The translations under genes were made by a program, and so were the position numbers. A DNA stretch of 64,000 nucleotides, taken from Chitinivibrionales bacterium (GTDB lineage Bacteria > Fibrobacterota > Chitinivibrionia > Chitinivibrionales > WJKA01). The first letter of the stretch is position 1. Each line of letters opens with the position of its first letter. The notes beneath the pieces are model-generated. The model saw only the letters and a program-made list of their open reading frames with translations, ran no database searches and was not told the DNA's origin. This document shows positions 1 through 64,000 of this stretch, in pieces. The stretch covers positions 32,001-96,000 of the forward strand of contig JBBRUX010000001.1 in NCBI GenBank assembly GCA_038247415.1, in the 5' to 3' direction.

Positions 1-656
1 TCCCGCTGTACACAATGATTGGGCGACCCAGCCATGTTATCGCGCAGGTAATCGAATCCGAATTCATTATTAGTACCATAGGTAATGTCGGCATTATATG
101 CTTGTCGGCGTTCGGTCGATCCTGGTTCTGTGAGATCGAGACACCCTACGGTCAAACCTAAATAAGAAAAAACACGACCCATCCACGAAGAGTCGCGACG
201 AGCAAGGTAATCGTTGACCGTAATAACATGTACGCCTTTGCCAGACAATGCATTGAGGTATGCTGCAAGCAGCGCTACCTGGGTTTTTCCTTCACCCGTT
301 TTCATTTCTGAAATTTTGCCCTGATGCAAAGTAATACCACCCATTATTTGCACATCAAAATGGGCCATGTAGAAAATATTCTTGCCCACAGCATCTGTTA
401 GAACGCGCTTTTCACCCAGCACGCGATGCGTTGCCTCACGTACAACCGCAAATGCTTCTGGCAGAAGATCGTCAAGGGTTGTTCCCTGAGCAATCCGTTG
501 CCGAAACTCAATAGTCTTAGCGGCTAATGCTTCATCGGATAAGGCTGCCACCGATTCACGTTGGCCATTCACGGCAACCACAAGAGGCGCCAGTTTTTTA
601 ACATCCCTATCTGTTTTGCTCCCAAAAACTTTTCCAATAATCTCTATCAGTTGCAT
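1..656 (-). CDS. secA: Preprotein translocase subunit SecA (5' part; runs off the window start)
   Basis: Hand translation from ATG 656: [21 protein letters not shown]...[11 protein letters not shown]...HFDVQIMGG...EMKTGEGKT...[15 protein letters not shown] motif ([11 protein letters not shown])...[16 protein letters not shown]. These are canonical SecA motifs. Absent from the ORF track because it has no stop in the window. Confidence 0.98.
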
Positions 657-657
657 G

Positions 658-1245
658 TCATTTCCTGTCTAAAGTACAATCGCGTATTACAATATTTAAA
701 ATGGGCTCATTCTTCAAAATTCTATTAAGCTCTTTTTTGACAAGAGGCGCTAAAACTGCTGGTTTCATCTCCGAGAGCGCTAGCTTCCCCACTGAACCAA
801 CAATCAGACCTCGTAATTCTTCCCTTTTAAAGAGAATCTCCTTGCGTCGGTTCACATCAGAGAATTGACAATCAACATTCATCACTATCGAGAGATCGGG
901 CCGATCGAAAACAACACTGCGAACGGCAGCGAATGTTATGGTTTGCAAAGGCTTTGCGAAAGACATGGTATCGACAATTGAAACAGGCGCAGCCGCAGGG
1001 CCTTGCTCTGGCTTATGCATTACCCCACCCGGCATACTATCAGTGCTCGAAGCGGCTGCGACACTTTGGTTGGCAGGTTTGGTCTTAGGAGTCCATCGCT
1101 GCAAAACACTTTTTAAACCATGCATCGGCAGTGCGTCTCGATTATTATAAACCACAATCCCCGCAAGACAGAGCACTACTACACTGATTATAATTCGCCT
1201 GACACCCTGCTTTTTTTTACTTTGTTCCCATGATGGCTCGTTCAT
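658..1245 (-). CDS. FliL-like membrane-anchored protein
   Basis: Single N-terminal TM ([15 protein letters not shown]), Pro/Ala-rich linker, and a C-terminal REELRGLI...[10 protein letters not shown]...ILNIVIRD pattern resembling the FliL C-domain. Start moved to ATG 1245 to avoid overlap with the PilZ gene. Confidence 0.65.
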
Positions 1246-1252
1246 GCGAAAT

Positions 1253-1585
1253 TTACTCTCGCCCAATTTCACCCACGATACCACATTTTAATTCAACACC
1301 TTTAGAGTAGGCATCGACAAGCGCATTAATGCTTGCATGCATTTCAGGCGATACCTCAATAAATTCTAAACCCACCCGGTAGCCATCTAATCGGGATGTT
1401 GTATGCCGAACAATTGCTTTGCACACGATAGCATTAAGCTTAACGGTTACAAAAGCCCCAACTTCAAGATTTTTTGTGAACAGACACGCAACGCCATGTG
1501 AGCTTAAATCAAAAAAATTCAACTGATTGTCAACCAGATCGATATTCTCGACCCGCTCTTCGACTCGATCAGATTCTGAATTCAT
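1253..1585 (-). CDS. Stand-alone PilZ domain protein (c-di-GMP receptor)
   Basis: RxxxR (RVEER) and DxSxxG (DLSSHG) motifs, plus YRVGLEF near the C-terminus. Confidence 0.85.
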   Translation of the reverse strand: MNSESDRVEERVENIDLVDNQLNFFDLSSHGVACLFTKNLEVGAFVTVKLNAIVCKAIVRHTTSRLDGYRVGLEFIEVSPEMHASINALVDAYSKGVELKCGIVGEIGRE

Positions 1586-1617
1586 AGTCGACTCCTTGTC
1601 GATACATCAGTATTGAT

Positions 1618-2688
1618 TTACGACTGCCCCTCAAATGCGAAGGGGAAGACTACTTCCACAGGCCCGCCCCCGCTTATGGGGGTAAACATCCATCGTTGCA
1701 CAAACCTTACAACCATGTCCTCAAATTCGGGGTTATTCATGGTTGATTTAGCAATGGAAACACTTGCCACAGCGCCGGTTGGCAAAATAGTAAAGCGAAT
1801 TTTTATCTGACCTTTAAGCTCGGGATCTTGCTTAAGCCTATTTTCGTAGATGCGTATAAGCCGAACCTTTTCACGATCGATCACTTTTTGAATAGAGGCC
1901 ATTGAACGTTCTTCGGAAGAAGCAGATTCGCCCTTGATTTCTGGCGGTGCACTACTGGTAATATTAACACTGCCACCAGCTACGATACTTCCTCCCGATG
2001 CGCGACCAATTGCCGATTGACTGAGCACAACACCACTTGTTTTTGCACCTCGACTTTCCTTAATATCGGATGCGCTTATCCCGCGCGAAGCCGCAGCAAA
2101 GGTACCCTTAGATACCTTAAGATTTTGCAAATCGGCTATGCCATCTCCATTTGCAGCCCCCAGTAAATCGTTTACCCTACCACCACCACCGCCGTTTGCG
2201 GTTGCCGTTATTGCAGCAAATATCCCAGTTGATTGTACTTGCGCTGCAACTTGTTGACGAACCGATTCGCGCGTTGCGCTGCTTGCTACCCGACGGGTTT
2301 CTCGCTCTTTGAATGTTTCTTTTTCTCTGTCAACAGGGGCAGCTTCGGCTGGCTTCTCTTCGGTAGTTTGTGCCTGCTCTTGCGCCTTTGGCGTTATTTC
2401 TGTTGGATTTGGAATTTCTTGAGGCTTTGGCACGGGTTGATTAAGCACGATGCTTGCATAACGCTCTTGAAGCTTAAGAATTTGAGCATCGGTCATTACA
2501 TCGGATTGTTTACGAAAAGAAAGAAGATACACCGATAACCCTACAACAAGAAGCGAAATGCCAAAAAGGAGCACAAAACGAGGCTCAACCTTCCCAAATA
2601 GGCGCGACCGTAACTCACGTGGAAAGCTCGTAGGCTGTCCAGCTGCAGCGTTCTGCATGAGAAAAATGCCAGTAGAATCGCTTGCCAT
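1618..2688 (-). CDS. TonB/TolA-like energy transducer, GltG/AgmX-PglI C-terminal domain type
   Basis: N-terminal TM, Pro/Glu-rich then Gly-rich linker, and a C-terminal domain YENRLKQDPELKGQIKIRFTI..G.V...WMF....GGPVEVVFPFAF typical of the AgmX/PglI TonB-C subfamily. Confidence 0.85.
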   Translation of the reverse strand: MASDSTGIFLMQNAAAGQPTSFPRELRSRLFGKVEPRFVLLFGISLLVVGLSVYLLSFRKQSDVMTDAQILKLQERYASIVLNQPVPKPQEIPNPTEITPKAQEQAQTTEEKPAEAAPVDREKETFKERETRRVASSATRESVRQQVAAQVQSTGIFAAITATANGGGGGRVNDLLGAANGDGIADLQNLKVSKGTFAAASRGISASDIKESRGAKTSGVVLSQSAIGRASGGSIVAGGSVNITSSAPPEIKGESASSEERSMASIQKVIDREKVRLIRIYENRLKQDPELKGQIKIRFTILPTGAVASVSIAKSTMNNPEFEDMVVRFVQRWMFTPISGGGPVEVVFPFAFEGQS

Positions 2689-2693
2689 GGCTC

Positions 2694-3194
2694 CTATTTC
2701 CGATATACTACCAGGTTCATATTAGGAAACCCGGCCTGCCCGCAGGTATACATAACACGGGTCAGGATATTATAAGGAATTTCTTCGTCACCCTGAATCG
2801 AAATTTTTCCAGAAAATTCGGTTTTAAACATTGCAGCCGATTTACGCGATTCAACTTCAAATTTTTTAAGAACGTCATACAGCGGCGCAATCATAAAATC
2901 TTTTTGCAGTGTAAGTTGTTCAAAACCTGCAGCGTCAATAACGGTGGCATTTTCTACCATGATAGAATTTTGTGACACCTTTACAGACAATGCTTCCTGC
3001 GCGATTGTTTCGACGCTGGACTTGGGAAGCATAAGCCCTTGCGCAGGAGTAACCATTTGCCCTTGAGACGAATAGTTTTGCAGCAAAAACACAACCATGA
3101 GGGTGAACATGTCAATCATGGAGGTGATATTGAGTTTTACTGTCCCATCACCCTTGCGACGGCCTCTGCCGCGTTGCGTACGAGAACTCGGCAT
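2694..3194 (-). CDS. ExbD/TolR family protein (AglS-like)
   Basis: Basic N-terminus, TM LNITSMIDMFTLMVVFLL with the conserved Asp, and IQGDEEIPY...VMYTCGQAGF motif. Confidence 0.92.
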   Translation of the reverse strand: MPSSRTQRGRGRRKGDGTVKLNITSMIDMFTLMVVFLLQNYSSQGQMVTPAQGLMLPKSSVETIAQEALSVKVSQNSIMVENATVIDAAGFEQLTLQKDFMIAPLYDVLKKFEVESRKSAAMFKTEFSGKISIQGDEEIPYNILTRVMYTCGQAGFPNMNLVVYRK

Positions 3195-4492
3195 TATTGA
3201 ACGATCCCTCCGGCTATCGACACATTCGGAAAGAGCGTAACAACCCCGCCATCGGTTTTAGCCCCGCGGGCAGCATCCATTACTGCAACAACGGTCTGAT
3301 ATTTGATCTTTTCTTCGGCAACAATTTTTATCGATTCATTGTCGGGAAAAGTCGTAGAACCGCTCAAATCTTTTGAAATATACGCCTTGTAAAGTTCTAT
3401 GAGGGTGGCATCGGGCCCCACCGTGAAATACGCTTTGTCAATTTCATAGAGTGCTTTGCGCTTCACCTCGCACAGAGCCTTGTTGAGCGCTTCTAAATCG
3501 TATTTTCCATCCGATAAAAGCGGGATGTCTGGTTCACCAGGAGCCTGGGATCCTGCCTTACTGGCTTCGGTTTTATAATAATGAAAAAGATTAAAACCTT
3601 TGGCAGTAATAACTACTCCAACTTCAAGCTTTGTTTCCAGTGCAGCTACCGAAGACCCGCCACCACCACCACCCGAAGCTTCGGGCAATTTGAGCTCGAT
3701 GCTTCCAATTTTTACAAATTCTGATGAAGTAAGCAACACGGGGATAAGAATAACCATAAGGTTGAGCATGGGCGTAACGTCTGCATCAGCAGCTTCTTCT
3801 TCGCCACTACTGCGCCTGGTGAGTGTGATCTGTTTTTTCTGATTAAACTCGGGTGGATTGAGAATATTGAGAATCGCAACAGCATACCGATCGATCTCAA
3901 CCAGAACAGCATCTACGCGTGCTCGTAAAAAAGCATACGCAACAACGCATAAAACAGAAATCGTCAAGCCAACAAGGGTAGAATTCATTGCCGCAGAAAT
4001 ACCCGCAGCAAGCAATGCAGATTTTTCTGTTGCTTCTATGTTAGGTTGGCTCACTGCAGAAAAAGACATTATCAGACCAAAAACAGTTCCAAGGAGTCCA
4101 AAGAGTGTCGAGACATTCCCAAACATTACCATTATGCCCAAATGTCGTTCGAGGGCTGCATTCATATGGGTAGACTCTTCGGACATTGCCCCCATGACAA
4201 GTTCGGGAGATTCCTTAGACTTTTTTATACCCGAAGCAAGAATGCGCGGAAGAGCCCGTTTTCCCCCTGCGGCACATACCTGATAGGCTCCATCGATATT
4301 TTTTTCGTAGACAAGTTTCTTGACCTTATCAAAAAGTGCCAGAGCATCGTAGTCGGAGTAGGCTCCAATTGCTAGCCATCGTTCGAGGGTAATTAAGGCC
4401 CCAATAATACCAATAACCGCCAGACACCACATGAATATGAAGGCATCATGACTAGGGAAAAAACATTTGGCAAGTTCGGGAAGAAAATCCAT
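3194..4492 (-). CDS. ExbB/TolQ/MotA domain fused to an ExbD/TolR domain
   Basis: First ~210 aa carry STLFGLLGTVFGLI...GISAAMNSTLVGL (ExbB channel helices). The C-terminal half carries DVTPMLNLMVILIPVLL and IVAEEKIKYQTVVAVMDAAR (ExbD). One continuous frame. Confidence 0.9.
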   Translation of the reverse strand: MDFLPELAKCFFPSHDAFIFMWCLAVIGIIGALITLERWLAIGAYSDYDALALFDKVKKLVYEKNIDGAYQVCAAGGKRALPRILASGIKKSKESPELVMGAMSEESTHMNAALERHLGIMVMFGNVSTLFGLLGTVFGLIMSFSAVSQPNIEATEKSALLAAGISAAMNSTLVGLTISVLCVVAYAFLRARVDAVLVEIDRYAVAILNILNPPEFNQKKQITLTRRSSGEEEAADADVTPMLNLMVILIPVLLTSSEFVKIGSIELKLPEASGGGGGGSSVAALETKLEVGVVITAKGFNLFHYYKTEASKAGSQAPGEPDIPLLSDGKYDLEALNKALCEVKRKALYEIDKAYFTVGPDATLIELYKAYISKDLSGSTTFPDNESIKIVAEEKIKYQTVVAVMDAARGAKTDGGVVTLFPNVSIAGGIVQ

Positions 4493-4535
4493 GTGATATC
4501 AGATCCGTTGCGTCATGACAATGTCATGCCGCGTG

Positions 4536-5303
4536 TCAGATGTTTACTTCTTTAATGAGCTTATTGTCGGTAAAAATCTTGATATTATTATGCGTCACAT
4601 GAATACCAACACCTTCTTTAAGCTGTGTTGCTGCAATATGGTATTTATGTGTTTTATACGATTTTTCGACAAGTGCATTAACCACCCGCAATGAGTGCTC
4701 ATCGAGCTCATCGATAATCTTTTGTGTTTTTGCCTTGATAAGAGCAAAAATCATGATTGCTGTAATAGCAACCGAGAGTCCCGAAAATGTTGAATTCATA
4801 GCAGTAGCAATACCAGCAGCCAAAAGCTCGGACTTTTGCGCAGCATCGATACCAGGTCGTCCCACAGCGGCAAACGACATGATAAGACCATACACGGTAC
4901 CAAGCAGCCCGAGCAAGGTTGCAACGTTTCCTATCACGGCGAGATAGCCAGTTCGTTTTTCGAGCTCGGGAATAATTCGGAGCATTCCTTCATCAATCGC
5001 GTTGCGAATTCTATCGGCACCAGAGTTTGCCTCGTCAAGGCCGGCTTTAACAACACCCGACAGTGCCATTTTTCCTGCCTTGCCGCAAATCTTGAGAGCT
5101 CCGGGTATATCGTCTTTTTCGATTGACGAAAGAATATTCTTCATAAAAAGGTCTGCTTTGTAGCCCGAGCGGGACATAAGATACAAAAGCCGTTCAACAG
5201 CAATCGAAAAGCAAAATACGCCTACAACCAAAATCGACCACATAAAAAGAAAGGCATCAGATTTTGGATTAAATGAAGCAAAAAGTTTTCCAACGAATTC
5301 CAT
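4536..5303 (-). CDS. MotA/TolQ/ExbB proton channel protein (AglR-like)
   Basis: ATLLGLLGTVYGLI and GIATAMNSTFSGL motifs; three TM segments. Confidence 0.93.
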   Translation of the reverse strand: MEFVGKLFASFNPKSDAFLFMWSILVVGVFCFSIAVERLLYLMSRSGYKADLFMKNILSSIEKDDIPGALKICGKAGKMALSGVVKAGLDEANSGADRIRNAIDEGMLRIIPELEKRTGYLAVIGNVATLLGLLGTVYGLIMSFAAVGRPGIDAAQKSELLAAGIATAMNSTFSGLSVAITAIMIFALIKAKTQKIIDELDEHSLRVVNALVEKSYKTHKYHIAATQLKEGVGIHVTHNNIKIFTDNKLIKEVNI

Positions 5304-5526
5304 TCGGTTCCTCCGTATTGTTCCACGCTTATATGATCAGATGATCAAAACCGTTATAGTGGCTCGAGACTCAAGGGCTTATTACTCTAAAACATATAAT
5401 AATATATATCAGGTAAAGAATATACTACTTTGGATAGGTAGAAAGCACATGGAAAATACTTTCTCATTGACGCGTTGAATATCTATTATGAAAAAGTATG
5501 CGCAAGCCGGCTAAACCATGACGGAA

Positions 5527-5859
5527 TTAGGGCTGATAATTTGATATGGCTCGACCAGAAAACTGGAAGGCGCCATCATATGAAGATTTCTGCAACACAG
5601 AAGGATCAACAAAATCCACAATATTTCCGCCTTTTCCAAGACTTTGAATAACCATCGGCGCAAACTCGGGACGCTGATCGGCCTTAATGAGCACAAGCTG
5701 AGGGCGACGGATTTTCCCTTCGATTTTCTGCTCTTCAAAAACAAGCTTTTTAACAGACTTACCTGAGGTTGTGGCACCAAGAGCGCCAAAGCTTGCCCCG
5801 AGCATGCTCAAACAGACAAAAAAATATTTAAGCGCAAATTGGTTTTTGGGAAAATTCAT
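5527..5859 (-). CDS. Small exported protein resembling myxobacterial GltF/CglF
   Basis: Signal-peptide-like N-terminus and FEEQKIEGKIRRP motif like the F-x-D/E-x-x-I-x-G-x(4)-P core of GltF. Located directly upstream of the Agl-like genes. Confidence 0.6.
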   Translation of the reverse strand: MNFPKNQFALKYFFVCLSMLGASFGALGATTSGKSVKKLVFEEQKIEGKIRRPQLVLIKADQRPEFAPMVIQSLGKGGNIVDFVDPSVLQKSSYDGAFQFSGRAISNYQP

Positions 5860-6030
5860 GGATCAATCCAAATGAAAATGATCTAGGATTATATTTTTAA
5901 AGTATACATTATGTGCACCTCAATAAATCTATTCAAAAATGACTTTTTTTTACCTTTTCCTCCTAAAATGTCCTTTTAATCTGATCAGGTACCGATTTAT
6001 CAAACTCTGCCAGATTTTTTGCAAGCGGGG

Positions 6031-6681
6031 CTATTTGCAATTCGTCAATTGCTTTCGCAGTACAAAGATTAGCCCTGCAATCCCTACCACAAATGCTCCC
6101 TCAAAGCGAGTAGCGGTTACAAGCATTGCAAGGGCAAGCAACCCAACAATGTGCCGAGTAGAGGGCTTGCGATCATCGGTTTTAATAAAAATAATCCCAA
6201 AGAATATATTTACAAATGCCTAAAGCAAGTGTTCCATACCCGAAAACACATTAGGTAAATAGGGACTTAGGGCAACTATTGCTGCAAGTAAACTAAATCT
6301 CATAAGCGCTGATAGTTTAATGAAGCTAAAAAGCATATCACACAAGAGTAAGAACGCACATCCGAAAAAACAATTGAGCACGAAAGGAAATAGCACCCCA
6401 TCAATCCCAAATCGATACGGCAGAGAAAGTATAAGCGGCCATAAAATTGACGAGGACGCTGAAGAAAACTCCCCCGGGGCAATGCCCCAGATGCCAGAAA
6501 GCGCCACATTTCGAGCTATTGTCAGATGAATATAAGGATCATCGAGCGCGTAAACAAAAATGCCATTGCAAGAGCTTATAATTTTTACATAGAGGTAAAC
6601 CGTGAACAAAAGGAAAATTGTGCACACCGCACCCCATGGAATCCATGAATAGCCTTGACCATTAATTTTTTCAGATGTCAT
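6031..6681 (-). pseudogene. Disrupted multi-pass membrane glycosyltransferase-like (GT-C type) gene
   Basis: DDPYIHL..ARN and SGME motifs. An in-frame TAG at 6220-6222 is followed by a continued hydrophobic frame AFVNIFFG...VTATRFEGAF (TRxEG motif) to a second stop at 6031. The rest of the gene is missing. Confidence 0.8.
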
Positions 6682-6815
6682 GAATTATCCTAAAAAGAAT
6701 GTGCATCTTTCACGCTTGCACTGTATCACTTTACTCAACGAATAGAGCAATCTGCATTTTTTAAAGAAATTAGGTAACTTTCAGCATGCTTGCACCAACA
6801 ACTTTCAATACCAAT

Positions 6816-6841
6816 AAAAAAAGGCGCGAAGATCTCGCGCC
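6816..6841 (-). terminator. Intrinsic terminator after the 6884-7618 gene
   Basis: GGCGCGA-agatc-TCGCGCC hairpin with an A-run to its left (U-tract on the minus strand). Confidence 0.75.
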
Positions 6842-6883
6842 CGCAGGTCCCATCACACTTCCAAATTCAATGTAATTACTTAC

Positions 6884-7618
6884 TTACGGATGCCCACTCA
6901 CACTAAAATAATTATCTGAATAAGCGGTAAGTTCGTTGATATTATGCGAGCCTCCTGGATAGGGCTCATATACCTTTACCATCATACTGTCGCCAATAAA
7001 CTTAACCGTTGACCCAAGGGGAGTAACAGTATCTTTTGCAGCTATTTTAAATGTCCCCAGCGCAAGCTTTGCAACCGAGTCAATCATGGTATAAGATTTA
7101 TAGCTTGTTGAATTGAGATCCCGGGGGTACTGATTCCAATACTCCTCAGAAAAAGGGACATCAAGATAGAATCTACCATTTTTAGAAAACCCAACAACCC
7201 CAGCCGACGAAACAGAGAGATCTTGGAGCCAAGCAACAGTAATAGTATCCTGCCCATAGCGGAAGCTTTCTTTTCCATTGGGAGAAAGAATTCGCATAAA
7301 CTCATGTGCTTTCAAACGGCGGTACTTTACGGACGCAGATTGAACACCTGAGGCTTTCGAAAGTGGAATCTCGGTAGTGTCATAATAAGGATGAACAATC
7401 ACAAGAACATCAGACGATGATTTTCCATCTCCAACAAAAGAATAGCTACCATCCGATTGACTCGTGGTAATTGTTGATGGTGAATTTTTAAGCCAAAGCA
7501 TTGCACCCGCCACCGGTTTATTCAGTTCATTTTTGACTATTCCAGTTAATGGAGCTTCAGGCGAATTTGGCGTGCAAAATGCAAAGAGACCTATGACCAC
7601 AACTAAAAAGCGCTTCAT
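6884..7618 (-). CDS. Putative lipoprotein with a carboxypeptidase-regulatory-like (CarboxypepD_reg) domain
   Basis: MKRFLVVVIGLFAFC signal ending in Cys; LTGIVKNELNKPVAGA...TSQSDGSYSF pattern. Confidence 0.65.
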   Translation of the reverse strand: MKRFLVVVIGLFAFCTPNSPEAPLTGIVKNELNKPVAGAMLWLKNSPSTITTSQSDGSYSFVGDGKSSSDVLVIVHPYYDTTEIPLSKASGVQSASVKYRRLKAHEFMRILSPNGKESFRYGQDTITVAWLQDLSVSSAGVVGFSKNGRFYLDVPFSEEYWNQYPRDLNSTSYKSYTMIDSVAKLALGTFKIAAKDTVTPLGSTVKFIGDSMMVKVYEPYPGGSHNINELTAYSDNYFSVSGHP

Positions 7619-7641
7619 GTTTTACTCCAAGCTCTAAAGTT

Positions 7642-7675
7642 AAAAAAGGGTTTGAAAGCAAATGCCTTCAAACCC
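7642..7675 (-). terminator. Intrinsic terminator after the 7707-9284 gene
   Basis: GGGTTTGAAAGCA-aa-TGCCTTCAAACCC hairpin with an adjacent A-run. Confidence 0.75.
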
Positions 7676-7706
7676 AAACCGATACTACTTAAAATATACT
7701 TAATCT

Positions 7707-9284
7707 TTATCGAGTAGCAGGAACATTCCATTTAACAATAGATGGAACATCTGCACCAGGAATTGCAATCTTTACAAAATAAACACCCTGGCGAACTGCA
7801 GGCAACGACACAAGCATTGCCTTTGCCCCTAAAGCGCCACTATCCCATATTTTTGCACCCAATGCATTAAATACCACTACCTGATTCATTGGCGTATTGG
7901 TACGTACCACATTTTTGTCAAGTGTCAAATAGCGTCCCGCTGCTGCAATTCCTTTAATAGGGACTCTAATTGAAGTTAAGATTGTTGCAGGCTCAGTATA
8001 CCCATCGGTGCTCACCCACAACCAAGGATAGACCATGTTGGTACTATCGGTGATTGTAGTATCAATAGTTTCCATGAGGCGAAGAAGTTTGCCATTATCA
8101 AGATTTACACCATACACAAGCTGACCATTTTGAACCTGATTCCACGCAGTACCAACTTTAAAGAGCCTATTTGGCTGTGCAGAAGCAACTGCATAGAGAG
8201 GATGATTTGACCATTCTGGGTTCCACCATTCAACCTTTTCGTAAATTTCTCCGTTCCCATTGCAACCGTTTGGAGTGGGATTTGTGGTATTTTCGGTGCA
8301 TACATTCAAATCATTAGGGACTGTAATAGCACGAAGGATGTCATTAGGTTTTGCAAAGGTTTTTACGATAAGCCGCTGATGAGCACCCCAACTGCCAAAG
8401 GCTGTCTGAGCTTTTGCTGAACCCAATCCTCCTGTATACATAAGCATTGCTCCAGGAACAACACTGCTAGGCGACATAGATCCGTTGCAGGTATTTGTAG
8501 AAATGAGTGTATCTTTGCCGGCGGGAGTTTTTGCTGCATAGTTACCCAATGAAATAGCAGTATTATTAGGATTGCTAGCATCCAGGATAAAAACATTATC
8601 CCCCGGATATTGGGCCCCTAAATATTTACCATCTTTGGAATATCCCGCGTTGTAGCCACCATCCACCCACACATCCGTAGTAGCGCCAATAACAGGGGTT
8701 CCACTGCTCACATTAACCATTGTTCGCAAAGTTTTTGGCCCACCTATACCATGAGGATACTTTTGATCTACAATTGTTCCGTTGCAAAAGGAATTTGGAT
8801 AGATTACGCCGAACTGATTGTCAGAAGAGTTTTTATAATCAAATCGTGGTGAAAAGCCTGTTGAAGCTACTTGATACGGGGTCGATCCTGCAGCAAGTTT
8901 GACAAACATCACTTTTGCAACCGCAGGTGAAGGGCACAGTTCATTTTCTTGCGCATCGCCCAAACCATCACGGTATACAACCCAATTCCCATCAGGTGCA
9001 ATAACCGGCAAAGCTACATCGCCGGTATTATTGATAAGCTTTTTAATAGTTGGCGAAGTTTCCGAGAAATCGACATAATAGATTGTATTCACATTATTGG
9101 TTTTTTGCACATACACCAACTTAACCTTATTGGTACCAAAAAATTCTTGCACAGAAGCAGGTGTTGCCGCAATTCGAGGACTTATTCCCGCATACGATGT
9201 TGCAAGTAGTCCCATTGCTAGCCCAGCAGAGCACATAATCTCAAATAAACGTTTTCTTTTATTCTTACCGGTTGCGTTGCTCAT
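7707..9284 (-). CDS. Secreted TolB-like/beta-propeller protein with a T9SS-like C-terminal domain
   Basis: Signal peptide; PVIAPDGNWVVY (PD40/TolB-like), NPEWSNHP and YPWLW motifs reminiscent of Fibrobacter paralogous families; C-terminal VFNALGAKI...QGVYFVKI. Confidence 0.65.
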   Translation of the reverse strand: MSNATGKNKRKRLFEIMCSAGLAMGLLATSYAGISPRIAATPASVQEFFGTNKVKLVYVQKTNNVNTIYYVDFSETSPTIKKLINNTGDVALPVIAPDGNWVVYRDGLGDAQENELCPSPAVAKVMFVKLAAGSTPYQVASTGFSPRFDYKNSSDNQFGVIYPNSFCNGTIVDQKYPHGIGGPKTLRTMVNVSSGTPVIGATTDVWVDGGYNAGYSKDGKYLGAQYPGDNVFILDASNPNNTAISLGNYAAKTPAGKDTLISTNTCNGSMSPSSVVPGAMLMYTGGLGSAKAQTAFGSWGAHQRLIVKTFAKPNDILRAITVPNDLNVCTENTTNPTPNGCNGNGEIYEKVEWWNPEWSNHPLYAVASAQPNRLFKVGTAWNQVQNGQLVYGVNLDNGKLLRLMETIDTTITDSTNMVYPWLWVSTDGYTEPATILTSIRVPIKGIAAAGRYLTLDKNVVRTNTPMNQVVVFNALGAKIWDSGALGAKAMLVSLPAVRQGVYFVKIAIPGADVPSIVKWNVPATR

Positions 9285-9583
9285 AAATACCCCTATTTAA
9301 AATGAAAGATACTGTTCGAATTAAAAATTCTCATTTAAAAACTGAAGATGCTATAGTAATTCTTCTACATAAGTCCTCGTCTAAATATACTCGATTTTCC
9401 TTTTAAAAACCACGAATTCCTTTAGGATATTGTTTTGTATATAAATTGTTAGCCCCCTTCTCAAACGTGGCCTTATTTTATTCGTCTAGTTATATAATAC
9501 CTCAAATTAAGCTCTCCTGCCATGACCAAAGATACAAAGTGTTGCGGGTTTGGCAACAGGGCTAGAAATTCTTTCATCATCAC

Positions 9584-9687
9584 AAAAAAAAGGGGTTTGA
9601 AAGCATCTGCCTTTAAACCCTATCAGACACTATTTCCGAATCATGCTTACTTTACCGAGCAACAAGAATATTCCATTTAACAATTGA
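9584..9687 (-). repeat. Degenerate direct-repeat copy of the 3' end plus terminator of the 7707-9284 gene (paralog remnant)
   Basis: Shares GGGTTTGAAAGCA and TTCCATTTAACAAT with 7648-7740 at identical spacing. Encodes SIVKWNILVAR* versus SIVKWNVPATR*. Confidence 0.85.
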
Positions 9688-9837
9688 CCATCTTCGCGCC
9701 ACAGGCCTGCAGTTAGAACCCATTTGCTATCGCAACAGCGATAGATCCCCAGCACATTCACCTTTTTTTGAGCGCATTGCAAAAAGTAACGTATTTTAAT
9801 CCCTTTCAATCCAACTCAAAAAAGAAATACCCTCGTT

Positions 9838-11379
9838 ATGAATACCGACCCAACTCAGGTTTCCGACCTACAATCAGCTCTGTTGCTGCTTGACTCCCTT
9901 ATAACAGATCCGAAAAAGCTCGCCTCCTTAGACGAAAACACACGAGCCCATATCCTTCGGGTTGCTGGGCAGCTTACAAATCCTACACCCGAAGACCGAA
10001 AAAAAAGGCAGCAAGCACGAGCAGAAACGAAAAAAGAAAAGATTGCTGCTCGCGACCGTAGGCTGCGTGCAGAGACTGGTATTCGTAAAGCGCGCCAGAA
10101 TGTTGTATTCTTTGCGCCTGCGCAGCTTCTCTGCGCCCCGGCACATGAGACACCTTCGACCGCCCCAGAACTTGAATCGCCACGAAATTGTTATATCTGT
10201 AAAGCATCGTATACCCGGCTTCATCATTTTTATGATGCTCTGTGCCCAGCGTGCGCGCAGCTTAATTACGATAAACGATTTCAATGTGCAGACCTCACGG
10301 GTGCGGTAGCGATCATTACCGGTTCCCGTCTTAAAATCGGGTATCAGGCCACCCTCATGATGTTGCGTGCCGGAGCAACGGTTATTGCAACCACGCGATT
10401 TCCTCACGATTCAGCTATTCGCTTTAGTAAAGAATTAGATTTCCCTACATTTAAAGATAGACTTAAAATTTTTGGCCTAGACCTTCGCCATACCCCCAGC
10501 GTAGAACTCTTTTGCGCCTATTGCGAACAAACACTGCCACGCCTTGATATACTTATAAATAACGCAGCACAAACAGTTCGACGCCCTCCGAATTTTTATG
10601 CCCACCTAATGGATATTGAACGACGATCCCTTAAGAATCTTGACACGAATGCAGCGTCACTTTTGGCAGACTTTTCATCGTGCAAAGCTGCCATTTCTAA
10701 AAGTGCTGCCTTAACCCATATCGACACTGCTTCTTTGCCGGTTCAATGGAACGGAGAAGTTCCTGGAATTGGTATCATGTCGTCTGCAGAACTTTCTCAA
10801 ATTCCTTATACAACCGATAAAACACTTCCAGCCGCAGAAATCTTTCCCCACGGCGCACTCGATGCCGATTTACAGCAGATAGATTTGCGCACAACTAATA
10901 GCTGGAGACTCACTCTTGGTGAAATAGCAACCTCCGAAATGGTAGAGCTTCAGCTGGTCAATGCCATTGCCCCTTTTGTGCTGTGCAATCGGCTTATCAA
11001 TATCATGAAGCGCGACACCACAGGCCTTAAGCACGTTGTCAATGTTTCGGCAATGGAGGGAAAATTTCTCAGATTCTCTAAGGGGTCACGGCATCCTCAC
11101 ACCAACATGGCCAAAGCAGCCCTGAATATGCTTACCCATACAGCAGCCGAAGATCTTGCTCTCTTGGGAATTTTTATGAACGCCGTTGATACCGGCTGGG
11201 TTACCGACGAAGACCCAGCAAAGCTTGCACAAGAAAGACAAACCCGCCACGACTTTCAGCCACCCTTAGATATTGTGGATGGTGCAGCACGCATTTGCGA
11301 TCCGTTTTTTTATGGGATTAATTCTGGGCACCACTGGAGCGGTAAGTTTCTTAAGGATTATATGCCAATTGACTGGTAA
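9838..11379 (+). CDS. SDR-family oxidoreductase with an N-terminal Cys-rich (CxxC...CxxC) module
   Basis: CYICK...[12 protein letters not shown] Rossmann motif, [34 protein letters not shown]. Confidence 0.88.
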
Positions 11380-11446
11380 AAGGGGGCGGTTTCTGGTATT
11401 ATTGATTTACCAGTAGTTAATAAAGCGATGCTTTTTGAAATCTACG

Positions 11447-11788
11447 CTACGTTTTTTTTGGCGGCCGATTCTTGATCATGTCCACGAGATGCACTACCGA
11501 TAGTATCGGGTGGCTAAACAGCATATACGGCCCACCTGCCCGCATCACTTTTTTTACCAGTGCTTTCATGTCCGGACTATAGCATTTAATAGTACAGTGA
11601 GAGCAAGCCGGCTTTTTTATACCATAGGGACACAGTTGTATGCGTTGCGAAGCGTAAGCAAGAAGATCGTTGCAGGTGGCATCGATCCCAGCCTCGTTAC
11701 GGTGCTTGTGCCGATAATGCTCAACCATAGAGGCGATCGTTCTATAATGACGGTTTTGCCCTGGCAATCTTGATTTCTTATCTGACAA
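11447..11788 (-). CDS. ygbA: YgbA family ('nitrous oxide-stimulated promoter') Cys-rich protein
   Basis: LLAYASQRIQLCPYGIKKPACSHCTIKCYSPDMK..VMRAGGPYMLFSHP matches the YgbA pattern. Probable TTG start at 11788 overlaps the upstream stop; the longer ORF-track start lies inside the giant gene. Confidence 0.8.
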   Translation of the reverse strand: MSDKKSRLPGQNRHYRTIASMVEHYRHKHRNEAGIDATCNDLLAYASQRIQLCPYGIKKPACSHCTIKCYSPDMKALVKKVMRAGGPYMLFSHPILSVVHLVDMIKNRPPKKT

Positions 11789-14700
11789 TGAGAATCTTTC
11801 CTTTAATAAGCAGTGTATTGTTTTCGTCGAGGATACAGTAAAAATACGGTCCTGCGACCACGGGCACACCATTTTGATTTGTTGCACCCCACTTCCACTG
11901 TGGTAGTGTATTAGGATCGCCTGCCACCACGGGAATAACAACACCTGCTTTTTTAGAATCAAAGACCGGATTTCCCAAAAGTGAAAATATACAAATGCTA
12001 ACATTTTTAAGAGGCTCTGGTTTAAGCGCATGTAAATTTTTAAACCAAATTCCACACGGCGCACCAAATGCCCCACAATGCGCGGAATTTATTCCTGGCT
12101 TGTAAGGATTGGGAAAGGTATAAAACCCTACGTTTGCACTACAAAAAAACCACGATGACGCACTCGTTGCCATAGCTCCACTATCGGGCAGTTGCCAATC
12201 CAGCGATGTATATGAATACTGTGTAACGAACCCATGAAACACGCATGAAATGCTATCTTGCGCAAAGAAACCAGAATCAGCTTTACAAACAATTCCCATT
12301 GAATCGGAGCTTATACGTATATATTCAAAAGTATGCGGAAATGGCCGATACCGCGAAGTTACGGTAAATGATCTATTACTAGATGCGCGCGATGTGTCGA
12401 AGGTATGGGCAAAAAGCTTATCGCTAAAACGCAGGGAAATTTCTGGACGTACCAAAGAACTATTTCCAGATTTTACAGGTATGGTTGTTGTAATCGACAG
12501 CGGTGTAACCGTATAGCGCCATGTCAAAGGTTGCGGCAAAGAAAGGGCCGTATCTGAAGGAAATGATGTAAAGAACCTGACTGTATCAGGAATTTTAAGA
12601 GCACTCAGAGAACAGGTTATAGTGTCGGGCCCATAGTAACGAAGTGTTGGATACCATTCTGCTGTTGCCCCGCGTATCACTATGCGAGAAAAATCCTGTG
12701 GGCTTGGGCCAAAAAATTTTGAGGTAACCTGCATGCTCCGATTATTATGCAAGGATGTATCGATAACGCCGTTTTGCACAAGTGTAGAAAAGGTAATCCG
12801 TTGTGGAGCCGATGCAGGCGACGACCCATTCGGCTGCGGTTCAAACGATGTGACCTGAAGATCAGCAATTGAAAAGCGCCAAACGATATCATCTGAAGTT
12901 GACAAGGAATCAAACAATGCAGAGGGAATGCCATCTCCGGAATAATCTATAGGATAGCCCAGTGAATCTCTCCCAGTTTTACTTTTGTAAACACACGTTA
13001 CAGAATCTCCATAATAAAACGCAGCAGCCGGATAGAACCATACTGCATTGCCCAGAATGCGAACCGAATCAAACGAAAGAATTTTTGTTGTACCAAACCG
13101 AGTCGTTACGCGTAGGCTTTTATTATTGCTTTTATTAGTATCGATACTCGATTTACTGAGCGGAGCATTAAATTGGAGCATGATTGTCTGTTTTCCGCAA
13201 GGCATTTTGGATTGATTTGAAGGATTTACCGATGTGACAGTAAATGTTACGCTGTCAACCCGCAACATAAGCGTCGTATCCCCGCTTTGAACCACGGCAA
13301 ACGTCCTGTGCAGATCGAACCTGTTGGGGCCTAAAGAAGCACTGTACGCTCGATCGGTCATGCCACTGCCTAAATGCAAAGAGATCGAGTCGGTTGGTAT
13401 AAAAAATCCTACTGAGGGAAATAAGCCATTGAGTCCTCTATTGGGGGCCGAATATCTAGGGGATAGCTCGCATACCGAATAATTGACAGACCAAGAAAAA
13501 GAAAACTCGATTGGCGTAATGCTATTTCCGGCGATAGAATCGAAAATCGAATAGCACGAAACATTTGCAGCCACCGATGCAGAATCCATTGGTTCTGAAA
13601 ATGTCAATACGATTTTAGAATAAGGAGGAAACACACTATGTGTGAGTGTGTTTGCACCTGTTTTGCGTAGAGCAAAAGGAATAGGTGCCCTCGCCGTTGC
13701 ACCAACGCGTGCAATACGGGGAAGATCATTATACTCCAATAAAATTGGAACGGTATCTACTGGATGGAACGGATCGGACGTGTAGACAAAAAGAGTATCT
13801 CGAATATATCCATCTCCATGAAGCAGATCGGCATTTAAAATCACTAAGAACACTCCTGTATCTGCTTTTGCCAGAACAATGCTATCCCGATAGCTGTTTT
13901 TAGAAAGGGAGTCAAACATGATATATTCGCTTCCTGATAAAGCAGGCACCCCAATCTGTATCCATCCTCGTTTAGGGTGAGCTAACGCCAACGAAGTTAT
14001 GGTGAGCGAATCGTTTCCAGTATTAACATAAGGAAGCACGATTGTATCGTATTTGTTACTCCCAACAATAAGCGACACTCCCGATTGCAGCACTTTTTTC
14101 GCCCTAACAAGCCCGGGGTTATTAAGCGAATCGAGCTCTACCCAGGGCCACTTGAAGAAAACTGTAATCGAATCCTGTGCATGATATTTGTCCCAAACTA
14201 CTATATTTACAAAAGAATCTGCCCTCGAAAAATTGAGATGATACGATGCGCTGTCGGAAGTTGCAGACCCACCGGGCGTCGTAAAACGGTATGTCATTGA
14301 ATCGAGTCCGTACCAGAGGTCACTATCATTGACCGTTGCAATAAACCGATAATCGGTACCCACTGCCATTCGTAGAGTATCCCCATCGTATGCGGTTTGT
14401 CCGCTTATGCTTACACTCGTAAGAGTTGGGACATGATTAACACCAAGCGAAAATGATAACTGTGCCGAATCATCGGGATCGACGGCTTCTACTTTTATAG
14501 GAACAACGCCAAATGCACTTTGACTAGTACCTCTATATACATAGCGGGACGTTTGTCCTATCCCAACCGAATCTACACGAATCGAATTGACATACAAATA
14601 TGCCTTTTGCCCCGCGTCATTGGAATCACTCACCGAATAGGTAATTGCTAATGAATCGCCTACCTGAATAGTAAAGCGTTCGCTGCCCGAAAGCGGAACC

Positions 14701-16724
14701 GTTACCTCCACACCACTTCGATTTGTATCAACCTTTACAGAAGCATTAATTGCCGGAGCGCTATTTCGTGTTATAAAATGTAAGGTTTTTTCGACTGCAT
14801 CCCATCCCCGGGTATCGGTAAGCGAAAGTTTTGACGCATACAGCGTGTCTTTTGTATCAAAAGGCGCAAAGGAAAGCATTGCATGTTGCGATGCCGCAGT
14901 AGCAGTTGCTTGTGCAGTTTTTGGAATATACACAAGGCCGGTAAGCGTTACAGCATCATTAGTATCTGCATCGTGAAACCCAATAAACATGGTAATGCTA
15001 TCTTTACGGGCAAAGAGTTTAATGGTATCGCCAAAGCTTATTGTTCGCTTTACAGATCCATCATAGATAAGCGAATCGATAGATTCTAAAAAGGGTTTTG
15101 CATTCCATCGAATGGTTACTGCTTGCGCAACCGGAGAAAAAAGGGAATCCCTGGTATTTCTGGATAAAGCAACTTTATAGCGATAATACATGCTCGACGT
15201 TTTTCCAGACGTAGCTAAAACCATCGAATCTGCAGCATTAACCCAAGGCCCCCACGCAGCAGTATTAAGAATATTTGAGCTGCTTCCTATTTGGATTGAA
15301 TCACTAATGTTTCCAAATCCACCATTGCCGCTTTGTATAAGAGTTGGCAAATAGCCTATCGAATCTCCCGATGCAAAAGGGAGTGAGTCTACCTTAGATT
15401 CAAAAAAGCCAAGTGGCTCCAAAATTCCCCTTTTTGCATAAATTGCAGCCCATGCAGAGCTACTGCCTTGCCATGTAGCTGCAATATCACCGGTAGAATC
15501 GATAGCAAGCGAAACATCCGCCTTAAATCGTTCTGTAATGGTAAGTGCTCGAGACGGATCGGAAAAAGACAGAGTTAGATCTGGGGTCGTTTGCACTTCA
15601 CCATTTAAAACCACAAACCGCCACACTGCAATTTCACGTTTGTTATCTTTATTGAGATCCGCTTTCGATCCAACGATAACATAACTGCCGTTTGTAGCAA
15701 TAGATGCAAAATGGAGCGAATCTCCAACATGTACTGGAATGCGACTGGGCACAAGCGAGATACCATTCCAAGAAAAAACGTACATGAGCAAAGAATCGGC
15801 CCGCCATGTTGCTGCTGCAAATCGATTAGGCGCAAAGCAAACGACCGGGGCATCTTCGGTATAAAAATCAAAGAGGGTCTCATTGACTCCGTTGCGCACG
15901 AGTCCGCTATCAAGCATCTGGCAATTTGATCGCATGAATTTGAATTCAAGTTGTTTACTCAGCACTCCGGAAATCGAAACTTTTCTGGTATACAAAGCAA
16001 GCATTGTATGATTTACAGAATCGAATGCCAGCGACGGATTCATGAATGCTTCGCTTCGAGGTGGTGCAATGATTCCCGTTGCAATAGTATCCAGGCTTTT
16101 TTGAACAAGGCTTCGCTTAGCAGCCAGATACTTTCGAGTAACAAGTTTTAAGTTATCGATTTTTTGGATAACGATAAAAGTATCGTTTCCCGCATATGCA
16201 AGAGACCCCAGTGGGGTGGTATTCTTGGAAACTGTAAGACTTGTTGAATCAGTCATAGCGACGAGGGAATCAAACCCCCCCGTAACAATTGTTGCTAAAA
16301 AGGTAGATCTTCCCATGGCAGCCCTTAGATACGAAGAAATCGTATCTATATTTGAATAGAGCTTTTGAGAAGCCCCTTGTGTAAAGCTTGTTTGCGTGAG
16401 GGAGATATTTCTTCGAAACACATTTTCTTGTGCTCCCCCAAAGGCTGTCGAGCTGGTTTCTGCCCAAAAAAAGCCAAATGTTGTTGGGTTAACCGGCATT
16501 ACCCACGACGATCGCGAATGTACTTTGGTTGGGCTTATGAGTGAATCGCCATAGTAACGTGTAAGGATCGTATCGCGGGGAGCCAAAATAAGACTATCTG
16601 AATAGCGCACATGCAGTGAAGTTTGAGGCTGATTAAAATCTGGATATATCTTACTGCCTGCCAAGCCCACGCTACACAGGCAAACTATCTCAAGTAAACT
16701 TAGTGTATACCTAAGCCTGTGCAC
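11778..16724 (-). CDS. Giant (~1650 aa) secreted multi-Ig-domain protein with Big_5-like repeats and a T9SS/FlgD-like C-terminal domain
   Basis: Signal-like N-terminus from GTG 16724, overlapping the fliJ end. Cadherin/Ig-like N-x-x-P starts (NAKP, NSAP, NHVP, NDLP); NTGNDSLTI; LTFSEPMD and three similar repeats; C-terminal FPNPY...IFSLLG...W..TNQNG.PV.AGPYFY. Confidence 0.8.
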   Translation of the reverse strand: MHRLRYTLSLLEIVCLCSVGLAGSKIYPDFNQPQTSLHVRYSDSLILAPRDTILTRYYGDSLISPTKVHSRSSWVMPVNPTTFGFFWAETSSTAFGGAQENVFRRNISLTQTSFTQGASQKLYSNIDTISSYLRAAMGRSTFLATIVTGGFDSLVAMTDSTSLTVSKNTTPLGSLAYAGNDTFIVIQKIDNLKLVTRKYLAAKRSLVQKSLDTIATGIIAPPRSEAFMNPSLAFDSVNHTMLALYTRKVSISGVLSKQLEFKFMRSNCQMLDSGLVRNGVNETLFDFYTEDAPVVCFAPNRFAAATWRADSLLMYVFSWNGISLVPSRIPVHVGDSLHFASIATNGSYVIVGSKADLNKDNKREIAVWRFVVLNGEVQTTPDLTLSFSDPSRALTITERFKADVSLAIDSTGDIAATWQGSSSAWAAIYAKRGILEPLGFFESKVDSLPFASGDSIGYLPTLIQSGNGGFGNISDSIQIGSSSNILNTAAWGPWVNAADSMVLATSGKTSSMYYRYKVALSRNTRDSLFSPVAQAVTIRWNAKPFLESIDSLIYDGSVKRTISFGDTIKLFARKDSITMFIGFHDADTNDAVTLTGLVYIPKTAQATATAASQHAMLSFAPFDTKDTLYASKLSLTDTRGWDAVEKTLHFITRNSAPAINASVKVDTNRSGVEVTVPLSGSERFTIQVGDSLAITYSVSDSNDAGQKAYLYVNSIRVDSVGIGQTSRYVYRGTSQSAFGVVPIKVEAVDPDDSAQLSFSLGVNHVPTLTSVSISGQTAYDGDTLRMAVGTDYRFIATVNDSDLWYGLDSMTYRFTTPGGSATSDSASYHLNFSRADSFVNIVVWDKYHAQDSITVFFKWPWVELDSLNNPGLVRAKKVLQSGVSLIVGSNKYDTIVLPYVNTGNDSLTITSLALAHPKRGWIQIGVPALSGSEYIMFDSLSKNSYRDSIVLAKADTGVFLVILNADLLHGDGYIRDTLFVYTSDPFHPVDTVPILLEYNDLPRIARVGATARAPIPFALRKTGANTLTHSVFPPYSKIVLTFSEPMDSASVAANVSCYSIFDSIAGNSITPIEFSFSWSVNYSVCELSPRYSAPNRGLNGLFPSVGFFIPTDSISLHLGSGMTDRAYSASLGPNRFDLHRTFAVVQSGDTTLMLRVDSVTFTVTSVNPSNQSKMPCGKQTIMLQFNAPLSKSSIDTNKSNNKSLRVTTRFGTTKILSFDSVRILGNAVWFYPAAAFYYGDSVTCVYKSKTGRDSLGYPIDYSGDGIPSALFDSLSTSDDIVWRFSIADLQVTSFEPQPNGSSPASAPQRITFSTLVQNGVIDTSLHNNRSMQVTSKFFGPSPQDFSRIVIRGATAEWYPTLRYYGPDTITCSLSALKIPDTVRFFTSFPSDTALSLPQPLTWRYTVTPLSITTTIPVKSGNSSLVRPEISLRFSDKLFAHTFDTSRASSNRSFTVTSRYRPFPHTFEYIRISSDSMGIVCKADSGFFAQDSISCVFHGFVTQYSYTSLDWQLPDSGAMATSASSWFFCSANVGFYTFPNPYKPGINSAHCGAFGAPCGIWFKNLHALKPEPLKNVSICIFSLLGNPVFDSKKAGVVIPVVAGDPNTLPQWKWGATNQNGVPVVAGPYFYCILDENNTLLIKGKILIVR

Positions 16725-17169
16725 GTGCCTGCCCTCGAATAAAGCCCTGTTGTGCAACTTCATCCATAAACCGCTGAGCAAAACGTCCCTGCTCTTTTTT
16801 CCATGCTCCTTGCCGATGTTCTTTAAGCAATTCTACAGCGCGTGTTTTTTGTCGAGCTTTAACCAGACGCATGCGTATCTGTTCCGACTCTGCAGATAAG
16901 TCATCGATCCGTCTCGCACTAAAGAGCATTTGAGCTTTTAAGGAATGGCGATAGGCAACACCTTGCAAGAGAAGTCCAACAGACAACGCCTTCTGTCGCG
17001 CATTTTTTTCCGAAACTTGCAGTTGTTTTAATTCGTCGTGAAGACAGCGCAAGGCATCTTGGGCAAGAGCAATTTCTTTATTCTTGTGCGCAAGCTCCTC
17101 CTTGATTGCATCTTCTACCCGTTGACGCAACGTAAGCAATGTTTCGAGCGAAAAATGGAAACGTTTCAT
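16711..17169 (-). CDS. fliJ: Flagellar export protein FliJ
   Basis: MKRFHFSLETLLTLR start, coiled coil, MDE C-terminal motif; follows fliI. Confidence 0.92.
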   Translation of the reverse strand: MKRFHFSLETLLTLRQRVEDAIKEELAHKNKEIALAQDALRCLHDELKQLQVSEKNARQKALSVGLLLQGVAYRHSLKAQMLFSARRIDDLSAESEQIRMRLVKARQKTRAVELLKEHRQGAWKKEQGRFAQRFMDEVAQQGFIRGQARAQA

Positions 17170-17205
17170 AATGTTTTATGCTCTTTATAAAATGTTCGGA
17201 GATTC

Positions 17206-18549
17206 TTATAACCCCTCGACCTGGGCAAGCATCGTTTTTACTTTATCAAGGGCTTCAAAATATTCACTTTTCTCAAGAACATCCTGTCGCATGAATTCAG
17301 TCATGGGACCATGCAACTTTATGGCCTTATCGACCCGTGCGTTGCTCCCGGTAGCATAGGCACCGATTTGTATTAAGTCTTCGTTTTCTCGGTATGCAGC
17401 TAAATAATCTTTGATGCGCGATGCAATTTTCTTATGGTCTGCAGAAATGACATCACTCATACACCGAGAAATTGATTCCAGGATATCGATGGCAGGAAAA
17501 TGATTACGATGTGCCAATTTACGAGAAAGAACCAGATGCCCATCCAAAATAGACCTGGCAGCATCTGCGATGGGTTCATCCATATCATCACCATCAACGA
17601 GTACGGTAAAAATTCCTGTTATCGTTCCTCGGTCAGAAGTGCCTGCTCGCTCAAGAAGTTGAGGCAGCATCGCAAATACCGATGGCGTATACCCTTTTGT
17701 TGCAGGAGGCTCTCCTATAGCAAGGCCAATTTCCCGCTGTGCCATGGCAAGACGCGTTATGGAATCTACCATAAAAAGGACATCTTTTTTCTGATCCCTA
17801 AAATACTCTGCTATTGTGGCCGCTACCATTGCCCCTTTAAGTCGAATAAGTACCGGTTGATCTGATGTTGCAACAATAACGATTGATCTTTTTAAACCTT
17901 CTTCCCCCAGGTCCCGTTCGATAAACTCCCGGACTTCTCTTCCCCGTTCGCCAATAAGAGCAATAACGTTAATATCTGCTTTGCAATGCTTAGCCATCAT
18001 ACCCATGAGAACGCTTTTGCCCACTCCGGACCCTGCAAAAATACCCATGCGCTGGCCTTTACCAATCGACATCATTGTATCTATTGATTTTATCCCCGTT
18101 TCAAATATATCCTTTATTCTTGTTCTGGTAAGGGGGTTGGGTATACGGGAAAAAACGGGTCTAGATTGCTGTAGTGCAAGTGGGCCTTTTCCATCGAGGG
18201 GATTTCCTAAACCATCAAGGACTCTACCGCACAAGGCATCGCCCACTTCAACAAGAAGGGGCTGTTTTGTCGAAACAACGGTGAGACCCGGATGAATCCC
18301 TTCGATATGTCCAAGCGGCATTAAAAGCGTTGAATCTTTACGAAACCCAACAACTTCGGCACGTCCAACCACACGTCCATTTTTTTCCAGTAAACATACA
18401 TCGCCAACAGAAGCGTTGGGCCCGTTTGCTACAATCAGAAGTCCAATAACTTCTACAACTTTTCCATGAATGCGTATTGGGTCGGTGTTCGCTAATTGAC
18501 TAAAAAGCGGTGCATAGATGGAATCGAGATCAAGCAGCTCGGGCGCCAT
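17206..18549 (-). CDS. fliI: Flagellar export ATPase FliI
   Basis: GIFAGSGVGKS, LIGERGREV, DSITRLAMAQREIGLAIGEPP. Confidence 0.98.
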   Translation of the reverse strand: MAPELLDLDSIYAPLFSQLANTDPIRIHGKVVEVIGLLIVANGPNASVGDVCLLEKNGRVVGRAEVVGFRKDSTLLMPLGHIEGIHPGLTVVSTKQPLLVEVGDALCGRVLDGLGNPLDGKGPLALQQSRPVFSRIPNPLTRTRIKDIFETGIKSIDTMMSIGKGQRMGIFAGSGVGKSVLMGMMAKHCKADINVIALIGERGREVREFIERDLGEEGLKRSIVIVATSDQPVLIRLKGAMVAATIAEYFRDQKKDVLFMVDSITRLAMAQREIGLAIGEPPATKGYTPSVFAMLPQLLERAGTSDRGTITGIFTVLVDGDDMDEPIADAARSILDGHLVLSRKLAHRNHFPAIDILESISRCMSDVISADHKKIASRIKDYLAAYRENEDLIQIGAYATGSNARVDKAIKLHGPMTEFMRQDVLEKSEYFEALDKVKTMLAQVEGL

Positions 18550-18564
18550 GAATTGATTCCTGAT

Positions 18565-19416
18565 CTAGATGGATTCGTGCGGATGAGAAGTAATTTGATC
18601 ATACTCGTTTGGCTTTATTGTTTCCCAGAATTTTTCTACAAGCTCAGAAAGTTCATCAAAAACAACCCCAAGCCTTGAATCTGCAGAGCCAGAATTAGAT
18701 TCGATAATGCAACCACCCGCCTCGATAGTAGGATCTGAAATAATGGTTATGCCACTTATCTGTTCCCCTTCGGGCAACCAGGCTTCTTTGTTAGTTTTAA
18801 TAATATCACAAAGCGAGGGAGATACGCGAACAATAACACGTTGACGTTCTGCTACATACGAGAGAGTTTTTTTAACGATATCGATAATATGATCGGGCTT
18901 AATGGTAAGTTCTGCAGCAACAACCTTTCGAGCACACGCAAGCGACAAATTAACAATCATATGATGCGCATTTGCAAGAACAGTATCATGCTGTAGCGCC
19001 ATTTTTTCTACGCTCTTGCGTACAATGTCCTGGATCCGACCAACGCGTTCGTTAAAGACTTTTTCGGAAGCGCTGTGCCCTTCGAGGTGTCCTTGTGCAC
19101 TTCCTTCGGTAAAGCCCTTCTGATACGCTGCATTCAATACATCTTTAGACCGTTTTTTTTCCGCCTCCAACTCTGCTTTTAATTGAGCGACCTGTTTTTC
19201 GACCTCTAGAACATGCCGCTCTTCATCGGAGAACGAAAGCTTTGCCCCTTCATCCTTGCGGAATTCATCGTAACCAATTGGTTGACAAGGAAAAGACCCT
19301 GCAGATTCCCGTTTATTTTTAAGAATTCGACGCAAGCCTATAACGGCTGGATCGGGGGTGGTAAGAATTGTATCTATGAGCGTTGTAATATCGGAAGATG
19401 ACATAGTTGCATTCAT
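18565..19416 (-). CDS. fliH: Flagellar assembly protein FliH
   Basis: GxxxG repeats (AYQKGFTEGSAQGHLEG) and DPTIEAGGCII; lies between fliG and fliI. Confidence 0.92.
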   Translation of the reverse strand: MNATMSSSDITTLIDTILTTPDPAVIGLRRILKNKRESAGSFPCQPIGYDEFRKDEGAKLSFSDEERHVLEVEKQVAQLKAELEAEKKRSKDVLNAAYQKGFTEGSAQGHLEGHSASEKVFNERVGRIQDIVRKSVEKMALQHDTVLANAHHMIVNLSLACARKVVAAELTIKPDHIIDIVKKTLSYVAERQRVIVRVSPSLCDIIKTNKEAWLPEGEQISGITIISDPTIEAGGCIIESNSGSADSRLGVVFDELSELVEKFWETIKPNEYDQITSHPHESI

Positions 19417-19483
19417 AGGGAGCTCGCTATGACAGGGGTGGTATACCTTATATTCATTCTAGATTGTACCATTCAAGCGAGCA

Positions 19484-20563
19484 TCAAACTACAATTTCTT
19501 CTTCGCCTCCACGTCCGGAAATAATGATTTCTCCATCTTCCTCCAAACGTCGAACGACATCGACAATGCGTTGCTGTACATCCTCGACATCTTTGAGACG
19601 CACTGGCCCCATAATTTCCATTTCTTCTTTTATCATTTCTGCGGCGCGTGAAGACATATTCTTGAAGAACTTGGTTTGTAGCTCTTCGGAAGCACCCTTG
19701 AGGGCCATGGAGAGTTCCTTGGTATCGATTTCTTTGAGTACGCGCTGCATTGCACGATCGTCGAGCAAAAGGACGTCCTCGAAAACAAACATAAGATTTT
19801 TGATTTCGGTGGCCAACTCGGGATTTTCGCGCTCCAAATTGCCCAAAATATTTTTTTCTGCACCGCGATCAACATTATTGAGCATTTCTGCAACAGCTTT
19901 AACGCCGCCAACCTGAGAGACATCACCACCAAAAAGCGATTTCATCTGGCCTGCAAGTACTTCTTCGACCTGTGCGAGTGTATCGGGTGAAATCGATTCC
20001 ATGGTCGCAATGCGTGTGGCCACATCGACTTGTAATTCTTGAGGGAGAGCCGAAACAATTGCCGCTGCATTAGGTGCATCCATGTGTGCCAGAAGTAAAG
20101 CAATAGTTTGCGGATGTTCTTTTTGAATAAAATTGACAAGCTGCTTAGGATCAACATTTTCGAGAAGATTAAAACCAGTGGTTCGAATAGTTTGCTGAAT
20201 TTTTTCGAGAATCTCTTTTGCCTTACGTGAACCCAGTGCTGATTCGAGCACCTCGCGAGCGTAATCGATACCACCCTGGCTTATATATTGCGAAGCCATG
20301 GCAAGGTTATGAAACTCTTCGAGAACCGCCTCGCGTATATCGGGCGGAACATTGTTAAGCTTTGCAATTTCTGTCGATAACATTTCGACTTCGGGCTCAT
20401 CGAGATTTTTGAAGATCTGAGACGATGCTTCGGAACCGAGGGCAACCATGACAATTGCAGCTTTTTGAGGACCAGGTAAACGTGCAGCTATAGAACCAGG
20501 TACCGCAGCACCATTTTTCTGACTTTCCCCGCCGTAATCTTCCTTGAAAAATCCTTGTGGCAT
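19484..20563 (-). CDS. fliG: Flagellar motor switch protein FliG
   Basis: KAAIVMVALG, GGIDYA, EHPQTIA, MFVFED, MGPVRLKDVE. Confidence 0.98.
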   Translation of the reverse strand: MPQGFFKEDYGGESQKNGAAVPGSIAARLPGPQKAAIVMVALGSEASSQIFKNLDEPEVEMLSTEIAKLNNVPPDIREAVLEEFHNLAMASQYISQGGIDYAREVLESALGSRKAKEILEKIQQTIRTTGFNLLENVDPKQLVNFIQKEHPQTIALLLAHMDAPNAAAIVSALPQELQVDVATRIATMESISPDTLAQVEEVLAGQMKSLFGGDVSQVGGVKAVAEMLNNVDRGAEKNILGNLERENPELATEIKNLMFVFEDVLLLDDRAMQRVLKEIDTKELSMALKGASEELQTKFFKNMSSRAAEMIKEEMEIMGPVRLKDVEDVQQRIVDVVRRLEEDGEIIISGRGGEEEIVV

Positions 20564-20642
20564 GATGCGCGCATTCTTCCTTGATGCAAAGTATTATTTA
20601 AATCTGTTTATACAGTATATCTCAATAATTCAGATACATCCA

Positions 20643-22226
20643 TTAGTTTTTACCTTTTGATCCCGATTTAGCCGGAGCCACTCCAACCGGGATTTCACGT
20701 AACCACTCACGGATAATGGATGCTATATTGATAGGTTCTTCTCGCGTCAACATTTCGACACGCTCAAGAATCTCGGAGCTTCTGCGCAACTCTTCGGGAA
20801 CTTCTACCGGCACATCTTCGGGCATACCCAGCAACTCAACACGGGGAACCGGTGGATTAAGAGCATCGGCAATGGTTTTTGCAACGCTGCGTAAAAACAG
20901 AATGAGCAAAATTGCAAGAATGAAAAGTGCGGCATATTTTGCAACAGTCAACTTGAATTCCATATCGTCCTGACTTTTCATCTCTTCGCGCTGATCTCGC
21001 ACAAATTCATTGTCAAAATGCAAGTTAGTCACGGCAATCTGGTCGCCTCGCGCAACATCGTATCCTACTGCATTTTTAACAATATTTTCGATTGCACCAA
21101 TATCATCGGTTGTTCGTGCAACATAGACAGGTTTGCCATCCTTGCCTTTTTCGTATTTTCCATCAACAACAACCGATACCGTCATCCGCTTGATATTGCC
21201 AATTTCCCCAATCACATGCTCTACGGTTTTGTTAATTTCGTAATTGGTGAGCGATTTTTCTTTCTGTTGATCGCCATCGGGTGCATTTTTAACATTTTCA
21301 TCGGTTCGTTCTTCCGATCGGACAACTTTACTTTCGGGATCAAATTGCTCTAACGTTCTTTCGACCCGATCAAAATCCATATCAAGTGATACTTTAAGAT
21401 TTGATTTACCAGGCCCTAGTACCCCTTCAAGCATCCCCGCTGCCTTATTTTCGAGATAGCGCTCGACATTTTGCTGCAATTCAACATTTTGGGAACTTGC
21501 CATTGAACTGGGATCGCCCGAAAAAGGGCTCGTTAAAAGTTTGCCTTCAAAGTCGACAATAGCAATATTCTCGGGCTTTAATCCTTCAACGCTCGACGAC
21601 ACAAGGAACATGATTCCGCGTACTTTATCTTTTGGAAGATCGCGCCCCGGCACGGTGCGCACAACAATCGATGCCTTAGCATCTTTTTGATTGTCGAGAA
21701 AAATGGTTGGTTCTGGAATCACAATATGCACACGAACCGATTTGACTTCGTCAAGACCTTCAATGGTACGTTGAAGCTCGCCTTCTAATGCCCGTCGCGC
21801 ATTGACTTTTTGGACAAAATCGGTCATTGCCAAATTTGTTTTATCAAAAATTTCATAGCCCACACCATGCGATTTTGGAAGTCCGTCACGTGCTAAAGAC
21901 ATACGAACTTCGTAAACCTTTTTAGCATCCACCATAATTGTGCGGCCTTCGTTTTCAATCTTGTATTTGTAACGGCCGTCATCGAGCTTTTTAATAATCT
22001 GACCAGCTTCATTAAGCTCTAGGTCGGAATAAAGCGTTTTATAGCCGGCAGGGCTTCCCGAAGATCCTGTCCCCGAAACTGCAGAATTTGCAGTCCAGAT
22101 AACCAGACTCATGAGCCCTATTGCGGTAAAGGTCACAAGTGCAACGGTAATTACTTTTTGCTGGAGAGAGAGTTTTTGCCAGATTGCCGAAAGTTGGGCT
22201 AAAAGCTGCTTAAAAAATTCTGCCAT
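20643..22226 (-). CDS. fliF: Flagellar M-ring protein FliF
   Basis: GYEIFD, RALEGEL.RTI, VEGLKPENI, SEE, NYEINK, RGDQI; two TM segments. Confidence 0.97.
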   Translation of the reverse strand: MAEFFKQLLAQLSAIWQKLSLQQKVITVALVTFTAIGLMSLVIWTANSAVSGTGSSGSPAGYKTLYSDLELNEAGQIIKKLDDGRYKYKIENEGRTIMVDAKKVYEVRMSLARDGLPKSHGVGYEIFDKTNLAMTDFVQKVNARRALEGELQRTIEGLDEVKSVRVHIVIPEPTIFLDNQKDAKASIVVRTVPGRDLPKDKVRGIMFLVSSSVEGLKPENIAIVDFEGKLLTSPFSGDPSSMASSQNVELQQNVERYLENKAAGMLEGVLGPGKSNLKVSLDMDFDRVERTLEQFDPESKVVRSEERTDENVKNAPDGDQQKEKSLTNYEINKTVEHVIGEIGNIKRMTVSVVVDGKYEKGKDGKPVYVARTTDDIGAIENIVKNAVGYDVARGDQIAVTNLHFDNEFVRDQREEMKSQDDMEFKLTVAKYAALFILAILLILFLRSVAKTIADALNPPVPRVELLGMPEDVPVEVPEELRRSSEILERVEMLTREEPINIASIIREWLREIPVGVAPAKSGSKGKN

Positions 22227-22271
22227 ACAATGTACTCCTTGTAAATCTTCTTCGTAGCATCCTGCTAACGA

Positions 22272-22574
22272 TTACAAACGAATTCTCATAACTTCCTGGT
22301 ATGCGTCCATAACCTTATTGCGCAATTCCATCATCATATTGAACGCGACATTTGCTTCTTCAACTGCAGACATAACCTGATGAACATCGGTAATTTCCCC
22401 GGCGGCCAGGTGCTTGATCGACTCGGAGGCTTTCGTCTGCATCTTATTGACATCGGTCATAAAGGTAGAAAGTGTATCCTTAAACGAGGGCCCATTCGGT
22501 TGAGCAGCACCCCCAGCAGTAGGACGAAGGCCCTCTGACGGATTTACTGGGCCAATTGATCGTAGTGCATCCAT
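22272..22574 (-). CDS. fliE: Flagellar hook-basal body protein FliE
   Basis: DVHQVM and RNKVMDAYQEVMRI. Confidence 0.97.
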   Translation of the reverse strand: MDALRSIGPVNPSEGLRPTAGGAAQPNGPSFKDTLSTFMTDVNKMQTKASESIKHLAAGEITDVHQVMSAVEEANVAFNMMMELRNKVMDAYQEVMRIRL

Positions 22575-22643
22575 AATCGTATTCCTTTGAAGTAAGCCTC
22601 TAACGCATTCAGCCGCGCTTCATAACTTTAATAGTAACATAGA

Positions 22644-22928
22644 CTAAGCATATGAATCAAACAATTTTCCAATAAGCATTCTCGACGGAGATTGTGTCGA
22701 TTGCAGAGTAGCAGGCATTGCTGCCATAGACCGTGTGCGCGACATACCATAGGTTGAAAAAGGAACTTCCGGTCGAGCTACCTGCGGTGATCGGTTAGGA
22801 ACACTAAACGTAGGTCGCGATGCGATGGGTGCAGTAGCACCGGTTGCCAACGTCTGCTGCTTGGCAGCCACCAATCGCAAGAATGCATCGAGTCTCTGTT
22901 GTCCACCTGCAATATTCGTTATACTCAT
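22644..22928 (-). CDS. Small hypothetical protein inside the flagellar operon
   Basis: Fills the flgC-fliE gap on the same strand with an AAAGGG-like RBS. Low-complexity middle; C-terminal GKLFDSYA. Confidence 0.65.
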   Translation of the reverse strand: MSITNIAGGQQRLDAFLRLVAAKQQTLATGATAPIASRPTFSVPNRSPQVARPEVPFSTYGMSRTRSMAAMPATLQSTQSPSRMLIGKLFDSYA

Positions 22929-22961
22929 GAGTTTGCCCTTTACGTAAACTTAGGATGTCGG

Positions 22962-23468
22962 TTAAATTTGAATAGCCTGCATCAACATGCTCTTGGTTGC
23001 ATTAAATGCTGTTACATTTGCCTCATACGCCCGCGTTGCAGCTATCATATCGGTCATTTCCTCAACTACATTTACATTAGGCATAGCAACATACCCTTCT
23101 GGATTGGCATCGGGATGACCTGGATCAAAAACAAGTCTTGGTGGTCTGGTATCCTCACGAATTTCGTCGACCCTTACTCCATTGCCAAAAAAACGCTCGT
23201 CACGAGGAAAAAGCAACGGCGGCATTTCGATATGATTTTTGTCGGTAACACTGCCCTGCAGTTTAACTTTTTGATTGATAATCTGAGTATCTTTTTTATC
23301 CGAATCGGCAGCCATAACAACAGATTGTCGCCGATAGGGGCCACCCTTGTCGGTTCGTGTAGTTTCGGCGTTTGCCAGATTTGACGAAATGGCAGTTTGC
23401 TTGATTCGTTGCGCACGCAACCCAGACGCACTAATCGAAAGCCCAGAAAATATTCCACTCATACTCAT
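22962..23468 (-). CDS. flgC: Flagellar basal-body rod protein FlgC
   Basis: SASGL, NLANAETT, PYRRQ, PGHPDAN..GYV.MPNVN, RAYEAN. Confidence 0.97.
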   Translation of the reverse strand: MSMSGIFSGLSISASGLRAQRIKQTAISSNLANAETTRTDKGGPYRRQSVVMAADSDKKDTQIINQKVKLQGSVTDKNHIEMPPLLFPRDERFFGNGVRVDEIREDTRPPRLVFDPGHPDANPEGYVAMPNVNVVEEMTDMIAATRAYEANVTAFNATKSMLMQAIQI

Positions 23469-23487
23469 AGGATTCTACTCCCTGTGA

Positions 23488-23916
23488 TTACTGCTGTGGC
23501 AGAGACTTTGCCTGAATTGCAGCGTTAATTTTATTAAAAACGCCTTTTTCAAATTTGACAGCATAATTAAAAATGATCTGATTCTCTGCAAGCTTTGCCA
23601 TTTCTTCATCAATATCAACATTATTGACACCGCTTGGAAGTGTTGGATCGATTGGACGATATGCAGTAGCGTTGATTTCACCGATTCTTGGTTTGCCAAG
23701 GCCCATATGACGTTCGTTTGTAGTTGCCCCTTTAAGCTTTGAACGATCCAACGCATCCGCTAGATACTTCTCGAATTTAACATCAACTCTCTGATACCCA
23801 GGAGTATTTACATTGGCAATATTATTTGCTATAACGCGAGCTCGGAGCATAGAAGCATCGAGCGTTTTATTCATTACTGCCAGATTTGTTTTAGAAAAAA
23901 GAACTTGATCGAGCAT
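23488..23916 (-). CDS. flgB: Flagellar basal-body rod protein FlgB
   Basis: IANNIANVNTPGY and NNVDIDEEM. Start set at ATG 23916 (MLDQVLF) behind a GAAAGGA RBS. Confidence 0.96.
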   Translation of the reverse strand: MLDQVLFSKTNLAVMNKTLDASMLRARVIANNIANVNTPGYQRVDVKFEKYLADALDRSKLKGATTNERHMGLGKPRIGEINATAYRPIDPTLPSGVNNVDIDEEMAKLAENQIIFNYAVKFEKGVFNKINAAIQAKSLPQQ

Positions 23917-23953
23917 ATTCGTTCCTTTCAGTTGATAACGCAGGGCTATTACA

Positions 23954-23969
23954 TGCAACTCCAATGCCA
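23954..23969 (-). promoter_or_regulatory. Sigma-54 (-24/-12) promoter of the flgB operon
   Basis: Minus strand reads TGGCAT-TGGAG-TTGCA, matching TGGCAC-N5-TTGCW spacing, about 40 nt upstream of the flgB start. Confidence 0.85.
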
Positions 23970-24233
23970 GATAATAAATACCTCGCGAGCCAAAGGATTT
24001 TTTTGGGTTATTTTTTCTCGCCACTCTCTACAATTACCTTCTTATTAAAGAGCTTCAATATTTCAACCTTGCACTTCAACCATCATTCATTCTTAATAAA
24101 TTCAAGGAGTTATGATTTTTCATGCAACAATATTTTAGATAGCTAAGAGCAGAAACGTCCTCTTTCATGTACGATACACGAAAGCACATCGAATCTAAAC
24201 CCAAGCACCTTGTATGCTTTTTTGTTTCTTATC

Positions 24234-24260
24234 TAAAGTCACTTGTTTGCTTGCCGATAA
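24234..24260 (+). promoter_or_regulatory. Sigma-28 (FliA)-type promoter consensus facing wza-wzc
   Basis: TAAA-gtcacttgtttgctt(15)-GCCGATAA, an exact match to TAAA-N15-GCCGATAA. Confidence 0.65.
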
Positions 24261-24431
24261 TGCAGCCGGCCGAAAATGCCGATGATCAGGATAAAATTGC
24301 CTATGAGTGCACACAAGCAAGCAGCCGTGCTTAGATACCGTCGTGCTCTATTGGTATTGATCTCACACTGCATCTATGATAGTATCAATATGATACAATC
24401 ACGAAACATGATATACTTTATGAGGCAACGC

Positions 24432-25325
24432 ATGAGAAAGTTCCTTTTTTTTGCAGCATTTATTAGTACTTTGGCGAGCATAAGTTTTTCGGCAATAATC
24501 AAAAGTGGCGATGTTATTGACGTTATCGTACAAGGGCATCCCGACTATTCTGGTCGATTTACACTTTCAGATGCAGGCACCATCGAATACCCTTTATTAG
24601 CCGACGAACCGCTGCTTAACATTTCCACATCCGAACTCATGAATCACCTCACCTTTAAGCTTGCTAAATATATCGACAACCCCCTTGTTACCATTAGTAT
24701 CATCGACGAGCCAGAAATAACCATTCTTTGTGTAGGACAGGTGAATAATCCCGGGACAATCAAGACAAATTTAGGAGTAACCATACAAGAAGCACTCAAG
24801 CTAGCCGGGGGCACTTCTAAAAATGCCGACCTCGAACGGATTAAGATTCTTCATAAAGGAAAAGCAGACTACGATGCAGAAATCTTTAACCTCGACAGCT
24901 TTATGATCCGAGGCGATTTCGAAAAAATGCCAATCCTTGTCGACGATGATCGGATAGTAGTATTAACAAAAAAGGAATCAACCAAAGTTAAGGTCATAGG
25001 CGATGTTGTAAAACCTGGCTTTTATGAACTTACCGAGCCCACGACCCTTTTTGAAATTATCTATTTAGCGGGCGGGCCTGCCGAAAAAGCCGATCTGACT
25101 CGTATCCGCAGAATTTACAAACACGAAGGTAAATCGGCAGAAGATGTCATTAACTTGCAGGCATTTATCGACAATGGTTCTATGGATCAAATTCCTTTTG
25201 TAGCCGAAGGGGATGTTGTGATTGTATATCCCAAATGGTTTGATTGGAAGACGCTCATGGCAGTACTTCAAAACTCGTTGCTCTTTATTGTAACCATTCA
25301 GGCTTTTAGAGGAGCATTTAAATAG
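24432..25325 (+). CDS. wza: Polysaccharide export protein (Wza-like; Poly_export plus SLBB domains)
   Basis: IKSGDVIDV, GTIEYPLL, GQVNNPG, ALKLAGG, GDVVKPG. Start set at ATG 24432 (MRKFLFF signal). Confidence 0.88.
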   Translation: MRKFLFFAAFISTLASISFSAIIKSGDVIDVIVQGHPDYSGRFTLSDAGTIEYPLLADEPLLNISTSELMNHLTFKLAKYIDNPLVTISIIDEPEITILCVGQVNNPGTIKTNLGVTIQEALKLAGGTSKNADLERIKILHKGKADYDAEIFNLDSFMIRGDFEKMPILVDDDRIVVLTKKESTKVKVIGDVVKPGFYELTEPTTLFEIIYLAGGPAEKADLTRIRRIYKHEGKSAEDVINLQAFIDNGSMDQIPFVAEGDVVIVYPKWFDWKTLMAVLQNSLLFIVTIQAFRGAFK

Positions 25326-27502
25326 TGATCGCAACCAATGCAACAAATCCACTTACGCTTCGGGGTGGAATGCAACTTAAAGATTACATCGGCGTCATTA
25401 TGCGACGGCGATGGATCATTATTATTGCACTCTTGTCGGTAGTCGCTTCAACCGTTTTTTATGTTACCCGTATCGAGGATGTATTCGAATCGTCTTCTAC
25501 TATTGTAATAGAAGAACAAACGACACTTATCGATCAAGCGATGAATTTTGGCTCAACCCAGTCACTCTCTTATTATCAAGGGATCTTAAATAGCAGAACC
25601 TACCTCGAAATGGTATTTGACAGCATTGGGATGAATGTTTTTGCTGCCACGTTTCCTAAAATTACCCGAGATGAAGCAATCTCCTATATCCAGGGATCAT
25701 TTTCTCTTAAGCCAACATCCTACACATCCTTTTACCGTTTTAATGCCCAGGCGAAAACACGCGAACTCGCCTATCTTATAGCATCAATTGGTACCGATGC
25801 TTTCAGATTACAATGCCAGGAAGTGGCTTCGGAACAAACCCGCCGAACCGTTTCTGAGATCGATAAACAATTGCAAACAATAAGAAAAAAGCTTGAGCAG
25901 GCAGAGGTTGACTTCAGATCTTATAAAGAACGTACCGGAGATGTTAGCGGAGGGACAACTCCCGAACTCAAAACCTTGCAGAGCGTGTATAGCGAAAATA
26001 TGGCTCAGCTTGGTGTAAAGGAAGCCGACCTCGACGCCGAAAACAAACAGCTTGCCCTTCTAGAACGCAAACTTACTCCGCTCGAGCAAGAACGCTCCCC
26101 CGAATATTTAAAGCTCCGTTCAAAACTCTCGGAACTCGAAAAAGAAAAGATGCGTCTCGAAAATCTAGGTATAAAGCTCACCGGTATTTCGACCATCGAT
26201 CGAGAAGTTGCAGAAATAGAAAAACAACTGCTCCAATACAAGCAGCCTGAGGGTGCCCAAACGATCGATACGCGCATTGTCAAACAGTGGCAGGAATTGC
26301 GTAAAATTGTTCTTAGTAAAGAAGGTGATTTAGAGCTTTTTAAACGAAAACTCGACTCGTATAAAAGCGCAATTGCATCTTACAAAAAAGGAAATCCAGA
26401 CCTTCTCACACAATCGCTGGAACTTCAACGGTTGGAACGTACTCGGCAAATTTATGAGACTATATACAATTTTCTTCTCAATAAAGCAGAAGAAGAACGC
26501 ATAAAAAGTTCAGCCACATCGGCCGGAATAAAAGTTGTTGACATTCCACGAATAGCAGGCTCCCCTATTCCAAAAAATCAGAATCGATTCTACCTTATAG
26601 GCATTCTCGTTGGCTTGGCACTCGGATTATTGCTTGCATTTTTTGCCGAGTACAATGATAGCACAATAAAATCCAATGAGGACGTTGAGCGCTATTTAGG
26701 GCTATCGGTACTCGGCACCATTCCGCATATTGTGCATGATAAAAAGAACGAGATGGAAATAAAACGAACCTCTTCTCGCAAACAAAAAGGAATTTCGGTG
26801 CTGGCCTATCCTAAACAGCTCCTTAATTTTGCCGGCGAAGATTCCATTATTACCGAAGCGTATCGTTCCTTGCGAACAAATCTTGCCTATATAAGCCCCG
26901 ATAAACCTTTACAGGCTGTACTACTTACGTCGGCAGGCCCATCTGAAGGAAAATCTCTTTCGATCTCTAACCTGGCACTTGCACATGCGCAAATGGGAAA
27001 AAGGACCCTTCTCATCGACACCGATTTGCGGCGCCCCATTCAGCATCATCTCTTTGGACTCAAACGCGAGCCTGGCTTTACAGAAATGTTTGTAGAAAAG
27101 CCCGACTACGCTAGTATTATTCGTCCTACGGGGCGTGAGAATCTCTGGATTATCACTGCGGGCATTTTTTCCCCAAATCCAGCAGAGCTTATTGGGTCTC
27201 AACGTATGGCAGAACACATCGCCTATTTTCGCAAGAATTTCGATATGATATTTTTTGATACCCCCCCTGCAGTTGCCGTAACCGACGCTGCGTTATTGTC
27301 AACGCATATCGATGGCATTATACTTGTTGTGAAAAGCCACCATACCGACCGGGAAGTTGCGCAGCGTGCTGTGCAAAGCCTTCGTAATGTTGGCGCAAAA
27401 CTAACCGGTGCCATACTTAATGATATCGACCTCACGCATCGCTATACCTCGTATGGCTATTACAAATATTATTATCACTATTACAAATCTAAAACTGACT
27501 AA
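25325..27502 (+). CDS. wzc: Polysaccharide co-polymerase / BY-kinase Wzc
   Basis: Two TMs with a periplasmic coiled coil, EAYRSLRTNL, Walker A GPSEGKS, DTDLRRP, DTPP, and C-terminal Tyr cluster YTSYGYYKYYYHYY. Confidence 0.96.
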   Translation: MIATNATNPLTLRGGMQLKDYIGVIMRRRWIIIIALLSVVASTVFYVTRIEDVFESSSTIVIEEQTTLIDQAMNFGSTQSLSYYQGILNSRTYLEMVFDSIGMNVFAATFPKITRDEAISYIQGSFSLKPTSYTSFYRFNAQAKTRELAYLIASIGTDAFRLQCQEVASEQTRRTVSEIDKQLQTIRKKLEQAEVDFRSYKERTGDVSGGTTPELKTLQSVYSENMAQLGVKEADLDAENKQLALLERKLTPLEQERSPEYLKLRSKLSELEKEKMRLENLGIKLTGISTIDREVAEIEKQLLQYKQPEGAQTIDTRIVKQWQELRKIVLSKEGDLELFKRKLDSYKSAIASYKKGNPDLLTQSLELQRLERTRQIYETIYNFLLNKAEEERIKSSATSAGIKVVDIPRIAGSPIPKNQNRFYLIGILVGLALGLLLAFFAEYNDSTIKSNEDVERYLGLSVLGTIPHIVHDKKNEMEIKRTSSRKQKGISVLAYPKQLLNFAGEDSIITEAYRSLRTNLAYISPDKPLQAVLLTSAGPSEGKSLSISNLALAHAQMGKRTLLIDTDLRRPIQHHLFGLKREPGFTEMFVEKPDYASIIRPTGRENLWIITAGIFSPNPAELIGSQRMAEHIAYFRKNFDMIFFDTPPAVAVTDAALLSTHIDGIILVVKSHHTDREVAQRAVQSLRNVGAKLTGAILNDIDLTHRYTSYGYYKYYYHYYKSKTD

Positions 27503-27603
27503 TAAACCTGCCAAACCGCTCAAGTTTGCTTATTTTATAGTATAGCAGCACAAAAGAGTTGATACTAAAACATTTCTGGCACCACGACTCCTAGGATCTA
27601 GGT

Positions 27604-28731
27604 ATGCTTAGAACATCCCATTTGACACAGATACTGATATTTTTTGGAATCGGGCTAATAATTTCCACAAATAGTATTGCCCAATCCCCTCGCATACAAT
27701 CAGTTAATCCGTTGAAAGGAACTGCCTACACAACAGTCACTATCACTGGAAGCGAATTTACAGGCGCTACTCAGGTGCACTTCGATACCTCACCTGCACT
27801 CTGTTTTTATGCAAGCCCCAGTGGCGCCGTGCTCTACGCCCTTGCACCGGGTACTGCAAAAAGTGGGAAAATATCAATAAGCACGCCTCGCGGATCAGCA
27901 CTATCAGCAGATTCATTTATTGTACTTTCATCGAGTAATCCTGCATCGGATTTTTTATCCCGGGACTCACTTCCTCAAACAAGCTCATCTGAAACATCGT
28001 GGTGCACCCGCTCGTGGAATCTTGGATGGGGTCCCAGAAGTCAACAATATCCAAAAATCACATTTCCCGTATCGCTTGATCCTCAAACCTTTGCTCAAAG
28101 CCGTGCATTGGCAAGTGCGCTTCATTGTGTAGGATTACCCTATCAGCATCATCATATCCCCGCTTTTGATGCACGTTTATGCACCGCGCAACCCGATTCC
28201 TTGCGTGTAGGCCCAGGGCTTGATTGCTCTAATTTTTCAGCATGGGTTTACAATTACGGATTCGGCCTGATTTTTACCTCACATATCGTTGCTCAAGCAG
28301 CTGACAGCGCCGCTGGCCCGCTCATTCAAAAAAACGCTCCTCTTCTACCGGGAGATATTCTCTTCTTCAAGGGGAATCCAACCGATACTATTATTACTCA
28401 TTGTGGCATTTTTGTTGACTCTGGGCATATTATCGACTCGCATAATACGGGAGTATACCTCAGATCATATAGCTCCACTCGGTGGCCCGGAAACAGCTTT
28501 GGCCATGCTCGTAGGCCTCTTAAACTTCTTGATAAAAGTACTAACACATCACTACCAAAGAAAAATAGTACCCAAAAACATTCCATTTCACATGCGCTTG
28601 ATTTTTATGACATGAGAGGAAGACGTGCGACTCATGCTTCCCTCCAGTATGGCATCTACATACGCACGCAACCCGATGTTTCTAATAATGGAACTCCCAG
28701 AATTATCACCTACCTCCCGAGTTCCCCATAA
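27604..28731 (+). CDS. Secreted NlpC/P60 peptidase with an N-terminal IPT/TIG domain and a short T9SS-like tail
   Basis: PRIQSVNP..G...VTITGSEFTGATQVHF (IPT/TIG); GLDCSNF, PGDILFF, HCGIF (NlpC/P60); FYDMRGR...GIYI. Confidence 0.85.
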   Translation: MLRTSHLTQILIFFGIGLIISTNSIAQSPRIQSVNPLKGTAYTTVTITGSEFTGATQVHFDTSPALCFYASPSGAVLYALAPGTAKSGKISISTPRGSALSADSFIVLSSSNPASDFLSRDSLPQTSSSETSWCTRSWNLGWGPRSQQYPKITFPVSLDPQTFAQSRALASALHCVGLPYQHHHIPAFDARLCTAQPDSLRVGPGLDCSNFSAWVYNYGFGLIFTSHIVAQAADSAAGPLIQKNAPLLPGDILFFKGNPTDTIITHCGIFVDSGHIIDSHNTGVYLRSYSSTRWPGNSFGHARRPLKLLDKSTNTSLPKKNSTQKHSISHALDFYDMRGRRATHASLQYGIYIRTQPDVSNNGTPRIITYLPSSP

Positions 28732-28765
28732 GAGTTTACTCTATGGCTTAACAGATGCATCTCAT

Positions 28766-29644
28766 TTACAGAAGAACTTGCCACACAAGCAAGCCCCACA
28801 CAAAAACCTGAAACGCATACAGAATTCGATTTACAACACCATAGCCGTGTGTTTGGGTTTGGCCACATAAGTTCCAGGCAAATAATCCTATAAAGAGTAC
28901 ATTCGTGATAGTTAACACAATGAGTATAGGTAACGATGAAATTACTCCACTAAATGCAAACATGAACGTGACAGCAGCAGTACTAAAAAACCACACAAAA
29001 ATAATAAGCTTAACGCGCTCTAGGGGAACCTGTTTCATGATTGTTGGAATACCAGCATCTTCGTATTCTTTTCCATATTTGAGAAGCAAAAGCAAAAAAT
29101 GGGGCACTTGCCATAAGAACATGAAAGCCCCCACCCATACGATGTATGCAGATATAGTTCCTGTAGCAGCTGCGCAACCAATAAGCGGTGGCAAGGCCCC
29201 GGTAACCGCCCCAATAAGCACAGCAAAAACCGAAACTCTTTTGAGGGGGGTATATACACCAACATACCAGATAAAATTTACAAGAGAAAGAATAACCGCA
29301 AGCCATGTTGTAACATAACAGAGAATGAGAATACCCAAACAACTCAGTATGGTTCCCATAAAAATTGCTTGATTAACCGTTATTACTCCCCGGGGAATTG
29401 GTCGAAGCATGGTGCGAGCCATAAGCGCATCTGTTTGTCGTTCTTGAACCTGATTGAGCGCAGAAGCTCCCCCGCTCAGAAGCGCAATTCCCACAAAAAC
29501 CGCGCAAGCATGTAAATCAACTGAGCGTTGTGTAAGATAATACCCCATAAAGGCAGAAAATGCGATTGATGCGGAAAGGATTATACGCATTAATGCAGGA
29601 AGTGCTGATAAAAAGCTAGGCCCAAATTTACTAGACACATTCAT
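28766..29644 (-). CDS. ctaB: Protoheme IX farnesyltransferase (heme o synthase)
   Basis: NQVQERQTDALMART..RP, YTPLKR, GALPPLIG, WQVPHF. Confidence 0.95.
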   Translation of the reverse strand: MNVSSKFGPSFLSALPALMRIILSASIAFSAFMGYYLTQRSVDLHACAVFVGIALLSGGASALNQVQERQTDALMARTMLRPIPRGVITVNQAIFMGTILSCLGILILCYVTTWLAVILSLVNFIWYVGVYTPLKRVSVFAVLIGAVTGALPPLIGCAAATGTISAYIVWVGAFMFLWQVPHFLLLLLKYGKEYEDAGIPTIMKQVPLERVKLIIFVWFFSTAAVTFMFAFSGVISSLPILIVLTITNVLFIGLFAWNLCGQTQTHGYGVVNRILYAFQVFVWGLLVWQVLL

Positions 29645-29702
29645 AGATCACCTACCAATCCGATTTATGTGTCTACGCACATGCAAAGCCAGGCACTCAT
29701 CG

Positions 29703-30626
29703 CTATTTTATAGTCTTCAGATATTCGCAAATGTTATGCAGATCTTCCTCGGTCATGGTGCTTTTGCTTGACGGCATCGTGTTTGGAAAACCATCAACAA
29801 TATCGGCGCCAGGATTTATAATAGATTCCCGAATATAATTGGTATCTGCCACAATAGTATGCGCTGACCCAGAACTACTTACCATTATCGATGAATTGAC
29901 CAATCCTTTAAATGTTGGCCCCATCATTGTAGCGCCATCAAATGAATGGCAGGAAACACAGCCTCGCTCATAGAGCAATGCTTGACCTGGAGGCATATTT
30001 GCAGTTGCCGAACCAGAAAAATCCATCTTTTTCCCATTCATCCAATCGGTAAATTGATCGGCAGGTACCGCAATAATCTTTGCAATCATATTTGAATGCC
30101 GTAAACCACAATATTGTGCACAAAACAAATACGAGGATCCTGGAGTATTCGCATTAAACCATACGAAGGTTTTTAACCCCGGCAAAATATCTTCTTGAAT
30201 ACGAAATGCAGGAGCATAAAACGAATGTATAACATCTGCCGAATAAAGATCGCATCGGATATTCTTTCCGAGGGGAACAATAAGATCGGTGCTTTTTTTA
30301 CCATTTCCGTATTCGAAGAGCCACGACCATTGAGAAGCATGCACTTTTACAACAAGGGAATCGGCTGGGGCAGTGCGTAAAAAGCGGAACCCCGTAAGCC
30401 CATAGGCAAACATGCTAAGCGCAATGAGTGTTGGAACCACAATCCAGACAACTTCAACCCAGGCATTCCCTTTAAGCTCTTGCGGAACAGGGTTGCGTGA
30501 TGCACGATAACGCACCAAAAAATAGAGCATTGCAAATATGATGACGAAAAAAAGCAAGCCCGAAAAGGCCAGAATATAATAAAGCGATCCGTCAACAACA
30601 GCCGTTGAGGTAGCCGAACCTTCCAT
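29703..30626 (-). CDS. coxB: Cytochrome c oxidase subunit II with a fused cytochrome c
   Basis: EVVWIVVP, QWSW, DVIHSF, CuA motif CAQYCGLRHSNM, heme motif CVSCH. Confidence 0.96.
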   Translation of the reverse strand: MEGSATSTAVVDGSLYYILAFSGLLFFVIIFAMLYFLVRYRASRNPVPQELKGNAWVEVVWIVVPTLIALSMFAYGLTGFRFLRTAPADSLVVKVHASQWSWLFEYGNGKKSTDLIVPLGKNIRCDLYSADVIHSFYAPAFRIQEDILPGLKTFVWFNANTPGSSYLFCAQYCGLRHSNMIAKIIAVPADQFTDWMNGKKMDFSGSATANMPPGQALLYERGCVSCHSFDGATMMGPTFKGLVNSSIMVSSSGSAHTIVADTNYIRESIINPGADIVDGFPNTMPSSKSTMTEEDLHNICEYLKTIK

Positions 30627-30637
30627 GCACTTCCCCC

Positions 30638-30949
30638 TTAACGCGAAATAACATCGATAAAAGTTATACCAATAAAAACAGCTAACGTAACCATGGTTAT
30701 AGGCATTATCAGTTTAACCAGGAGCCTATCCTCATGTCGTAAATGCATAAAATATAAAAGGACGAGCGTACACTGAATTGCTGCAATTGCAAGGCTCACA
30801 ATGATCGTGAAACCATTATGAATAACAGATGCGCTGCCAACAGAAATAAGCGTAAGCAGTAATAATGCAACCCAAATCAACACATGTTGACGTGTTTCAT
30901 GATGATTCGCTTCTGTTTTTGGGACGGCCTCGTGTGTTTCTTGGCTCAA
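30638..30949 (-). CDS. Cytochrome c oxidase subunit IV family
   Basis: Three TMs, YFMHLRHE motif, operon position. Confidence 0.9.
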   Translation of the reverse strand: MSQETHEAVPKTEANHHETRQHVLIWVALLLLTLISVGSASVIHNGFTIIVSLAIAAIQCTLVLLYFMHLRHEDRLLVKLIMPITMVTLAVFIGITFIDVISR

Positions 30950-30958
30950 ATTTTATCC

Positions 30959-31558
30959 CTATGAAATAAGGTAAAAAAGCGGAAAAAGAAAGATCCAAAT
31001 GAGTTCGACAAGATTCCAGTACAAACCAGAATTCACAAGAAATCCTGGATTATGAGGTGTAATTTTGTTGCGCTTAACCTGAAAAAGCACAAAGGTAAGG
31101 AGCCCAATTCCAACAAGCACATGCACAGCATGCAAACCTGTCATGGCAAAATAGAGACCAAAATAAAGCATCTCCCCCTTAGGTTTACCTGCGAGAATTG
31201 CCGAATTTGGATATAACCCATGCTCAAATTTTGCAGCCCATTCAAACCCTTTAACAATAATAAAGGCAATTGCCAAAACAACTGAAGACGAAAGCAGGAC
31301 CATTGTTTTCTTGATCTGACTTTTTCGTATCGCCAATGACGCAAGCGCAACGGCAAGACTGCTTGTCAATAGAATAAAGGTATTGACCGTCCCCATCACT
31401 TTAGAGAGTTCAAGTGATGCTGTATGAAACTCAATCGGGTTCTTAAATCGATACATAGAATACATAAGAAACAATCCCCCAAAGAGGACAATTTCTGTGG
31501 CGATAAAAAGCCACATACCAATTCGATCGGCATTGTGATCTGAGTGTACGCTACTCAT
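30959..31558 (-). CDS. coxC: Cytochrome c oxidase subunit III
   Basis: GMWLFIATEIVLFGGLF, NTFILLTSS, TGLHAVHV, GLYW. Confidence 0.95.
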   Translation of the reverse strand: MSSVHSDHNADRIGMWLFIATEIVLFGGLFLMYSMYRFKNPIEFHTASLELSKVMGTVNTFILLTSSLAVALASLAIRKSQIKKTMVLLSSSVVLAIAFIIVKGFEWAAKFEHGLYPNSAILAGKPKGEMLYFGLYFAMTGLHAVHVLVGIGLLTFVLFQVKRNKITPHNPGFLVNSGLYWNLVELIWIFLFPLFYLIS

Positions 31559-33183
31559 GCACTATCCTTTAGCGAACTAAAATCATAGGGACCTTTTGTA
31601 ATAATCGGAACTTCTCTAAAGTTTTCAGTTTCGGGAGGGGAAGGAAGACTCCATTCGAGGGTAGTTCCACCCCAAGGATTTGGGCCACATTTTTTGCCAG
31701 AAAAAGCCCCCTTTACAAGATTTGCAATCATCATTAATAGTCCAGCCACCATGATAAAGGATCCGATACTGACCAGTTGTTGCATGGCCATATATTCAGG
31801 TGGAGTATCATAAAAACGTCGCGGCATTCCCATCCAGCCCATAATAAACATGGGGAAATAAAACAGATTGAACCCGCAAAAAAGAATTACCCATGAGACA
31901 ATCGAAAAAGGCTTGTTATACATTCTTCCCGTCATTTTTGGAAGCCAGTAATGAAACCCGGCAAACATTCCAAAGCCCATGCCCCCGAAAATGACATAAT
32001 GAAAATGGCTTACTACAAAGTACGTATTGTGAAGATGAACGTTAGCTGAGAGCGCACCAAGCAGAAGACCTGTTAAACCACCGATAGTAAACAAAAAGAT
32101 AAAAGAGAGTGCATATAAAAAAGGTGGTTCTACTTGAATAGAACCTTTATACATGGTTGCCAACCAATTAAACACCTTGATTGCACTGGGCACTGCTACA
32201 AGAAATGTCAACAAGGAAAAGACAATTCCAGCAAGATCGCTCTGACCACTCACATACATGTGGTGCCCCCACACAAGAGATCCAACACTTGCGATAGCCA
32301 TGCTCGAAAAAGCGATCATTTTGTATCCGTAAATATTCTTGCGAGAAAACACAGGAAAAATATCCGAAATAACGCCCATGGCAGGCAATATCATAATGTA
32401 AACTGCTGGGTGCGAATAAATCCAAAAGAGATGCTGGTATAAAAGTGGATCTCCACCTTTTGAGGGATCAAATACCCCTATGCCAAACAATCGTTCCATA
32501 ATTACCAAAAGCAAAGTAACTCCGATAACCGGAGTAGCAAGAATCTGAACCCATGCCGTAGAATAAAATCCCCACACAGATAAAGGCATTTTAAAAAAAG
32601 TCATACCTGGAGCGCGTAACTGATGAACAGTCGTAACTATATTGATACCCGTTAGAATAGAAGACATACCGAGAATAAAAACTGCAAATACTGCTAAAGG
32701 AACATTGACCGTTGACTTAAGGCTAAAAGGCACATAAAAAGTCCAACCAGTATCAACGGCCCCGCCGCCAAAAAAAACCGATACTAAGGCTAAAATTGCC
32801 CCAATTGTATAGAGCCACCAGGTAAAGAGATTAAGCCGAGGAAATGACATATCTTTTGCGCCAATAAGAAGCGGGAGAAAAAAATTGCCAAATATTGCCG
32901 GGACCGCTGGAATGACAACCAAGAAAATCTGGATTATTCCATGTAAAGTAAACATAGCATTATATTGCTGGCCTGTCATAATTTTATGCCCGGGGAGCAT
33001 ATTAATGCGCATCAGCACACCAAGCAAAACGCCTGCTAGAAAAAACGTCAAGATGCCATATAAATAGAGCATGGCAATACGTTTATGATCTGGAGAAAAA
33101 ATCCATCCAAAAATTCCAGGATATTTTCCTTTGCTAGCATAATAGGGAACATAAGGCTGTTCGGTAACCTCTGCAGTAGTCAT
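31555..33183 (-). CDS. coxA: Heme-copper oxidase subunit I, type A2
   Basis: DHKRI, TLHG, DMSFPRLN, GWTFY, WIYSHPAVY (YS motif), WGHH, HFHY, MPRR. Confidence 0.98.
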   Translation of the reverse strand: MTTAEVTEQPYVPYYASKGKYPGIFGWIFSPDHKRIAMLYLYGILTFFLAGVLLGVLMRINMLPGHKIMTGQQYNAMFTLHGIIQIFLVVIPAVPAIFGNFFLPLLIGAKDMSFPRLNLFTWWLYTIGAILALVSVFFGGGAVDTGWTFYVPFSLKSTVNVPLAVFAVFILGMSSILTGINIVTTVHQLRAPGMTFFKMPLSVWGFYSTAWVQILATPVIGVTLLLVIMERLFGIGVFDPSKGGDPLLYQHLFWIYSHPAVYIMILPAMGVISDIFPVFSRKNIYGYKMIAFSSMAIASVGSLVWGHHMYVSGQSDLAGIVFSLLTFLVAVPSAIKVFNWLATMYKGSIQVEPPFLYALSFIFLFTIGGLTGLLLGALSANVHLHNTYFVVSHFHYVIFGGMGFGMFAGFHYWLPKMTGRMYNKPFSIVSWVILFCGFNLFYFPMFIMGWMGMPRRFYDTPPEYMAMQQLVSIGSFIMVAGLLMMIANLVKGAFSGKKCGPNPWGGTTLEWSLPSPPETENFREVPIITKGPYDFSSLKDSA

Positions 33184-34070
33184 GAAGGTGCTCCTCGTTT
33201 GCGACGGGATCGGGTAGAAAGGACAAGATACAGTACAAATGAACCAATCAAACTAAAAACAACAACAGCGCTCACGCGCAAAATTTTAAATACATACTGG
33301 CGGCTTTTAGGGTCGTAGCTAAAACAGAGCCGCAATACACGAGCAATGGTCGGCTGTACCGTTCCAGAAGTGGCTTCCATAAGAGACATTTTTATATCCA
33401 TGGGAAGATAGTCGGAGCCCATGATATATCGAACTACTTTACCTTTGGGAGATATAACTACAAGTGCCATAGGATGCACAATCTCGCCTTGCTTTCTTGC
33501 AAATCGGTACCCTATAGCATTAGAGATGCTCCTAATTTGTTCCGTTGATCCACATAAAAAAGTCCAGCGATCCTTAGGATAGGGAACTTGAAGTACAGCA
33601 AAAGCCATTTCTTTTGCCGTGCGGGCATCGGCAGGCCGATCGTTTTCGTCAACCGAAATCGTAATTACATTGGGTGCAAGCGAGGAATCTTTCGCAAAAG
33701 AGCGTAAAGCATTTGCAAGGCCCATGGTAAGCATCGCACAAGCATCGGTACAATGATAATAAACCATGCACACTACTGTTGGCCCTTGTACAACATCACG
33801 CAAAGTGACTATTTTTCCCTCATCTGTTGTAAAGGAGCAATCGAGCGGAATAAAAGCACCAAGCTTAGGATCAACCCCCACAACCCCAGTATCGGGGAGC
33901 TGGGAAACCACTGCGGTCTTGGTAAGAAGCGATGAATCACCACTGCGATGTTCAACTCCGCCATGAGCCCATAAGCACGCACAAACAGAGAGCATAACAA
34001 GAGCACCTGCCGACTTGCGCTGAGGCATCTTGAGCGCCACCTGGTTTGATTTTTGTGAATTTTTCATCAT
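33180..34070 (-). CDS. SCO1/SenC family copper chaperone
   Basis: YYHCTDAC (CxxxC), IVHP, and the CFSYDP plus C-terminal TM typical of cox-operon SCO proteins. Confidence 0.9.
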   Translation of the reverse strand: MMKNSQKSNQVALKMPQRKSAGALVMLSVCACLWAHGGVEHRSGDSSLLTKTAVVSQLPDTGVVGVDPKLGAFIPLDCSFTTDEGKIVTLRDVVQGPTVVCMVYYHCTDACAMLTMGLANALRSFAKDSSLAPNVITISVDENDRPADARTAKEMAFAVLQVPYPKDRWTFLCGSTEQIRSISNAIGYRFARKQGEIVHPMALVVISPKGKVVRYIMGSDYLPMDIKMSLMEATSGTVQPTIARVLRLCFSYDPKSRQYVFKILRVSAVVVFSLIGSFVLYLVLSTRSRRKRGAPS

Positions 34071-34630
34071 TTTTGTGCAGGGACCACTGCAATTTTCGTG
34101 GTATCACGGGATATAAGGGTATCCTTAATTGTTTTTTTGGCATCGGTGAGAGCTGGTTTTTGCCCAGCAGAAACAGCCGATTTAGGTTTGGGCATTTCTA
34201 ATCCTCTACCATATATTATAGCCGCGCCAAAATAGCCCAGTCCAAGCATAGCTCCAAAAGCTATTACATATAATATGACCATAGACATGCTATGAAGTTT
34301 GATCTCGCTCCCTAAAATAATGCCTGCACCTAATACGATTAAGGCAACCGAAGCAAGCGCAATCTTGATTTTAATAGGAGTAAAGAGAGCTGCATGATAA
34401 AAATGAATCCAATCCATCACTCCAAAAAGAATAGTAGGTAATGCAAAAACGAGCGCTAAAATAGACGCATGGCGTGCAGTGAGAACAAGACTTTTTTTCT
34501 TAAAAACAATCGCCACAATAAAAAATATGAGGGCTCCAACGGTAAGACCAATCGGCATATGCGTGATAGGCGGATGTAACGGCTCATTAAACCCGTGGGT
34601 TGACAAAAACAGATACAGCGCATCAAGCAT
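34067..34630 (-). CDS. DUF2231-like membrane protein, first gene of the cox operon
   Basis: LHPPITHMPIG motif, four TMs, ATGA overlap with the SCO gene. Confidence 0.75.
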   Translation of the reverse strand: MLDALYLFLSTHGFNEPLHPPITHMPIGLTVGALIFFIVAIVFKKKSLVLTARHASILALVFALPTILFGVMDWIHFYHAALFTPIKIKIALASVALIVLGAGIILGSEIKLHSMSMVILYVIAFGAMLGLGYFGAAIIYGRGLEMPKPKSAVSAGQKPALTDAKKTIKDTLISRDTTKIAVVPAQK

Positions 34631-34846
34631 AGGGGCTCTCCTGGTATGAGACGTTAAAAAAGTAGTTTGTTACTCAATCTTAACCATTTTAGTGATAATT
34701 AAAATAGCGGTTCCAAGGCGTAATATCAAGAAAAGGAATATAAAAAGATTATGATGGAAAGGGCTCGGTGGCCCTTTATATCCAACGTGGAATATTATGA
34801 GATTAAACTGGAAAGGGCCAGGTGTCAAATAGAAGCATAAGCATAT

Positions 34847-35107
34847 GGGCGCATCCGGCAAAATGCCGGTCGGCCTTCCTTTTGGGCTCTCACTTTGTGA
34901 GCCGGCCTGTCAATCCCTGCGGCACTATGTGCCTGGGTCTCTCCAAACTGGTGGAATCACTCCGTTTCTCCACCACCCGCAAGGACGAGCGTACCGGCTC
35001 GCGAAGCGACGATGCATCTGAGTACACCTCTACGGGTGTTCCGCGGCGGCTCCCGACAGGGTGGAGCATGAAGGAGGCACGACGGCGCTCTGCACGCCGG
35101 CGTGCCC
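34847..35107. repeat. GC-rich, multi-hairpin element made of two related units in inverted orientation (REP/BIME- or MITE-like, or a structured ncRNA)
   Basis: Sharp GC jump against AT-rich flanks. Ends GGGCGC...GTGCCC can pair. Internal hairpins include CCGGC-aaaat-GCCGG, GGCAC-tat-GTGCC and GGCACGACGGCG..CGCCGGCGTGCC. Confidence 0.7.
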
Positions 35108-35134
35108 AAAATCCTCTGATTTTTATTATCTTTA

Positions 35135-37195
35135 TTATGGCCTCGGCCCCACCTCACTCATATCAAAATCCCTAAACCCCAATGCAAAGGCAGGCGACTG
35201 TGCGTTTAATCTAAAATCTCCTTTATCAGAATTTACAAATTGAGGATCTACAATTCTACTACCCTCATCAAATCCTCGTTTTTTCCAAGCTGCAAATGAA
35301 CCTTTTTCAAAAACCGGTCTCTTTTTTCTTCCAAAATAGCAATTATTTTTGAATGCTATAGTTTGTGGTCTGCAATTACCTTCCATAAATGAACCTTCGT
35401 GTCCGCCAACAACATCACCTTCTTCGAAGTAGAAAATATTTTTCTCGAAGATTGCCGTCAAGTGGTTTTCGCCACGAGTTTGCATAACCTGATACCCTTT
35501 TCCAAATGCAAAGATATTATTGCGAACCATGGTATTCCTACCAAAAGTCTGGTTAAACGGCGATGACGAAGTCCTGTAGACAATATTATTCTCTATGAGC
35601 ATATCGGTAGTACCTTCGTCGGGGTATATTCCCCATCCGCCATAACCTGCCGAATCGACATCGTAAATCCTATTATACCTGATGCGTGTGCCCGTCGACA
35701 CACCAAGCGTATAGATTGCTCCCATATCGGCAAGCTTGTGCATACCCACATCATGAATATGGTTATATTCAATAATATTTCCGCATGAACGTCTTTCGTC
35801 AAGATACCCCCAACACCAGCCCACCGAAATTGCCGAATAGCAAACATGGTGGATATGGTTATGAATGAATTTATTGGCGTCGCACTGTGCCCCTGCGATA
35901 ATGCCAATCCCTGAGGGGAATATTTCACCAAGATAGGAGATCTCGCAATCGGAAACAGTATTTCTATGGCACTGGTGCCAGATTTTAACGCCACCTGCAC
36001 CCATGTGCGTAAATTCGCAGTGATGCACCACAATGTCGTGCGCACCGCTTCTCATGTCAATTCCATAATTGGCACTATGGGAAAATGAACAGTGTGAGAA
36101 CGTGCAATCGGAAGCTCCATGAATCATGATCATACCATCTGTTTCGGGCATTCCCTGACCGCGTTCTTTACCTGTCATGTCAGCAGGCAGCCGCCATTCA
36201 TTATGGGCGAATGAAATTCCTTCAAAATCAATTGCTCCAACGGGATCCTGAGGCTTTTGTGGGTCGCCAATTTCAACAAGTACGGGTAACCGGGGGGCAA
36301 TAATATGGGAATTCTTGAGAGTTTCATGTGCACACGGCAAATAATACAGATTTCCTGCAGGTCGATCCAGATACCACTGCCCAGGTTCAGAAAGTGCTTC
36401 CCATGCATTATCTATATAATAGCGGAATGGTTTACACAGCGGGCCGTCAAAGAAATGATACTGCGCTCTTCGGGCAATATCAATACGTTTTTTCTTTGTG
36501 TCGTGCGCGGTAAGTGCAATATGATCATCGACCCAATTATAAACCGGTACGAGCTCCACATCGGTCAGATTCTTGAAGTCGGGGAATTCATCATGTTCAT
36601 AATAAAAGCGATTCTGACCAACATTCCAGGCTTTGCTCATTTCTGATTCATCGATTTTCCAAAATGTAAATGCGTCGGTAGCCGGGATACGGGGGCGGCT
36701 TCTTCGAGATCCATTCACATACAACTGAGAAAAGTTCCAATTCCCTTTTTTTACATCGGGCAATTGCGCACACCAGGCCCGCTTTCCCTTATGTTCGATT
36801 TCCCGAAAGCCACTTATTAGGACACCTCCGCTTATGACAGGCGTTGTTCCCGGAAGCGCCTTGAATGAAACCGGCTTGCGGCTCTTTAGGTGCTTGTACG
36901 CCTGCATTTTAGCCTGTTGTCCACTATTTTTACTTTTGAATTGTATGGTTTTATCAAGAAAATGCAGCCCATCATCAAGAATTATTTCAATAGGTTTTGT
37001 GATGCCGTGTGTTGATGCGCACGAATTAACCTCTTGCAGTGCTCGCTTGATAGTTGCAAATGGCCCTTTGCGAGATCCTTTGATTTGTTTTGATGAATCG
37101 CCCGTTGCAGAATCGTTGCCCTTTTGGGAAACGTAGACACAAAGTGGTGTTGCAACGGATGATCCTGTAGCAGCTTTTTTTGGGGCAAGAGCCAT
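35135..37195 (-). CDS. Right-handed parallel beta-helix protein (GH141-like)
   Basis: YVSQKGND, GPFATIKRA, QLYVNG, PGQWYLD, DMGAIYTLG, GWGIYPDEG, DPQFVN...GDFRL. Confidence 0.85.
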   Translation of the reverse strand: MALAPKKAATGSSVATPLCVYVSQKGNDSATGDSSKQIKGSRKGPFATIKRALQEVNSCASTHGITKPIEIILDDGLHFLDKTIQFKSKNSGQQAKMQAYKHLKSRKPVSFKALPGTTPVISGGVLISGFREIEHKGKRAWCAQLPDVKKGNWNFSQLYVNGSRRSRPRIPATDAFTFWKIDESEMSKAWNVGQNRFYYEHDEFPDFKNLTDVELVPVYNWVDDHIALTAHDTKKKRIDIARRAQYHFFDGPLCKPFRYYIDNAWEALSEPGQWYLDRPAGNLYYLPCAHETLKNSHIIAPRLPVLVEIGDPQKPQDPVGAIDFEGISFAHNEWRLPADMTGKERGQGMPETDGMIMIHGASDCTFSHCSFSHSANYGIDMRSGAHDIVVHHCEFTHMGAGGVKIWHQCHRNTVSDCEISYLGEIFPSGIGIIAGAQCDANKFIHNHIHHVCYSAISVGWCWGYLDERRSCGNIIEYNHIHDVGMHKLADMGAIYTLGVSTGTRIRYNRIYDVDSAGYGGWGIYPDEGTTDMLIENNIVYRTSSSPFNQTFGRNTMVRNNIFAFGKGYQVMQTRGENHLTAIFEKNIFYFEEGDVVGGHEGSFMEGNCRPQTIAFKNNCYFGRKKRPVFEKGSFAAWKKRGFDEGSRIVDPQFVNSDKGDFRLNAQSPAFALGFRDFDMSEVGPRP

Positions 37196-37265
37196 GAGAA
37201 CTCCAGGTTATATAGTTCGGATTTGGTTCGGTTATTTCCACCATAGCATTCTAAATGCACGGTTA

Positions 37266-37294
37266 AAAATATCCTATCTATTTTTTTAATGCAA
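37266..37294 (-). promoter_or_regulatory. Putative sigma70-type promoter of the GH141-like gene
   Basis: TTGCAT-N17-TATTTT on the minus strand, about 70 nt upstream of ATG 37195. Confidence 0.5.
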
Positions 37295-37357
37295 GAAAAA
37301 CGTTATAGCTTAATTTTGTAGCGCCAGATCTGTTTTATGCAGATTATGGAAGGAAGG

Positions 37358-37386
37358 AAAAGCCCCTCATTGAATGAGGGGCTTTT
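37358..37386. terminator. Intrinsic terminator after the 37405-38163 gene
   Basis: AAAAGCCCCTCATT-g-AATGAGGGGCTTTT perfect inverted repeat. Confidence 0.85.
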
Positions 37387-37404
37387 ATCGGGGTTCTTAA
37401 GATT

Positions 37405-38163
37405 TTATAGCCCGAACAAACTTTCAGGTGTTAATTTAAGAAAGGGTACATTGCTAATAGATTTAAATGTGCCAGTAGAATTTGCACCTATAAATGCTAA
37501 AAACCAGTCTGGACTGTCTACGCCTGATTCGGGACAACTAGTTGGGTCACTTAAAATATCACATATAGCGGCTGCATTCGCAGGACTGCTACTTGACCAC
37601 CTCAGCGCCCCCGTTGAAGTTATTGTCAATGTGACCACTTCTTTGGTTGTAACTCCGGAAAATGTCATCCGATCGGGCATCGAGGTGTCTATTACAACCC
37701 CTGGACTTGCAAGATCCATAAATTCATATTTAGCTACTGCTAAAACCATTAAAGGTTTCACATAATAATCTATCGTAGCTGTTGAAATTATCATTTTTCC
37801 AGTATCGCCAGATTCTTGTACCATCCACGTCCCCTGTAGACCAGCCCCATTACCAATTCGCACATATGCCGTAGTATCATATGGATTTGTAGAAGTATCA
37901 ATATCGAAGAGCGAATCATTCTTTATTGTGAATATCGATTTTGTGGTATCGGTATACGACACCAGAATACTATCAGTGCATTTCTGCCTCGATTGCAATA
38001 CGGTTAATTGGTTGGTTCCAGTAACAGAATACGTAAGCGCCATGAGCTTAAAATAGCCTGGTTGAGTTTGGCTATTCCCTCCTGTACCAGTAGTTTTATC
38101 AAAACATTGCGATAACAATACTGCACCACATGCTACAACTGGCAAAAAATGTTTAAGAGACAT
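37405..38163 (-). CDS. Hypothetical lipoprotein
   Basis: GGAGG RBS; signal ending LLSQC followed by a Gly/Thr linker; Thr/Ser-rich beta composition. Confidence 0.7.
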   Translation of the reverse strand: MSLKHFLPVVACGAVLLSQCFDKTTGTGGNSQTQPGYFKLMALTYSVTGTNQLTVLQSRQKCTDSILVSYTDTTKSIFTIKNDSLFDIDTSTNPYDTTAYVRIGNGAGLQGTWMVQESGDTGKMIISTATIDYYVKPLMVLAVAKYEFMDLASPGVVIDTSMPDRMTFSGVTTKEVVTLTITSTGALRWSSSSPANAAAICDILSDPTSCPESGVDSPDWFLAFIGANSTGTFKSISNVPFLKLTPESLFGL

Positions 38164-38553
38164 GCATCATCCTCCGCTACGTTAAAATTTGGAAAATAAT
38201 TTAATCTACATTATACTGTTCCCCACGTGCAAATTTGCAGAGCGCAAAATGAGCCTTCGGAAAAAATTGTCAATCTTATCCATTAGAAATGTACCTCGTT
38301 TTGCAGGAAAATCATCTAAAATTCCATATTCAATCATTCTCCCCAAACTCTTTTTAGAAGAGTCGCTTAAAGATCAGTTAAGCCCCTTGTTGAAATTCTT
38401 GTTCAACAGAATATCGATTACTTACGCGCTTAAACCGGTCACCAGTAGCTTAAAATCAACAATTGTCCTACATAGTTAAAATTTAGTGCTATACTATAAT
38501 AATGCAATCATAAAGTTTTGGATCCTACTTAAACGTGTAATCAGGAGTTTTTC

Positions 38554-40599
38554 ATGGTTCTAAAAAATGCAATAAGGGCTCTTATTCTAATGATTAGTAT
38601 ATCCGGTACTATACATTCTCAAGATTTAGTAAATTCATTTACACTGCCCTCAGATGCTGGAACACTTATTCCATCAAATATTTATCCCAACAGCAAAACC
38701 CAAACTTCCACCGCAGGTATTCAGGCCGCTATAGTCGCTTCATGTGACCGTTGGAGAACCATATATTTGCCCGCTGGGACATACCTTGTCGATGACTCAT
38801 TAGGCGGATCGGGTGTGGGCAAATATTTTCGATTTATGACCATTATGGGAGCCGGGCCCGGCAAAACCGTGATAAAGCTTAAAGACAATTCGGCCCGATT
38901 TCAGGACACCGTGCATCCCAAGCCGGTTTTTACCATGTTCTATTCCCACAATGCAACACATGATGTTTACTACCGCAACCTATCTATAAATACTGGTAAA
39001 GGCAATCCAGGAGCTATCGGATTACAATATACCTCCCATAATGGCGGCATAATTGATAACGTACTGATTAAGTCTGAAGATGGCAAAGGTATGATTGGGT
39101 TGGATCTTAGTTTTTCGCCGCCTGGACCTGCTCTGGTAACCAATACTACAGTAGACGGCTTTCATGTTGGTATCTGGAATGGGAATAGCACCAGCATGTA
39201 TTCGATGACCATGGCCAATATAACCGTCAAAAACCAAACCGTTGTTGGTATGAAAAATGATGGTTGCTCAAATGCAGTTTACAACTTTACATCCCAAAAT
39301 AAAGTGCGTGCGCTTTACAATAGTGGTGGCGTTATGGCCCTTATCAAGGCTAATTTTACGGGGGGTGATAACAGTGTAAATTCATCTGCTATTTCAACAG
39401 AATCACTCATGTACTTGCGCAATATCACCTGTTCTGGCTATGCAAACCTTCTTATTGACAACTACGACCAAGGGTTACGGGTTCCAGGCCCATTTTTGCG
39501 AGAACGGATGGGTGACACAGCAATCTGGACATTCAAGTCACCTCAAACAGCCCTGAACCTTCCCATTAAAGAACCGCCCATTATTCCGTGGAACAACGAT
39601 TTTTCTACGTGGGCAAATATAAAAAGCTATCCAAACATTCAAGCTGCATTTAATTCTGGAAAGTCAACAATTTATTTTCCTGGAGGTGCCCATGTTGGAT
39701 ATTCATCTTCAACACCCATACAAGTACCATCGACCGTGCGTCGTATCATAGGATTTATGGCAGGCTTCTCGGGGCAGCTTGTTTTTTCCCAGACCGATAC
39801 CACTAAAGCTGTTGTTGTTGACGAACTCTTTGGTGCACATCTGATACAAAACGGGAAAGCACCATTATACCTTATTGGATCAACTGGTACAACGGTAACA
39901 ACAGCCTCTGGCGCGGGGGATGTTTTCATAGACGATTATTGTTGTGCCATGCTTACTATCAATAAATCAAGTGTCTGGATTCGTCAACTTAACCTTGAGC
40001 CCGATGCAAGCCCTTTTATTCGTAATACAGGAGGCAAGCTCTGGGTACTAGGATACAAAACAGAAAAACCCTATACGGTTCTTGAGAATCTCGCAGGGGC
40101 ACAAACAGAAATCCTTGGAGGGCTTATTTATCCTGTTTCAGGAACAACCAAAGGCGTTCCTTCGTATATCAACAGCGAATCGGCACTCTTTCTCATGACA
40201 AATGTCTGGGGAACATATTCTCCCTTTATCAGGGAAACATGGAAATCGGTTACTAAAGAAATTTCACCCTCAACCGTTTCACGAACAGCCTTGTATGTCT
40301 GCAATCCGGATAGCATCAACTACGTGCGTCCAACAGCAACGACAAACAAGCTCTCATCGATACCACATAGTGATAATGCTATAGTAACTGGATCTCGGGG
40401 CCATTACAAACTCGACATAACCAGCGAAACACCCTATACAGCGTCTTTGTATTTACTTAACGGTAAAAAGATTTTTTCAGCATTCAAGACTGTAAGCAGC
40501 GCAATCCCGCTAGAAATGCTTAATACCGCAGCGAATGGATATATTGTCAAGATACTTTTTAAAAATTCAACACTGAATCGGACAATCTTTTGTCCCTGA
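38554..40599 (+). CDS. Secreted beta-helix glycan-active enzyme (Pectate_lyase_3/GH55-like) with a T9SS-like tail
   Basis: TAGIQAAI, TIYLPAGTYLV, G.G.GKTVIKLKDN, GKGNPGAIG, second IQAAFNSGKSTIYFP, WVLGYKTE; C-terminal LYLLNGKKI...GYIVKI. Confidence 0.8.
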   Translation: MVLKNAIRALILMISISGTIHSQDLVNSFTLPSDAGTLIPSNIYPNSKTQTSTAGIQAAIVASCDRWRTIYLPAGTYLVDDSLGGSGVGKYFRFMTIMGAGPGKTVIKLKDNSARFQDTVHPKPVFTMFYSHNATHDVYYRNLSINTGKGNPGAIGLQYTSHNGGIIDNVLIKSEDGKGMIGLDLSFSPPGPALVTNTTVDGFHVGIWNGNSTSMYSMTMANITVKNQTVVGMKNDGCSNAVYNFTSQNKVRALYNSGGVMALIKANFTGGDNSVNSSAISTESLMYLRNITCSGYANLLIDNYDQGLRVPGPFLRERMGDTAIWTFKSPQTALNLPIKEPPIIPWNNDFSTWANIKSYPNIQAAFNSGKSTIYFPGGAHVGYSSSTPIQVPSTVRRIIGFMAGFSGQLVFSQTDTTKAVVVDELFGAHLIQNGKAPLYLIGSTGTTVTTASGAGDVFIDDYCCAMLTINKSSVWIRQLNLEPDASPFIRNTGGKLWVLGYKTEKPYTVLENLAGAQTEILGGLIYPVSGTTKGVPSYINSESALFLMTNVWGTYSPFIRETWKSVTKEISPSTVSRTALYVCNPDSINYVRPTATTNKLSSIPHSDNAIVTGSRGHYKLDITSETPYTASLYLLNGKKIFSAFKTVSSAIPLEMLNTAANGYIVKILFKNSTLNRTIFCP

Positions 40600-40658
40600 G
40601 GCCCAGGAATACTTCGATAAAATATCTTTGTTAACGAGAACAAGAATTGCACTAAAAT

Positions 40659-40700
40659 AAAAACGGCCTCAGCTGAAATAATCCAGCTGAGGCCGTTTTT
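40659..40700. terminator. Bidirectional terminator between the beta-helix gene and tRNA-Ser
   Basis: AAAAACGGCCTCAGCTG...CAGCTGAGGCCGTTTTT. Confidence 0.9.
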
Positions 40701-40707
40701 GCTTATA

Positions 40708-40799
40708 TGGCGGAGAGGCAGGGATTTGAACCCTGGGAGCCGGTCGCCCAGCTCAACGGTTTTCGAGACCGCCCCGATCAACCACTCTGGCACCTCTCC
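40708..40799 (-). tRNA. tRNA-Ser (anticodon CGA)
   Basis: Minus strand: GGAGAGG acceptor stem, anticodon arm GCGGT-CTCGAAA-ACCGT, long variable arm, GGTTCAAATCC, encoded CCA. Confidence 0.97.
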
Positions 40800-40920
40800 G
40801 TTGAGTACATTTAGGCTTTAAAAAATACGTTGAGGCCATTACCTGGTCAATGTATCTCATAAATTTAACCGGCGCATGCTATTTTAAAGAGCACGAAACC
40901 TTTTTCTGAGGAATATTAGC

Positions 40921-41874
40921 ATGACTCATAGAATCCTCGTTACTGGCGGGGCTGGATTTCTGGGATCACACCTTTGTGAACGCCTTATTGCAGGTGGTCA
41001 TGAGGTGATCTGCTTAGACAACTATTTCACTGGCAGCAAAAAAAATCTCGAGCACCTCCTTGATCATCGCAGTTTCGAGCTGATTCGTCACGATGTTACT
41101 GAGCCCCTGTATGTTGAAGTAGATCAGATTTATAATCTTGCCTGTCCGGCATCTCCGGCACATTATCAGTATAACCCCGTTAAGACTGTTAAAACAAGCG
41201 TGATGGGGGCTATAAATGTTCTTGGTCTTGCAAAACGGGTAAAAGCTCGGGTGTTGCAAGCGTCAACATCTGAAATATACGGCGACCCGCATGTGCATCC
41301 TCAGACCGAAGAATATTTTGGAAATGTCAACACCATAGGAATTAGATCCTGCTACGACGAAGGCAAACGTGTTGCAGAAACGCTCTTTTTTGATTATCAT
41401 CGACAGAACAATGTTGACATCCGCGTTATGCGCATTTTTAATACCTATGGGCCCCGCATGATGCCCAATGACGGCCGGGTTGTCTCAAACTTCATTGTTG
41501 CAGCGCTTACCAAGAGCCCACTTATACTTTACGGAAACGGTGAACAGACTCGCTCATTCTGCTATGTTTCCGATCTTATCGATGGCATGATGTCCCTCAT
41601 GGAGCATCCCAGTGCCATTGGACCTTTTAATATCGGCAACCCGCAGGAATTTACCGTTGCTGACCTGGCAACAAAAATTATTGACTTATGTAAAAGCACT
41701 TCAAAAATTGAACATGGCCCCAAGCCTTCAGACGATCCTGGTCGCCGATGCCCCGACATTTCAAAAGCGGCATCGATCCTTGGATTTTGCCCAAAAGTTG
41801 ATCTATCAGAAGGCCTTCAAAAAACCATTGCCTATTTTCGCACAACCGTGCTTGATAAGAAAGTGATGCCATGA
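40921..41874 (+). CDS. uxs: UDP-glucuronate decarboxylase (UDP-xylose synthase)
   Basis: [57 protein letters not shown]. Confidence 0.95.
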
Positions 41875-43355
41875 AAATCCTGATTTTTTTGTCTGCCTGC
41901 CTGTGCGTCTGCATTCTCTCCTGCACTCCAAAAACCGCTCATGCGCAAACGTCTATTACCGTTGGTGAACGCCCACGCCTTGGGGTACCCCCCGAAACCA
42001 CAACGACGCTGACACAGGACAGCACTTCGCCAAACTCATCATCCGATGAATCAACTACCATGACAACCTCAGAATTACCTATCGACACCCTCATAACGGC
42101 ACCTGCCAACACTATTCCCCGAGGCGGGTTTTTGAGCATTTCCACGTTTCGCAGTAATCAATCGGTTGCTCTGTCGCCATTTCTTGGGTCTCCCGACTCC
42201 TCAACCATTCTCGATATGCTTTTTACGCTCTCCTTTAAAACACCCCGCATCGTTGCAATGCATCTTGCAAAGGGATTATCCAATGCTCATGGAGAGGAAA
42301 TAACTGCATTTGATTGTGTGGATGCACTAAATACACTCTGCAAAGATCGATCTGCATGTGCGCGCGGCCTTTTCGTATACGTTGACGGAATGGATGACCT
42401 TCTTGTGGGGAAAGAGGCTGTGCTGAGAGGCATGCGCGTTTTTGATGCTTCAACTATTTTATTTTCATTGACAATACCAGATTCACGTGCACTCACCCGT
42501 ATGAAATCATTTGAGCTTTTACCCGCCTCGCTTGCGCTAGGCCCGTATACACTTGCATCATCAAAGATCAATGAACTTAAGGCAAACAGACTGTTTGTTG
42601 GCGGCATTCCAATGCTTGACTCTTTGCGTATTTACAAAGGTGGAGACAGTAACCCCTTTGTAGGTTTTTCGCGGGGGGTCTATGATCTTGTTGAGCTGGT
42701 ATTCCAAAAGGACATTTCCTACGCCAAAAGCAACTTATCAGCTTCGGGTTCATTAACAACGCTGCAAACCGATCGCTATTTTTTGTCTATCACAAATGCA
42801 ATGCCCTTAGCACTCAGAAAAGCATTAAAAAACTCGCTGCGATTGCCCGAACTTATTCGCTCGGAACTTCGTGTACAAGCGCAACCCATTACATCGCTTT
42901 TTGCAAATGATAGTATTTTGTCAACCAACGTATTAGATACTACGCCCCTGGGCGTAACGATGCAACCCAAAAGCTTGCAGCCATTCTCGGTGCTTGTTCG
43001 CCAAGACGACCCCGTTTCAATGAAACTCGGGAGAACTTTATTAAATAGACTCTCAAGTATCGGCATTCCCTGTACGCTGGATTGTAAAGATGAAACACCT
43101 TTTGAAAAAACTCTTGCAACTCGCAGGTATACGATTGCTATCGGATATATATCGGGAGAATTTTCGCCCTCGGCTGGAGACAGCCTACGCGTGGGGCAAT
43201 CCTGGTTTAACTCTAATGAATCCGAAGTAACACGAATCCAAGCCATAACCGAAATTCCGCTCTTCGCTCTTGATATTGTTGGTTTTTGTAAACCAAGCGT
43301 ATCATGCCTTAGTGGCCCTCGTTATGCACTCTGCTATAGAAACGCTTCCTTATGA
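41871..43355 (+). CDS. Divergent SBP_bac_5-like substrate-binding lipoprotein
   Basis: ILSC lipobox; [31 protein letters not shown] patterns. ATGA overlaps on both sides. Confidence 0.6.
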
Positions 43356-44497
43356 AAGAATTAACCATAGAAAAAATTGTGCATGGAGGGTTTGGATTAG
43401 CGCGAACCCCCGAAGGCATTGTATTTGTGCATGGAGCATTACCCGGAGAAACTGCACAATGTGAAACTATAGGCACTCAAGGGGGAATTGCCCACTATCA
43501 AGCAAAAAAAATACTAGCCGCATCCCCCGATCGTGTTTCTCCACCCTGCGAATACGCCACTGTATGCGGCGGCTGTAATTGGCAATATGCGAAAATAACT
43601 GCCCAAACCGAATTTAAAAGAGATATATTTCTCGATGCGCTTTCTCGAGTAGGAAAGCTTACCATAGACATTCCTATCCGCCTGATTTCGCATCAATCCG
43701 AAAACTATCGGCAACGGGCGCAAATCAAGATTGACCAGAAAAATCACGTGGCTGGCTTTTTTAAAGAAAGCACTAATGAAGTTATTTCTATTGGGCGCTG
43801 CCCACTCCTTACCGATTCGATTAATAACCTCCTTGCAAACCCTGCAAGTATGCTTGATGCAAAAGTCGATGCAGTCAAGGTACTAGGTGGTAACAATAGC
43901 AGGATTGCGTCCTCTCCCTTGCTTGCAAACACTTTTTCAACAACGACAATCGCTGTTGGATCCCATACGTTCTCGGTGCGCGGGGATGGCTTTTTCCAAT
44001 CTAATGCATTTCTAGCTTCCGATTTAGCAACCTTTGCGTCGGAGTATATACGAGGATCTAAAATTGTAGATTTATATAGCGGGGTTGGATTTTTTCCTAT
44101 CGCTTCGGGAAAACGCTTCGATTCGGTCGCGATGGTTGAATCGGCACCATTTTGCAAAGAAATGACACTTAAGAACTGTGCCGACAATAAATTCCCTAAC
44201 GCTACCTTCTATGCGAATGATGTCGAAAGTTTTCTTGCTCGCAATTTTTCAGTCCTTTTAAACGCTGACACGCTTATTATAGATCCTCCACGCACAGGAC
44301 TCGACAAACCAGTTCGAAAGTCAATTGGGGCATCGGGTATTAAAAGGATTATTTCGGTAAGTTGTGATCCTGCTACTCACGCACGAGACATTGGCTATTT
44401 TGTAGCATATTGCGGATATTCGATTTCTGCTGTGGCGCTCTTTGATATGTACCCTCACACGCACCACAGCGAAACCGTTATAATACTAGACAAATAA
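43352..44497 (+). CDS. RlmD/TrmA-family RNA (uracil-5)-methyltransferase with a TRAM domain
   Basis: FVHGALPGE, C..CGGC, FFQSN, DLYSGVG, DPPRTG, VSCDPAT, DMYPHTHHSE. Confidence 0.93.
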   Translation: MKELTIEKIVHGGFGLARTPEGIVFVHGALPGETAQCETIGTQGGIAHYQAKKILAASPDRVSPPCEYATVCGGCNWQYAKITAQTEFKRDIFLDALSRVGKLTIDIPIRLISHQSENYRQRAQIKIDQKNHVAGFFKESTNEVISIGRCPLLTDSINNLLANPASMLDAKVDAVKVLGGNNSRIASSPLLANTFSTTTIAVGSHTFSVRGDGFFQSNAFLASDLATFASEYIRGSKIVDLYSGVGFFPIASGKRFDSVAMVESAPFCKEMTLKNCADNKFPNATFYANDVESFLARNFSVLLNADTLIIDPPRTGLDKPVRKSIGASGIKRIISVSCDPATHARDIGYFVAYCGYSISAVALFDMYPHTHHSETVIILDK

Positions 44498-44499
44498 TA

Positions 44500-45483
44500 T
44501 TAGTTGGCAAGCAACGCTTTAATGCGTTTCCAACCATCGGCAGGGATAGATGCACCCTGTACCTGACACACTTCGTAACCACACGCCGAGGCAAGTTCAC
44601 CACAGCGCTCAAGCGAAAACCCATTTATAATACCATATAAAAATCCAGCTGCCCATAAATCGCCAGCCCCCGTTGTATCAAGCGCAGATCCATCGCCCTT
44701 AATGCCAACGGTGATGGTTTCACCTATGCGAGAAATAATACTCCCTCTTTTACCAAGCTTGTGCACTGCAATAGGACAGAGCGCAGCAAGTGCTGCCATG
44801 GCTTCATGCTCGGTTTTCATACCGGTAAATGCGGAAGCTTCATCTTCGTTGGCTATAAGGATATCAACTTTGGATGCCAATTCCATGAGAATATCCCGTT
44901 TGGCATTCACAACGGTAAAGCTTGCCAGATCCAGAGACACACGTGCGTTCGTCTGCTTTGCAAGCTCAACTGCTCTGCGCATGAGGCTTTCATTAAAAAG
45001 GAGATAACCCTCTATATGAATGACAGCTGCGTCTGCAAAATCTTGTACATCAACTTCGTCTGCGGTTGACTCCGATGACGCACCAAGGCAGGTAAACATT
45101 GTTCTCTGTGCATCGGGGGTGATAACTGACAAAACGCGACCCGTTGGAGAGCTTGATACAGAAAGCCTCGGCTCTACATGCGATGCCTTGAGACTGTTTT
45201 CGAAAAACAATCCCATTTCATCGTCGCCACGTTTTCCCATAAAGCGCGCCGGTCCGCCCAAATTGCCTGCACCTAAAATTGTATTGCATGCCGAACCACC
45301 CGGGACGATAGCTGGCTTGTTTTTCGTTTGCGAAAGAAGATTAGTTATGTACGCGTCATCAACAAGCGTCATACCACCTTTTTGTGCGCCTGTGCGGGCC
45401 ACAAACTCGTCCGACTCAAATATTAAAAGATCTACGAGTGCAGATCCAATACCAGCGATTAACCTACGCGAAGATTCTGCCAT
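44500..45483 (-). CDS. PfkB-family carbohydrate/adenosine kinase
   Basis: GGSACNT, RTMFTCLGAS, ANEDEA, DTTGAGDLWAAGFLYG. Confidence 0.93.
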   Translation of the reverse strand: MAESSRRLIAGIGSALVDLLIFESDEFVARTGAQKGGMTLVDDAYITNLLSQTKNKPAIVPGGSACNTILGAGNLGGPARFMGKRGDDEMGLFFENSLKASHVEPRLSVSSSPTGRVLSVITPDAQRTMFTCLGASSESTADEVDVQDFADAAVIHIEGYLLFNESLMRRAVELAKQTNARVSLDLASFTVVNAKRDILMELASKVDILIANEDEASAFTGMKTEHEAMAALAALCPIAVHKLGKRGSIISRIGETITVGIKGDGSALDTTGAGDLWAAGFLYGIINGFSLERCGELASACGYEVCQVQGASIPADGWKRIKALLAN

Positions 45484-45638
45484 GTGAAAAAGCCTTTCTG
45501 ATGATTACGATAGTGCGGCAATGTGCCGCGACTGCTTGAAAATTATTTACAAACTCGCACCCGCGGCCACTGAGTTTTCTGAGGAGGGCGCGTACCAGTC
45601 AGACGTTGGTATAATTGCCTTATTGTAATATTCAAGTA

Positions 45639-45947
45639 TCATGCATTTTCCCAAGGTTTTAATGGCCACTTTGTCAAATCCCGAGAACCTCGAATTACTG
45701 CAATCATTTGAACTGACTCCCCTTGAATTCGGTACATGATTCGAAAATTCTGTAAAATCAATTCTCGGATCTTTGGATCGGCAACTTCAGGGACTGCACG
45801 ACCAATCTCGGGGAAATCAATTAACATCTCTACGGCATCCAATATCTTTTCGATGAAGCTTGCAGCATAAATCTCAGAATCTCTTGCAATATAACTGCGA
45901 ATAGATTCGAGATCATCGGCCGCTGGAACCGTTCATCGTAAAATCAT
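45639..45947 (-). pseudogene. RelE/ParE-family toxin with a nonsense codon at position 5
   Basis: ATG 45947 gives MILR*TVPAADDLESIRSYIARDSEIYAASFIEKILDAVEMLIDFPEIGRAVPE...IRELILQNFRIMYRI. The TGA (45933-45935) sits where these toxins normally have Trp (TGG). Confidence 0.88.
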
Positions 45948-46123
45948 ATTTTCAGAAATCTTTTTTTAAGGTCCTCATGCGATAGCAGATGCCCTTCATC
46001 TGCTGATTTAACACCTTTGTCAATTTTATTGCAAACATACATTTCATACATGAGGTCATCCCATGATGCTTCATCGGAAAGATTGTTAAGGAGCTTTTTT
46101 GCGTCCTCTTTAACAGCACTCAT
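45944..46123 (-). CDS. Cognate antitoxin (59 aa, addiction-module type)
   Basis: Hand translation MSAVKEDAKKLLNNLSDEASWDDLMYEMYVCNKIDKGVKSADEGHLLSHEDLKKRFLKI. GAAAGGA RBS; ATGA overlap with the toxin. Below the ORF-track size cutoff. Confidence 0.85.
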   Translation of the reverse strand: MSAVKEDAKKLLNNLSDEASWDDLMYEMYVCNKIDKGVKSADEGHLLSHEDLKKRFLKI

Positions 46124-46157
46124 AAGATAGTCCTTTCACACTCGTTTTTATGAGGGC

Positions 46158-46937
46158 TCAAAAATGCATGCGAATTGGCACACCGCGATCTGAGAGATAC
46201 TGTTTTATACCTGCAACTGTATGCGTGCCATAATGAAGCATAGAAGCAACAAGAGCTGCATCGGCTTTGCCTTTGGTAAGTACATCGTATAAATGTTCTG
46301 GTGTTCCGCCCCCACCCGATGCGATAACCGGGATACCTACTGATTCAGCAATCTGGCATGTCAAGTTTAGCTCATAACCATCGCGCGTTCCATCGGCATC
46401 GATACTATTGACAACAAGCTCACCTGCTCCACGATCGTGCCCTTCCTTGGCCCAGGCAATTGCATCGATTCCCATAGGCGTTCTGCCACCATTGATAACA
46501 ATTTCGTATCCTGAAGGTATTGATGCAGAAGTAGGAACTTTAAGAACATCCATAGAAAGCACCACACACTGGGCTCCAAACGCATGTGAGGTTTCATTAA
46601 TAAGGCTTGGGTTTTTTACCGCTGCCGAATTAACATTAATTTTTTCGGCACCCGCCAAAAGCACCGCGCGGGCATCATCGACACTGCGCAGCCCCCCACC
46701 AACCGAAAAAGGAATAAACACTTGCGCCGCCACAGCCGACACAACATCAAGCATAATGCCACGGTTATCGCTTGACGCCGTAATATCATAAAATACAAGT
46801 TCATCAAGACCATCGGTATAATAGCGCCGTGCCGTTTCAACAGGATCTCCAATATCTTGGGTGTTGACAAATTTAACACTTTTGGCAAGCTTACCATTGC
46901 GGACATCAAGACATGAAATAATTCTTTTTGTTAACAT
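46158..46937 (-). CDS. hisF: Imidazole glycerol phosphate synthase cyclase subunit
   Basis: [42 protein letters not shown]. Confidence 0.97.
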
Positions 46938-47551
46938 GCACTGCCATCCCAAAGAGTAAAACGCCGCAAAATCGACAAACCCAATTCTCCGCTTTTTTCG
47001 AGATGAAACTGTGTTGCAAAAAGATTTTTGCAGCCAAGTGCTGCTGTAAACGGAATAGTATACGTACACGTCAGATAGACAGAAGAATCATCTGCTACAC
47101 ACGGAAAATAGGAATGCACAAAATAAAACTCTGCCCCGTCGGAAACATCTTCCAGGAGCGGATGGTTTTTAACACGCTTGACACAATTCCAACCCATGTG
47201 CGGAATTTTAAATTCGCTGCTTGGAGCTACAAATTTTTTACATTCACCGGGAAGTAAACCAAGGCACTCAGTAGGACCTTCTTCTGAGCGGCTCAGAATT
47301 ATCTGAGTTCCCAGACAAATTCCAAGCAGTGGAGTGCCCCTCTTAAAAACGTCGAGAAGCGCTTTTCCAAGCCCTGTGCTCGTAAGGTTGTGCATAGCCG
47401 ATGCTGCATGCCCAACACCAGGGAAAATAACACGATCTGCACCTCGAACACTATCTGGATCGCTGGAAATAATCGCCTGCACACCTAAATAATCGAGCGC
47501 GCGCTTAACAGAGGTGAGATTTCCAGCTTTATAGTCAACGATAACAATCAT
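46931..47551 (-). CDS. hisH: Imidazole glycerol phosphate synthase glutaminase subunit
   Basis: [37 protein letters not shown]. Confidence 0.96.
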
Positions 47552-47675
47552 AGGATAAATCCTAAAAGGAGAAAAGCAGTGACGGTTCTGGATTAATCTC
47601 TTGAGGGAGGTTAGTACCGCCAAGAAGGAAACCATTGTAAAATAGTTTGCTGCATTCCTGGCGGCTAATCAATTA

Positions 47676-50207
47676 TTATCGATTTGAGATATCGATTTTC
47701 ACTTGAGGGACATGCCAGATATCACGATTATATTCAGCAATAGTTCTATCGGAGGAAAACTTGCCCATGTTTGCTACATTCTTGATTGCCATGGAAGTCC
47801 ACAGTGCCTGATCCTTGTAGGTTTGCGAAACCTTGTTCTGACACTCGAGATAAGATGCAAAATCTGCCATGATCATATACCGATCCCCACCGTCAAGCAG
47901 TGTATTATACAGCGGCATAAAAAGCCCAGGCTGATCAAGGTCAAAATAACCGCCTCTGATCATATCCATCACCTGACGCAGCTCTTCGCACTGACGATAA
48001 TAATTCCATGGATGATACCCGCTGCGACGCAGATTTTCTACTTCATTGGTTCGCAAACCAAAAATAAACATATTCTCTTCGCCCACTTCTTCGGATATTT
48101 CGATATTTGCACCATCCATGGTTCCAATGGTAAGGGCTCCATTAAGCGCAAATTTCATATTCCCTGTTCCCGAGGCTTCGGTGCCGGCGGTAGAAATCTG
48201 CTCCGACAAATCTGCTGCGGGAATAACATATTCGGCAAGCGATACACGATAATTGCCAAGGAAATGAACGCGCAAAGCATCTGATGTCTTTTTATCATGG
48301 TTGACAATTTCGGCTATATTATTGATAAACTTTATGATAAGCTTAGCCATATAATAACCAGGGGCAGCTTTTCCGCCAAAGAGAACAACACGCGGTACAG
48401 GGTTGACTATTTTGCCACTTCGGATTCCATTGTAGAGAGAAATCACATGAAGCGCATTCAAAAGCTGGCGTTTATATTCGTGAATACGTTTAACCTGAAC
48501 ATCATAGAGGAAATCGATAGGAACATCAACTCCCTGCCACTCCTTAAGTTTTAGCGCGAACGACTTTTTGGCAGATACTTTTGCCATCTGCCACTGCTTT
48601 TGAAGCGATGGATCTGACGCATGAGGCGCAAGGGTGGAAAGCTTTCCAAGATCGGAAACCCACTCTCCCCCAACCGTTGTGGTGATAAGAGTCGATAGTG
48701 CCGGATTTGCTTTATAAAGCCATCGACGTGGTGTTATACCATTTGTCTTATTATTGAAACGAGTTGGCCACATATCACAAAAATCTTTAAACAATCCGCT
48801 TATGAGAAGCTCGGTATGAAGGGCAGCAACTCCATTTACAGAATGAGACCCAACAATCGCAAGATGCGCCATACGTACCTGCGGCTCGGGGCCTTCTTCG
48901 ATAAACGACATACGTCGAAGGCGGTCGGTATCGCCAGGGAATCTTCTGATAACTTCATCGAGAAAATCTTTATTGATTTCGTAAATAATTTCCATATGAC
49001 GTGGTAACAAATTGGTCATGAGGGAAACAGACCATTTTTCGAGGGCCTCTGGCATGAGAGTATGATTTGTATACGCAAATGTTTTTCGGACTATATCCCA
49101 GGCTTCATCCCACCCAAGATTGTGTTCGTCAACCAGAAGTCGCATAAGTTCTGCAATGGAAATTGCAGGATGGGTATCGTTGAGTTGTATTGCAACTTTT
49201 TCGGAAAATTCTGCGAAGGTCTCGTTATGTGCACGATAGCGACGAATAATATCCTGAAGGGAAGCCGAAGTAAAAAAGTGCTGTTGCTTGAGGCGAAGTT
49301 CCTTACCCGAATGATTTGAGTCGTTTGGATAGAGAACCTTGCTGATATTCTCGCTCATCATCTTGCTATGACAAGCTCCAATGTAATCGCCGCTATTAAA
49401 ATTGTCGAGATTGAATTCAAGGGCAGAACGAGAAGCCCACAGTCGCAAGGTGTTAACGGTATTATTATGAAATCCGGGAACAGGAGTATCGTAGGGTATT
49501 GCTAATACAGTATCGGTATCAACCCACTGGGTTGGGTTTTTTGAAGTAGGCCCGGCAGTTCGATGAGTTTTTCCATAAAACTTAATTGCGATACGATATT
49601 CTGGACGCTCTATTTCCCACGGATTGCCAAACTGAAGCCACTCTTCTGGCAATTCTCGCTGAGCGCCATTTTGAATCTGCTGCTTAAAAATACCAAATTC
49701 GTATCGAATACCATACCCAATGGCAGGAAGCTCAAGGGTTGCCATCGAATCGAGAAAACAGGCAGCCAAGCGACCAAGACCACCATTACCAAGCCCAGCA
49801 TCAGGTTCACTATCGCGAATTTGCTCATAATCGAGGCCTAGCTTTTTCATGGCTTTAGTGCACTCTTCGTTCAGATCGAGATTAAGCACATTATCCGCAA
49901 GCAGCCGACCCAAAAGAAATTCGAGCGAAAGGTAATAAAGCCGCTTGACATTCTGCTTATGATACGTTTGCTGGGTTAATATCCACCGCTCAATAAGGCG
50001 CTCGCGTATTGTATACGCAAGACTTAGGAACTGGTCGTGTTGGGTGAGAGTATATTCGTCTTTTGCGATATTATATTCGAGATTATTAAGAAAACCGCGC
50101 CAAATATCCTTTTCTTTCATTCCTTTGAAATGTATTGACCAGGGCGATTCTTCGGTGCTGTGATGAATTGGGTTTTTTGATTTCGGGTCCACTTTAGCCT
50201 TATTCAT
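47676..50207 (-). CDS. glgP: Glycogen/starch phosphorylase
   Basis: GLGNGGLGRLAACFLDS, QLNDTHP, KRIHEYKRQ, EASGTGNMK. Confidence 0.98.
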   Translation of the reverse strand: MNKAKVDPKSKNPIHHSTEESPWSIHFKGMKEKDIWRGFLNNLEYNIAKDEYTLTQHDQFLSLAYTIRERLIERWILTQQTYHKQNVKRLYYLSLEFLLGRLLADNVLNLDLNEECTKAMKKLGLDYEQIRDSEPDAGLGNGGLGRLAACFLDSMATLELPAIGYGIRYEFGIFKQQIQNGAQRELPEEWLQFGNPWEIERPEYRIAIKFYGKTHRTAGPTSKNPTQWVDTDTVLAIPYDTPVPGFHNNTVNTLRLWASRSALEFNLDNFNSGDYIGACHSKMMSENISKVLYPNDSNHSGKELRLKQQHFFTSASLQDIIRRYRAHNETFAEFSEKVAIQLNDTHPAISIAELMRLLVDEHNLGWDEAWDIVRKTFAYTNHTLMPEALEKWSVSLMTNLLPRHMEIIYEINKDFLDEVIRRFPGDTDRLRRMSFIEEGPEPQVRMAHLAIVGSHSVNGVAALHTELLISGLFKDFCDMWPTRFNNKTNGITPRRWLYKANPALSTLITTTVGGEWVSDLGKLSTLAPHASDPSLQKQWQMAKVSAKKSFALKLKEWQGVDVPIDFLYDVQVKRIHEYKRQLLNALHVISLYNGIRSGKIVNPVPRVVLFGGKAAPGYYMAKLIIKFINNIAEIVNHDKKTSDALRVHFLGNYRVSLAEYVIPAADLSEQISTAGTEASGTGNMKFALNGALTIGTMDGANIEISEEVGEENMFIFGLRTNEVENLRRSGYHPWNYYRQCEELRQVMDMIRGGYFDLDQPGLFMPLYNTLLDGGDRYMIMADFASYLECQNKVSQTYKDQALWTSMAIKNVANMGKFSSDRTIAEYNRDIWHVPQVKIDISNR

Positions 50208-50465
50208 GAAGGATCCTTTAGTTTAACGGTATATAAACTGGTCGTTATACATGCATTATTTAATTGACGTATGAAAATTTAACCCTTTAAAAATATATTA
50301 GACCACTCCCGTAAGCCATCAGAATTAAGCAGTCCCGACATCCCGCACCATAAAAGCTTGAGCCACTCAACGCCGCGGGTGTATTTTTAAAACAGTACTA
50401 AAAGTCCCAATTTGCCCTACGACAAGGCAGCATACTCTTCGATTCAAACGAAAGCGACCCGACCT

Positions 50466-51218
50466 ATGACACCTTGGAAATTTATTCTTGTCATTCTTTC
50501 TGGTATTCTGGTAGGCGCACTTGGAACCTTCATTATTTGCACGCAGAAACCCAAAACCTTACCGAGCCAATCGCTGACCAACGTGTCTGAATCTGCCCGA
50601 CTGGTAGAATCTAACCTGAGTCGATTCTCAGACCGATTTCGATCCCAAATGGATGCATTGTGCACAACAGTTGCCCATGATGGCCCTTTTGCTCTTAAAC
50701 TCTTTGTTGAAAACGACCGCAATGCACCAGAAGTATCCGACTTTGCCGGGAAATTTATCGAACCCATGGCAATTGATCTTCTAGAAATAACCGATTCGGC
50801 CTTTGCAATACTTTCGAGCGGTCCTTATGGCGCAGCTCTGGGAACCATAGCCTCCATTATACCTTCATTGGTAGACGATGGGGAAGTACAATGTGTAATC
50901 GACACCATACGGGGACACGAAGTGCTTGCGCTTGAATATCAAAAAAAGGTCTCCATTTCCGATGCGATTGTTCATGTTAGGGGCGGCCTCATTCTCGATG
51001 ATGACTTCCTCGATGCGATACGTCCTTCTTCGGCCATTAAAATTGGCATCAAGCGTGGCAATACCATTTCTGTTCGAAGCCTGGCAAGTCGTTCTGATGC
51101 TGCTATAGACAATGGGAAATTGCAGATCGATAAGAGCATCTACGTTGCCGACACACTTGCACTTCCCTATCGCGGGGTGGGAGCTATACCATGCCTTCTT
51201 ATCCTGACGCGGCAATGA
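50466..51218 (+). CDS. Hypothetical membrane-anchored protein, possibly an isolated Cache-like sensor domain
   Basis: N-terminal TM, helical segment, then DLLEITDS..ILSSG as in periplasmic sensor domains. No second TM or kinase domain. Confidence 0.55.
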   Translation: MTPWKFILVILSGILVGALGTFIICTQKPKTLPSQSLTNVSESARLVESNLSRFSDRFRSQMDALCTTVAHDGPFALKLFVENDRNAPEVSDFAGKFIEPMAIDLLEITDSAFAILSSGPYGAALGTIASIIPSLVDDGEVQCVIDTIRGHEVLALEYQKKVSISDAIVHVRGGLILDDDFLDAIRPSSAIKIGIKRGNTISVRSLASRSDAAIDNGKLQIDKSIYVADTLALPYRGVGAIPCLLILTRQ

Positions 51219-51293
51219 CAGGAACACCTCAAAAAACACCCACAGAGCATCTACTTTATCTCCTGTCAATACTCTATAACGAATAAACACGAT

Positions 51294-52388
51294 ATGTACC
51301 TTCACGATATCATCTTTACCAACTTTCGAACGTATAGTCAGTGCGCACTCACGTTCCCCAAAGAAGGTGCACTCATTTGCGGAGACAATGGCAGCGGGAA
51401 AACCAATCTTCTCGAAGCTATCCATGTTCTGTGCACAGGTCGCTCTCAACGGGGAGCAAAACGGAGCGACATGATTTCCTTTAATTCCGATGTGTTTCGT
51501 ATTGAAGGAACATTCATATCAGATATCGGAAAAAATGAACAAGCGGGAATCGGGGTCTCTCGGGATAACAAAATAGCCTTAAGCCGCAACAACATTCCTG
51601 TTGCATCGCTTGCCAGCTGGTTTGGGCATACCCCGGTTGTGTCATTCTCTCCAGAAGATTTAAACCTTATTTACGGATCCCCTTTATTGCGCCGACAGTT
51701 TTGCGACATGATACTCTGCGCAACGCATCCAGATTACCTGCCAGCGCTCATTGCCTATCGGCATGCCTTACAAAACAGAAATCATTGCTTAACTAACGGA
51801 GCAGACGGTTCTTTACTAGATACGTATGAAGAGCTCATGGCAGCACATGGCTGGACAATTGCACTGTGTCGATTTGATTTGAGCATTTTTCTTAAAGAAC
51901 AATGCGCTGCAAACTATATGCTTATCGCCCCTTTAGACCAAGCTATTTCTATCGATTATAAAAGCTCGCCCAGCAGCGATTTTAGTAGTGCAGGCACGTG
52001 GAAGAATGTATTTTTAACTTCGCTACAAAAGTCTCGATTAAGGGATAGTTCTCTAGGTCAAACTTTTGTTGGACCGCATCGAGACGACCTGATTTGTAGA
52101 CTCGATAATCGACTGATACGAGAATTCGGATCCCAAGGACAATGTCGTTCTTTTGCATTAGCGCTGAGGCTTTCATCGGTGAGATTTCTGAAGGCATCGG
52201 GAATTTCGGCTATGGTTTTTTTAGTAGATGATGCTTTTGCCGAGCTCGATGACGAGCGGGTAAAACGATTATATCCGCTCCTTGTTCAACAAGGGCAATT
52301 ATTTATTGCAACACCCGCCCAAAAACCAGAAGGAATAGACCTTGCTATGCGGCTTAAGGTTTCATCGGGTGAAATTCTTGCACTATGA
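51294..52388 (+). CDS. recF: DNA replication/repair protein RecF
   Basis: NFRTY, GDNGSGKTNLLEA, GPHRDD, GSQGQ, DDAFAELD. Confidence 0.96.
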   Translation: MYLHDIIFTNFRTYSQCALTFPKEGALICGDNGSGKTNLLEAIHVLCTGRSQRGAKRSDMISFNSDVFRIEGTFISDIGKNEQAGIGVSRDNKIALSRNNIPVASLASWFGHTPVVSFSPEDLNLIYGSPLLRRQFCDMILCATHPDYLPALIAYRHALQNRNHCLTNGADGSLLDTYEELMAAHGWTIALCRFDLSIFLKEQCAANYMLIAPLDQAISIDYKSSPSSDFSSAGTWKNVFLTSLQKSRLRDSSLGQTFVGPHRDDLICRLDNRLIREFGSQGQCRSFALALRLSSVRFLKASGISAMVFLVDDAFAELDDERVKRLYPLLVQQGQLFIATPAQKPEGIDLAMRLKVSSGEILAL

Positions 52389-52678
52389 AAGCGAGTTCAC
52401 CACCGTCGCATGTTGGCGATATTGTTGCAGCACTTTTATCTGAACGCGGGTATCTTTCTGTTTGTCAGGAATACCAGGCGGTGCATCGATGGGCAGAAAT
52501 TGTAGGAGATAAGATAGCGCAGCACGCAACCTGTGATCGTGTAGAAGACGGTGTACTGTATGTTCGAGTTGCATCGGCTTCGTGGCGTCAGGAAATTAGC
52601 TATTTGAAACATACCATCCTAGAAACCGTTAAAACAGTTACAGGCTGTAAAACGATTCGGGATATTGTCTTGTATTAA
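52385..52678 (+). CDS. dciA: DciA (DUF721) replicative helicase loader
   Basis: WAEIVG..IAQH, GVLYVRV.SASWRQE; lies between recF and gyrB. Confidence 0.88.
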   Translation: MKASSPPSHVGDIVAALLSERGYLSVCQEYQAVHRWAEIVGDKIAQHATCDRVEDGVLYVRVASASWRQEISYLKHTILETVKTVTGCKTIRDIVLY

Positions 52679-55467
<2,789 letters not shown>

Positions 55468-55475
<8 letters not shown>

Positions 55476-58050
55476 CAGTGAGAAAATCGTCCCGGTTTTT
55501 ATCGAAGATGAAATGCAGAAATCATACCTCGATTATTCGATGAGTATGATCACCTCGCGGGCACTTCCCGATGTACGCGATGGACTCAAACCTGTGCACC
55601 GTCGGGTGCTGTTTGGCATGAGCGAATTAAGCCTTGCTCATAATAAGCCGCCCAAGAAATGCGCACGTGTGGTTGGAGATGTCATCGGTAAATACCATCC
55701 ACATGGCGATGGACCTGTATACGACACACTCGTACGTATGGCACAAGATTTTTCTTTACGATATCGCATGGTGGATGGCCAAGGAAACTTTGGATCAATC
55801 GACGGTGATCCACCCGCTGCAATGCGATATACCGAGTGCCGCATGACATCCATAGCAGAAGAAATGCTCGCCGATCTCGAAAAAGAGACGGTTGACTTTA
55901 TCCCAAACTATGACGATTCCATGATGGAACCATCGGTGCTTCCTGCCCGAGTTCCTTCGCTTCTTATCAATGGCTCAACGGGTATTGCCGTGGGTATGGC
56001 AACAAATATACCTCCGCATAATTTAACAGAAATTATTAATGCAATAGTAGCGGTTATTCAAAACTCAGAAATCACCGCGGAAGAACTTTTTAAAATTGTC
56101 CCCGGCCCCGATTTTCCAACAGGTGGAATTATCTATGGACGAAGTGGAATATGGGATGCTTGTCGAACAGGAAGAGGTAAAGCAGTTGTGCGCGCTCGGG
56201 CTGAAATAGAAAAGCTACCCAACGATCGCGAGCAGATTGCCGTTACCGAAATTCCGTACATGGTTAACAAAACAAGCCTTCTAGAACGCATGGGAGAGCT
56301 TGTTCGCGAAAAAACCATCGAAGGAATTTCATTTATCCGAGACGAATCGGATCGCCGTGGAATGCGCATTGTCATTGGTGTCAAAAAAGACAATTTTGCC
56401 GAAGTGGTTCTTAATCAGTTGTATAAATTTACATCTATGCAATCGACATTTGGCATTACCAATCTTGCTCTCGTCAATAAACGGCCCAAACTTTTAAATC
56501 TTAAAGATATTATCCTTCACTTTTTGGAGCATCGTCATGTTGTTGTGGTGCGCAGGACTCAATTCGAGCTTCGCAAAGCACAGGAACGTGCACACATACT
56601 CGAAGGCCTTAAAATTGCCCTGGATAATATCGATGAAATAATTCAGCTTATTAAATCGTCACCCTCTGCCGATGAAGCTCTTATTAAGCTCCGTACGCGT
56701 TTTGGCCTTTCTGAAATTCAAGCCAAAGCAATTCTTGACATGCGCCTCCAGAGACTTACGGGCTTGGAACGCGACAAGCTTGAAGCCGAATATCAGGAAT
56801 TAATGAAAATCATCGAACGCCTTAATGCACTTTTAGCCGATCGCAGTTTGCGCATGGAAGTGATAACAGGCGAACTTGTTGACATTAGAGATCGCTTTGG
56901 TGACGAACGTCGAACCGAAATTGTGGATGCCGAAGGCGATGTTGACATCGAAGATATGATTGCCGACGAAGACGTAGTTATTACCATGAGCCATAGCGGA
57001 TATATCAAACGAACACCGGTGAACACCTATCGGTCACAAGGTCGTGGGGGTCGCGGCATAAAAGGCATGGATTCTAAAGATGATGATTTTGTTCAGAACC
57101 TTTTTATTGCATCTACTCACTCCTACATTCTCTTTTTTACATCCATTGGCAGATGTTATTGGTTGAAAGTGTATCGAATTCCCGAGGCTGGACGTAACGG
57201 TCGGGGAAAAGCTATTATCAATTTGCTTCAACTTAAGCCGGACGAAAAAATAGCTGCCTTTGTTCCTGTGAAAGAATTTAACGATACTTCCTTTATTATA
57301 ACAGCTACTCGCATGGGTGTTATAAACAAGCAACCGCTTAAGGCATATTCAAATATTCGACGGGATGGTGTCAATGCCTTTAATCTGGACGAAGGCGATG
57401 CAGTTATCGAATGCAAACTAACATCCGCTAATGATGATATTATTCTTGCAACGCGTGATGGTCAAGCAGTTCGTTTCCACGAAAGTGCGACACGAGAACT
57501 AGGCCGCAACACGCGCGGTATGAAGGGCATTACCCTTAAAGGCGCAGATATTGTTGTTGGTATGATAGTAGTCCAAGAAGATGGCAACGTTCTCACCGTC
57601 ACCGAAAATGGCTATGGTAAAATCACCCCCGTTGCCGATTACCGCAGAACAAACCGCGGCGGGCTTGGCATTATCAATATTAAATGCTCCGAACGCAATG
57701 GTGCGGTTGTTGCAGTGCGCGAAGTTCGGCCAGAATGCGATGTTATGATCATTACACGTAATGGCATTATCATCCGCAGCGATGTAAGCAGAATATCGGT
57801 TGTGGGAAGAAATACGCAGGGAGTTAAGCTTATTAGCCTTGACGAAACCGATAAGGTTATCGACTGTGCGCTCTGCGACAAAGATGACTCTAAACCCGAT
57901 GAAGAAGAAGGCATAGGTGCTGCCGAACTCCCTGATACCTCAAGCGCAAGTAGTGCAGATATTGTAGAGGGCGCAGAGGTAACCGATGATTCAAGTCAGA
58001 AGGAACAAGAAGGTGCAGAATCTTCTGAGGCTTCCACCGAAGAAGAGTAA
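55468..58050 (+). CDS. gyrA: DNA gyrase subunit A
   Basis: RALPDVRDGLKPV, YHPHGD, AAMRYTE, GyrA-box QGRGGRG, acidic tail. Confidence 0.98.
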
Positions 58051-58070
58051 TTTCCTAAGTAGCACTCATA

Positions 58071-58109
58071 AAAAAGTCCCGTGCATTCTCTCGAATGCAC
58101 GGGACTTTT
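58071..58109. terminator. Bidirectional terminator between gyrA and the SLBB gene
   Basis: AAAAGTCCCGTGCATTC-tctc-GAATGCACGGGACTTTT. Confidence 0.9.
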
Positions 58110-58124
58110 CTTTTATTTCGAATT

Positions 58125-60650
58125 CTAATTCTTAGCTTGATTAATAGTAATTACCAGCGTAGCCACGATAGCAAGAACCGATGCAATTTTGAATACAGCT
58201 TCAACCGAATCCATAAATGTTTTAAAATTATTCTTGAATTGAATTCGTTGAGGAACAACAAGAACGTCCCCGGGATTAAGCCTGGTTCCCAACACGCGCA
58301 CATTATGATTGGTAATTATTCCACCATTCGCTCTAAAAATGTAAATGTTTTTCTTATCGGCAGTTGTCGTTACGCCCCCTGTTAAATCTAGAAAATGTTG
58401 AGCATCGCAATTGTCGGGTTCGTACTTAAAGGTAGAGGGATTATATACTTCTCCAATTACAGAAACCGTTCCGGCCAGTTTGGGAACATACAACACATCC
58501 CCTTCTTCTAAATTAAGATTTTGAAAACTTTGAGGATTCGTGAGGTCGATGACTATCCGTCCGGTTGGCGCTGTTGTTTTGAGCTTTTCAAGCATCATCT
58601 GCTGCTGCTCTAAAAGCTGTTGAGCATCGCCAACTTGTTGATTTTTAGCAGCCATTTCGGTTGTCATACGTACTGCATCGAGCTGCAATTTTGAAACGTA
58701 TTCGTCAACACGCTTAATCTCAAGTTCCTGTACCGAGGGCCGGGTAAGGATTGCTGCTGGCAAATAGGCATCGTCCGCAAATCCACCGCCTCGTTTTATA
58801 AGATCTCCTAAATTTTCGCCTTCTAAGATTACATAGGTACCAGGATACGTAAAAGCACCTTTGAGGACAATTTTTTTCTGCTCTTGCCAACCTTTTTTAG
58901 AGCGGATAAAAACATTATCCATTTTCTTGAGCTCCAGATTATCCTTCTCGCTATTAGCGATGGCACATTGAACGCAAAAATCTATTTTTTCGGTAATAAC
59001 TTTTTCGCCTTGAAAGTTACGACGATACAATTCCCCTCTTTCGGGGCTTGCATCATCACGCAATCCTCCGGCGCTAATGATAAGATCTCGCACAGTCATA
59101 TTCTCAAGCAACGGCCATTGACCAGGACTATTAATGGCCCCATCGATAGTTACGCGCCTATCGGGCTCGAAAAAATCTCTATTATATATAATGACTTCAT
59201 CCTGAGGGATTAAAGCAAAGTTATCGGTGGAAGCCTTATTGTCAAGAGCAAGGCGCAAATTAAAGGGAATAATCGACTCGCGAAAATCGGGCGCCAATTG
59301 ACGACGGATAGTTGCATACCCAAAGTAGGTTTCTGACTGTAATCCTTCGTAACCTCCCACGATGTCAAAAATCTTCATTCCTTCTTTGAATTCGTATTTC
59401 CCTGGTCTCACTACATTTCCTGTTAAATAAACAGCATTCTTATCTTTGATCAGTACCGGAAAAATCTTGACTATATCGGCATCAAAAACTGGCGTCTCGG
59501 GAAGATCTTTCGCCGACTCAAGATTCAAATCGAGCACCATTTGATACTGATTTTCGGCAAACCGTTCAATCTGAATTCTATTCACCCATCCCGCTGCAGT
59601 AATCCCCCCTGCCAAGCCAATAAGTTCTTTGAGTGTTGTTTTTGGCTTAAGCTCATAGAGCGCACTTCTACGCACACCACCTGCGATAGCCGCCATATTT
59701 TTAATAACCCCCACCGAAATAACATCACCCGATTTTAGCCGGATATCGCTGAAGTTATTGCCATTCATAAGGAAATCATAAAAGTCGACATTGGCCAGTA
59801 CTGCGCCATTTCTCTTGACAACAATAGTACGAAGCGATCCATTAATGGTAGGTCCGCCTGCAGCAAACAGAGCATTAGTAACATTGGTGAGTGCCCCAAC
59901 CGTATAAAGCCCGGGCGATTTAACTTCGCCAACAACATAAATCTGCATAGAACGCAGGTCTCCCATAGTAACGGATGCCTGCACACCTTCGATAGCCTGG
60001 ACACGATCGAGAATTGTCTTTTGCATTGCACTAAAGGGGAGACCAGAAACAGGAATGAGCCCTAAATGAGGGATATTAATTTTTCCGTCGCGGTCAACCT
60101 TAACCCGATATTCTTCATTCATGCGACCCCAGAGCGTAACAATAATTTCATCGCTCACCGATACCACATACGCCGTAGGAACAGAAACATCATTTGAGGG
60201 AGAAAACGTTGACGGTGCAAGCTTTTCAAAGACATCGTAGCCAAACACTTTGATTGTTTTAAGAATGCTATCTGGGTTTACAATATCACCGCGAATAATA
60301 CTTTGATACGTAGACAGTGTTTGAGATGAGGGCGCTTTAGTCGAATCTTTCATCTCCAGCATTTTCTTGTCTAGTGAATCTGATTCGGCTATTGTTTTGC
60401 GGCTGACTAGAGCCGATGATGACTTGTTTTGATTTGCAGAACCAGAACGCGCAGCATAATCGGAGTAGGCCTTTGCCATTGCTGGATCGGAGGACCCTTG
60501 ATTGTGCTGAGCAAGATAGCGCTTCACCATCTCATTAGAAGGTGCTGTTTGCGCACGGGATGCGCTACTACTCGCAACAATAAGCACGCCTGCAAAAAGC
60601 ACTGTTTTAATGTACCGCTGTTGTGATCTTACCTGTTCGAATACGCTCAT
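58125..60650 (-). CDS. Large multi-SLBB polysaccharide export protein (KpsD/Wza-like)
   Basis: FGYDVF, VDRDGKI.IP, repeated GEV..PG.Y / AGG SLBB units, C-terminal helix. Confidence 0.9.
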   Translation of the reverse strand: MSVFEQVRSQQRYIKTVLFAGVLIVASSSASRAQTAPSNEMVKRYLAQHNQGSSDPAMAKAYSDYAARSGSANQNKSSSALVSRKTIAESDSLDKKMLEMKDSTKAPSSQTLSTYQSIIRGDIVNPDSILKTIKVFGYDVFEKLAPSTFSPSNDVSVPTAYVVSVSDEIIVTLWGRMNEEYRVKVDRDGKINIPHLGLIPVSGLPFSAMQKTILDRVQAIEGVQASVTMGDLRSMQIYVVGEVKSPGLYTVGALTNVTNALFAAGGPTINGSLRTIVVKRNGAVLANVDFYDFLMNGNNFSDIRLKSGDVISVGVIKNMAAIAGGVRRSALYELKPKTTLKELIGLAGGITAAGWVNRIQIERFAENQYQMVLDLNLESAKDLPETPVFDADIVKIFPVLIKDKNAVYLTGNVVRPGKYEFKEGMKIFDIVGGYEGLQSETYFGYATIRRQLAPDFRESIIPFNLRLALDNKASTDNFALIPQDEVIIYNRDFFEPDRRVTIDGAINSPGQWPLLENMTVRDLIISAGGLRDDASPERGELYRRNFQGEKVITEKIDFCVQCAIANSEKDNLELKKMDNVFIRSKKGWQEQKKIVLKGAFTYPGTYVILEGENLGDLIKRGGGFADDAYLPAAILTRPSVQELEIKRVDEYVSKLQLDAVRMTTEMAAKNQQVGDAQQLLEQQQMMLEKLKTTAPTGRIVIDLTNPQSFQNLNLEEGDVLYVPKLAGTVSVIGEVYNPSTFKYEPDNCDAQHFLDLTGGVTTTADKKNIYIFRANGGIITNHNVRVLGTRLNPGDVLVVPQRIQFKNNFKTFMDSVEAVFKIASVLAIVATLVITINQAKN

Positions 60651-61348
60651 GATACCCCAATCCCCCATGCTTTTGGTTTAGCCAATCGTTCACTTCCGCA
60701 AACAAGACGACCTTTGTCCATAACAAGATGACGATAATGATGTTGACGAACAATAGAAAGATCATGCGTAGACATGATTACTGTTGTTCCCCAGCTATTA
60801 ATAGTTTTTAAAAGTGACAAAATCTCCTGCGACAAAGCGCTATCGAGATTTCCTGTGGGTTCATCGGCCATAACCACCCACGGGTCGTTGACAATAGAGC
60901 GTGCTATGCAAACACGTTGCTGCTCCCCGCCAGAAAGCTGCGCCGGGTAATACGATCGTTTATGCGACAAGCCCGTTTGAGCCAGAACCTCAAAAACCTT
61001 ACGCTTCACAACGCGATCGTGTTCCCCCGTAACTCGCAGAGGAAATGCAACATTTTCAAAGACATCTCGATCGGAAAGAAGCTTGAAATCCTGAAACACA
61101 ATGCCAAGTTTTCGCCGCAAAAAAGGAATATGCCGTGGCCGCACATAGCGAGATTCGGTTCCACAGGCAACAACCTGCCCGCTTGTTGGCTTTTCTTCCA
61201 TGTAAATATGTTTAAGTAAGGTAGTTTTTCCGGCGCCACTAGCTCCCGTTAAAAAAACAAACTCGCCTTTGTCAATAAAAAAAGAGACATCGTCAAGTGC
61301 TGTAAATTTTCCATCGTAGATTTTACTGACGTGCGAAAATTGAATCAT
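60647..61348 (-). CDS. ftsE: Cell division ATP-binding protein FtsE
   Basis: GEFVFLTGASGAGKTT, IPFLRRKLGIVFQDFKLL, LSGGEQQRV, ADEPTGNLD. Confidence 0.92.
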   Translation of the reverse strand: MIQFSHVSKIYDGKFTALDDVSFFIDKGEFVFLTGASGAGKTTLLKHIYMEEKPTSGQVVACGTESRYVRPRHIPFLRRKLGIVFQDFKLLSDRDVFENVAFPLRVTGEHDRVVKRKVFEVLAQTGLSHKRSYYPAQLSGGEQQRVCIARSIVNDPWVVMADEPTGNLDSALSQEILSLLKTINSWGTTVIMSTHDLSIVRQHHYRHLVMDKGRLVCGSERLAKPKAWGIGVS

Positions 61349-62139
61349 GGCTTATTTTTTTTCCGCACAACAAAATGAACACGCTCGGAATTACTATTAC
61401 ATGGCTTCATGGTATATCCATCAAACACACCCAAAACCTCAAACAGCGCAGGATCCAGAGTCGACTCTATATGCCGAATGTCAAAAACATGCTGGATGTG
61501 ATGTTCATCGAAACGCTCATAGGTATTGGTATTTTCTATTTTCTTGAATATAGAAAATTCGTTGTGTTGTGTTGCATCAGGTTTTCTAAAATAGCTATGG
61601 CGTATATAATAAAAATCGCCGTAATCTTCGTAATCGAGAAAATCGTCGAAATTTTTTTGAGAATTTACCGCAGTCGTAACATCGAATATAAAAACAGCCC
61701 CGGGTTTTAATATCGCATATATTTTGGCAAACATCCGTTGGTATTCATCGAGCGATTGCAAATAATTTATGCCATCATACAAAAACAAGATTACGTCAAA
61801 CTCACCGATAAACGCTGGATTTAGAGCATCGACACACACGATGGGAACACCACGAGACTTGGCCACCTGACACATTGACAAAGACAAGTCTGAACCAAGA
61901 TACCGATACTGCTTAGCAACTAAATGGGAACCAAGTAGACCCGTGCCGCATCCAAGTTCCAAAATACGTGGGTCACGACAAGCGCCAAATCGGCGATTGA
62001 TATTTTCGATATGCGCCGACCAACCAGCATAATCTACATGCCGCATTATACGATCATAGATACATGCTAATGATTGATATTCACAACCATTGCTTGATTG
62101 TTTGCATGCCAAACGCTCTGACATAGGACGAACAGCCAT
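61345..62139 (-). CDS. Class I SAM-dependent methyltransferase
   Basis: YD.IM..VDY..W, LELGCGTG, DLS.SM, DGINYL, LKPG.VFIFD. Confidence 0.9.
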   Translation of the reverse strand: MAVRPMSERLACKQSSNGCEYQSLACIYDRIMRHVDYAGWSAHIENINRRFGACRDPRILELGCGTGLLGSHLVAKQYRYLGSDLSLSMCQVAKSRGVPIVCVDALNPAFIGEFDVILFLYDGINYLQSLDEYQRMFAKIYAILKPGAVFIFDVTTAVNSQKNFDDFLDYEDYGDFYYIRHSYFRKPDATQHNEFSIFKKIENTNTYERFDEHHIQHVFDIRHIESTLDPALFEVLGVFDGYTMKPCNSNSERVHFVVRKKNKP

Positions 62140-62160
62140 GATTTTCCTGACAGAGAAACA

Positions 62161-63462
62161 TTAAAGCCGAATGTCTACGTATACTTCGGCACGCCATTTT
62201 GTAACAAGCGACTGAAGCTTTTTCTGAGTTGCTATATCTTTGGCTTTTTCTGCGAGTTTGTCGTAATCATCGATAAGAGTAAACGGCCGATCTTCGTTAC
62301 GATCGTTAATTCGAAAAACGGCAAAGGTAGTATTTTCTGCTGCAATAGGAGTGATCCCGCCAATCGAAAGCGTATCAACCATCTGCTGCAATGCTTCGGG
62401 AAGTGCAAACAAGGAAATCCACCCCAAATCTCCCTTAGTTGCCTTAAGTGCATTGTCTGTTGATAAAAGGGCTACTGCTTTTTCAAAGTCTGCCGCTGTT
62501 TTTGCGCTTACGCGAACCGAGTCGAGTCGAGCCTGCACTACTGCTAACGATTGTGCAGAAGGTGCTACTGCACAATATACCTGTCGCACATGAACTTTGT
62601 CCCCTTTTTTCTCTTCGACGGTAATAAAATGAAATCCCATGCGCGTCTCAAACACGTCGCTTACCGTTCCCACCTCAAGGGCAAATGCCTTTTGCTCAAA
62701 TGTTAATTCTCCCAGTGTTCCCTTACCCACAAACCCTAGATCCCCACCTTCTGCTGCATTGGGGTCTTCGGAATAGTGCTTTGCAAGATCGATAAACTTT
62801 TCCCCTTTGTCGATCCGCTGGCGAATCGCCGCAATTTTCTGATACGCTGCTTCCCGTGTGGCTTGCGTTGGCGAAACCGTAATTTGTAGCTTCCCCAGGC
62901 GCACACTTTTACCAGCTTTAGGCAGGCTATCTTTATAGGTTGTATAAAACAATTCAACTTCCTTGCGCGATATCGACCCGAGCATCGCATATTTTTGCAT
63001 CATTTTTTGTTTCAGCAGCTGTTCACGAAGCCCTTTGCGCATCTGCGACTTAAAAAGCGCAAGTGTCATACCTGGTTGATTTTTGGCAATTTCTTCTGAA
63101 AGCTGTTCGAGTGTCAAATTGTTTTCTTTTAAGATACCAGACATCTGACGGCTCACGGCATCTTCGACATCGGCATTAGACACCGAAATAGTAGTGTCTT
63201 TTTCTGCTTTAACAATAAGAACTTTTCCATCGATGAGTTCATTGAGAAATACTTTACGTAATGAGTCTAATTTGGAGGAATCGGGTGCAGTTTCCATTTT
63301 TCCCAGACGCATAGTTGTGTAGGCATCGAGCTCAGAAGATACTATTGCCGAATCACCTACAACGGCGATAACCCCTTCTAATCGCGTAAGCGCACTTACA
63401 GATGATATGCCCCCTGCCAATAAACACAACACTAATACAAAAGCCTTTCGACGATGCAGCAT
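62161..63462 (-). CDS. surA: SurA-like parvulin peptidyl-prolyl isomerase
   Basis: Signal peptide, IAVVG..I..SEL N-domain, FIDLAKHYSEDP..GGDLG, second GDLGW domain. Confidence 0.88.
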   Translation of the reverse strand: MLHRRKAFVLVLCLLAGGISSVSALTRLEGVIAVVGDSAIVSSELDAYTTMRLGKMETAPDSSKLDSLRKVFLNELIDGKVLIVKAEKDTTISVSNADVEDAVSRQMSGILKENNLTLEQLSEEIAKNQPGMTLALFKSQMRKGLREQLLKQKMMQKYAMLGSISRKEVELFYTTYKDSLPKAGKSVRLGKLQITVSPTQATREAAYQKIAAIRQRIDKGEKFIDLAKHYSEDPNAAEGGDLGFVGKGTLGELTFEQKAFALEVGTVSDVFETRMGFHFITVEEKKGDKVHVRQVYCAVAPSAQSLAVVQARLDSVRVSAKTAADFEKAVALLSTDNALKATKGDLGWISLFALPEALQQMVDTLSIGGITPIAAENTTFAVFRINDRNEDRPFTLIDDYDKLAEKAKDIATQKKLQSLVTKWRAEVYVDIRL

Positions 63463-63494
63463 AAGACCCTTTCGCTCTCTATTTCATACTTTCA

Positions 63495-64000
63495 TTATTC
63501 GGATGAAACCGTGTCGGTGTGTACCGCATGTAAAGATGATGAATCAACAACGGCAGGGATTGAAACTGGTTGCGTTTGTCCCGTAATCCCAGAAAAATCA
63601 AACTCAACGTTAACTTTCATACGTAAATCTGCCAACAGTGCTTCCATACTTGATGTCTGATCTTGGGTTGAAAGCTGGCCTTTAATTTCCACCTCACATT
63701 CTGCAAATGATTTAACGCTTCCTTTTTTCGGCTTATCAAGAATGCGAAAAATGGAAACTCCCTCGGCAGTTTGTATAGGACTTGTGGTGCCATCAACTCT
63801 AATCTGACTGACGACTATTCTAATTTCTTCGGGAAGATCATCGAGTGCTACATACTGAGCTTTGTCGGGCTCACATGCAGGCTTTTTGGAATACTTCGTT
63901 GCAAGGGCATAAAAATTGTCGAGTGTAACTTGGTTACGAACAATCCAGGCTGTTTTCATATCTGCAACAGTAATCTCGCAAAAACGAATCATGTCTCGAT
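63495..64000 (-). CDS. Parvulin/PpiC-type PPIase (3' part; runs off the window end)
   Basis: FYALATKYS and TSPIQT.EGV.IF; frame stays open to position 64000. Confidence 0.75.
   Translation of the reverse strand, partial: RDMIRFCEITVADMKTAWIVRNQVTLDNFYALATKYSKKPACEPDKAQYVALDDLPEEIRIVVSQIRVDGTTSPIQTAEGVSIFRILDKPKKGSVKSFAECEVEIKGQLSTQDQTSSMEALLADLRMKVNVEFDFSGITGQTQPVSIPAVVDSSSLHAVHTDTVSSE

Follow-up and report, generated by a model that had tools for sequence, protein, structure and literature searches.

Must motors of the ExbB-ExbD type rotate freely in order to work? The rotary model of ExbBD and TolQR was carried over from MotAB and, according to passages of a 2026 review, is still without validation by in vitro activity (PMC12905483). 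The same passages describe two rivals to it, known as "wrap and pull" and "turn and reset," and state that activity depends absolutely on the transmembrane (TM) Asp. The locus analyzed here, which lies in a window of 64,000 nucleotides (the whole stretch of DNA under study) from a Chitinivibrionales bacterium, offers a natural test of this question. A fusion conserved in Fibrobacterota ties a ring subunit to an axle subunit and swaps one of two Asp for Asn, each of which would otherwise be an engineering task. In the literature searched, which included reviews and covered few subscription journals, neither a natural ExbB-ExbD fusion nor an engineered ring-axle fusion was found. Older work has reportedly dealt with tandem PomA fusions. 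Fusion genes are also mentioned in tol-pal loci, and the main-text passages of that source are without an ExbB-ExbD case (PMC12204202).

An in-frame ExbB-ExbD gene conserved in Fibrobacterota

A sequence-only reading of the window had described an ExbB domain joined in frame to an ExbD domain, and this architecture was confirmed. Positions 3194-4492 of the minus strand form a single 432-aa open reading frame (ORF) with a complete MotA/TolQ/ExbB domain followed by an ExbD domain, and its translation holds the linker NPPEFNQKKQITLTRRSSGEEEAAD and the TM segment DVTPMLNLMV. Pfam searches placed MotA_ExbB (PF01618) on residues 81 to 200 (E = 9.5e-23, 80.8 bits; cut-off, 22.9) and ExbD (PF02472) on residues 232 to 412 of the same ORF (E = 5.1e-12, 46.4 bits; cut-off, 25.4). 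The ExbB half adopts the TolQ/ExbB fold in a Foldseek comparison with the PDB (TolQ chains of 9ddm, 9ddn, and 8odt; E = 1e-6, TM-score on the target of 0.71 to 0.75), and its residues T136 and T172 match the TM2 and TM3 threonines of TolQ/ExbB (motifs GTVWGI and ATAIGL), which line the pore opposite the axle Asp. The predicted structure continues with a TM helix (residues 239 to 256), a Gly-rich spacer (residues 258 to 284), and the strands and helices of a confidently modeled periplasmic domain (residues 291 to 426), in which about 30 aa form a helical insert that free ExbD(Asn) proteins lack. The tether between the two halves has a pLDDT below 50, is without predicted secondary structure, and lines up with the N-terminal tail of ExbD(Asn) proteins that stand alone. 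No in-frame start codon was found in the linker, the first being M242, already within the TM helix. The fusion is topologically sensible, since the C terminus of ExbB and the N terminus of ExbD are both cytoplasmic.

Within the fused TM helix, Asn244 (codon 3761-3763) occupies the column of the essential Asp of ExbD and TolR. BLASTP aligned it with Asp28 of the free ExbD encoded next to the fusion, and a profile search aligned it with the Asp of VTPFIDVML in the solved ExbD chains 6tyi_Y and 7ajq_F; the latter alignment is short and has weak E-values, but it is ungapped and consistent with the Pfam registers. The replacement noted from the sequence therefore holds for the family, since this position in 130 fused homologues is Asn in 123, Ser in 4, Gly in 3, and Asp in none. 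The adjacent free ExbD was likewise correctly described as keeping its Asp, D28 being invariant (12/12).

Homologues with the same two-domain architecture were sought and found. Of 296 genomes from the phylum Fibrobacterota, 56 encode an uninterrupted fused gene with no internal stops and 33 to 67% identity (E ≤ 1e-60), and among the genomes of 41 relatives it is uninterrupted in 22 and cut by contig ends in 2 more. Both PF01618 and PF02472 were present on all 120 database matches listed for the fusion. Across the 130 fused homologues, the pore threonines T136 and T172 are kept in every sequence, the tether is 27 or 28 residues long in 124, and K219, R226, E232, E233, A235, D236, and D238 within it are semiconserved. 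In the TM helix, 31 sequences of 34 to 66% identity share P241, L245, L249, P251, L253, and L254 without exception, and M246, V247, and I250 are invariant or nearly so.

An indel or a lost stop at the junction had also been raised as a concern. Assembled contigs of two runs, possibly the source of the genome, cover the fusion region with 0 differences, and a contig from a third sample (3745-3912) reads through the junction, again with 0 differences and free of indels; the junction lies outside the sequence covered by data set X4. An assembly or sequencing artefact, in which two genes had been misjoined, was thus rejected, given the stop-free fused ORFs in so many genomes and among the 130 database proteins and the identity of the independent-sample contig across the junction. 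Overall, the fusion gene is real, in frame, and conserved.

Neither ExbB paralogue of the cluster carries the conserved TM3 Glu of ExbB and TolQ (motif GIAEAL). The column holds Ala in the fusion (GISAAM) and Thr in the free paralogue, ExbB1 (GIATAM); among the 130 fused homologues, it is Ala in 71 and Thr in 59. With Glu missing from both paralogues, the ion path may differ from that of the published type of model.

Gene cluster and unfused relatives

The fusion lies in a cluster of genes on one strand (Table 1), and the order ExbB1, fusion, ExbD(Asp), and GltG-like TonB is kept in all 19 related loci (11/11 and 8/8).

Table 1. Features of the fusion gene and its neighbors, in window coordinates
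Feature	Position	Strand	Description
Small predicted secreted protein, 110 aa	5527..5859	-	First gene of the cluster
ExbB1, free MotA/TolQ/ExbB ring subunit, 255 aa	4536..5303	-	PF01618, E = 2.4e-24
C-terminal tail of ExbB1, ~40 aa	4536..4670	-	KTHKYHI..GVG.HVTHNNIKIFTDNKLIKE; best-conserved stretch of ExbB1
ExbB/TolQ-like half of the fusion	3848..4492	-	aa 1-215; three TM helices (TM1 and a TM2-TM3 hairpin), cytoplasmic helices, and a helical extension into the cytoplasm; PF01618
Cytoplasmic tether	3773..3856	-	aa 213-240; TolQ-like end running straight into the N-terminal tail native to ExbD(Asn)
ExbD-type TM helix	3725..3778	-	aa 239-256; Asn244 at the Asp position
Periplasmic ExbD/TolR-like alpha/beta domain of the fusion	3212..3625	-	aa 290-427; PF02472 match 232-412
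Free ExbD, 166 aa	2694..3194	-	Asp28 (codon 3111-3113); contains NITSMIDMF; PF02472, E = 9.7e-15
TonB-like transducer, 356 aa	1618..2688	-	GltG/AgmX-type C-terminal domain; TonB_C PF03544, 34.8 bits (cut-off 24.6)
PilZ-domain protein, 110 aa	1253..1585	-	Downstream of the TonB-like gene; Pfam PilZ, E = 1.4e-07, 32.2 bits (cut-off 22.5)

The small secreted protein, which matched no Pfam or NCBIfam family, is encoded upstream of ExbB1 in seven of eight distant loci and in 3 of 11 loci with short flanks. ExbB1, whose ATG is preceded by a strong Shine-Dalgarno sequence (GGAGGAA), shares 35% identity with the fused ExbB half and keeps both pore threonines. Its C-terminal tail, predicted as a three-strand beta meander (pLDDT of 53 to 69), is almost invariant in 16 sequences of 49 to 83% overall identity and matched no Pfam family. 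The tail is limited to 255-aa proteins of the ExbB1 type (149 of 150 candidates), the named ones coming from Chitinivibrionales/Fibrobacterota. A local similarity between this tail and the strands with which the fused ExbD domain begins was considered and rejected as not significant (E = 0.77).

Downstream, the stop codon of the fusion overlaps the start codon of the free ExbD (TAATG), which suggests coupled 1:1 synthesis of the two proteins. The free ExbD found no match in the PDB by phmmer. The TonB-like transducer scored 81.2 bits with the NCBIfam model of the AgmX/PglI C-terminal domain (NF033768, cut-off 40) and 99.9 bits with the GltG equivalog, far under its cut-off of 650. A PilZ gene is found at the corresponding place in five of the eight distant loci. 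Among the window ORFs examined, no TonB-dependent receptor gene lies beside the operon.

Unfused relatives were found in KSB1, Calditrichota, and Myxococcota, where ExbB, ExbD(Asn), ExbD(Asp), and a GltG-like TonB follow each other in that order, with gaps between ExbB and ExbD(Asn) mostly of -4 to +5 nt; one of them (L035) has a TPR protein of about 900 aa upstream. Unfused pairs of ExbD(Asn) and ExbD(Asp) also occur twice more in the source genome (contigs C35 and C6). These operons, from KSB1, Calditrichota, and others as well as from the two contigs, share gene order and partner types with the fused cluster; they differ from it in having only one ExbB gene, whose product (216 to 219 aa) lacks the ExbB1-type C-terminal tail, and in encoding ExbD(Asn) as a separate protein of about 178 aa. 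The fused ExbD half is 42 to 47% identical to such free ExbD(Asn) proteins. The search for unfused loci used an alignment of three sequences, and one of its two patterns included the Asn, so the count of Asn in 46 of 46 unfused loci is biased and is not evidence of conservation.

In a tree of ExbB sequences, the fused halves form one clade (100/100) that is sister to ExbB1 (99/94), and the two together are sister to the ExbB of the unfused operons. The fusion arose once, after a duplication of ExbB. The ancestor was an operon that encoded one ExbB, two ExbD paralogues, one lacking and one bearing the Asp, and a TonB-like transducer. The ExbB gene was then duplicated in a Fibrobacterota lineage, and the downstream copy lost its stop, joining its native C terminus to the native N terminus of ExbD(Asn).

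The single-Asp axle had been taken as special to the fusion, a claim that did not stand. Given the unfused operons in other phyla, the one-Asp axle predates the fusion and is more widespread, and the covalent tether alone is the novelty. The evolutionary series from unfused operons, through ExbB duplication, to the fusion and the new ExbB1 tail provides a ready comparison set.

Proposed assembly of the motor and placement of the fused helix

We give about even chances to the reading that the fusion is a functional, ancient part of a Tol/Ton/Agl-like motor driven by the proton motive force, assembled from 4 ExbB1, 1 fusion, and 1 ExbD(Asp). Such a 4:1:1 motor is plausible, its stoichiometry being read solely from gene order and ribosome-binding sites. 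The TAATG overlap, the strong Shine-Dalgarno sequence of ExbB1, the threonines kept in both ExbB paralogues, and, weakly, a heterodimer model fit this stoichiometry. The ring would comprise four ExbB1 and one fused subunit, and the two-helix axle in its pore might pair the ExbD(Asn) helix of that fused subunit with the helix of one free ExbD(Asp), leaving the motor with a single protonatable Asp. In the proposed assembly, the fusion would fix both the stoichiometry, at one Asn axle helix per ring, and the register of the nonprotonatable helix relative to one ring subunit. The uptake and release of a proton by Asp28 against the ring of conserved threonines (T136 and T172) may drive a relative turn of ring and axle, which would pull the TonB-like protein.

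The heterodimer of the fused ExbD(Asn) half and the free ExbD was predicted with weak support (ipSAE of 0.49, against 0.00 for the best control). Of 157 solved complexes, 116 reached the mark that it passed, as did 2 of 215 mismatches, and scores of 0.60 or less came from only 18 of the 157 solved complexes and from both passing mismatches. The runs agreed in at least 84% of contacts, with a partner pLDDT of at least 68. Since dimers of ExbD and TolR have already been solved, the pass may reflect mere likeness to them. The AlphaFold2 (AF2) model of the monomer gives the fused TM helix a pLDDT of 45 to 59 and leaves it unplaced relative to the ExbB half, and it is therefore silent on insertion into the pore.

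According to the sequence-only reading, the tether would be hard to reconcile with continuous rotation, which is too strong in our view. The tether may restrict motion to a reciprocating, turn-and-reset stroke. Alternatively, as a single disordered chain that emerges from the axle's end close to the axis of rotation, it could relieve twist by bond rotation; by swiveling in this way it may tolerate rotation, so that the tether need not forbid it. A more detailed version, in which the fused Asn helix sits in the pore of its own ring, the motor is a single-Asp device of limited angle that reciprocates and does not rotate freely, and the invariant beta-meander tails of the four ExbB1 subunits form a cytoplasmic collar around the tether, is possible but doubtful in our view.

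A different placement of the helix has to be weighed against the 4:1:1 assembly. The fused ExbD(Asn) helix could be a peripheral, fourth TM helix of the ring subunit or subunits, similar to the outer helices of four-TM MotA or to a TonB or TolA helix docked outside the ring, while the axle would be an ordinary homodimer of the free ExbD(Asp) that carries two Asp. Rotation would then be unaffected, and the role of the fused periplasmic domain, next to the ring, would be that of an anchor or regulator. Topology fits this arrangement equally well, loss of the Asp is expected outside the ion path, the fused periplasmic domain bears a lineage-specific insert, and the monomer model leaves the helix without a place. 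Nevertheless, conservation on nearly all faces of the helix suits an enclosed position better than a lipid-facing one, the canonical TP..x motif of ExbD is kept, and free ExbD(Asn) homologues stand in a fixed pair with ExbD(Asp) beside a single ExbB. Together with the weakly supported heterodimer model, these observations make a peripheral helix unlikely.

The tether might also be cut after membrane insertion, the fusion being a precursor of separate ExbB2 and ExbD(Asn) proteins that enter an untethered 5:2 motor, and its only role would be to secure equimolar synthesis and coassembly; the sequence-only reading had also raised cleavage. A disordered, accessible tether with a sequence compatible with proteolysis is what such a precursor would have. 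However, overlapping stop and start codons already give equimolar synthesis elsewhere in the operon, so the fusion is not needed for it, and no conserved protease gene was found in the cluster. The nearly constant length of the tether and its semiconserved charged residues also speak against cleavage, although they belong to the native ExbD tail as well. We consider a cleaved precursor improbable.

We hold the same low expectation of a split into two complexes, with ExbB1 and ExbD(Asp) as a standard 5:2 motor and the fusion as a separate nonconducting complex, an inhibitor or a plug, perhaps acting with PilZ. The PilZ gene lies nearby, the fusion evolves faster than ExbB1 (46 to 67% against 49 to 83% identity), and a fusion without the Asp cannot conduct on its own. 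Yet the invariance of T136 and T172 in all fused homologues would not be expected if the subunit were never opposite an Asp, and the unfused operons, which represent the ancestral state, serve both types of ExbD with one ExbB. Translational coupling, moreover, joins the fusion, and not ExbB1, to ExbD(Asp).

If the complex assembles in the proposed 4:1:1 form, knowing its structure and its activity would place direct constraints on the extent of relative rotation that such motors need and on whether one proton site is enough. Were the limited-angle reading true, force generation in Tol, Ton, and Agl systems would need neither two proton sites nor continuous rotation. A peripheral helix or a cleaved tether would make the locus less informative, yet it would still be a new arrangement of subunits.

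Comparison with known motors

The 5:2 motors of Escherichia coli, TolQ-TolR(-TolA) and ExbB-ExbD(-TonB) (PDB 8odt, 9ddm, 9ddn, 6tyi, and 9ddo), share with the fusion both Pfam domains, the TolQ fold, the TM2 and TM3 threonines of the ring subunit, the ExbD TM helix with its periplasmic alpha/beta domain, and a TonB_C partner in the operon. Unlike them, the present system has ring and axle in one polypeptide, two ring paralogues, Asn in the fused axle, and a replaced TM3 Glu. The Ton equivalogs for ExbB, ExbD, and TonB were not reached (TIGR02797, 40.6 against a cut-off of 206.2; TIGR02804, 20.5 against 123.45; TonB NF008083, 30.2 against 448), and a separate TolQ-TolR-TolA-like-TolB cluster is present elsewhere in the source genome.

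The Agl/Glt system of Myxococcus xanthus, AglR-AglQ-AglS with GltG, combines one TolQ-like protein, two different TolR-like proteins, and a GltG-type TonB-like protein (Luciano et al. 2011, PMC3169522). Its likeness to the cluster extends to the NF033768 match above the cut-off and to the upstream TPR protein in unfused relatives. The present cluster differs in that its score stays below the GltG equivalog cut-off, that it encodes a second, tailed ring paralogue, and that no GltD/E/C-like TPR genes adjoin it, no TPR or Glt family match of the gltD, gltE, or gltC type being found in the flanking ORFs scanned (window 658-9284). The Agl/Glt core complex (Luciano et al. 2011, PMC3169522; PMC11761067) has been reported in a member of the Fibrobacteres. 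A published AlphaFold model places two different TolR-like proteins, AglQ and AglS, in one AglR5 pore (PMC11761067), and the D28N variant of AglQ is reported to be inactive (PMC3858216). No fusion has been described in the Agl/Glt system, whereas here there are two TolQ-like genes, and one of the two TolR-like modules is fused.

Fused gene and its operon

The sequence-only reading had proposed that a single in-frame ORF joins an ExbB to an ExbD domain. This was confirmed: both the linker and the transmembrane (TM) string quoted there occur in the translation, and Pfam places a MotA/TolQ/ExbB domain at residues 81 to 200 (E 9.5e-23) and an ExbD domain at residues 232 to 412 (E 5.1e-12), each far above its curated cut-off. 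In a pairwise alignment, Asn244 of the fusion (codon 3761-3763) lies opposite Asp28 of the free ExbD, here ExbD(Asp). A profile search of solved structures also placed Asn244, over a short ungapped stretch and with weak E-values, opposite the D of VTPFIDVML in ExbD chains 6tyi_Y and 7ajq_F. No in-frame ATG, GTG, or TTG lies within the tether, and the earliest such codon is that of M242, in the TM helix; therefore, the ExbD module is not separately encoded for translation.

The order small secreted protein, ExbB1 (the free upstream ExbB), fusion, ExbD(Asp), and TonB-like gene was found in 11 of 11 close loci, and all eight loci from more distant relatives kept the same motor gene order, with fusion identity down to 35%. 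In seven of these eight (L061 to L067 among them), secA lies 3' of the motor cluster. It also lies just downstream in the window, and the neighbourhood is unusually stable across 35 to 67% protein identity. The stop of the fusion overlaps the start of ExbD(Asp) (TAATG); the ribosome-binding site of ExbB1 is strong (GGAGGAA) and the fusion's own is weak. In the TonB-like protein Pfam finds a TonB_C domain, and the AgmX/PglI (GltG-type) C-terminal domain also clears its cut-off; the GltG equivalog score is far under its own. Flagellar stators have PilZ brakes, and the PilZ neighbour hints at a possible control of this motor by c-di-GMP. The genome has at least six ExbB/ExbD sets, and since one is a separate canonical Tol cluster, the fusion operon is not the canonical Tol system.

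Features of the window and further ExbB/ExbD sets of the same genome
Feature	Location	Strand	Remarks
secA	3-656	minus	
PilZ-domain protein, 110 aa, 3' of the TonB-like gene	1253-1585	minus	same place, 3' of the motor cluster, in 5/8 distant loci
Free ExbD(Asp), 166 aa, directly downstream of the fusion	2694-3194		ORF and Pfam
ExbB-ExbD fusion ORF, 432 aa	3194-4492	minus	ORF listing of the window and Pfam
ExbB1, second ExbB, free, 255 aa, upstream of the fusion	4536-5303	minus	ORF and Pfam
C-terminal tail of ExbB1, about 40 aa	4536-4670	minus	most conserved part of ExbB1, above the channel itself
Predicted lipoprotein-like ORF, 525 aa	7707-9284	minus	faint TIGR02171 match (Fibrobacter lipoprotein family), E 1.7e-4, far below cut-off
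TolQ-TolR(Asp)-TolA-like-TolB cluster, canonical	contig C45 (L072)		
Two more ExbD(Asn)+ExbD(Asp) pairs, unfused; ExbD(Asn) lacks the TM Asp	contigs C35 (L076), C6 (L079)		
ExbB-ExbD(Asn)	contig C54 (L074)		locus shows no Asp partner
Asp/Asp ExbD pair	contig C15 (L075)		

Spread and origin of the fusion

Homologues with the same two-domain architecture, which the earlier reading proposed to look for, were found. Full-length, stop-free orthologues (46 to 67% identity) occur in 22 of 41 same-order genomes, the source genome included, and two further ones are cut by contig ends. Across the phylum, 56 of 296 genomes gave a match at E<=1e-60, with internal stops in 0. In this survey the fusion was present in every genome of some families (f1, 6/6; f3, 8/8; f2, 4/4; f20, 4/4), patchy in f5 (22/46), and absent from f13 (0/151), f17 (0/32), and f18 (0/12). 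Both Pfam domains were present in all of the at least 120 matches listed from a collection of 5.8 billion proteins, and the named sources among them were Chitinivibrionales, Chitinispirillaceae, or Fibrobacterota MAGs. An exhaustive search of cluster representatives yielded only about eleven full-length fused ones, with identity down to 34%; the distant ones, where named, came from Fibrobacterota, Ca. Raymondbacteria, and one MAG labelled Proteobacteria. As for an indel or lost stop at the junction, assembled contigs show neither: the region is unchanged in contigs of two runs, possible sources of the DNA, and a third-sample contig (3745-3912) crosses the junction with 0 differences and no indel. 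The stop-free orthologues and this identical independent contig rule out an assembly artefact.

The free-standing proteins nearest to the fused ExbD half are about 180 aa long (42 to 47% identity); at the Asp position most have N or G, and one has D. Such proteins occur in 48 loci from KSB1, Calditrichota, MAGs labelled Cytophagia, Myxococcota, Bdellovibrionales, and others. The Asn count of these loci is biased, since one of the two patterns used to find them included the Asn; the Asp of the downstream ExbD partner lay outside the selection. The unfused loci read have the order TPR protein, small secreted protein, one ExbB (216 to 219 aa), ExbD(Asn), ExbD(Asp), and GltG-like TonB; the distance from the ExbB stop codon to the start of ExbD(Asn) is mostly -4 to +5 nt. 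In a maximum-likelihood tree of 56 ExbB domains, rooted by generic ExbBs at midpoint and built without L009 ExbB1 (cut by a contig end), L056, L057, and unsampled unfused loci, the fused halves form one clade (100/100) and ExbB1 another (100/100). These are sisters (99/94) and jointly sister to the ExbB of the unfused operons. In the simplest history, ExbB would have been duplicated once and the downstream copy then joined, in a single event, to ExbD(Asn); we infer that an ExbD(Asn)/ExbD(Asp) axle already belonged to the ancestral module.

Conserved features and predicted structure

In 130 fused homologues with a length of 395 aa or more, the Asp position holds N in 123, S in 4, G in 3, and D in 0, and neither of the pore threonines, T136 and T172, ever varies. 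D28 of the free ExbD is retained in 12 of 12 loci. The AF2 model of the fusion, made from a 31-sequence alignment and with a mean pLDDT of 80, begins with a confidently predicted helical half of TolQ type whose last helix (154-211) is a long TM3 plus extension. After the tether (212-238), which is disordered, come the TM helix (239-256), a spacer rich in Gly, and a confident C-terminal periplasmic alpha/beta domain. With Foldseek, the ExbB half matches TolQ and ExbB chains (TM-score on target up to 0.75). The distance from the end of the ExbB helix to P241 is 27 to 28 residues in 124 of the 130. Since the TolQ alignment runs to about residue 222 of TolQ's 230 and Met1 of free ExbD(Asn) proteins aligns at about fusion residue 219, the tether is, by these alignments, a native ExbB C-terminus abutting a native ExbD N-terminal tail, with no linker inserted.

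In TM3, each of the two ExbB paralogues has the motif AMN(S/T)T (3983-3991 and 4787-4795) and lacks the Glu that TolQ/ExbB has in this helix; Asn170 is found in 129 of the 130 fused homologues. The ion path of this ExbB subfamily may differ from E. coli models.

The ExbB1 tail is nearly invariant at K220, H222, I223, G231, G233, H235, T237, N240, K242, T245-K248, K251, and E252, and is predicted with moderate confidence to form a three-strand beta meander. It matched no Pfam family and was confined to ExbB1-type proteins (149 of 150 candidates). The ExbB of unfused N/D operons lacks it, and it was apparently gained in the same lineage, together with the fusion. In a single protein comparison, the tail (IAATQLKEGVGIHVTHNNIKIF, 4539-4610) showed a weak local similarity to the periplasmic domain of the fused ExbD, over that domain's first strands (VAALETKLEVGVVITAKGFNLF, 3584-3649), which was not significant (E 0.77).

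Putative assembly and known motors

We infer that the complex is 4 ExbB1 : 1 fusion : 1 ExbD(Asp), in which the fusion would bind an Asn axle helix permanently to a single ring subunit. The proposal draws on translational coupling between the fusion and ExbD(Asp), on a ribosome-binding site that is stronger for ExbB1, on pore threonines that never vary in the fused half, on a fused TM helix conserved nearly all round, and, weakly, on an ExbD(Asn)-ExbD(Asp) pair model (ipSAE 0.49 versus 0.00 for the best control), a pass so low being more often wrong than right unless the pairing was likely beforehand; likeness to solved ExbD dimers may explain the score. With a single Asp and a neutral Asn mimicking a protonated Asp, each proton could drive one step, and the return could be elastic, giving a reciprocating stroke on the TonB-like arm. 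The earlier view that the tether is hard to reconcile with continuous rotation seems too strong: a lone disordered chain at the axle end, close to the axis, could shed twist by backbone bond rotation, and such a swivel would have to clear only the unattached tail of ExbD(Asp), if the vestibule has room. Alternatively, the axle may be a homodimer of ExbD(Asp) and the fused helix lie at the periphery; cleavage may separate the two halves at the tether; or the fusion may sit in a separate regulatory complex.

The ExbB-ExbD architecture is already on record in databases, as annotation pipelines label some fused proteins ExbB/TolQ/ExbD. No discussion of a natural ExbB-ExbD, MotA-MotB, or TolQ-TolR fusion was found in the literature searched, which included parts of two reviews and lay mostly outside subscription journals. 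If true, the 4:1:1 assembly would be of real interest to the field of 5:2 motors. The available text of a 2026 review (PMC12905483) describes ExbBD/TolQR-type motors as 5:2 complexes with an absolutely required TM Asp, treats Ton/Tol rotation as taken by analogy with MotAB, with no validating in vitro assay, and gives "wrap and pull" and "turn and reset" as competing models. In the Agl motor, AglQ D28N is reported as inactive (PMC3858216), and AlphaFold models have led to the proposal of a heterodimeric axle of AglQ with AglS within AglR5 (PMC11761067).
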